Virus record (IMG/VR): IMGVR_UViG_3300036768_000197
Span: 1 to 31,358 of that record
Length of the DNA: 31,358 bases
Direction: 5' to 3' (one strand)
DNA from: a virus
Taxonomy: Duplodnaviria > Caudoviricetes
The position numbers were made by a program, and so were the translations under genes. The notes below the pieces were generated by a model. That model was given only the letters and a program-made list of their open reading frames with translations, had not been told where the DNA came from and did not search any database. Below are positions 1 through 31,358 of the stretch, piece after piece. The stretch's first letter is position 1. Every line of letters begins with the position of its first letter.

Positions 1-2
1 CT

Positions 3-896
3 ACTGGCAATTTTGCAAAAGCGCTATGGCCTGGTGTAAATGCCTGGTACGGAAAAGCGTATAATGAATACCCTGTCGAGTATGATAAACTCTTCGATAA
101 ATTTACGTCTCGGCGTAATTTTGAAGAGGATGTTGGTGTATCGTCATTTGGTCTGGCTATCCAGAAAGCTGAAGGCGCACCCGTATCATACGATTCAGAG
201 CGTCAGGGATTCATTACTCGGTATACGCATGTCGTGTATGCCCTTGGCTTCTCGGTTTCTCGTGAGGCTATGGAAGACGATATGTATGACATCATTGCAC
301 AACGGCGTGCTCAAGGTCTTGCATTCTCAATGCGCCAGACCAAGGAAGTCGTTGGTGCAAATGTCTATAACCGTGCATTCAATGCTTCCTATCCTGGCGG
401 CGACGGCGTTTCTCTGATCAATACCGCACATCCAAACGTGGCTGGCGGTACCCAATCAAACCGTCTCTCAGTTGACTCGGATCTTTCCGAGGCGGCTCTT
501 GAGCAGGCTTGTATTGATATTCAGGGATTCCGCAATGACCGGGGTCTACTGATCGCTCTTCGCCCAACATCACTTATCATTCCCTATACCCTAGAGTTCG
601 AGGCTCATCGTATTCTCAAATCAGTTGGCCGCACTGGCACTGATCTGAACGATCCCAACGCTCTAAAAGAAATGGGGATGATCAAGAATATTGTGGTAAG
701 CCACTTCATCACTGACACTGACGCTTGGTTCCTCCGTACCAATGCCCCGCATGGTATGAAGTATTTTGAGCGTCGTGCCGATGAATTTACGACTGACAAT
801 GACTTTGATACTGAGAATGCCAAGTTCAAAGCCACTGCTCGTTATTCATTCGGCTGGTCAGACTGGCGCGGTCTATACGGCTCACCAGGTGCGTAA
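3..896 (+). CDS. Major capsid protein (HK97 fold, Mu gpT/HTVC010P-like family), 5'-truncated
   Basis: The frame is open from base 3 (TGNFAKALWPGVNAWYGKAYNEYP...FEEDVGVSSFGLA) into the 234..896 ORF. It ends with the typical capsid C-terminus DFDTENAKFKATARYSFGWSDWRGLYGSPGA and is followed by a terminator. Confidence 0.9.
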   Translation, partial: TGNFAKALWPGVNAWYGKAYNEYPVEYDKLFDKFTSRRNFEEDVGVSSFGLAIQKAEGAPVSYDSERQGFITRYTHVVYALGFSVSREAMEDDMYDIIAQRRAQGLAFSMRQTKEVVGANVYNRAFNASYPGGDGVSLINTAHPNVAGGTQSNRLSVDSDLSEAALEQACIDIQGFRNDRGLLIALRPTSLIIPYTLEFEAHRILKSVGRTGTDLNDPNALKEMGMIKNIVVSHFITDTDAWFLRTNAPHGMKYFERRADEFTTDNDFDTENAKFKATARYSFGWSDWRGLYGSPGA

Positions 897-897
897 T

Positions 898-926
898 AAA
901 ACAGGGGGATAATCTCCCCCTGTTTT
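898..926 (+). terminator. Intrinsic terminator/attenuator after the capsid gene
   Basis: Perfect 12-bp stem AAAACAGGGGGA-taatc-TCCCCCTGTTTT directly after TAATAA. The GAGGAG RBS of the next gene follows immediately. Confidence 0.8.
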
Positions 927-937
927 GAGGAGTCGAT

Positions 938-1345
938 ATGCCACTCACAGTTAATATCTCATACCCAAAAGTTAGAGATGTTTATACTAAGGTAGTTCCA
1001 ATCCTACGTACTGACAACGCGACAGTAAAATGTGTATTGCCGAAGAATGCTGTTGTTACCAAGGTAATGGTAAACCAGACATCAAACGCAGTTACTGGAG
1101 CAGGCTCATTCAGTCTAGGATGGAGCGGTAGCGCAAACTCACTGATTAATGCATTTTCTATGGCAACTACCAAAGTTGGCTTGGTTGCCCCAGGAACTGC
1201 TGTTGGTGCGTCTGTTGGTACCCAACTTACCGAAGATAAACAGATCATTTCAACCTATACGGTTGGAACATCCACCGCTGGCGGCGAGGGCTATGTACTC
1301 ATCGAGTATTTCGTCCCAGGCGCTGGCGAAGGTATGTATGACTAA
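938..1345 (+). CDS. Putative capsid decoration/minor virion protein
   Basis: GAGGAG RBS; beta-rich, Thr/Gly/Val-rich 135 aa directly downstream of the capsid gene. Confidence 0.6.
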   Translation: MPLTVNISYPKVRDVYTKVVPILRTDNATVKCVLPKNAVVTKVMVNQTSNAVTGAGSFSLGWSGSANSLINAFSMATTKVGLVAPGTAVGASVGTQLTEDKQIISTYTVGTSTAGGEGYVLIEYFVPGAGEGMYD

Positions 1346-1353
1346 TTAGGGAT

Positions 1354-1378
1354 GGGGGGATTATTCCCCCCCTCTCTT
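1354..1378 (+). terminator. Hairpin, possible weak terminator
   Basis: GGGGGGA-ttat-TCCCCCC followed by CTCTCTT, in the intergenic gap. Confidence 0.5.
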
Positions 1379-1392
1379 ACAAAGGAAGATAA

Positions 1393-1926
1393 ATGCGTTC
1401 GAAATCAGTCACATTATCTGCTGTTGGTGTTTCCAACTGGATTCCAGTCAATTGGAAACAGCGACCAGTGAATATTGGTGTAGCTGTTGATTTCAGTTCC
1501 GGTGCATCTGGAATTACTTACGAAGTACAGCATACATTCGATGATCTTGGAAAAAAGACCCCAATTACAAGTATTTCAAGATCTGGAAATACTGTTACTG
1601 TCGTTTTTGCCAGTGACCATCTTGTAAATGCAAATGATTCCATTGTAGTAGAGGGATCAGGAATTAGTGGAGCAGATGGAGTATTTCCTGTTGCTTCTGT
1701 TGTAAACAGCACCACTCTTACTTATACTACGTCAACTTCAGGAACTGCTACTGGCAATACAGACACACGAGTAACTTTACTTCGTGTATTCCCACATGAA
1801 TTTCTCACAAATAAAACAGTAACAGATGACGGTAACTATGCTTTTCCTATTACTGCGGTTAGACTGTCTGTTTCAGCATTAACTGCTGGCGCAGCCACAC
1901 TAACTGTAATTCAAAGCGGAGCTTAA
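1393..1926 (+). CDS. Virion structural protein with an inserted small beta domain
   Basis: Conserved-looking N and C parts (WIPVN...YEVQHTFDD; GNYAFPITAVRL) flank the segment ITSISRSGNTVTV...HLVNANDSIVVEG...FPVASVVNSTTLTY, which resembles FCCH-like beta modules of phage proteins. Confidence 0.6.
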   Translation: MRSKSVTLSAVGVSNWIPVNWKQRPVNIGVAVDFSSGASGITYEVQHTFDDLGKKTPITSISRSGNTVTVVFASDHLVNANDSIVVEGSGISGADGVFPVASVVNSTTLTYTTSTSGTATGNTDTRVTLLRVFPHEFLTNKTVTDDGNYAFPITAVRLSVSALTAGAATLTVIQSGA

Positions 1927-1927
1927 T

Positions 1928-2362
1928 ATGCTATTGAAACGAGTCTATGAAGACGGCCGTTGCACCAAAGTAGAGATTAAACATACTGGTTTCGATAGAG
2001 AACAGAATTTCTCTACCAGACTTGTTTCTGGTGCAATGGCCGAAGGCTGGATGCGAATGGATGATAAGCATATCTACGTCAAGACTACTGAAGAAGAGCT
2101 TGTTTACAAAATCAACAAGCGTCCCGGTTACTATTGTTGTTTCGATGATAAATACTTTGAATCCGTAGATATGGTCAAATCATGGGTTGAATCCAACTAT
2201 AAAGACAAGGAGTCCCCTGATCCACAGAACCCACTTGGATATAAGAAACTAAATCATTATGAGTGTGTTCTTGAAGCACACCAGCATGAAAAATATAAAG
2301 CAAACAAAAAGGACAATTCTCCTGGATTTATGAAAAAACTGAAGGAACTGATCTATGGCTAA
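1928..2362 (+). CDS. Hypothetical protein
   Basis: 144 aa ORF tightly packed between its neighbours, with normal codon usage. Confidence 0.7.
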   Translation: MLLKRVYEDGRCTKVEIKHTGFDREQNFSTRLVSGAMAEGWMRMDDKHIYVKTTEEELVYKINKRPGYYCCFDDKYFESVDMVKSWVESNYKDKESPDPQNPLGYKKLNHYECVLEAHQHEKYKANKKDNSPGFMKKLKELIYG

Positions 2363-2825
2363 CATGGTCATGAATATTGCTCTTGGGCGTGTAACGGAAC
2401 TGTATAATCGTGTAGATACAAATGATCCTGCAAACTCCGTACTAGTAGTGATTGCATGGAACGCATCTGCATCTGATGCTACGATCAAAGATGTGGATAC
2501 TGTAGCTGCATTGGAAGCAACATCAGGAGTAGATGAAGTTACCAATACCGGTTATGCACGCAAAATCTTAACTGATGCAGATCTTGTTGCATTTGCTCCA
2601 GATGATACCAATGACCGTGTTGATCTTGATATTCCAGATCAGACTTGGACGGGAGTAGCAGCAGGTACAAACTGGACAGATCTTGCAATTTGTTACGATA
2701 ATGATTCTACTTCTGGAACAGATTCAAACATCATTCCTCTGACTTGGCATGATTTCGTAGTAACTCCTGATGGATCTGATATTACAGCACAAATTGCTGC
2801 TGCTGGTTTCTACAGGGCGCAGTAA
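2355..2825 (+). CDS. Putative tail-associated virion protein
   Basis: Acidic beta-rich 156 aa. The motifs EVTNTGYARKIL, DDTNDRVDLD and VTPDGSDITAQI resemble small minor-tail proteins. Confidence 0.6.
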   Translation: MANMVMNIALGRVTELYNRVDTNDPANSVLVVIAWNASASDATIKDVDTVAALEATSGVDEVTNTGYARKILTDADLVAFAPDDTNDRVDLDIPDQTWTGVAAGTNWTDLAICYDNDSTSGTDSNIIPLTWHDFVVTPDGSDITAQIAAAGFYRAQ

Positions 2826-3187
2826 TGAAAAAAGTCATTTCGGTAATCCATCATCTAGTTTTATTGTCTATATTCGCAATCTTGTTAGCGGTGTTCTCGG
2901 TTGCATTTGCGGATGATGTACGTGTGTGTTACTCTAATCCTAACGACATCCCGAGGAACACTGATGGCAAGATCAAAAGGAGTCAGGAGGCAAAGTATAA
3001 GTTCTCAAAGGAACATCCATGTCCGTCTACTGGTCTTACTACTGGTGCGTGTATAGGATGGTACATCGATCACGTCATCCCGCTCACCTGTGGTGGCTGC
3101 GACGACATCATCAACATGCAGTGGCTCCCTGAAGACCAGTGGAAGGACAAGAGCAAGTGGGAGCGCAAGGTCTACTGTGGAAGGTGA
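2825..3187 (+). CDS. HNH-family protein with N-terminal signal peptide/TM segment
   Basis: Signal-like N-terminus MKK...LVLLSIFAILLAVFSVAFA|DD, followed by HPCPSTG...C..W.IDHVIPL.CGG.D...NMQWL (HNH beta-beta-alpha core). Confidence 0.75.
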   Translation: MKKVISVIHHLVLLSIFAILLAVFSVAFADDVRVCYSNPNDIPRNTDGKIKRSQEAKYKFSKEHPCPSTGLTTGACIGWYIDHVIPLTCGGCDDIINMQWLPEDQWKDKSKWERKVYCGR

Positions 3188-3193
3188 GGAGCA

Positions 3194-3763
3194 ATGAAAA
3201 AGTCTCTCCTGATTCTGAATGATGTGGTGATCGCAACTATTATCGAGATCATTTCGCTGCCTCTATCGCTCTTAGTTCCAATCATTGTCCTCTTCGCCAA
3301 GTGGGATGACAAGCCGACCACTTGGACCGGAGGCGCGGACGACTACGAACATCCAGCAGTCCGTGGCGACCTGCCTCGGTGGGCGTATATCTGGAGTACA
3401 CCAGATGAGCGGCTGCCGGGCGACGTGCGTATGCAGCAGACGCGTGAAGTTCTTGAGTGGACGACCAAGAAGTTTGGCGAGAAAGTTGGTCGTTACCTGA
3501 CGAGCGTCTGGTGGCTGTGGCGCAACTGTATGTATGGCCTGTCGTGGGTCACAAGTGCAAGACCAAGCGATGGAGACTTCTACAAACCACAGACGCCCAG
3601 TCTCGTCTGGCGCGAGAGCGAAGGTATCTGGAGGTGGTGGAACAGGTTCGGTCCTGTTGAACTTCAGGCTGGGTGGAAGCCACACAGGGCAGACGAGAAG
3701 GCTCACTGGCAGCATGGACCATTCGTGGTGATTCGGTACGTCTCGATCAGGAAGGCGAAATAA
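3194..3763 (+). CDS. Hypothetical membrane-anchored, Trp-rich phage protein
   Basis: GAGGAG RBS, hydrophobic N-terminal segment, and motifs LPRWAYIWSTPD and WWLWRN. Confidence 0.7.
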   Translation: MKKSLLILNDVVIATIIEIISLPLSLLVPIIVLFAKWDDKPTTWTGGADDYEHPAVRGDLPRWAYIWSTPDERLPGDVRMQQTREVLEWTTKKFGEKVGRYLTSVWWLWRNCMYGLSWVTSARPSDGDFYKPQTPSLVWRESEGIWRWWNRFGPVELQAGWKPHRADEKAHWQHGPFVVIRYVSIRKAK

Positions 3764-3766
3764 GGT

Positions 3767-4561
3767 ATGCCACGTCAGCAGGTAGCAAACGACAACTTCA
3801 ACCGCGCAGACGAGACACTCGGTTCACCAAACTGGCAGCAGATACTCCCTGGCTGGGGAAATGTCGTAGTCAGATCGAACAAGGTACGAGGGACAAACGC
3901 CGCAGGCGAATCCCAAGCGGCAGGCTGGATTTCCAACACATTTAACAATGACCAGTATGCAGAAGTCTCGGTAGACGCGACAGGAATCGGATTTGGTACC
4001 AGCACACTTGGTGGCGTAGGGTGCAGATGGAACGGTTCGAATGAACCGAACCATTCGATGTACGAGGCAATATGGATTAACGCACCGACTCCTGAGCTTC
4101 GAATAAACAAGGTCATAAGCGGTACGCGGACGATACTAGCGAGCACGGCGTACTCTCCAGGAGCGCCGTTCACGCTTGCACTCGAATGTGTAGGCAGCAA
4201 CCTGGCGCTGCTAGTCAACGGCACGACGCAACTGACGGCAACGGATAATACACTTACTTCTGGTGGGGCAGTAATCATTGCCAAGTCTGATTCTGGCTCA
4301 CCACTCCCAGCACTGGACGACTGGTCTGCGGGGAACATCACATCTGTCACTCTCGACCAGAAAGCATACCGCTACTTCAATGATGACGGGAGCGAGAGCG
4401 GAAGTACTGCGATGGCCGCACAGAATACAGATGTAACAGTGTCATCCGGAGGCGTCTTCCGAATCCGCTTCGGCATTCAGGCAACGGGTGATCCGACAGG
4501 AAAACAGTTCCGCCTCGAATACGACAACATGGGCGGATCGAACTGGAGACAGGTACCATAA
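3767..4561 (+). CDS. Putative tail/virion protein (lectin-like beta sandwich plus half of a second domain)
   Basis: DNFNRAD...DQYAEV...DDWSAGN beta-sandwich pattern, then C-terminal QKAYRYFNDDGSES...FRLEY. Confidence 0.65.
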   Translation: MPRQQVANDNFNRADETLGSPNWQQILPGWGNVVVRSNKVRGTNAAGESQAAGWISNTFNNDQYAEVSVDATGIGFGTSTLGGVGCRWNGSNEPNHSMYEAIWINAPTPELRINKVISGTRTILASTAYSPGAPFTLALECVGSNLALLVNGTTQLTATDNTLTSGGAVIIAKSDSGSPLPALDDWSAGNITSVTLDQKAYRYFNDDGSESGSTAMAAQNTDVTVSSGGVFRIRFGIQATGDPTGKQFRLEYDNMGGSNWRQVP

Positions 4562-5544
4562 TGTTTCATACAGTTTCACGAGTAGCAGAAAGCTCTACTA
4601 GTACAGGTACTGGAAACTTTTCTCTAAATAGTGCTCTTACTGGGCATATCAGAGCAAACCAGATCCCGAACATCGCTGTCAACGACTTCTTCGACTACAC
4701 AATCGAGGCAGTCGATGCGAACGGCGTGCCGAACGGAGATTGGGAAGTCGGCATCGGCACGTACAGTGCGGCGAATACTCTTGCCCGCACCATCGTCACC
4801 GAGTCGAGCAACTCAGGTTCGCTTGTCAACTTCGGCTCTGGCACGAAGTACGTCTACCTAAGCCCAATCGCACTAAGGTTTGGCCTGAACCGGAGCCGGT
4901 GGGCGTTCTACGAAACGGATTTTCTCGGTCCAGCAGGTGCGGCGACGCTCGAAGCGGCGTCGATGATCTGGGACGTGGCACTCCTAAGCGCAGGCACGCA
5001 GACCAAGGTTGCTGGTACGGCTGGACACCCCGGACAGTGGCGGTGTGCATCTTCCACGACTGCAAACAGCGGTGCATACGTGCTTACTGATACTACTGCC
5101 TTCTCCATCGAGGGTGGCGAGACCAGCGAGTTCATAATCAACCCGCAGACCAACACCAACACGACGATTCGGGCCGGTCACCACAACGCGACGACCGCGA
5201 CTGCGCCCACCAACGGTGTGTTCTTCGAGATCGTTGCCGGAGCGGTCGTTGGTATCTGCCGCAACGCCAATACACAGACAGCAACAGCGACGCTGGCGAC
5301 GCTGTCAACCTCGACGTGGTACCGGCTGCGATACCGGGTCAACCTCGCCAAGACTGAGGCATTGTTCCAGGTCTTCAGTGAGACAGGCACTCTGCTCGGA
5401 TCGGGTACCGTGACTACGAATATCCCGACGGCTGCTAACACAATGGGTCACGGGCTGATCGCAACTAACAGCGGAACCACTGCCGTTAACCTAGTGATCG
5501 TGGACTATATGTCCCTCGCGTCTCTCCGTCGCCTGACGAGGTAA
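4561..5544 (+). CDS. Putative tail fibre/virion protein
   Basis: N-terminal RVAESSTSTGTGNFSL...WEVGIGTY...LARTIVTESSNSGSLVNF module typical of phage tail proteins; Thr/Gly-rich beta C-terminal domain; TAATG coupling to the upstream gene. Confidence 0.7.
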   Translation: MFHTVSRVAESSTSTGTGNFSLNSALTGHIRANQIPNIAVNDFFDYTIEAVDANGVPNGDWEVGIGTYSAANTLARTIVTESSNSGSLVNFGSGTKYVYLSPIALRFGLNRSRWAFYETDFLGPAGAATLEAASMIWDVALLSAGTQTKVAGTAGHPGQWRCASSTTANSGAYVLTDTTAFSIEGGETSEFIINPQTNTNTTIRAGHHNATTATAPTNGVFFEIVAGAVVGICRNANTQTATATLATLSTSTWYRLRYRVNLAKTEALFQVFSETGTLLGSGTVTTNIPTAANTMGHGLIATNSGTTAVNLVIVDYMSLASLRRLTR

Positions 5545-5548
5545 GACA

Positions 5549-6556
5549 ATGCAGTGGCGCGTGTACGGGCGGCTTCCGTATGCGCCCGGTCTAAAACCTC
5601 CAGTCGAGCCGGAGGTTCATTTAATTGATTCAACATTCATCGCTGCTAGTGCTGCGACGAGCACGACGCAGCGGCTGACGGGCCTCACCGGCACCTTCAC
5701 CGCTGGTCGGATCAGCGACGACACGAACCCACTGCCGTCAATCGACATCGGTAACAACGGCAACACCGAGGTCGAGTTTGTAGTCAAGATTGCAAGTTCC
5801 GTAGCAAATGGCACTCAGTTCAAGTTCCGTATTACGGACAACGGAACTCCGCTCGATACATACACTGTCACACCTACTGTCACAGTTAATACAGGAGGAG
5901 GTCATACAGTAACGGTAGGGCAAGTAACAGAGACAGATTCTGTTTTTGCCATATCAAAGATAAAGACCAAAACAGTAAGTCAGGTCTCCGAGACGGATAC
6001 TGCTCAGGCAATAACAAGGCTAAAGAAAAAAGTAGTAGGACAAGTTTCAGAAACAGATACAGCATTTGCTGTATCGAAAATCAAGACAAAGCTTTTAGGA
6101 CAAACCTCAGAAACGGATCTTGCCCAACCAATTACTTCTGGCGGATCACATATAGTAACAGTAAATCAAGTAACAGAAACTGACACTGCATTTGCTGTAT
6201 CAAAGATAAAATTAAAAACCGTTTCTCAAACCAATGAAACTGATACTGCAAATGCAATCACAGTTCATAGTGTAAAAATAAGAATAGTAAATCAAGTTAC
6301 TGAAACAGACACAGCAAACTCAGTATTCAAATTAAAGTTAAAAGTATTAACACAGATTACAGAAGTAGATACAGCAAACCCAATTAACTGGAATCCAAAG
6401 AAAAGATTGGTGTTGTCTGTAACAGAAATTGACACAGCCAATCCAATTTCTACCGGAGCAATTGAAAGGAAAAGCGGGGTTTCTGTAAAATTCATTGATG
6501 GTGTGTCACTACCAGATGGAGTAACACAAGGAAAACATATCAGTTTGGATGATTAA
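5549..6556 (+). CDS. Repeat-containing putative virion fibre protein
   Basis: N-terminal beta domain followed by nine ~20-aa QV(T/S)ETDTA repeats. Confidence 0.7.
   Translation: MQWRVYGRLPYAPGLKPPVEPEVHLIDSTFIAASAATSTTQRLTGLTGTFTAGRISDDTNPLPSIDIGNNGNTEVEFVVKIASSVANGTQFKFRITDNGTPLDTYTVTPTVTVNTGGGHTVTVGQVTETDSVFAISKIKTKTVSQVSETDTAQAITRLKKKVVGQVSETDTAFAVSKIKTKLLGQTSETDLAQPITSGGSHIVTVNQVTETDTAFAVSKIKLKTVSQTNETDTANAITVHSVKIRIVNQVTETDTANSVFKLKLKVLTQITEVDTANPINWNPKKRLVLSVTEIDTANPISTGAIERKSGVSVKFIDGVSLPDGVTQGKHISLDD
5921..6450 (+). repeat. In-frame tandem coding repeat, 9 units of 60-66 nt
   Basis: Units start at 5921, 5981, 6041, 6101, 6167, 6227, 6293, 6353 and 6416; consensus QV(T/S)ETDTAxA(I/V)xKxKxK. 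Confidence 0.9.
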
Positions 6557-6808
6557 ATGGACTTCACAAGCATAATAATCTTGGGCCTAACCACAGGACT
6601 TGGTGTTCTTGGATTTCTAGTCAAATCTCTTTATTATAATGTGAAAGAAAATATGACAGAACAACGAAATGAACTTAAAAAAATTGAAAATGAACTTCAA
6701 CAAGTAAAGGTAGATTATGCTCATAAATCGGATCTGATTGCTATAAAAAATGAAATTATGGCAAGATTCGATAAATTTGAGGATAGACTGGAAGCCCTAA
6801 GAAAATGA
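6557..6808 (+). CDS. Small membrane protein (single TM plus coiled coil)
   Basis: Hydrophobic residues 5-26 followed by a heptad-rich charged segment. Confidence 0.7.
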   Translation: MDFTSIIILGLTTGLGVLGFLVKSLYYNVKENMTEQRNELKKIENELQQVKVDYAHKSDLIAIKNEIMARFDKFEDRLEALRK

Positions 6809-7077
6809 AAGATTACTATAAACCTGGTACCTGGAATGTGGCCTGCCCTGTCTGTGGGCAGCGATACAAATCAGATGAAATGAAGAAAAGATGGGATGGT
6901 TTATGGGTATGTCGTTATGATTGGGAACCACGTCATCCGCAGGATTTGATAAAAATAAAGGCAGAAGAAACGAACAAAGTTGCATTTTCTTATCATGAAA
7001 CTGAAGTGGATGTTTCCCCATCATGGTCTATTCCATTTGAATCAGTTCCACCTGGTACATTTGACAACGGATTGTAA
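6805..7077 (+). CDS. Small Cys-rich conserved phage protein
   Basis: WNVACPVCG...RWDGLWVC..DWEPRHPQD motif; ATGA overlap with the upstream gene. Confidence 0.75.
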   Translation: MKDYYKPGTWNVACPVCGQRYKSDEMKKRWDGLWVCRYDWEPRHPQDLIKIKAEETNKVAFSYHETEVDVSPSWSIPFESVPPGTFDNGL

Positions 7078-7080
7078 AAT

Positions 7081-8238
7081 ATGGCAACATTAACTCTTAG
7101 GCTTGTAAAAGGAAGTACACTAACCTTCAGTGAAACTGATGGTAACTTTACTTCCCTGAACAATGAAAAAATAGAAAGAGATGGCTCCATTCCATTTACT
7201 GGAGCGCAACCTTTTGTTGCAGGTACTGTCTCTGCACCTGGAATTACGATAGCTGGAGATACCAATACTGGTGTCTATTCTCCGGCAGCAGATCAGCTTG
7301 CAATTACATGTGGCGGCACGCAAAGAGGTCTTTTTTCTTCTTCTGGTCTAACAGTAACTGGTACCATTTCTGGAACTCATTCTGGAGATGGATCTGCTAT
7401 AACTAATCTTAATGCAAGCAACATTGCTACGGGTACATTAGCAGATGCCCGTCTGAGTTCGAACGTACCACTAAAAAATGCCGCGAATACGTTCACGGCA
7501 AACCAGACATTAAGCGTTGGTGCAATATCTATTTTTACTATCAATTCGTCAGGCTCGCCTGAGCTTCGTTTTGAAAATACCGGTGCTGCTGCAAACAACA
7601 AAAACTGGGTCTTTTTTACCAATACAACCGAGTTACATATTCGACCATACTCTGATGACTACTTATCCAGTACGTCCGCAATATCCATAGCTCGAAGTGG
7701 AGCTATAGCAGGAGCAATTCAAACTTACGGTAACTTATTTGTTGGATTTAACCATAGTGGAGTTGGATACATTGGTATTTCAACTGGTGATGCAACGGCG
7801 TCTGGTTTTACTGCATTCTTTTCTCCATCAGGTACCAGAGTCGGCTATATTGGCTTCGCTACGACATTTGGCACTGGCGACAACGGCACCATTCCATATG
7901 TTGCTGGTGCACACTCCTTTACTGGACGCGCTAATACTGTCCCGGTAAGCGTCGCATTCAGTGCTACGCCGACATTCAACAGTGCCCAGTCGAATATTAT
8001 CCTCTTTGGTACGATGACTGCAAACGTCACCTCGATGACAATCAGCAATCCTGTGGATGGTGCCCAGTTGCAGATTCGGTTCGTGCAAGATGGTACAGGT
8101 GGGCGTACGGTGACTCTGCCAAGCAACGTACAGGTCAGCGGCTCACTCAACACCGCTGCAAACGCAGTAACGTGGCTCGTGCTTACCTACGTGTCTTCCG
8201 CATCCCGTTGGGAAGGCACTTGGACGAAGGTGAGCTAA
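7081..8238 (+). CDS. Tail fibre / receptor-binding protein
   Basis: Anchor MATLTLRLVKGSTLTFSETDGNFTSLN, fibre motifs GDTNTGVYSPAADQLAI and TNLNASNIATGTLADARL, and tip domain QDGTGGRTVTLP. Confidence 0.85.
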   Translation: MATLTLRLVKGSTLTFSETDGNFTSLNNEKIERDGSIPFTGAQPFVAGTVSAPGITIAGDTNTGVYSPAADQLAITCGGTQRGLFSSSGLTVTGTISGTHSGDGSAITNLNASNIATGTLADARLSSNVPLKNAANTFTANQTLSVGAISIFTINSSGSPELRFENTGAAANNKNWVFFTNTTELHIRPYSDDYLSSTSAISIARSGAIAGAIQTYGNLFVGFNHSGVGYIGISTGDATASGFTAFFSPSGTRVGYIGFATTFGTGDNGTIPYVAGAHSFTGRANTVPVSVAFSATPTFNSAQSNIILFGTMTANVTSMTISNPVDGAQLQIRFVQDGTGGRTVTLPSNVQVSGSLNTAANAVTWLVLTYVSSASRWEGTWTKVS

Positions 8239-8239
8239 G

Positions 8240-8650
8240 ATGTTCAGCATACCAATGCTTATGAGAGGAGAAGTCGTTAATCCTCTTCCAGGCGAAACTT
8301 TTTATGTTTCATACGATGTCCCCGTAGGTTCAACTCTAAGAGTCAGTCCTGATGGTTGGGTCAGACACGTAAATAATGGTTTTCCAATTTCAAAACATAA
8401 ATGGCACACTGACGGAGGAGATGCTTCCATGTATGTCCGCTTCACTCTCATTAGTGGAGATGTCCCTAATATTGGAACACTGAATACATGGCAGCAATTA
8501 AATGCAGATCGTGACATCGGAAACTTTCAATCAGCTCCCGGATCGAGGAGCAGCACCATTAAGGTAGAGATTGCAACTGACGCTGGTGGAACTCACATCA
8601 TCTCGACAAGCTCACCAAACTATACTGTTGAAGCTGAGGTAACACTCTAA
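8240..8650 (+). CDS. Hypothetical protein, possible fibre-associated adhesin/chaperone
   Basis: 136 aa directly after the fibre gene and coupled to the next gene. Confidence 0.6.
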   Translation: MFSIPMLMRGEVVNPLPGETFYVSYDVPVGSTLRVSPDGWVRHVNNGFPISKHKWHTDGGDASMYVRFTLISGDVPNIGTLNTWQQLNADRDIGNFQSAPGSRSSTIKVEIATDAGGTHIISTSSPNYTVEAEVTL

Positions 8651-9381
8651 TGCCTACTTCCAATTCTTATGACTGGACATCATCAAGAGATTCAATAATC
8701 TCTGCTGCCTTTAGAAAAATAGGGGCATTGGGAGATTATGAAACCATTGATAGCACCAGATTGAATATAGGTATTGCGGCATTGAATCCCATGATAAAGG
8801 CATTAGCAGCACAAGGAATGCCTCTTTGGGCAATTTCTGAAAAATACATTGCAATGTCTAACTGGGCTTCAAATCCATCAGTAACCATTGGTCCAGGAGC
8901 CACGATAAATCAGGTAGATAAACCTCTAAAAATTCTACAAGCAGTTCGCAGAGACAACACTGTCTCTAGCCAACCACTGGATGTTCCGCTTGAGATCACT
9001 ACTTATGAGGATTATCAGGCACTGTCATCAAAGAAAGCTTCTGGAGCGCCGATAAAGTTATTCTATCTTCCTGGTGCATATACTGGAACAATTTCTCTAT
9101 GGCCGATGCCAGATTCTTCATGGCAGACCAATGGGCAACTGTATATCAGGTATCATCGTCAGTTTCAGGACTTCGATTCCAGCAATGATGAACCGGACTT
9201 TCCTGTTGAATGGCACGAAGCGCTTATCTATCAACTTGCATCAAGGCTTGCTCCAGAATATGGATTATCGTTGAATGAACGAATTGTTCTGAAAAAGGAA
9301 GCAGATTCTATTCTAGAAGCTGCATTATCTTTTGGAACTGAAGAAGGATCCCTTTTCATTATTCCTGCACGACGTAGGTAA
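8650..9381 (+). CDS. Head-to-tail adaptor (P22 gp4/T7 gp11-like)
   Basis: IISAAFRKIG, LWPMPD and DFPVEWHEALIYQLASRLAPEYG motifs of podovirus adaptors; lies just before the nozzle-like gene. Confidence 0.75.
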   Translation: MPTSNSYDWTSSRDSIISAAFRKIGALGDYETIDSTRLNIGIAALNPMIKALAAQGMPLWAISEKYIAMSNWASNPSVTIGPGATINQVDKPLKILQAVRRDNTVSSQPLDVPLEITTYEDYQALSSKKASGAPIKLFYLPGAYTGTISLWPMPDSSWQTNGQLYIRYHRQFQDFDSSNDEPDFPVEWHEALIYQLASRLAPEYGLSLNERIVLKKEADSILEAALSFGTEEGSLFIIPARRR

Positions 9382-9383
9382 AA

Positions 9384-11018
9384 ATGGCTTTTACTGATAC
9401 TCCAGAAGTCTCTACACATCACGTAAAAGCTCTGCCAATTATTGGCGGACAAACTGTTGCTGGAGATGTTGGGCCAGGAACAGCAGAAACATATACTCCT
9501 ATTTATCAAGGACAACGGTTCATCAATTGTTATCCTAAAAGGATAGTATTACAGAACACAGATGATAAATGGGTATTAACCAAGTGTCCAGCAATTGTAT
9601 CTCAGTCCAAATCATTTTCGTCATCTGGTTCCGATGAAATCACTGCCATCTCTTCTGATGGACAGTATATTTGCAAGGGCAAAAGGATCTATCTTAATGA
9701 TGAAGTTCCTGTTTTAGAATTTACTGGCACCGATAATTATGTTTTCAGATCAATGTTCCAGGTTACAAATCCATCCGGAACTGATCGGCTGTATGCAGGG
9801 ATTCTTAAAAACAATACAACGAATACATTACATTCTTATCAGTATAACGCTACTGCACATACAATAATAGTTTCCAGTTCTCTTTCGTTTGGAAATACTT
9901 CTACCACTGCTCCACATCAATCATTGTTTTACAATGGGAGGTTATTTTTAATAGGGAAAGACTTAAGGATCTATAATACTCCTCCGGGGCAGTATACTAC
10001 CTGGAATAGTACTGACTATATTGTCCCAGAAGCAAAGGCAGATGAGCTTATTGCTATTCTACTGTATAAAAACTATCTTGTTGCTTTTTCTACACAAAGC
10101 ATAGAGTTCTTTCAGGATGGTGCTATTGAACTTGGCTCTCCTCTTGTTCGGCAGGAAGCATATCAACAACTTTATGGCGTAAAAATAGCGAAAAATATTA
10201 CGCAGTCTGGAGATAATATTTATTTCCTGTCTTATGAAGACAGGTTTGGATACGGTATTTATAAGATAGATAACTTTATAGTAAAGCGGATTTCTAATTT
10301 TTATGTAGATTCTTTGCTCAACAATGAAAGTATTACGGGTGCTCAGCCATTCAACACAACGCTGCACATGGCAGATTTCCATGGCGATCCTGTTATGCTA
10401 TTTAACTGTGGATTCGGTGCTGCCTTATACGTAGATCAAGGATATGTAAACTCAGGTTATGTTGGAGAAACTGAGACAGTAAAAGGATTTCCTTACATTT
10501 GCTATAGCACAAAGCAAAACCAATGGTTTGATTTTGTTCCATCTGATTCAACTGGTTACTTGTGGGGAGTTGAAGTAAAATCTCCGGGGTTTATTCAATT
10601 GGCCCCAACTGCTGATAACGCACAGTGGAAAACCTATTTCGTGTCATCCTACTTGAATAACGGCACTGTCAATTTTTACTACATAGACAAGGTCTATAGT
10701 GGAAGTGCAAACACCACTGCTGAAATTGTATTCGACATTGCTGATTTTGGAGTTGGTTGGCAAAAGCATATAAAATACATAGATGTATACGGTGATTTTG
10801 GAAACAATACGGTTAACCTTGCTTGGACAGGAAAAACGGATTACTCTGGTTGGACAGTGTATTATTCAAAAACCCAACCACAGTCACTGAAGCATCAGGC
10901 GCTTCGTTGGCATAACATAGGAAGGTATCGTTATTTGGCAGTAAGGCTTAAATTCATGGGTGCTTCCAATATCATGCTTGATAAGGTTGAAGTGGCTTAT
11001 AATTTAGGAATGAGATGA
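9384..11018 (+). CDS. Tail nozzle / packaged-DNA stabilisation protein (P22 gp10/T7 gp12-like)
   Basis: 544 aa beta-propeller-like sequence with RFINCYP, YLVAFSTQSIEFF and a C-terminal LRWHNIGRYR; synteny with the adaptor gene. Confidence 0.7.
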   Translation: MAFTDTPEVSTHHVKALPIIGGQTVAGDVGPGTAETYTPIYQGQRFINCYPKRIVLQNTDDKWVLTKCPAIVSQSKSFSSSGSDEITAISSDGQYICKGKRIYLNDEVPVLEFTGTDNYVFRSMFQVTNPSGTDRLYAGILKNNTTNTLHSYQYNATAHTIIVSSSLSFGNTSTTAPHQSLFYNGRLFLIGKDLRIYNTPPGQYTTWNSTDYIVPEAKADELIAILLYKNYLVAFSTQSIEFFQDGAIELGSPLVRQEAYQQLYGVKIAKNITQSGDNIYFLSYEDRFGYGIYKIDNFIVKRISNFYVDSLLNNESITGAQPFNTTLHMADFHGDPVMLFNCGFGAALYVDQGYVNSGYVGETETVKGFPYICYSTKQNQWFDFVPSDSTGYLWGVEVKSPGFIQLAPTADNAQWKTYFVSSYLNNGTVNFYYIDKVYSGSANTTAEIVFDIADFGVGWQKHIKYIDVYGDFGNNTVNLAWTGKTDYSGWTVYYSKTQPQSLKHQALRWHNIGRYRYLAVRLKFMGASNIMLDKVEVAYNLGMR

Positions 11019-11494
11019 GAAAGCTTGTTTTGTGGAAAGGTGGCGACCCAACCAGTGCTGCAAATTTCAACTCGATAATGACTTCTTTCAAGTCAGGGAC
11101 ATTTGATCCTAATCATCTTGCAGCTAGATTCAGTAATACATCTGTATCAGACCAACGCGGTTATTATCAGCGCTTAAATGGTATCGTGTTCATACACATA
11201 GAAATTTGCCCTGATATCAATAATCCGTTTGGTGGTGGTGCCACAGTATCATTCAACTCTGGTGATGTATTGACAGCCCCATTTCCTGGTATTGCTCCTC
11301 AAACATACGCTGCTGGTAACTGGATAGGACAGGATTCACTGACCATGACAAAACTGTCAGATGGAACTAAATATACCAATATTAAAGTTAGAACCAATAA
11401 TACAACTGGAGATCCAGAAATACTGATCTCGCATACCATAGCAGCAACAGCTTCTACGTTCCTTATTGAAGGTTTCTATATAACAAAGGTTTGA
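11015..11494 (+). CDS. Hypothetical tail-associated protein
   Basis: ATGA overlap; beta-rich 159 aa in the tail cluster. Confidence 0.65.
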   Translation: MRKLVLWKGGDPTSAANFNSIMTSFKSGTFDPNHLAARFSNTSVSDQRGYYQRLNGIVFIHIEICPDINNPFGGGATVSFNSGDVLTAPFPGIAPQTYAAGNWIGQDSLTMTKLSDGTKYTNIKVRTNNTTGDPEILISHTIAATASTFLIEGFYITKV

Positions 11495-11495
11495 T

Positions 11496-13358
11496 ATGGC
11501 AATTGGTAAATATCCTTATAATACGATGATGGAGGATGAATCGACTTTATATGAGTCAAATCCCTATTCAATCAATAATGTAAGTGGAACTCCGCAGAAT
11601 ACGTACACTGCTCCATTTATAGATCCCTCTGATCCTTATGGTATTCGAGACCGTATTATTGAGAAAGAACCATTTGTTTGGGATGGTCAATATTCTGATA
11701 TAGCTTATCCTACTAATACGGATAGAGTAACTTCATCTCCAGTTCAAACCTCTGGACCTACTAATCCGCAGCCTTGGTCTCCTCAATTTCTGGATCTAAG
11801 TCAATATAATTTAGGTATTGGATCAGTTCCCTATTTCCGTGCTTCGGATATTAATTGGGGACCATATGAAAATAATCCTTCTGAGGCTATGAAAGCATGG
11901 CAAGGTTATCTGGATTCTTTATCTGATGATCTTGGTAGATTGCCAAGAGATTGGGAAGAAATTCTAAAACTAGACCCACGTTATGGAGAATATCAAGGAG
12001 AATCTGGGAATGGGCTAGAATCACCATACATAAAACCAGAATTAACCTTTAGAGGTAATCCATCAGATTATGGTGATTGGGGAACCTCTGTGTTTGGACA
12101 TCGTGCTAATTGGGATATCATTCAAGATCCAAAGGATCCCAATAAAATGCAATTTGAGATCAAAACTGGACCTAAAGAAGGTACTCTTATTCCTTATGTA
12201 AGACAGGGAGATACGTGGATTCCACAGACGCAGGGGATTGGAAAAACATCCTTTGATACAAATAATAGAGCAGGTAACTTGGCGTTAGCTTCCATAATTG
12301 CAGCTCCTTTTGCATTTGGAGCACTGGCTGCCGCAGGCGCTGGAGCAGGTGCTGCTGGTGAGATAGGGGCTGGTTTAGGAGAAGCTACTGGATTTTTAGG
12401 AGGAGGTGAAGGTTTAGGGTTAGGAGAACTTTTAGGACCAGGTGTTGCAGAGTCTTTTCCGATTTCTATGCCAGGTGCTCCAATAATGTCAGAACTACCT
12501 CCACTTGCTGGAATAGGTACTGGAGGAGCAGGAGCAGCGGCTGGAGCAATAGATCCTTGGTTTTTAGAGCCAGGTTTTGCTCCTCCAGTTAGTACTGATC
12601 CCATAATGGGATTCAATGATCCTTGGTTTACAGAGCCAGGGTTTGAGCCTCCTATCCAAGGTAGTCCAGAAATACCGGATCCATGGACAACGGAACCAGG
12701 GTTTGAACCACCAGTCACAAGTAATCCAACTACTCCTGGAGTAGAAGATATACTTCGTAGAATTGGACAAGTTGGCAATATTGCTGGAAGATTATTTGGA
12801 GGATCTGGAGGAGGAAATCAAATGGGTAACGTAGGAGGTAATGCTAATGGACTACTAGGATTGCTCTCAGCCATTTATGGTGCAAGGCAATCAAAAGAAT
12901 ATGCTGAAATGTTGCGACAGATTGCAGGACAAATGCAGGAGCAGGCCAGTCCATACATCAATAAACTGCGTGAATCCTACGAGAATCCGAATGCTTATCT
13001 TGAATCTCCTGAAATGAAGGCTGTATTAAACCTAGAAGCCAATCGCTTGGCTGGAATCGACGCATCGCAAGGGAGACTGTCGAACGATATCAATCGCACT
13101 GCAAAACTGCAACAGCTTGCACAAAGCCGTTTAGCAGATTATCGCAAAGGTTTGCAACAATCTATTGAAAAAATGTACCAACCGATGGCAGTGGCATCGT
13201 TGTTCAGAGAAGCAGCAGGCAGGCAGGCAAATGCTTGGCAAGGCATTCCTCAATTCTTCGGTTCAGGTGGTTCAGTTAGCAATGTTTGGAATGATATCAA
13301 GAATATCATAGGAACTGGAAAAGATATATGGGATGTTATTTCTGGATGGTGGGACTAA
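11496..13358 (+). CDS. Probable internal virion (ejection) protein
   Basis: Gly/Ala-rich hydrophobic segment, Pro-rich linker and helical C-terminus; first of three large genes after the nozzle. Confidence 0.6.
   Translation: MAIGKYPYNTMMEDESTLYESNPYSINNVSGTPQNTYTAPFIDPSDPYGIRDRIIEKEPFVWDGQYSDIAYPTNTDRVTSSPVQTSGPTNPQPWSPQFLDLSQYNLGIGSVPYFRASDINWGPYENNPSEAMKAWQGYLDSLSDDLGRLPRDWEEILKLDPRYGEYQGESGNGLESPYIKPELTFRGNPSDYGDWGTSVFGHRANWDIIQDPKDPNKMQFEIKTGPKEGTLIPYVRQGDTWIPQTQGIGKTSFDTNNRAGNLALASIIAAPFAFGALAAAGAGAGAAGEIGAGLGEATGFLGGGEGLGLGELLGPGVAESFPISMPGAPIMSELPPLAGIGTGGAGAAAGAIDPWFLEPGFAPPVSTDPIMGFNDPWFTEPGFEPPIQGSPEIPDPWTTEPGFEPPVTSNPTTPGVEDILRRIGQVGNIAGRLFGGSGGGNQMGNVGGNANGLLGLLSAIYGARQSKEYAEMLRQIAGQMQEQASPYINKLRESYENPNAYLESPEMKAVLNLEANRLAGIDASQGRLSNDINRTAKLQQLAQSRLADYRKGLQQSIEKMYQPMAVASLFREAAGRQANAWQGIPQFFGSGGSVSNVWNDIKNIIGTGKDIWDVISGWWD
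12552..12713 (+). repeat. Three in-frame DPWxxEPGFxPP repeats
   Basis: 36-nt units at 12552, 12618 and 12678. Confidence 0.85.
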
Positions 13359-13361
13359 TCT

Positions 13362-14336
13362 ATGGCTGACTTTACTTGGGAAGATCCCGGAATCGGTGCC
13401 TTTTTCAAAGGACAGGAACGGGCAGAAGGACGGGCAAAAACATTATCAGACCTTCAAACAGCAGAGGTAAATCGTGCTCGTATGTTACAAGATATGTACA
13501 GGAACGAGCAAATGCTACCTCTTGATATTGAGCTAAAGAAACAAGAGGCCGCTCTTAAAGGACTTATTGCCAAAAAAACAGAAGGAGATATCACAGAAGC
13601 AGAGCAAAGACGTAGAAGGGAAGCTACTGATAGCTTCTTTAATTACATGCTTAAATATAATGACCCACAAGGTGCGGTGGAATATTCTGGCGTTCCTCCT
13701 CAGTTTTCAGAGAAATTCATGTCATTGACTCCTGAACAGCGCGATGTACTAATGAAAGAATGGATCAACCGTGCCGCAGAGCCAGAACGAGTTAAAGAAG
13801 GCATCAAAACTCAAGGCAAACTTCAGGAAATCAGGGAACAAGGAAAAGAAAGGTTTGGACTAGAAGCAATGAGACAGCAAGAAATGACCAAGCGTGCTCT
13901 TGCTTTACAGGAACTTAAAAATCAAGCTGCAATGGAGCTTCAAAAACTGAAACTCTCTGTTTCAAGTATGATGTCCAAAACATACCAGCAAGAAGTTATT
14001 CGTCTAATAGAACAGGCAGAAGCACTCAAGAATTCTCCAAATAGTGGAGATCCTGAGATCGAAGCTAAACGCATTGAAATGATTAACAACTTGAGCCAGC
14101 GGGCCAACACTATCTATATGCTTGACATTCAAATGAAACAAGCCGCCGTTCAACAACAACAAGTTGGTAAACCTGATATTGGTGCGGCAACGGGAGGCCG
14201 TATTCCAACAAATCCGCAACCAACTCCAATGACACCATATGGAGGTCAAGGAGGTCTTGGACCTATTCCTCAAATTGGTAATGTTCCTGCTTTACCGGAA
14301 GGTCCGCCTCCCGGCGCTGTTCGTCCTCGTAGATAA
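13362..14336 (+). CDS. Probable internal virion (ejection) protein, coiled coil
   Basis: Helical Q/E/K-rich body with a Pro/Gly tail; synteny. Confidence 0.6.
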   Translation: MADFTWEDPGIGAFFKGQERAEGRAKTLSDLQTAEVNRARMLQDMYRNEQMLPLDIELKKQEAALKGLIAKKTEGDITEAEQRRRREATDSFFNYMLKYNDPQGAVEYSGVPPQFSEKFMSLTPEQRDVLMKEWINRAAEPERVKEGIKTQGKLQEIREQGKERFGLEAMRQQEMTKRALALQELKNQAAMELQKLKLSVSSMMSKTYQQEVIRLIEQAEALKNSPNSGDPEIEAKRIEMINNLSQRANTIYMLDIQMKQAAVQQQQVGKPDIGAATGGRIPTNPQPTPMTPYGGQGGLGPIPQIGNVPALPEGPPPGAVRPRR

Positions 14337-14339
14337 TTT

Positions 14340-17300
14340 ATGAATCAGTGGGTAGTCACAGTTGAAGGTGTTGATTATGATGTAGATGCCCCGGATGAAA
14401 TCACTGCATGGAAGTGGGCTAATCAATATCATAATTCACTGAAACAGCAGCAACCTTCTCAACCACAACAGCAACAACAGCAACCGGAGCAAGCACAGCC
14501 TTCTCCAATGGATCAGTTCAAGCAACAACTTCATCAGCAGCCCGAAGAAATGCAAGGAATGCTTGAGGCTGGCAGTACGCTTTTGAGACAAATGCCTGGC
14601 TACGTTGCGGGTGGATTGGTAGGTGCTGGTGCTGCTGTTAGTGGGCAGGGCATTGATGCTGCCGCACAACAACAAAAATATGTTCAAGAGAGCTTGAACA
14701 AGTTCTTTGGTGCAGAGCCAAAGACGGAGCGTGGTGCTGCGTACACACAAGCTCTTAGTGAAGCATTCCAGTATCCAATTGAAAGAGCAAGAGAAATTGG
14801 GAGCGCAATCGGTGGATCAGAAGGAGAACTTGCTGCCGGTATTGCAGCAGAAACACTTCTGAATTTCATGCCTCTTGGTGCAGGTAAAAAGGCACTAGAA
14901 AAGCAACTTAAAACAAAACCAGAGAATCTAGAGCCTAAAGCAAAACTGGATAAGAACGCCGAGATTCTTGAAAATCTTGATAAGGTTACACAAGAACACA
15001 CAATTACTTCAGAAGAAATTGCCATAGATAAACAAAAAGTCTATGGGCAACAGTATGGAGGAAGAAATGCTCTTGGTGTTGAATTCCCAGAACTTCGAGT
15101 AAGGGAAAGACCAGAAGAATTAAAACTTGAACTTCTTGATAAAGATAAATATCCAGTTGATGATGGAGGTGTTCGTTACCTTGATCCAGATACTGGAAAA
15201 GTAGTACAAGGTATGGCAGAGGATGTTCCAACTATAGACTTCCCATTAAGACAAGAAGTACTGAATTCTCCAGAAGTTTCTGAAAAAATTAATGAGTACA
15301 TAGCAAAAGCAGAACAATATAAAGAAAAAGGAAATACCGAAGCACTTGCCAAATTACAAAATGAATTTGCAGAATTCATGAAACTGTATGGTATGTATCC
15401 ATACCAGTTTGGCACTGAACTAAAGGGACTTTATGGTTCTGTTTATGAAGGAGATATTCCATCTCTTAAATATCCCGGTGGTATCAGAAAATCTGGAGAA
15501 ATAAACCCAACAACAACAGAAACAGAAATCCCTAAAGTAAAATGGGAACCAAACAAAATAGCTGCTTTCAAAAAGCAGATGGGTGCTATTGACCCAAAGG
15601 TTTTTGAGGAAGGATTAAAGAAACTTTCAGATCTTGTTGGTAAAGCAAAAGATTTATTTACCTTTACTGGACAAAAGGATATTACACAGCTTGAATCATA
15701 TAAGAAAATACTGCCTTATTCCAGTGTAAAAGATGCCCTTATTCCAAAGGATATTCCTGTTGAAACTGTAATCAACGAAGCTCTGAAATCAAATCCAGTT
15801 TCAGATAAAGTTGCTTTGATTGGAGGCGGAGCCATGATGGCAGAAATAAAGAAGAATCCAATCATTTCTGCCGTAGTTCAATGGGCCGACAATGCCGAGA
15901 AACGTGCTCAGTATAGTATAACAAAATATGTAGATCCAGCCGTAGAAAGTATCAAAGCAATTGGAAGATCTGAAAAAGATTTGAAGCTTCTGGTTGATAT
16001 CTTTTTGAAGGAATTCAAAGAAGGTAAACAATATGGACCAGAAGCACTTCAGAAAGCAGGAGCCAATCCAAAAGTAGTAACAGCTTACAGCAAGCTTCGG
16101 GAAGCTTTTGACAGGGCATACGAAGCAGAAAACAATGCCCTGATAGCGATGGGCAAAGAGCCATTGACACGCCTTGAAGCATACTTTGCTTCTCGATGGA
16201 ATGGCGATTGGAGAATTCCTGTTTACACAAAAGATGGGAAGCTTGTCTGGTGGATTGCTGCCCAAACACGATGGGGAGCAGAAAGGGCTTTTGAATACGT
16301 AAAGAAAAACTTTGATGATATTGATCTCAAAAGGTCAAAACTTACTTATTCAAGGTCAAAGAATCCACTTACCTCAAGTAAAGCAGAAGCAGGTTACTAT
16401 GAACTTCTGCAAGTACTGGACAGAAACGATCCTCGTGTAGAAACCCTGAAATCCATTTACGAGGATTATGTTGCTGTCACTGGCTTCAATGAATTAGCTC
16501 AGTCGAAACACTTTGAACATAAAGCCGGTGTTAGAGGATTCATTGGTGATCGTCCTTGGAGCAGGAATGATGCCATTGAGTTCCTTAAGCAGCAAGTAAA
16601 CTACATAGAAAATGCCTTTAAGTGGTCAGAAGACCAGGCTGCTGTGCAGAAAGCAAAGCAAGTCTTTTCTGATGAAAATCTTCAAGAACTCCATCAGAAT
16701 GCAATCAAAATTGCACAGGAGTACATGAAGAATCGGCTTGGGTTTGGGGAAAAGCCGATCTTTTCTGCTATTGAAGGAGAGATAGCAAAAGCTCTTGGTG
16801 TAAGTAGATCAACATTGTCAAAGATTGTTGACGTTCCTCGTCGCCTGTTTTATCTATTTACTCTGGGCTTTTTCGAGCCAGGGTTCACTGCTATATCCCT
16901 CACTCAGCCTATCAATACTATGCCGTGGCATCTAAAACTATTGAAAGAGGGATATGATTTCAATCCTATTTCTACAATCTCCAAATCAACAATGGATTCT
17001 GTAGGACTGTTCCTCGATAACTATCATAGAAAAGGAACATTCTCCTCAGAAATAGGATACCTTGCAAGTAAATATGCTGTAGATAATGGAGTAATAGACA
17101 TCACTCCCTTGTCAGATGTTGCAGAGCTTTCTCTACCTGCCGGAGTTGCTGCGGCTGAAAAACTTGCAGCACTTAACATGACATCGGTTGAGCAACTCAC
17201 CCGTGCATACACCTTTATGTCATTCGTGCATCATCTGCATGAATCAGGTAAGTTCAAAGGCATGGAAATGGAAATGTTCCAGAAGGCAGAAGAACTTACC

Positions 17301-18308
17301 AAGTTGTCAATGGCTGACTATAGGAGATCAGAGCGTGCTCCATTATTCAACAGGATGGGAATGCTAGGATCAGCATTGTCTACACTACAAACATATAAAG
17401 TAAATATTTTTAACCAGCTTTATGCCCTTGGAAAGCATGGTGTACAAACCGGTGATTATCTCCCATTGACAACAGCATTAATGCTTAACCTTACTCTGGC
17501 TGGAGCTAGAGGAGCATATGGAATTGCCACTGTTGATGCAGCATGGGAATTCATCAAGAAAATGCTGCCAACGGATCTGTGGGCAAAGGTAAAAGACTAC
17601 TCCATCAGGAATGCATTAGCAAAGCTTGCATTTGAGAATCCTGACTTGTCATGGATAACTCATGGTGCTATCTCCAAATTAACTGGTATTAACTTATCAG
17701 GAAGATTCGATACTGGATCTATAATTGATCCAACCTTTGAGGGATTATTGCCATTCATGGGAGATGTCATGCAACGTTCAGGAGATATTGCCGGAATGGT
17801 AACGAATCCTGAAGATCCAGTCAGCGTTGCTCTAGGCAAACGGGCAATGTTACCAAGAGCATTCCAGGGGCTATACGAAGCAAACTCTGATGTATTCTCT
17901 CCAAAATTACCAGAAGGCGGTGCAATGGGCACCAAATTAAGAGATCCTTTAGTGGGAGTATATCCACGCACTGAAGGAGAGAATCTCTTACGTAAATTCA
18001 ATCTTTACAGTCTGCCAGAAGGCATTGTAAGAGAACTCGATTATTACAGTTCAGCGCAAGAAAAAGAAACCAGCAAGCGAGTGGCAGAGCTTTCCGATAA
18101 AATCAAGCGCACTGCTATGCTAGGCTCTGCTGATAAACTTCCAGACCTAATTCAACAATACTATGAAATTAACGGGGATTTCCCAAAACTTGAAAAGATG
18201 ATTGGGGAAGCTGCCATTAATCGTATGACTACCAAACTGGAACGCCTTCAGATGGGTGCCAAAACACCGACTGGCGTTCGTAAATTCCTTGATTATGTGG
18301 GTAAATAA
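14340..18308 (+). CDS. Large internal virion (ejection) protein
   Basis: 1322 aa, mostly helical, with N-terminal VTVEGVDYDVDAPD and a Q-rich linker; last structural gene before the endolysin. Confidence 0.65.
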   Translation: MNQWVVTVEGVDYDVDAPDEITAWKWANQYHNSLKQQQPSQPQQQQQQPEQAQPSPMDQFKQQLHQQPEEMQGMLEAGSTLLRQMPGYVAGGLVGAGAAVSGQGIDAAAQQQKYVQESLNKFFGAEPKTERGAAYTQALSEAFQYPIERAREIGSAIGGSEGELAAGIAAETLLNFMPLGAGKKALEKQLKTKPENLEPKAKLDKNAEILENLDKVTQEHTITSEEIAIDKQKVYGQQYGGRNALGVEFPELRVRERPEELKLELLDKDKYPVDDGGVRYLDPDTGKVVQGMAEDVPTIDFPLRQEVLNSPEVSEKINEYIAKAEQYKEKGNTEALAKLQNEFAEFMKLYGMYPYQFGTELKGLYGSVYEGDIPSLKYPGGIRKSGEINPTTTETEIPKVKWEPNKIAAFKKQMGAIDPKVFEEGLKKLSDLVGKAKDLFTFTGQKDITQLESYKKILPYSSVKDALIPKDIPVETVINEALKSNPVSDKVALIGGGAMMAEIKKNPIISAVVQWADNAEKRAQYSITKYVDPAVESIKAIGRSEKDLKLLVDIFLKEFKEGKQYGPEALQKAGANPKVVTAYSKLREAFDRAYEAENNALIAMGKEPLTRLEAYFASRWNGDWRIPVYTKDGKLVWWIAAQTRWGAERAFEYVKKNFDDIDLKRSKLTYSRSKNPLTSSKAEAGYYELLQVLDRNDPRVETLKSIYEDYVAVTGFNELAQSKHFEHKAGVRGFIGDRPWSRNDAIEFLKQQVNYIENAFKWSEDQAAVQKAKQVFSDENLQELHQNAIKIAQEYMKNRLGFGEKPIFSAIEGEIAKALGVSRSTLSKIVDVPRRLFYLFTLGFFEPGFTAISLTQPINTMPWHLKLLKEGYDFNPISTISKSTMDSVGLFLDNYHRKGTFSSEIGYLASKYAVDNGVIDITPLSDVAELSLPAGVAAAEKLAALNMTSVEQLTRAYTFMSFVHHLHESGKFKGMEMEMFQKAEELTKLSMADYRRSERAPLFNRMGMLGSALSTLQTYKVNIFNQLYALGKHGVQTGDYLPLTTALMLNLTLAGARGAYGIATVDAAWEFIKKMLPTDLWAKVKDYSIRNALAKLAFENPDLSWITHGAISKLTGINLSGRFDTGSIIDPTFEGLLPFMGDVMQRSGDIAGMVTNPEDPVSVALGKRAMLPRAFQGLYEANSDVFSPKLPEGGAMGTKLRDPLVGVYPRTEGENLLRKFNLYSLPEGIVRELDYYSSAQEKETSKRVAELSDKIKRTAMLGSADKLPDLIQQYYEINGDFPKLEKMIGEAAINRMTTKLERLQMGAKTPTGVRKFLDYVGK

Positions 18309-18310
18309 AG

Positions 18311-18778
18311 ATGTTCTCAAGAATCCTTAAATTTGTGCTAGATCATGAGGGAGGTTACGTCAACCATCCAGCAGACCCAGGTGGTGCTACTAATTATGGC
18401 ATAACACAAAGAACTCTGGATGCTTATAATCAGGAAAACAATCTTCAAAAAGAAGATGTAAAAGATCTTAAGCTAGCTAAGGTAGCTAATATTTACTATG
18501 AAAAATACTGGAAACCTGAATGGGAAAAGCTTGGATTTCCTTTAGCAGCCTGCATGTTTGATACATCAGTCAATATGGGCACTAGCCGAGCTTACTCTTT
18601 TTTAGGTCAATGCGATAATAATTATGTGAAGTATTTACAGCTTAGGATTGCAGCCTATAATGCCATAGTCGAACGTCGTCCTGCCAGTAAAGTTTTCCTG
18701 AAAGGATGGATGAACCGTGTAACTGATCTACGCAGGTTTATTGATTCGGAGATGGAAATTGAAAAACAAAGAACATAA
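18311..18778 (+). CDS. Endolysin, glycoside hydrolase family 108
   Basis: HEGGYVNHPADPGGATNYGIT signature, FDTSVNMG, and C-terminal FLKGWMNR. Confidence 0.93.
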   Translation: MFSRILKFVLDHEGGYVNHPADPGGATNYGITQRTLDAYNQENNLQKEDVKDLKLAKVANIYYEKYWKPEWEKLGFPLAACMFDTSVNMGTSRAYSFLGQCDNNYVKYLQLRIAAYNAIVERRPASKVFLKGWMNRVTDLRRFIDSEMEIEKQRT

Positions 18779-18788
18779 AATATGGAAG

Positions 18789-19148
18789 ATGTCCAAGAAA
18801 AATGAAAACAAGTTCATGCAATATATTTACTACTGGCAGGAAAAACTTGGACTAAAAGAATGGAGCATAATAAAAACAGACAAAAAAATAAACGCCTTGG
18901 CTTTATGCACATTCCCAAGAGACAGATCTAGTAAGCTTTGCATGGTATCTTTGGGACAATACTGGACCATTCCAATTACAGATAAAAATCTCAATTCAGT
19001 AGCTTGCCACGAAATGCTTCATGTTCTTTTATACGATGCAATGGAGTATGCCAGAGAAAGGCCATTGGATGTAAAAGGAATCATGGAAAAGGAACATGAA
19101 ATAGTAAACACATTGGAGAACGTATTAACTGGTAATACAGAGCAGTAA
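18789..19148 (+). CDS. Small zincin-like metallopeptidase (HEXXH)
   Basis: ACHEMLHVLL with a downstream EHE. The ATG at 18789 avoids overlap with the endolysin; the ORF track starts at 18741. Confidence 0.65.
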   Translation: MSKKNENKFMQYIYYWQEKLGLKEWSIIKTDKKINALALCTFPRDRSSKLCMVSLGQYWTIPITDKNLNSVACHEMLHVLLYDAMEYARERPLDVKGIMEKEHEIVNTLENVLTGNTEQ

Positions 19149-19150
19149 AG

Positions 19151-19178
19151 AAAAGGGGGCTTTCGCCCCCTTTTTTTT
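19151..19178. terminator. Bidirectional intrinsic terminator between the convergent arms
   Basis: AAAAGGGGGC-tttc-GCCCCCTTTTTTTT, with a U tract available on both strands. Confidence 0.9.
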
Positions 19179-20049
19179 TATACCCCGCAAACTCCTCCCT
19201 TACCTGTTATATCACAAATATCGTTCTCTTCGAAGATAACTCCATGATGTTTTATTGCTTCACTGTAGTCTACTTTGGTGATTGGCTGACCTCCTCTACT
19301 TCCATCTGGATAGCAAGTAAATCCGCGTAGACGTGTAGCATACTTGGCAAGAGTGCTAGCAAATCCTTTGACATAATCTTCGGTGCCTTCTCTTGTGTTC
19401 CAAGAAGGAAGGTTGATGGTGCTGGATATTGACATATCAACGTAATCTTGAACGTCTGCCTGGAATTTGATTCTTCGCTCATAATCTTCTGCCAAATCTG
19501 AAGCTGTTTCTATCTTATCTGGATCAATCCCGTAGTGTTTTATCAAATGATCGGCAGTTGCATCGACAACGAACTGATACTTCCACCGAGTACCATCAGA
19601 CAAATACCTACGTTTGTAGGCTACTGCGTATAAGGGCTCAATACCAGTGGTAGTCGAAGCAAGTATGCCAATTGTCCCTGTAGGAGCAATTGCCCTGCAA
19701 GCAACTGGCCTGCTTACATAGAGACGATCTGCATGCTCGTCTGCTGCCTTACGGGAATAATCCCTGTAGACGGCAAGCCATTTGTGCAGTTCATTGGTTA
19801 CTTCATATTTCTGATTTCTTTTTAGTAACCATTCATGAATACCCATAAGGCCCAACCCAAGCCTACGGTTCTTCTCCCGAACTTTGTACACCTTTTCGTA
19901 AGGTAGGTGTGCCCGAAGTGTACCGCAGACAAGAAACTTGGTTGCTAGTATAACGATATCCTTGAACTCTTCCAGTGTTTCTATAGAGCCGATATTGATA
20001 GATCCAAGATTGCAGACATCGCTATCATCTTCTGAAGTAACTTCTGTAC
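19178..20049 (-). CDS. nrdJ: Class II (B12-dependent) ribonucleotide reductase, exon 2
   Basis: The frame is open from GT ACA GAA GTT (…TEVTSEDDSDVCNLGS) through RRLGLG, APTGTI, ISSTINLP and the C-terminal CDITGKGGVC redox pair. No beta-subunit gene lies in the window. Confidence 0.88.
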
Positions 20050-20820
20050 CATTTTTGTTAACTCCATATTCCTATGGAGATCAGACTATATCATCACCCA
20101 GTTATACACTGGGGCTAACCGTTCGAGTTTGTACGAAAAGCTAGGTAAAATGTGTGGTTTAACTGTCTTGATGAATAGCTCAGAATCAGCCGTCTTTACC
20201 CTTAAGTGCCAATATTGATAATGTCTTTGTAAAGTAGTCCTGATATTGAGCTTTTCATAGATGGCTTTACTTAGAGCCAAGTTGTCAAAGTAGCTGTAGC
20301 CTTTTGTGTGTAGCTTGATTTCTGGATACCTTCCTTTGTCAAGGTTAGTTCCTCCATCAGCCATGAATACAATGGCTAACGCCTCTGAATCCATCAGTGA
20401 TAGTTCATGTGGATCCAGTACCTTCTTTCCATCTGGCAAATAAAGTCTTTGCCGAATGGCAGTAAACTTAGGATGTGACTTTGAAGTTAAACACACCAGA
20501 GGAGCGCGATTTCCTCTTTGGATTACATTATGTTTAGAAGTCTCTACGAAATTGTTGAGAGTACTTTCTACCCATGAAATGTAATCGGCATTCTCTGCCC
20601 GCATATTCATAACAAACTTACAATCTTTACCGCTTTCATAAACACCGCCATCGAAAGAGGTAAAGTAATACAGTAGTTTGCTAAGTTGCTTTTCGTTTAT
20701 ACTCATAGTCGTTGCACCTTTCTATACAGAATTGGCACAGGATTATCCGGTCTGGACTTCCCCTGTTTTTAGGTTAGTTATTCAAACACTATTACTAGTG
20801 TAGGGCGCTATTGAAAGTTA
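20050..20820 (-). mobile_element. Group I intron (771 nt) in nrdJ
   Basis: The 5' exon ends in U and the intron ends in G. Pairings seen: P1 GCGU|UA..UAGCGC with U.G, P2 ACACUA-GUAA-UAGUGU, P3 CUAACC/GGUUAG, P7 GACUA/UAGUC, P8 CCCAGU/ACUGGG and P9 CUCCAUA-GGAA-UAUGGAG. Removal restores the frame and the NACTE motif. Confidence 0.92.
20086..20706 (-). CDS. Intron-encoded LAGLIDADG homing endonuclease (two-motif)
   Basis: Motifs LLYYFTSFDGG and ALAIVFMADGG, plus LHTKGYS and ILPSFSYKL; AAAGGTG RBS. Confidence 0.85.
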   Translation of the reverse strand: MSINEKQLSKLLYYFTSFDGGVYESGKDCKFVMNMRAENADYISWVESTLNNFVETSKHNVIQRGNRAPLVCLTSKSHPKFTAIRQRLYLPDGKKVLDPHELSLMDSEALAIVFMADGGTNLDKGRYPEIKLHTKGYSYFDNLALSKAIYEKLNIRTTLQRHYQYWHLRVKTADSELFIKTVKPHILPSFSYKLERLAPVYNWVMI

Positions 20821-21646
20821 ACGCGTTTCGAAGGGTTTCTCTTTGCTTGTCTCCAAAATTAAAACTGAATCCTGGCTCCCCCGTTGACAATGCCTGATAG
20901 CAATTCTTCAGGAATACCTTGTTGTTCTCCAGACCACCAACAAGAGCAGCATCATCATAGTTCACTGAAATGTTGGTCATATCCAATGGAGCGGGATAAT
21001 TGAAATCAGCGAACTTTGCATCTGCCACTGTGTAATAACTGTTGGTACCCTCTCTTCCTGAATACACCAAGCCAAGTTCCTGAGTATGCCAGTTCTTCGC
21101 TTCAAGAAAGGCGTCAATATCTTCATGCTTCCAGTTAAGAGAAGCATAGATAGCTGACCTTCTTGAACCACCTTGCATTACATTCCTGCCAATCTCATTG
21201 ATACAATACATCAATGGAATTGGACCAGATGCAATTCCTCCTGTCCTTTGTAAAGGTTTTCCTGACGGCCTGATGATGCTATAATCAATTCCAATTCCGC
21301 CACCTGTCATTAAACAGGACATTGCCCGCCATACAACATTGCTCCACTCCTCCCTAGTGTCCTCAGTAACACGAAGTAAATAGCAGTTGTTCAGGTATTT
21401 TAACGGCCTTCCGGCGTAATAAAGATACCTTCCTCCGGGAATGAATTTGAATTCCTTGATAGCCTGTACAAGAGCCTCTCTGTCGGAATCTGACATCAGC
21501 TTATGTTCGGTTCCCCACCTAGTTCCACAGACATCTTCCACAACTCTTTCAGCAAGAGCATCCCAGGTGTCGTTAGGCCCTTGTGCATATTTCCTTCTAA
21601 ATACATCCTCAGCAAGTGGTGTCTTAAACCTGCTCTTGTTTGTCAT
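20821..21646 (-). CDS. nrdJ: Class II ribonucleotide reductase, exon 1
   Basis: FIPGGRYLY, NNCYLL, GGGIG, GGSRRSA and GEPGF motifs, ending LRNA plus the first base of the Cys codon. The spliced product is 565 aa. Confidence 0.9.
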
Positions 21647-21809
21647 CAGTCTTTCCTGTGGTCATCTCCTCTTCTACAAGAGGCTCTAGATTACGTAGAG
21701 CATATACCCCTGCCTCAACCTCAGACATTGGTCGGCTCATCAGATAGCCGATAATGGCTCGTAATGTCTCAGCGGGGATCTTGTAGTGCTTCGGTTCTGA
21801 TTTCATCAA
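21624..21809 (-). CDS. Hypothetical protein
   Basis: AAGGAGG RBS upstream; 61 aa, overlapping both neighbours. Confidence 0.6.
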   Translation of the reverse strand: MMKSEPKHYKIPAETLRAIIGYLMSRPMSEVEAGVYALRNLEPLVEEEMTTGKTDDKQEQV

Positions 21810-21939
21810 TTGCCTCCTTATCTCTCACTGAATTAAGAAAATGTTTTTTGGTACGATGTCCCTTTTTGAATTCATGCTTGGGATCACACCTGTCTTTAGA
21901 AATCAACAGATCCTTCTCCGTCTTCTTCTTCATCGACAT
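21769..21939 (-). CDS. Small basic hypothetical protein
   Basis: Fills the gap between its neighbours; likely ATG at 21939 or 21933. Confidence 0.5.
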   Translation of the reverse strand: MSMKKKTEKDLLISKDRCDPKHEFKKGHRTKKHFLNSVRDKEAIDEIRTEALQDPR

Positions 21940-22093
21940 CGTCAAACATTCCAATCAATACATCATACTTCGCTTCGATGAAATCACCGAAGCGATCTAC
22001 CAGTTCTTCTGAAGAAATATCCAGAAGTTCCATAACGGTAATTTCGTCCATTACCCGTAGTCGTTCGGCAAGGTCATTTACTGTAAGAGCCAT
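21896..22093 (-). CDS. Small acidic conserved phage protein
   Basis: DEITVMELLDISSEELVDRF pattern; GGAG RBS. Confidence 0.7.
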   Translation of the reverse strand: MALTVNDLAERLRVMDEITVMELLDISSEELVDRFGDFIEAKYDVLIGMFDDVDEEEDGEGSVDF

Positions 22094-22096
22094 ACA

Positions 22097-22522
22097 TCAC
22101 TCTTTTTTACTCTTAATTGCTTCAGCAATAGTAGGAACAACTTTTTCAACACTACGGCCAATTACATATCCACCAAGACCAAGCTCGATGATTTCAAATA
22201 ACTTGTTGATTACATCAGGTGTGGCATTTGGAGGCATGATACCAAACCAGTACATTCCAACAATGGAACAAAAGAAAATCATTACCAATGGCCTCCAATT
22301 CTTTGTTAGCCATGAATCCGATTTTGCTTCTGACTGAATAATACTTGCTTTTGCCTCCATCGAGGCTTTCTCGTATTCGAGTGCCTGAAGATAGATACTT
22401 GCCTGTAGCTTGAATTGTTCCTGCTGTAGCTTTGCCTTTTCTTCTGGAGAAAGAGTAAGATTATCTATAAGCTTTGAAATAGGATCGAATAAAGTAATTA
22501 ATGCGCTAAGTAGTGGTGCCAT
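22097..22522 (-). CDS. Holin, 3TM (GTA-holin-like) family
   Basis: EAKSDSWLTKNWRP motif, two C-terminal TM segments and GGYVIGRSVEK. Confidence 0.8.
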   Translation of the reverse strand: MAPLLSALITLFDPISKLIDNLTLSPEEKAKLQQEQFKLQASIYLQALEYEKASMEAKASIIQSEAKSDSWLTKNWRPLVMIFFCSIVGMYWFGIMPPNATPDVINKLFEIIELGLGGYVIGRSVEKVVPTIAEAIKSKKE

Positions 22523-22523
22523 A

Positions 22524-23054
22524 TCAACGTACTCCTAACTCTTTTGCTCTCTCCATAAACAGTTCAATCGACTCCTTTGGAGTAAGCATCTTTGGTTTTA
22601 TTCCATCAACACAATTATCTGGAAAATGCCAGTTATTTCCTTTATTAGGTAATAGATAAAATGCTTCTATTTTCAATTGAGAAGTATCTGCAAGTTTTAC
22701 ATCCTTGTCTTCCCAAAAGACCATAGGCAAATTAAATCTATTTGTTATTCGGTTCATGGTGGTGTACTCAAGAAGCTTATATGATGGATTCAGAAGTTTA
22801 AGTGGAGAAGACATATCTCCTAAGTAAGCTTCCGCAGCGTCGTGTAACAATCCCCATGCAGCTTTTTCTTTTGGAACAAGATAAGAAACATATACTGAAT
22901 GTTGAGCAACACTATAGAAATGCTGACAATGTCCTGTATACCTGCACAAGTTACCTAGAGCATGCCCAATATCTTCAATATTTATCTCACTTATATCATG
23001 TATGTGAGTAAAATTGAATTTATTTCCAGTATGCGTTTCTATCCACGGTTCCAT
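22524..23054 (-). CDS. HD-domain phosphohydrolase (YfbR/YfdR-like deoxynucleotidase)
   Basis: IEDIGHAL...CRYTGH...YSVAQH...LLHDAAEAYLGD...PLK. The start is placed at the TAATG overlap (23054); the ORF track starts at 23087. Confidence 0.85.
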   Translation of the reverse strand: MEPWIETHTGNKFNFTHIHDISEINIEDIGHALGNLCRYTGHCQHFYSVAQHSVYVSYLVPKEKAAWGLLHDAAEAYLGDMSSPLKLLNPSYKLLEYTTMNRITNRFNLPMVFWEDKDVKLADTSQLKIEAFYLLPNKGNNWHFPDNCVDGIKPKMLTPKESIELFMERAKELGVR

Positions 23055-23215
23055 TATTCTGTATTTAGTGTTCGCAAATTCAGCCATATAAATCCAAGAT
23101 TAGACAATCCATAACAGAAGAATACCAAGGCTAACGGATAGTTTCTTTCTCTGATGTAGGATATCCCTACCAAGGTATAGATCAAAGAAACTGTCAACAA
23201 AAGGGTGTTACCCAT
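23054..23215 (-). CDS. Small two-TM membrane protein (not in the ORF track)
   Basis: My translation: MGNTLLLTVSLIYTLVGISYIRERNYPLALVFFCYGLSNLGFIWLNLRTLNTE (53 aa). It fills the gap exactly. Confidence 0.7.
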   Translation of the reverse strand: MGNTLLLTVSLIYTLVGISYIRERNYPLALVFFCYGLSNLGFIWLNLRTLNTE

Positions 23216-23216
23216 T

Positions 23217-23366
23217 TTATTCCAATGGTAAGCTTATTTGAACTCCTGGCTCAGGATCTTTATTGTATTCGGGGTATCCTTCGTCAAGACCAAAGTCTTT
23301 CTTCTTTGGCTCTTCAAGTTTAATGGAGCCGCCTTTCTTGTCGAAAAACATTGATTTGCCAATCAT
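23217..23366 (-). CDS. Small hypothetical protein
   Basis: ATGA overlap with the phosphoesterase stop gives a 49-aa product starting MIGKSMFF. Confidence 0.5.
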   Translation of the reverse strand: MIGKSMFFDKKGGSIKLEEPKKKDFGLDEGYPEYNKDPEPGVQISLPLE

Positions 23367-24124
23367 CCGAATTTCCTTTCGAGATACGACATACTCACTG
23401 GCATGATATCGAAATCCCCATCTTTGACGTTGTGTAGCATCCAAATGCCTCTCCAGTGCTGGTTACCTTGTGGTCCAAGATAGTCTTCATCGTGCAAATA
23501 GAAAGCACCGGCAAAGATACCTGTAATCCTCTTACCGTCAACACGGTATTCTGTATGAATACCCTCTTTCTGCACATGTCCCATGACACAGGACATATGT
23601 GTCTTTCTACATAAGGCAGCAGGTGTAGTTACCGGCCTGCCCATGATGCCTGTCGTAAAGTAATGACTGAATGCAACCCCATCAATGATTACTACCTGAA
23701 GGAATGGGTACACTTCCCATCCATGTTCCTTATAAGGAAGATCACTCAAATCAATGATCCCTTCGTATTCCGGGCTGCTTTCTACTGCACGGACTATACG
23801 GTTCTCATGATTGCCTAGAGTGATGATCTTCCTAGGATTATATCGCTTTTTGTGCTGTTTAGCCAGTTCATCATTCAAATCATTGATGGGCTTCTCGAAC
23901 ATTGTTATAGCTTTCTTTATGGAATCGATGTCCTTTTTATATCTACGACCTTCAAAGGATTTCTTCCCTTTATCGTAGGAAGACAGCGATTCCATATCAG
24001 CCCAATCACCAAGATTTACAATGATGTCTGGCCTCTTCAATGCTGCGTATTTACCTGCCCATGTCCAATGAGACATTGGTACACCGGACTTGACTTGTCC
24101 GTCAGGTATTACCATTATTTTCAT
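23363..24124 (-). CDS. Calcineurin-like metallophosphoesterase
   Basis: IPDGQ, NLGDWAD, LGNHE, FSHY and MGHVQ motifs. Confidence 0.88.
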   Translation of the reverse strand: MKIMVIPDGQVKSGVPMSHWTWAGKYAALKRPDIIVNLGDWADMESLSSYDKGKKSFEGRRYKKDIDSIKKAITMFEKPINDLNDELAKQHKKRYNPRKIITLGNHENRIVRAVESSPEYEGIIDLSDLPYKEHGWEVYPFLQVVIIDGVAFSHYFTTGIMGRPVTTPAALCRKTHMSCVMGHVQKEGIHTEYRVDGKRITGIFAGAFYLHDEDYLGPQGNQHWRGIWMLHNVKDGDFDIMPVSMSYLERKFG

Positions 24125-24315
24125 TGCTTTTTATCCGGAGAATTAAGTATCACTGTTTTACTTTCCTGACGCTGTTCTGTCAGGAAAGGAAGCGCTCCAG
24201 CCCTTAGCAGAGTATTTAGTCCGACTGTAATGACTACTTCCAGTTCCTCCCCGCTAAGTTCTGCTGAAAACTCAACATTACCTTGCTCAGTTTCGATTAG
24301 TCTTTTTATGTGCAT
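24121..24315 (-). CDS. Hypothetical protein
   Basis: 64 aa, coupled to both neighbours. Confidence 0.65.
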   Translation of the reverse strand: MHIKRLIETEQGNVEFSAELSGEELEVVITVGLNTLLRAGALPFLTEQRQESKTVILNSPDKKQ

Positions 24316-24701
24316 TTTTTAGCTTTTTCTTGAATATTAGTTACTAAGTTTAGTACTCGTTTTTTATGTTCAATAATATCTTTTATCCATGCAGGGATGT
24401 CATTATTTTTATGACTTTCATTCGCAAGAACTACTTTAGTTCCTACTTCCTTGTATAACTCAAGTTGTTTGTTAACAAACGGTCTATTTTCATTATAGGA
24501 TGATGGAATATAAAATACAACATATGTGTCATCATCTAATATATCAGGTGTATCATAAACAACCACACCATATTTACCTTCCCAGGTTTTATGGGTTAGT
24601 TTAGCTTCTTTTATTGCCTTTTCATAATTAGACGTTGCACACACTAAAAAGTGTGTATGATTAATCCATCCCCATTTATACGCAATGACCACATAAATCA
24701 T
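24306..24701 (-). CDS. Hypothetical protein (AT-rich, likely acquired)
   Basis: 131 aa, ATGA overlap, visibly AT-richer than its flanks. Confidence 0.65.
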   Translation of the reverse strand: MIYVVIAYKWGWINHTHFLVCATSNYEKAIKEAKLTHKTWEGKYGVVVYDTPDILDDDTYVVFYIPSSYNENRPFVNKQLELYKEVGTKVVLANESHKNNDIPAWIKDIIEHKKRVLNLVTNIQEKAKKCT

Positions 24702-25033
24702 TTTATGATCTTAAAAAAATGATCCAAGCTCATGACGATAAGTGGCTCGGATCTATTCTGCTTTATGATAAGCAGCGGTATTTCGTCATTCTTTACATGC
24801 GTGGTTGCTTGTTCGTAATCTTTGTAGATAGAGATTCTTGCCTTGTTCTTGCACTCAACTGCGTAGTTGAAATAACCAAGCGCCCTCTCAGATAGCTGTA
24901 TGTCACGGCCTTTTGCTCCAGATGATGTGCTCCTTACATCATTCTCCGTCAAGTCCGGAAAGGTCTCCAGTACCTTCTTCACTACCAGATTCTGAAGCTG
25001 CCTCCCTTTGTTTTTCGCGCTTTTCGGTTTCAT
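24698..25033 (-). CDS. Putative Holliday junction resolvase (PD-(D/E)xK)
   Basis: SAKNKGR...GRDIQL...AVECKN...PLLIIKQNR motifs. Confidence 0.75.
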   Translation of the reverse strand: MKPKSAKNKGRQLQNLVVKKVLETFPDLTENDVRSTSSGAKGRDIQLSERALGYFNYAVECKNKARISIYKDYEQATTHVKNDEIPLLIIKQNRSEPLIVMSLDHFFKIIK

Positions 25034-25706
25034 CCAGTACCTCTTTCAATTCTTCTTCAGATCTGATTACACGGTATAGGCGATAAAACAAAGAGAAATC
25101 GAGCCCGGCTTCTCCATAGCGGCTGCGAACAAAGGCTTCCATTTCTTTGGGATTAAGGCCATTAAGGGCTTTTCTTGCTCTTGCTGGTCCGATGGAAGGA
25201 ATTCCTCGCAGGTTATCCGCAGCGTCCCCAATGAGCATTGAAGACCAAAAAGCCAACGCAGAATCACGCTCGTCCATTTCAAAAAACTCGCCTTTGATAA
25301 AATTGTAATGTTGTCCGGGGATTTGTAGAAGATCTTTGTCGATGGTGCAGATGATAAAATCGCCTTTAGCCGCGATTCCAATTCCGTCGTCAGCCTCAAT
25401 TCCGGAAGTGACTTCACTTTTCCATTCTTCAACCAGAAATTTACGAAGTTCGTCAAGCCATACTGGTCGTGGTAAATGTTCACGATTAGCTTTGTACTGC
25501 GGATAGAGCTTTTTTCTAAAATTTCCAGTACCTGATATAAAGAGTCGATATTCCGTAGATTGAGTGTCACTAACGATGCGGTATAAAAGTGAGTCTGCTC
25601 TGGCAATTGCAATATCAAGGGGGTCTCGTTCATGTTTTTCTCTTGTTGGTTCGCAGGAAGCTGCGCATCTGTAAGCTACAATGTCGCCATCAATAAGGCA
25701 CAACAT
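24939..25706 (-). CDS. 5'-3' exonuclease (T7 gp6/T5 D15-like)
   Basis: LIDGDIVAY, NFR...YKANR, EADD, DKDLLQIPG and GD..DN..GIPSIG motifs. Confidence 0.92.
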   Translation of the reverse strand: MLCLIDGDIVAYRCAASCEPTREKHERDPLDIAIARADSLLYRIVSDTQSTEYRLFISGTGNFRKKLYPQYKANREHLPRPVWLDELRKFLVEEWKSEVTSGIEADDGIGIAAKGDFIICTIDKDLLQIPGQHYNFIKGEFFEMDERDSALAFWSSMLIGDAADNLRGIPSIGPARARKALNGLNPKEMEAFVRSRYGEAGLDFSLFYRLYRVIRSEEELKEVLDETEKREKQREAASESGSEEGTGDLSGLDGE

Positions 25707-25724
25707 CTACAATTCCTTGTCAGG

Positions 25725-25748
25725 AAAAGCCTCCCCTTGCGGGGAGGC
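25725..25748 (-). terminator. Intrinsic terminator after the LRR gene
   Basis: On the minus strand: GCCTCCCC-GCAA-GGGGAGGC-TTTT. Confidence 0.75.
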
Positions 25749-25759
25749 AGTATTGTCAA

Positions 25760-26593
25760 TTATTTGTCAACTCGGACGATTTCGTAGCCGAAAAGTAAAG
25801 CGGAAAGCGGATCTGGCTGACGGTTCACACGAACAGTATCCTTCTTACGCAGAAGTTTACGCAAGAATTGCCGTGCTTTCTCGTAGTTAGAAAATCCTTT
25901 TGCTACAGTTACTCCATTACGAATTACTTTATAGTACATACAAACCTCCTTTTTTTTAAAATAAAATTTTCCTAGCACTTTAGGCAAGTAAAGATGAAAG
26001 TTCTCAATAAAGATTAAGCTAGGACAACCATACAAATAAACATCCTCAACAACATAACGAGGACCTCCTTCAAGTGAAGTAAGTAGTTTATTTTTTTCAC
26101 AGTATAAACTACCGCCAATGATACGAGGACAACCTTCTAACGAAGATAGCTTGTTTTTTCTACAATAAAAATTGTAGCCAACTACTCGCGGTGCGCCCTT
26201 AAGAGAGATTAACTTATTATTGCTACAGCTATAAGTCGCACCTACCTTAATAGGTCCGCCCTCTAGTGTTTCTAGCTTATTATAATCACAAATAAAATAT
26301 GTGCCTACTTCTTGCGGTCCTCCATTTAATGTTTGAAGGTTGTTGTGAGAACAGTCAAAACTACCAACTTTTTGTGGTGCCCCTTCTAATGTTTTTAACT
26401 CATTACCTGAACAGTTAAATTCACCGCCAACGTATTTTGGGCAACCGAGAAGAGAAGTTAACCCCAAATTTTTAAGTGAAAGGTTGCCACGAACAATAAG
26501 ATTTCTTCCATCTAGCGTGAACTTACCATTCCTGATAGAGGTCAGTAGCTCTTTTACGGATCTGGCCTTTCCGTTGAAAGACTGACACCTCAT
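25760..26593 (-). CDS. Leucine-rich-repeat protein with a fused basic C-terminal segment
   Basis: About seven 21-23-aa repeats of LxSLEGxPxxVGGxFxCxxNx. Confidence 0.8.
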   Translation of the reverse strand: MRCQSFNGKARSVKELLTSIRNGKFTLDGRNLIVRGNLSLKNLGLTSLLGCPKYVGGEFNCSGNELKTLEGAPQKVGSFDCSHNNLQTLNGGPQEVGTYFICDYNKLETLEGGPIKVGATYSCSNNKLISLKGAPRVVGYNFYCRKNKLSSLEGCPRIIGGSLYCEKNKLLTSLEGGPRYVVEDVYLYGCPSLIFIENFHLYLPKVLGKFYFKKKEVCMYYKVIRNGVTVAKGFSNYEKARQFLRKLLRKKDTVRVNRQPDPLSALLFGYEIVRVDK

Positions 26594-26617
26594 TTTAGTT
26601 AGCCTTAGATAGCGTTA

Positions 26618-27145
26618 TTACTTAATTTCAGCTTCATCAGCAACTTCCCAAGTATCCTTGGGAGTTACCTCATTGTTGTCGTCTTCCGACATCACATAGT
26701 TCTCGAATACCTTGGCAAGAGCCAGAACTTCTTCTACTTTAGGCCGCTTGCCTTGGTCCTTGAAATACTCGATTGCAGATGCAATAGAGCTTTGACGGAT
26801 AATGTAAACCTGCCTGCGGGCACGCTCATCTGCCGTCTCATAATTTGGTCGTGTCGATACAGGAATAGGCTTTCCTTGAACCATCTGATTGACTTCCTCC
26901 TTGACTGCTTCTACCCAGTCCCAAAATCCTTTGTCGTTTTTCTGTGCTTTTACCTTGTATACTTCACCCTGTTTTGCGTTTGAAAGGGCATTCCATGTAG
27001 CCTGCTCAGTAGTGAATGACATCAAGGATTTCTTACCTTCTTCCCGGTTTTTGTCCAGGTTGTGGTAACTTACATCCATTTGGGTGTATTTGTTTCTACC
27101 TTTGACTACATTCTTAGTAGATACCTGTTTAATTTCGATTAACAT
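26618..27145 (-). CDS. Putative single-stranded DNA-binding protein
   Basis: Beta-rich N-terminus and acidic tail; lies between the polymerase and exonuclease genes; GGGG RBS. Confidence 0.5.
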   Translation of the reverse strand: MLIEIKQVSTKNVVKGRNKYTQMDVSYHNLDKNREEGKKSLMSFTTEQATWNALSNAKQGEVYKVKAQKNDKGFWDWVEAVKEEVNQMVQGKPIPVSTRPNYETADERARRQVYIIRQSSIASAIEYFKDQGKRPKVEEVLALAKVFENYVMSEDDNNEVTPKDTWEVADEAEIK

Positions 27146-27177
27146 CTCTATCCCCTTTGTCTATATTATATCCAAAC

Positions 27178-27906
27178 TCAGTCCTTTTTGTCAATACCTT
27201 GTTTTTGGTATTTATCCATGTCCTTGAGGTTAGGACCAATTTTAACCTCGCATGGAAACTTGCAGGGCAAGTCTATATTCCAGATAGCCTTCACATTCTT
27301 TGGAAGATAAATGTCAAATATATCGTACATAAGGTTGGCTACATCTCTTGCTTCTTCCTCCAGGCAATCAGCAACAATCGAATCGTGGACAGTAGACACC
27401 AGCAGGGACCGCATCTTTTTTTCATTCATGTTCTTCCTAAGACTTATTCTTGTTATTGCCAGAAGATCATTTCCTGTACCCTGTACTGGATAATTTGTCA
27501 GAATTGTCCACGGAATCATTCCATTCTCTTTGAGTCCTACCTGCCACTCACGGCCAAGTGGAGAACAGATGGGCTTGTTTCTTATGACCAGATCAGCAAG
27601 ATTCCTGTGATACTTGTCTATTCCTTTGTACTTGTCATAGAACTTCCTGTTTATTTCATCCCAAAAGTCAGGATCATCAGAAACGCCCATAAAATCAGGA
27701 TCATTAGCGAAGCTCCAGCCAGAACCACGGTAAATAGTACGAAAGAGGTACTTTTTGGAGATAAGCCTCGTTGGTAGATTAAATGCCTTTTGATTCGTCG
27801 AATGAACATCTATTTCCTCATTAAGTTCACGAAGACCTGTTTGATCATTAGCCAGCCAATTAAGAACTCGCCATTCAAGTTGAGATGCGTCACATTGCAC
27901 ATACAT
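27178..27906 (-). CDS. polA: Family A DNA polymerase, C-terminal (palm/fingers) subunit
   Basis: Motif A CDASQLEWR, motif B RLISKKYLFRTIY, NYPVQG, and motif C VHDSIV. Confidence 0.92.
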   Translation of the reverse strand: MYVQCDASQLEWRVLNWLANDQTGLRELNEEIDVHSTNQKAFNLPTRLISKKYLFRTIYRGSGWSFANDPDFMGVSDDPDFWDEINRKFYDKYKGIDKYHRNLADLVIRNKPICSPLGREWQVGLKENGMIPWTILTNYPVQGTGNDLLAITRISLRKNMNEKKMRSLLVSTVHDSIVADCLEEEARDVANLMYDIFDIYLPKNVKAIWNIDLPCKFPCEVKIGPNLKDMDKYQKQGIDKKD

Positions 27907-27907
27907 C

Positions 27908-28096
27908 TTATTGCTTTTTCAAAAGAGCAGGGATCTGCCTTGACATCTGCCTGAATGTAATCTTCTTTCTTAGTTCCTCGAATAGATCAGGGTAAACCGA
28001 TTCCATCTCAGAGATAAGAGGGGAAAGTTCATCGTTATCCATGTGATCTTTCAGTCTCAGAATGGTATAGTATATCGAATCGGTTTGTTTTACCAT
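27908..28096 (-). CDS. Small hypothetical protein between the two polymerase genes
   Basis: 62 aa helical ORF; overlaps the upstream stop and ends 1 nt before the downstream ATG. Confidence 0.6.
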   Translation of the reverse strand: MVKQTDSIYYTILRLKDHMDNDELSPLISEMESVYPDLFEELRKKITFRQMSRQIPALLKKQ

Positions 28097-29211
28097 CTTG
28101 TTGTAATAAGCTGTTGTGCTTCATCTGAAAGATTTTGTATGTTTGGGGATTTACTTGAAAGCCTGCCTGTCCTTGCCACTACCTGAGTAAAGGTCGTATG
28201 CAAAAGGTTATCTTTCCAATTCATTTCCTCATACAGCTTCCTGAATCCCTCATAATAAGTTGTCTTTAGCTTGGTCAATTCCTTTATCTTTAGAATACCG
28301 TCAATAAGTTCTCGATCTCCTCCTTTGAGTTTCAAAAGATAAGTTTCATCTACTGACCAGAAACCTGGTTTTTTGAGTTCGGATCCTTTGACTGGTGTGA
28401 ATTTCCTTGGAAGTGTATAAGTTACCTCCTCGTTCTTTAGCTTAAGTTGTCCTTTTTTCTGTCCTGACTTATAAACCCCATCAGGAACTTTAACTGTGAA
28501 AGTAAGATCTCCACCATAAAGTAAAGCAGATAAATGCTCGTTAGAATTCCAATTAAAATTGGGAATATTATGATGGATAGAAAGCTTGTCCTGTATCTCC
28601 TTAATCTTGTCATCAACTTCTTTTTCTTTTTCTTTTGCTTTTTCTATATCAAAGTGAATCCCATTCCACTCCATTTCAGCAAGGACTTTAAGATCCATCA
28701 TAGATATCATCATCAACTTTGCCTGATGTGGACGCATCATACTCATTTGTTTCTTGTAAAGCTCATAAGTAAGTCTCACATCTTGCAAGGCATATTCTGC
28801 CAAAACCTCCCTAGGAATCTTGTCAGTATTTATCCCATTGTTCCAGTACTCTTTTTCGATGACATCTATCTTTGAGCCAAGCCCATACTTTTCGCACACG
28901 CCATCGAGTGATGGATATGGGTTCTGCATTCTATTGTGGATAAACTCGAACAGTTGGCAACACCAGACAGGCTTGTTCTTGATGTCTATATCCAGTTTCC
29001 TAAGCCAATGAAGATCGTACTTTGCATTGAAGAATACAAGAAGATCTGCCTTGTTTATTTTTTCTTCTAATGACTTCTTTTCATGAAACAGTACACCTTC
29101 ATCGTCATCGGATTTGAATGAGATACATACATTGATGTTTCTTGTATCGAATGGATTACCCTTGTTGTAGATGGTATTTTCGGTATCTATTGCAAGAATC
29201 TTCTTAGTCAT
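28090..29211 (-). CDS. polA: Family A DNA polymerase, N-terminal (3'-5' exonuclease/thumb) subunit
   Basis: ExoI DTE, ExoII FNAKYD, ExoIII YALQD, MEWNGI and RTGRLSSKSPNIQN motifs. Confidence 0.92.
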   Translation of the reverse strand: MTKKILAIDTENTIYNKGNPFDTRNINVCISFKSDDDEGVLFHEKKSLEEKINKADLLVFFNAKYDLHWLRKLDIDIKNKPVWCCQLFEFIHNRMQNPYPSLDGVCEKYGLGSKIDVIEKEYWNNGINTDKIPREVLAEYALQDVRLTYELYKKQMSMMRPHQAKLMMISMMDLKVLAEMEWNGIHFDIEKAKEKEKEVDDKIKEIQDKLSIHHNIPNFNWNSNEHLSALLYGGDLTFTVKVPDGVYKSGQKKGQLKLKNEEVTYTLPRKFTPVKGSELKKPGFWSVDETYLLKLKGGDRELIDGILKIKELTKLKTTYYEGFRKLYEEMNWKDNLLHTTFTQVVARTGRLSSKSPNIQNLSDEAQQLITTRW

Positions 29212-29371
29212 CTACAGTCTCAAGTTCAGGTTTCGGTTTTTGATACTGAGGTTGAATCTTGAGTATGAATATGTTGTATCTCAATATCTCCAACTGATCT
29301 TTTCTTAATTGTGGTGCAACCCTGTCTACAAGCTTCTCGAAATTATGAACTGCATTTGTATAATGGTTCAT
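29204..29371 (-). CDS. Small hypothetical protein (not in the ORF track)
   Basis: My translation: MNHYTNAVHNFEKLVDRVAPQLRKDQLEILRYNIFILKIQPQYQKPKPELETVDD (55 aa). It overlaps the polymerase start by 8 nt. Confidence 0.5.
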   Translation of the reverse strand: MNHYTNAVHNFEKLVDRVAPQLRKDQLEILRYNIFILKIQPQYQKPKPELETVDD

Positions 29372-29425
29372 TATTATTATTTACTTTTGATGAACAACTA
29401 TGAGATTTGAACATATTAACTTTCA

Positions 29426-29722
29426 CTAATACAAGTCCATCTTGGCACGGAGCCGCTCAACCTCATCTCTGGCGATCTCAAGCTCATCTTTAAGAGTCTT
29501 AAGTTCCTCCTTAAGAATCTCTACACCAGCCAGCGCGGTATCTCGCGCTTCTTTCCAGTGCTTTACGTCAGCCTTCAAGCGAACGATCTCCTTTGCAGCC
29601 TCGGCGCATAATTCTCCTGCACCTGTTCTAATCTCTAGAATTGACCATTGTCCAGTCCTATAGGCAAATGCAGCGTCCTTTGGAACTGATTCAAGCTTTT
29701 CAAGTAACTCTGTTTGATCCAT
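29426..29722 (-). CDS. Hypothetical coiled-coil protein
   Basis: GAGG RBS; heptad-rich C-terminal half. Confidence 0.65.
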   Translation of the reverse strand: MDQTELLEKLESVPKDAAFAYRTGQWSILEIRTGAGELCAEAAKEIVRLKADVKHWKEARDTALAGVEILKEELKTLKDELEIARDEVERLRAKMDLY

Positions 29723-29723
29723 A

Positions 29724-30956
29724 TCATTCCTCTTGTTGCTTTATATCTTCGTACCGTGCTATCTCTGGTACTATCCTTACCTGAAATGTTCCGTGCCTCA
29801 TTGTAGGATCGCTGTCATCATCACCGAATCCTTTATTTTTAAGGACTGAAATGAACCGGATATAATCCCATCCAGGTTGATTGTCTTTACCGATTCCGAT
29901 GATGAAGTCTGCCTCCGCTGCCTTGGATGTCTTGGAGTTGGCTACGTGGGCCATCGTCAAATACCGCACCCCCTCTGCCGTTCCGTCAGCCTGACACACA
30001 CCGATTACTGGACAGTGCTTTTTTGCCAATTCCCTTGCCCAACGGTAGATGTCACCAAGCTCCAGATCTTTGCGATCTGCAGAAAACCCCTCAATTTTGT
30101 CAAGCTGGTCTATGACTATCAGGCTTGGTCTTTGCTGCTCGGCAATACTTTCAACTTTCTGCTTGGTGAGGACAGCCTCGTCGATAAGTTTTAGCTTGCC
30201 TTTGGTTTTCTCCATGAAAGCGGCTTTGGCCCTTTCAGGGTACTTTTTTAGCTGGTCAATCCTTGCACCAAGAACAGCCTGATATTGCCTCAGTTTTACG
30301 TTGTGTCCATGCTCCTCATTGTTGAACCACAGGACCGGCCCCTGTTCCTGCCCAAGTTGACCGACCATGTAACCTACCTCTGACGCAAGGAAGGTTGTCT
30401 TTCCAGTTTCTGGCCTAGCGAATAGAAACAAGAAGTTTCCCTTTCGCAGACTCCCGATGGATTTGTTAAGGCAGTCTAATCTCCACCGTAGGCCGGGTTG
30501 CAATACATCGTGCTTGATTATCTCCGTTATATCGTCAGTCACGAAGTCGTCGAACACCATGGGGGGAACCTTTAGTTCTTCAGCCAGTTCTACTATTTTG
30601 TTTAGATCCCCATGCCCTTCAGAGTAGTTTGCTGCTAGGACGGCCAGCCTTCTGCTTGTAGCAAGCCGTTTATGCTTTTCAAGCAATGACTGGACAGTTT
30701 CCTGTCCGGAATCTGACACCATCTGGTCAAGGGTAGCTTTGACCAGTGGCTCATTCCGTTTGGGAAACTGCTTGGCAAGGGCAGTGTTCGCTACGTCTTC
30801 GAGGTGCAGGTCTCCTTCTTTTTGTTTGTGTAATTCGTCTATTGCGTGTAGAACAGGATGGACTTCTTTTGGGAATTCTTCAAAGGAAAGAAAGCTCCTG
30901 TACTTGTTATAATTATCCTTCTTTAGGAGTGCTTTCAGCAAGGAACTCTGCACCAT
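29724..30956 (-). CDS. DnaB-like replicative helicase
   Basis: Walker A ARPETGKTT, FNNEE, Walker B IVIDQLD, CQAD, and EADFIIGIG motifs. Confidence 0.9.
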   Translation of the reverse strand: MVQSSLLKALLKKDNYNKYRSFLSFEEFPKEVHPVLHAIDELHKQKEGDLHLEDVANTALAKQFPKRNEPLVKATLDQMVSDSGQETVQSLLEKHKRLATSRRLAVLAANYSEGHGDLNKIVELAEELKVPPMVFDDFVTDDITEIIKHDVLQPGLRWRLDCLNKSIGSLRKGNFLFLFARPETGKTTFLASEVGYMVGQLGQEQGPVLWFNNEEHGHNVKLRQYQAVLGARIDQLKKYPERAKAAFMEKTKGKLKLIDEAVLTKQKVESIAEQQRPSLIVIDQLDKIEGFSADRKDLELGDIYRWARELAKKHCPVIGVCQADGTAEGVRYLTMAHVANSKTSKAAEADFIIGIGKDNQPGWDYIRFISVLKNKGFGDDDSDPTMRHGTFQVRIVPEIARYEDIKQQEE

Positions 30957-31104
30957 ATAGTTCTTTTATTTCTTCTTTGGTGAGAGACCGGCACTTGCCG
31001 GGTTTCATCGCATCACGCCACGCCTTGGCACGGCGGCGAGGATATCTCACTCGTGGATCGTATTCGTCGATAATAACTTCGTGGAATCCGTATGGTAGTT
31101 TCAT
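30913..31104 (-). CDS. Small hypothetical protein
   Basis: Strong TAAGGAG RBS upstream; 63 aa. Confidence 0.6.
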   Translation of the reverse strand: MKLPYGFHEVIIDEYDPRVRYPRRRAKAWRDAMKPGKCRSLTKEEIKELYGAEFLAESTPKEG

Positions 31105-31204
31105 TTTGGATCTATCTCCTTAGACAAGAGATTTTTCTAAAAGTTCAATTGGTATTTCTACCTTTTGAATAACATTTTTATTAACTTCTGACATTCATTT
31201 CATA

Positions 31205-31358
31205 AAGTTCCTGCCAAAACCTCCCCCTACCCCATGGCAGGGTATAAGGAGAGGTAGGTTCCTGCCCCGAGTTAACGGGATCGGCATGCTAGGGCATGGC
31301 ACTCCCTAGTCCCCCGACTTGCCGATTCAACCAGTCGGACGGCTCACCATGCGGAGTT
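31205..31358 (-). ncRNA. Candidate structured RNA, family unrecognised, probably truncated
   Basis: No credible ORF; GC-rich; several exact stems and duplicated motifs. The stem ACCUCUCC/GGGGAGGU pairs fully (via G.U) only on the minus strand. Confidence 0.45.

Follow-up and report, generated by a model that had tools for sequence, protein, structure and literature searches.

A three-pseudoknot phage RNA with a self-copying tail, a possible pre-primer at the head of a replication operon

The minus strand at the end of a phage contig (the window, a stretch of 31,358 nucleotides) carries the 3' part of a ~235-nt element with three covarying pseudoknots, which we read from its sequence as a promoter-driven RNA. 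It represents a real, uncatalogued class of phage structured RNA with a self-copying tail. The element is non-coding and, as had been anticipated in the original prediction, structured and without an Rfam match: in a scan of the window and 27 homolog or candidate loci against Rfam 15, the element did not reach the gathering threshold of any family and only chance-level matches appeared at E values up to 10, the best match touching the element being RAGATH-32 (14.4 bits vs 41.8, E 0.9). By analogy with ColE1, the RNA may be a pre-primer that pins the transcript to the phage's own template DNA, a reading to which we assign a probability of about one in three; a leader switch working in RNA only is nearly as likely.

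It is rare for compact RNAs to have three covarying pseudoknots, and those that do usually have a specific biochemical role; this one recurs in unrelated phage types and is absent from Rfam. As the copies in its tail change together, an unusually direct test is available through single-copy versus double-copy changes. If the RNA is a pre-primer, it would be a structured-RNA replication origin in phages, such origins being known so far from plasmids and mitochondria; a switch or a ribozyme would instead be a new class with a ready-made alignment.

Genomic setting and distribution

The window is a phage contig in which the virion genes lie on the plus strand; its minus strand carries a replication operon for a DnaB-like helicase, RusA, and a DNA polymerase and a ribonucleotide reductase that are both split. 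The named helicases closest to this one are at most 46% identical to it. Gene calls in both the window and a relative (contig L001) place the element at the head of this operon, where it had been predicted to be. The window stops inside the element, with ~90 nt of the 5' half and the promoter lying beyond position 31358; L001, which has a 97%-identical helicase and reaches past the window's end, supplies the missing 5' half. The order in L001 is: an ORF ending at 5477, which is primase-like to judge by its sequence and position; a promoter that matches the sigma-70 consensus perfectly (12/12); ~270 nt of GC-rich sequence; an AT-rich stretch; a small ORF; and the helicase. This contig is 79% complete and holds one copy of the RNA; its base skew merely tracks gene direction and is uninformative. 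Over the 154 bases in common, the window and L001 differ at two positions, which both fall in loop 2; the helicase gene, at 92% identity, has ~8% changed (P ~1e-4 for the contrast). Between contigs of two DNA runs at least two differences are listed within the element, both pairing-compatible.

Table 1. Positions of the RNA, its parts and its neighbours (window coordinates unless a contig or the alignment A5 is named; -, minus strand)
Feature	Position	Strand	Basis or remark
3' two thirds of the ~235-nt RNA	31207..31358	-	model R1
End of T-loop-type hairpin and 3' strand of three-way-junction helix	31338..31358	-	partners outside the window
Core helix CCGACU (31338-31333)/AGUCGG (31319-31314)	31314..31338	-	100% paired, 2/5 pairs two-sided; partly fixed by the search pattern
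Crossing pseudoknot helix AUCGGCA (31326-31320)/UGCCGAU (31286-31280)	31280..31326	-	100% paired, 3/7 two-sided
Segment S2 (GGYY), copied in tail	31329..31332	-	homolog comparison
Segment S1 (GGG plus one base), copied in tail	31310..31313	-	homolog comparison
Variable hairpin (hairpin 1 of the original prediction), loop 31301-31295	31289..31309	-	stem kept; length and loop variable
Small variable hairpin 3' of pseudoknot	31266..31279	-	homolog comparison
Segment S3 copy 1 (9-mer of the original prediction)	31258..31266	-	directly 3' of small hairpin
Pyrimidine-rich strand M	31240..31260	-	can pair with G-rich tail or core S1+S2; predicted switch strand
Loop 2 (second UGCCAUG loop)	31233..31239	-	
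Nearly invariant G-rich tail strand	31218..31233	-	S1 copy 31225-31222, S2 copy 31221-31218
Segment S3 copy 2, then A/U-rich sequence	31207..31215	-	3' of terminal hairpin
Crossing 1	A5 columns 8-10/21-23 across 16-20/51-55		
Crossing 2 (loop contact)	A5 columns 42-44/62-64		found by mutual information
Crossing 3	A5 columns 140-146/180-186 across 129-133/147-151		crossing helices of the original prediction
Complete element in L001	~5532-5778		promoter 5482-5510; comparison with window
24-codon ORF, AT-rich stretch (context, outside the RNA)	31120..31194	-	last 9 codons in frame in relative
63-aa ORF (context)	30913..31104	-	no family match; similar 56-aa ORF in L125, where the RNA is absent
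DnaB-like replicative helicase (context)	29724..30956	-	PHROG 19, E 2e-52
~120-aa initiator-like proteins	L339 3228-3584; L372 3277-3645		PHROG 270 positions ~176-258 of 383

Several other features of the operon were observed. The 24-codon ORF between the RNA and the next gene has 19 codons in L001, the frame of its last nine codons surviving a 25-nt indel; the following gene has a ribosome-binding site that overlaps the stop of this ORF. The ribonucleotide reductase (19178-21646, minus strand) is made up of two ORFs around a LAGLIDADG endonuclease ORF (20086-20706); the split is probably an intron, and Rfam gave no gathering-level match there. The DNA polymerase (27178-29211, minus strand) likewise consists of two ORFs, with a 62-aa ORF in between. 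Two strong promoters (27210-27166, minus strand, in the window; 7466 and 12442 in contig L124) have a common box directly upstream of the -35 hexamer; it includes a short inverted repeat and is possibly an operator or an UP-like element.

The homologs described below occur in phages of unrelated type, with a podovirus-like replication module here and Cro/initiator-type modules elsewhere. Upstream sigma-70-like promoters are present at 35 of 56 loci, as against 30 of 560 control windows, and in many homologs a long leader hairpin that closes with a U-run comes before the element. A gene for an initiator-like protein, primase, primase-helicase or helicase is found within 3 kb in 38 of 57 loci; heads of early operons adjoin replication genes anyway. 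The other 19 have none of these four classes within that distance, and in several loci a terminase small-subunit gene comes directly before the element. What the first gene downstream encodes differs among loci (oxygenase, PAPS reductase, methyltransferase, HNH, initiator or helicase). In 19 of the 57 loci a ~120-aa protein is encoded whose match to phage initiator profiles is confined to their C-terminal part. In one of these contigs, L339, an int-alpA RNA (RF02996, gathering-level, 3142-3214) lies directly downstream of the element.

Homologs, fold and covariation

A scan for a GNRA hairpin plus a T-loop gave 60 matches, many of them tRNAs, and three non-tRNA loci in which the crossing helices were kept with different letters. 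A second pattern, built from four sequences with the T-loop left out, matched 90 loci in viral contigs. The pairing test applied to these is not fully imposed by the pattern, and called for at least six of the seven downstream pseudoknot pairs and at least five crossing-helix pairs; 79 loci passed, and the covariance model built later has no match in the 11 that failed. The 79 homologs comprise 62 distinct cores, 61 of which have the tail inside the fetched DNA. For the alignment A5, nine were dropped (inserts, cut ends or divergent 5' ends), near-duplicates were merged to 41, and one further row with a misplaced start was taken out, leaving 40 rows with an effective number of ~26. As the homologs are related, counts among them are not counts of independent events.

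The covariance model R1 matches the window with 84.5 bits (E 5e-21; model positions 89-239, cut at the 5' end) and recovers seven divergent members outside the alignment (72-227 bits). Two homologs (L329 and L393) carry ~120-nt inserts in a peripheral hairpin, and in L375 the 5' module is detached or extra. With weak scores, the 5' module alone was found in Ralstonia phage RSP15 (LC121084.1; L419 1193-1377), directly behind a promoter, and in MW202753.1 (L420 1498-1629), within an annotated "hypothetical protein"; since it occurs there without the core, the RNA may be modular. No full-length counterpart turned up when named phages and plasmids were searched with BLAST. Neither the three pattern matches in 401 cellular genomes of one family nor the one partial match in 301 genomes of that family's order were confirmed by the model. 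Other structured RNAs seen in the contigs were a different recurring GNRA hairpin plus T-loop motif (L266 and L316, ~540-650), with no match to Rfam, tRNA or R1, and a short tmRNA gene of 266 nt in a viral contig (L263 371-636).

In A5, 40 named pairs in ten helices are formed in 96.7% of cells, and 25 of the 40 pairs have changed on both sides (177 two-sided cells). None of 500 shuffles reached any of these measures, and slid controls were 31-42% paired. The T-loop-type hairpin and the three-way-junction helix (columns 69-73/124-128 and 100-102/112-114) are paired in 98.5% and 99.2% of cells. Both helices of crossing 3, which had been proposed from the window alone, are real and covary among the homologs; several of their invariant pairs were fixed by the search pattern, and the AUCGGCA/UGCCGAU helix contains the top mutual-information pair.

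That the region is coding sequence, or self-complementary by chance, is refuted by the covariation and the reading frames. The folding energy of the single sequence is unremarkable (z -1.10 for the window part and z -0.39 for the full element), which might favor such a reading, but this is expected where pseudoknots are not scored. Similarly, an open frame is present on one or both strands in 24 of the 61 homologs, but the other 37 have none on either, which speaks against the 3' end of a conserved protein-coding gene, one of the findings that the original prediction had named as fatal to it. In addition, the length differences among homologs are spread over all three frames (15/18/5), the covariation exceeds that in every shuffle and slid control, and the two changes in 154 nt contrast with the rate in the helicase gene.

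The original prediction had also viewed the region as a tandem aptamer or ribozyme composed of two units, each with a UGCCAUG hairpin loop and, downstream, the 9-mer GGCAGGAAC, the UGCC of the loop pairing with GGCA of the 9-mer. All of the motifs that it named, including the small hairpin, are present on the minus strand (Table 1), both loop and 9-mer occur twice, and the combined pattern was found in none of 100 shuffles. Nevertheless, this reading is very improbable. Hairpin 1 varies freely, and the UGCCAUG-type loop is in hairpin 1 of only one of the 61 homologs, that of this phage; even the nearest relative, L001, has UGUCGUG in loop 2, a change that keeps a possible G-U pair. Repetition of the 9-mer does mark a conserved feature (see below), but the exact 9-mer is again private to this phage (1/61), and a third exact copy lies inside the helicase gene (30344-30352). 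The confinement of loop and exact 9-mer to one homolog largely refutes the reading. Scans with the tandem pattern agree: one scan of viral contigs gave a single chance match; another, covering 34 of 64 parts of viral contigs, gave 120 loci, none homologous; a further scan of viral contigs returned L001 as the sole homolog; and none of 28 matches in metagenome contigs and 26 in genome contigs was homologous. A 17-mer scan yielded chance matches and L001, and nothing else. Moreover, the second unit's loop caps a ~15-bp stem, and only 3 nt separate it from the partner proposed for it; since such a linker appears too short, an intramolecular pseudoknot is doubtful there. The sequence beyond 31358, as supplied by L001, restored the promoter and the 5' half, and what looked like two "units" are distinct portions of a single larger RNA. 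The suggested comparison of helicase-upstream regions, carried out on 80 helicase-related loci, found the RNA in this phage's own lineage alone, and covariation was shown on the motif-scan homologs instead. The same 9-mer also occurs in short hairpins of an unrelated metagenome repeat array (L232 82-300, minus strand; 42-nt unit), which has no R1 match.

The copied tail and a possible pre-primer

The order of S1, S2, a 4-nt spacer and S3 in the tail makes it a linear copy of three separate core segments. The four letters of S2 are identical in core and tail in 61 of 61 homologs (49 UC, 6 CC, 5 CU and 1 UU, hence 12 non-majority). All five homologs with a non-G fourth base in S1 repeat that base in the tail, and the other 56 have G in both places. 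The first six bases of S3 are identical between its copies in 52 of 61 homologs and agree at five of six positions in the other nine (best of three offsets), with 16 different hexamers among the 61; the shared stretch averages 7.16 nt in own pairs versus 5.06 when pairs are shuffled, and none of 1000 shuffles exceeded 5.52. Strand M pairs with the tail in 97.7% of cells and, in all 61 homologs, can pair with S1+S2 at -6 kcal/mol or better. With one strand able to pair with either tail or core, a two-state switch is predicted.

The ten G columns in the tail hairpin are almost constant, whereas C and U alternate in the columns paired with them. As the core helices do not behave in this way, the G-run is under a constraint beyond pairing. 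No partner for S3 was detected within the RNA: duplex energies of own versus permuted combinations did not differ (p 0.57 and 0.49), no common column emerged in the alignment, and there was no enrichment in the flanks. With no such partner, the template DNA is left as the one strand complementary to all three copies. S3 was considered as a Shine-Dalgarno sequence and rejected, a start codon following copy 2 in 21 of 54 loci, with ~38% expected by chance. The tail is a poor intrinsic terminator (its U-tract is short, with 4 U in 8 nt in 47 of 61 homologs, and no terminator was called in L001), and an A/U run begins 10-11 nt past the G-run in 32 of 61.

A pre-primer could work as follows. Host RNA polymerase would make the RNA from the upstream promoter. 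Judging from the pairing potential, strand M would first pair with core S1+S2, and the tail, once transcribed, would capture M. Once free, S1, S2 and S3 could bind the tail's template strand directly behind the advancing polymerase and block its re-annealing, as the matched copies suggest, giving a lasting RNA-DNA hybrid over the G-run that ends in the A/U-rich stretch. There, by analogy and from the genomic context, the hybrid might be trimmed or passed to the replication machinery and prime synthesis; in the alternative state, with M on the core, transcription would continue into the downstream genes. The pre-primer is supported by: the matching copies of all three segments; the want of an RNA partner for S3, where template DNA is by definition complementary to all three; the extra constraint on the G-run; the same layout in ColE1; and the upstream promoters, the nearby replication genes and the single copy in the relative's contig. 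It is weakened by the sporadic occurrence of the RNA, which among the 80 helicase loci is confined to this lineage and is replaced by a plain AT-rich spacer in L125 (59% helicase), so that it is not needed for this replisome. It is also weakened by the 19 loci with no nearby replication classes, by the positions after terminase small-subunit genes, and by the copies of S1 and S2, which are fully explained without DNA. A G-quadruplex version is argued against, since the tail has 10-11 G and, in the accessible portion of PMC5027508, mitochondrial termination is near basal when G-tracts have 9-11 G. That the RNA is a phage-borne origin as such, a portable three-pseudoknot RNA which uses scattered segments as a template guide, opens an R-loop and primes replication, is a more doubtful proposition. 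On this view, it might in some phages replace the initiator's DNA-binding half, the ~120-aa proteins of the 19 loci matching only the C-terminal part of initiator profiles.

Alternative functions and known systems

Most of the same facts would suit an RNA-only leader switch with riboswitch or attenuator logic, which is hardly less plausible than the pre-primer. Its core would sense a ligand, a protein or folding speed, and M would toggle between core and tail, hiding or exposing the tail and S3 copy 2 and thereby controlling the downstream operon. The promoter-proximal location, the two partners of M and the copies of S1 and S2, which are what an expression platform predicts, all agree with this, and in this phage and four homologs (L333, L346, L348 and L359) copy 2 is rich in purines and closely followed by a start codon. 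However, start codons past copy 2 are not enriched overall, the short U-tract makes poor terminators, the downstream genes are of unrelated function, and the matched 5' bases of S3 are left unexplained. The S3 copies, identical and with no Watson-Crick partner, would fit a shared binding pocket in a free "ornate" RNA or ribozyme that docks either copy, with self-processing at two equivalent sites or strand-swapped dimers as variants. Dense conservation with three pseudoknots in 235 nt, the tolerance of large peripheral-hairpin inserts and the sporadic, cassette-like distribution are consistent with such an RNA. We nonetheless consider it unlikely, as a pocket would normally fix S3, yet 16 hexamers occur, and as no ribozyme model is matched; the two DNA runs contain no joints, although, being DNA, they are blind to RNA processing.

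Processive antiterminators are known in types such as HK022 put and Bacillus EAR. A cis-acting element of this sort, binding the elongating RNA polymerase for the benefit of long early operons, might be expected to follow a promoter, often with a terminator-like leader hairpin, ahead of mixed operons, as this RNA does, and the lone 5' module right behind a promoter in phage RSP15 points the same way. Such an element would leave both the three copied segments and the invariant G-run unexplained, and there is no Rfam match; we find it improbable.

Comparison with known RNAs was made class by class. ARAGORN found no tRNA or tmRNA gene in L001, L285, L321 and L322, and only a T-loop-type hairpin is in common with these RNAs; for known self-cleaving ribozymes and group I/II introns, Rfam gave no catalytic-core match. 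Likenesses seen by eye to RNase P, c-di-AMP riboswitch junctions, tmRNA and raiA were dropped for want of Rfam support. The int-alpA RNA of L339 is a neighbour in the same leader, a separate element with no overlap. The preQ1-II riboswitch is an HL-out pseudoknot, with strand A, strand B, A', a hairpin and B' in order, followed by exclusive pairings. The phage RNA has the same strand topology and mutually exclusive pairings, and it lies, like a riboswitch, in the leader of co-oriented genes behind a promoter. Unlike HL-out riboswitches, it has no Rfam match, no consistent terminator or ribosome-binding site (the U-tract being short and start codons not enriched), and downstream genes that are mixed and share no pathway.

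The raiA motif RNA (PMC10861870), ROOL and GOLLD (PMC5737381) are, like the phage RNA, compact, highly conserved multi-pseudoknot non-coding RNAs of unknown biochemistry, and the accessible text of PMC5737381 places ROOL and GOLLD in phages. The phage RNA differs from them in lacking an Rfam match even at E 10 and a tRNA linkage (1 tRNA in 20 loci), and a tail copying core segments is not described for them in the accessible portions of these two papers. Nor was the RNA described in the literature searched, in so far as its sources were open; the databases behind 10.64898/2026.10.21.760802 and 10.64898/2026.09.22.753630 could include it. In the supplement of PMC10690425, files 3, 5 and 6 (T-loop motif) and file 4 (five core/tail motifs) do not contain it; the archives may hold the motif.

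Mitochondrial CSB II (CSB 2) has an interrupted G-tract followed by U-rich sequence, tied in the accessible portions of PMC3488243 and PMC5027508 to R-loop and primer formation, and the phage RNA has the same arrangement. As far as those sources go, CSB II differs in having a single-subunit polymerase and no pseudoknot core, and the G-run of the phage RNA, unlike that of CSB II, can be masked by strand M.

The closest functional parallel is with ColE1 RNA II, a promoter-driven folded transcript whose upstream G-run is repeated downstream, G6 runs being at 928 and 1175 and an A5 run at 1193. Its upstream G-run reportedly pairs with the template DNA. The phage RNA has the same layout: a promoter upstream, a repeated G-run, G-rich sequence before an A/T-rich junction with the A/U run ~10-12 nt after the downstream G-run, and a possible hybrid/no-hybrid switch. 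It differs from RNA II in having about half the length, three pseudoknots and three copied segments that vary between homologs, and in sitting in phages with their own primase and helicase. There is no sequence or model similarity: R1 has no match in ColE1 (NC_001371.1) at E 1, and BLAST found none in plasmids. No promoter for an antisense RNA I was found either, none of 54 loci having a 10/12 site in a consensus scan and L001 having only a weak 9/12 site. In ColE1 the origin lies downstream of an essential guanine-rich stretch, according to the accessible part of PMC6317783, and the RNA II of MRB plasmids, in what can be consulted of PMC6380287, exemplifies unrelated RNAs doing the same as ColE1 RNA II. 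The phage RNA matched none of the classes against which it was tested and is itself a class new to the catalogues searched; its primer role, if true, would make it an unrelated analogue of ColE1 RNA II.
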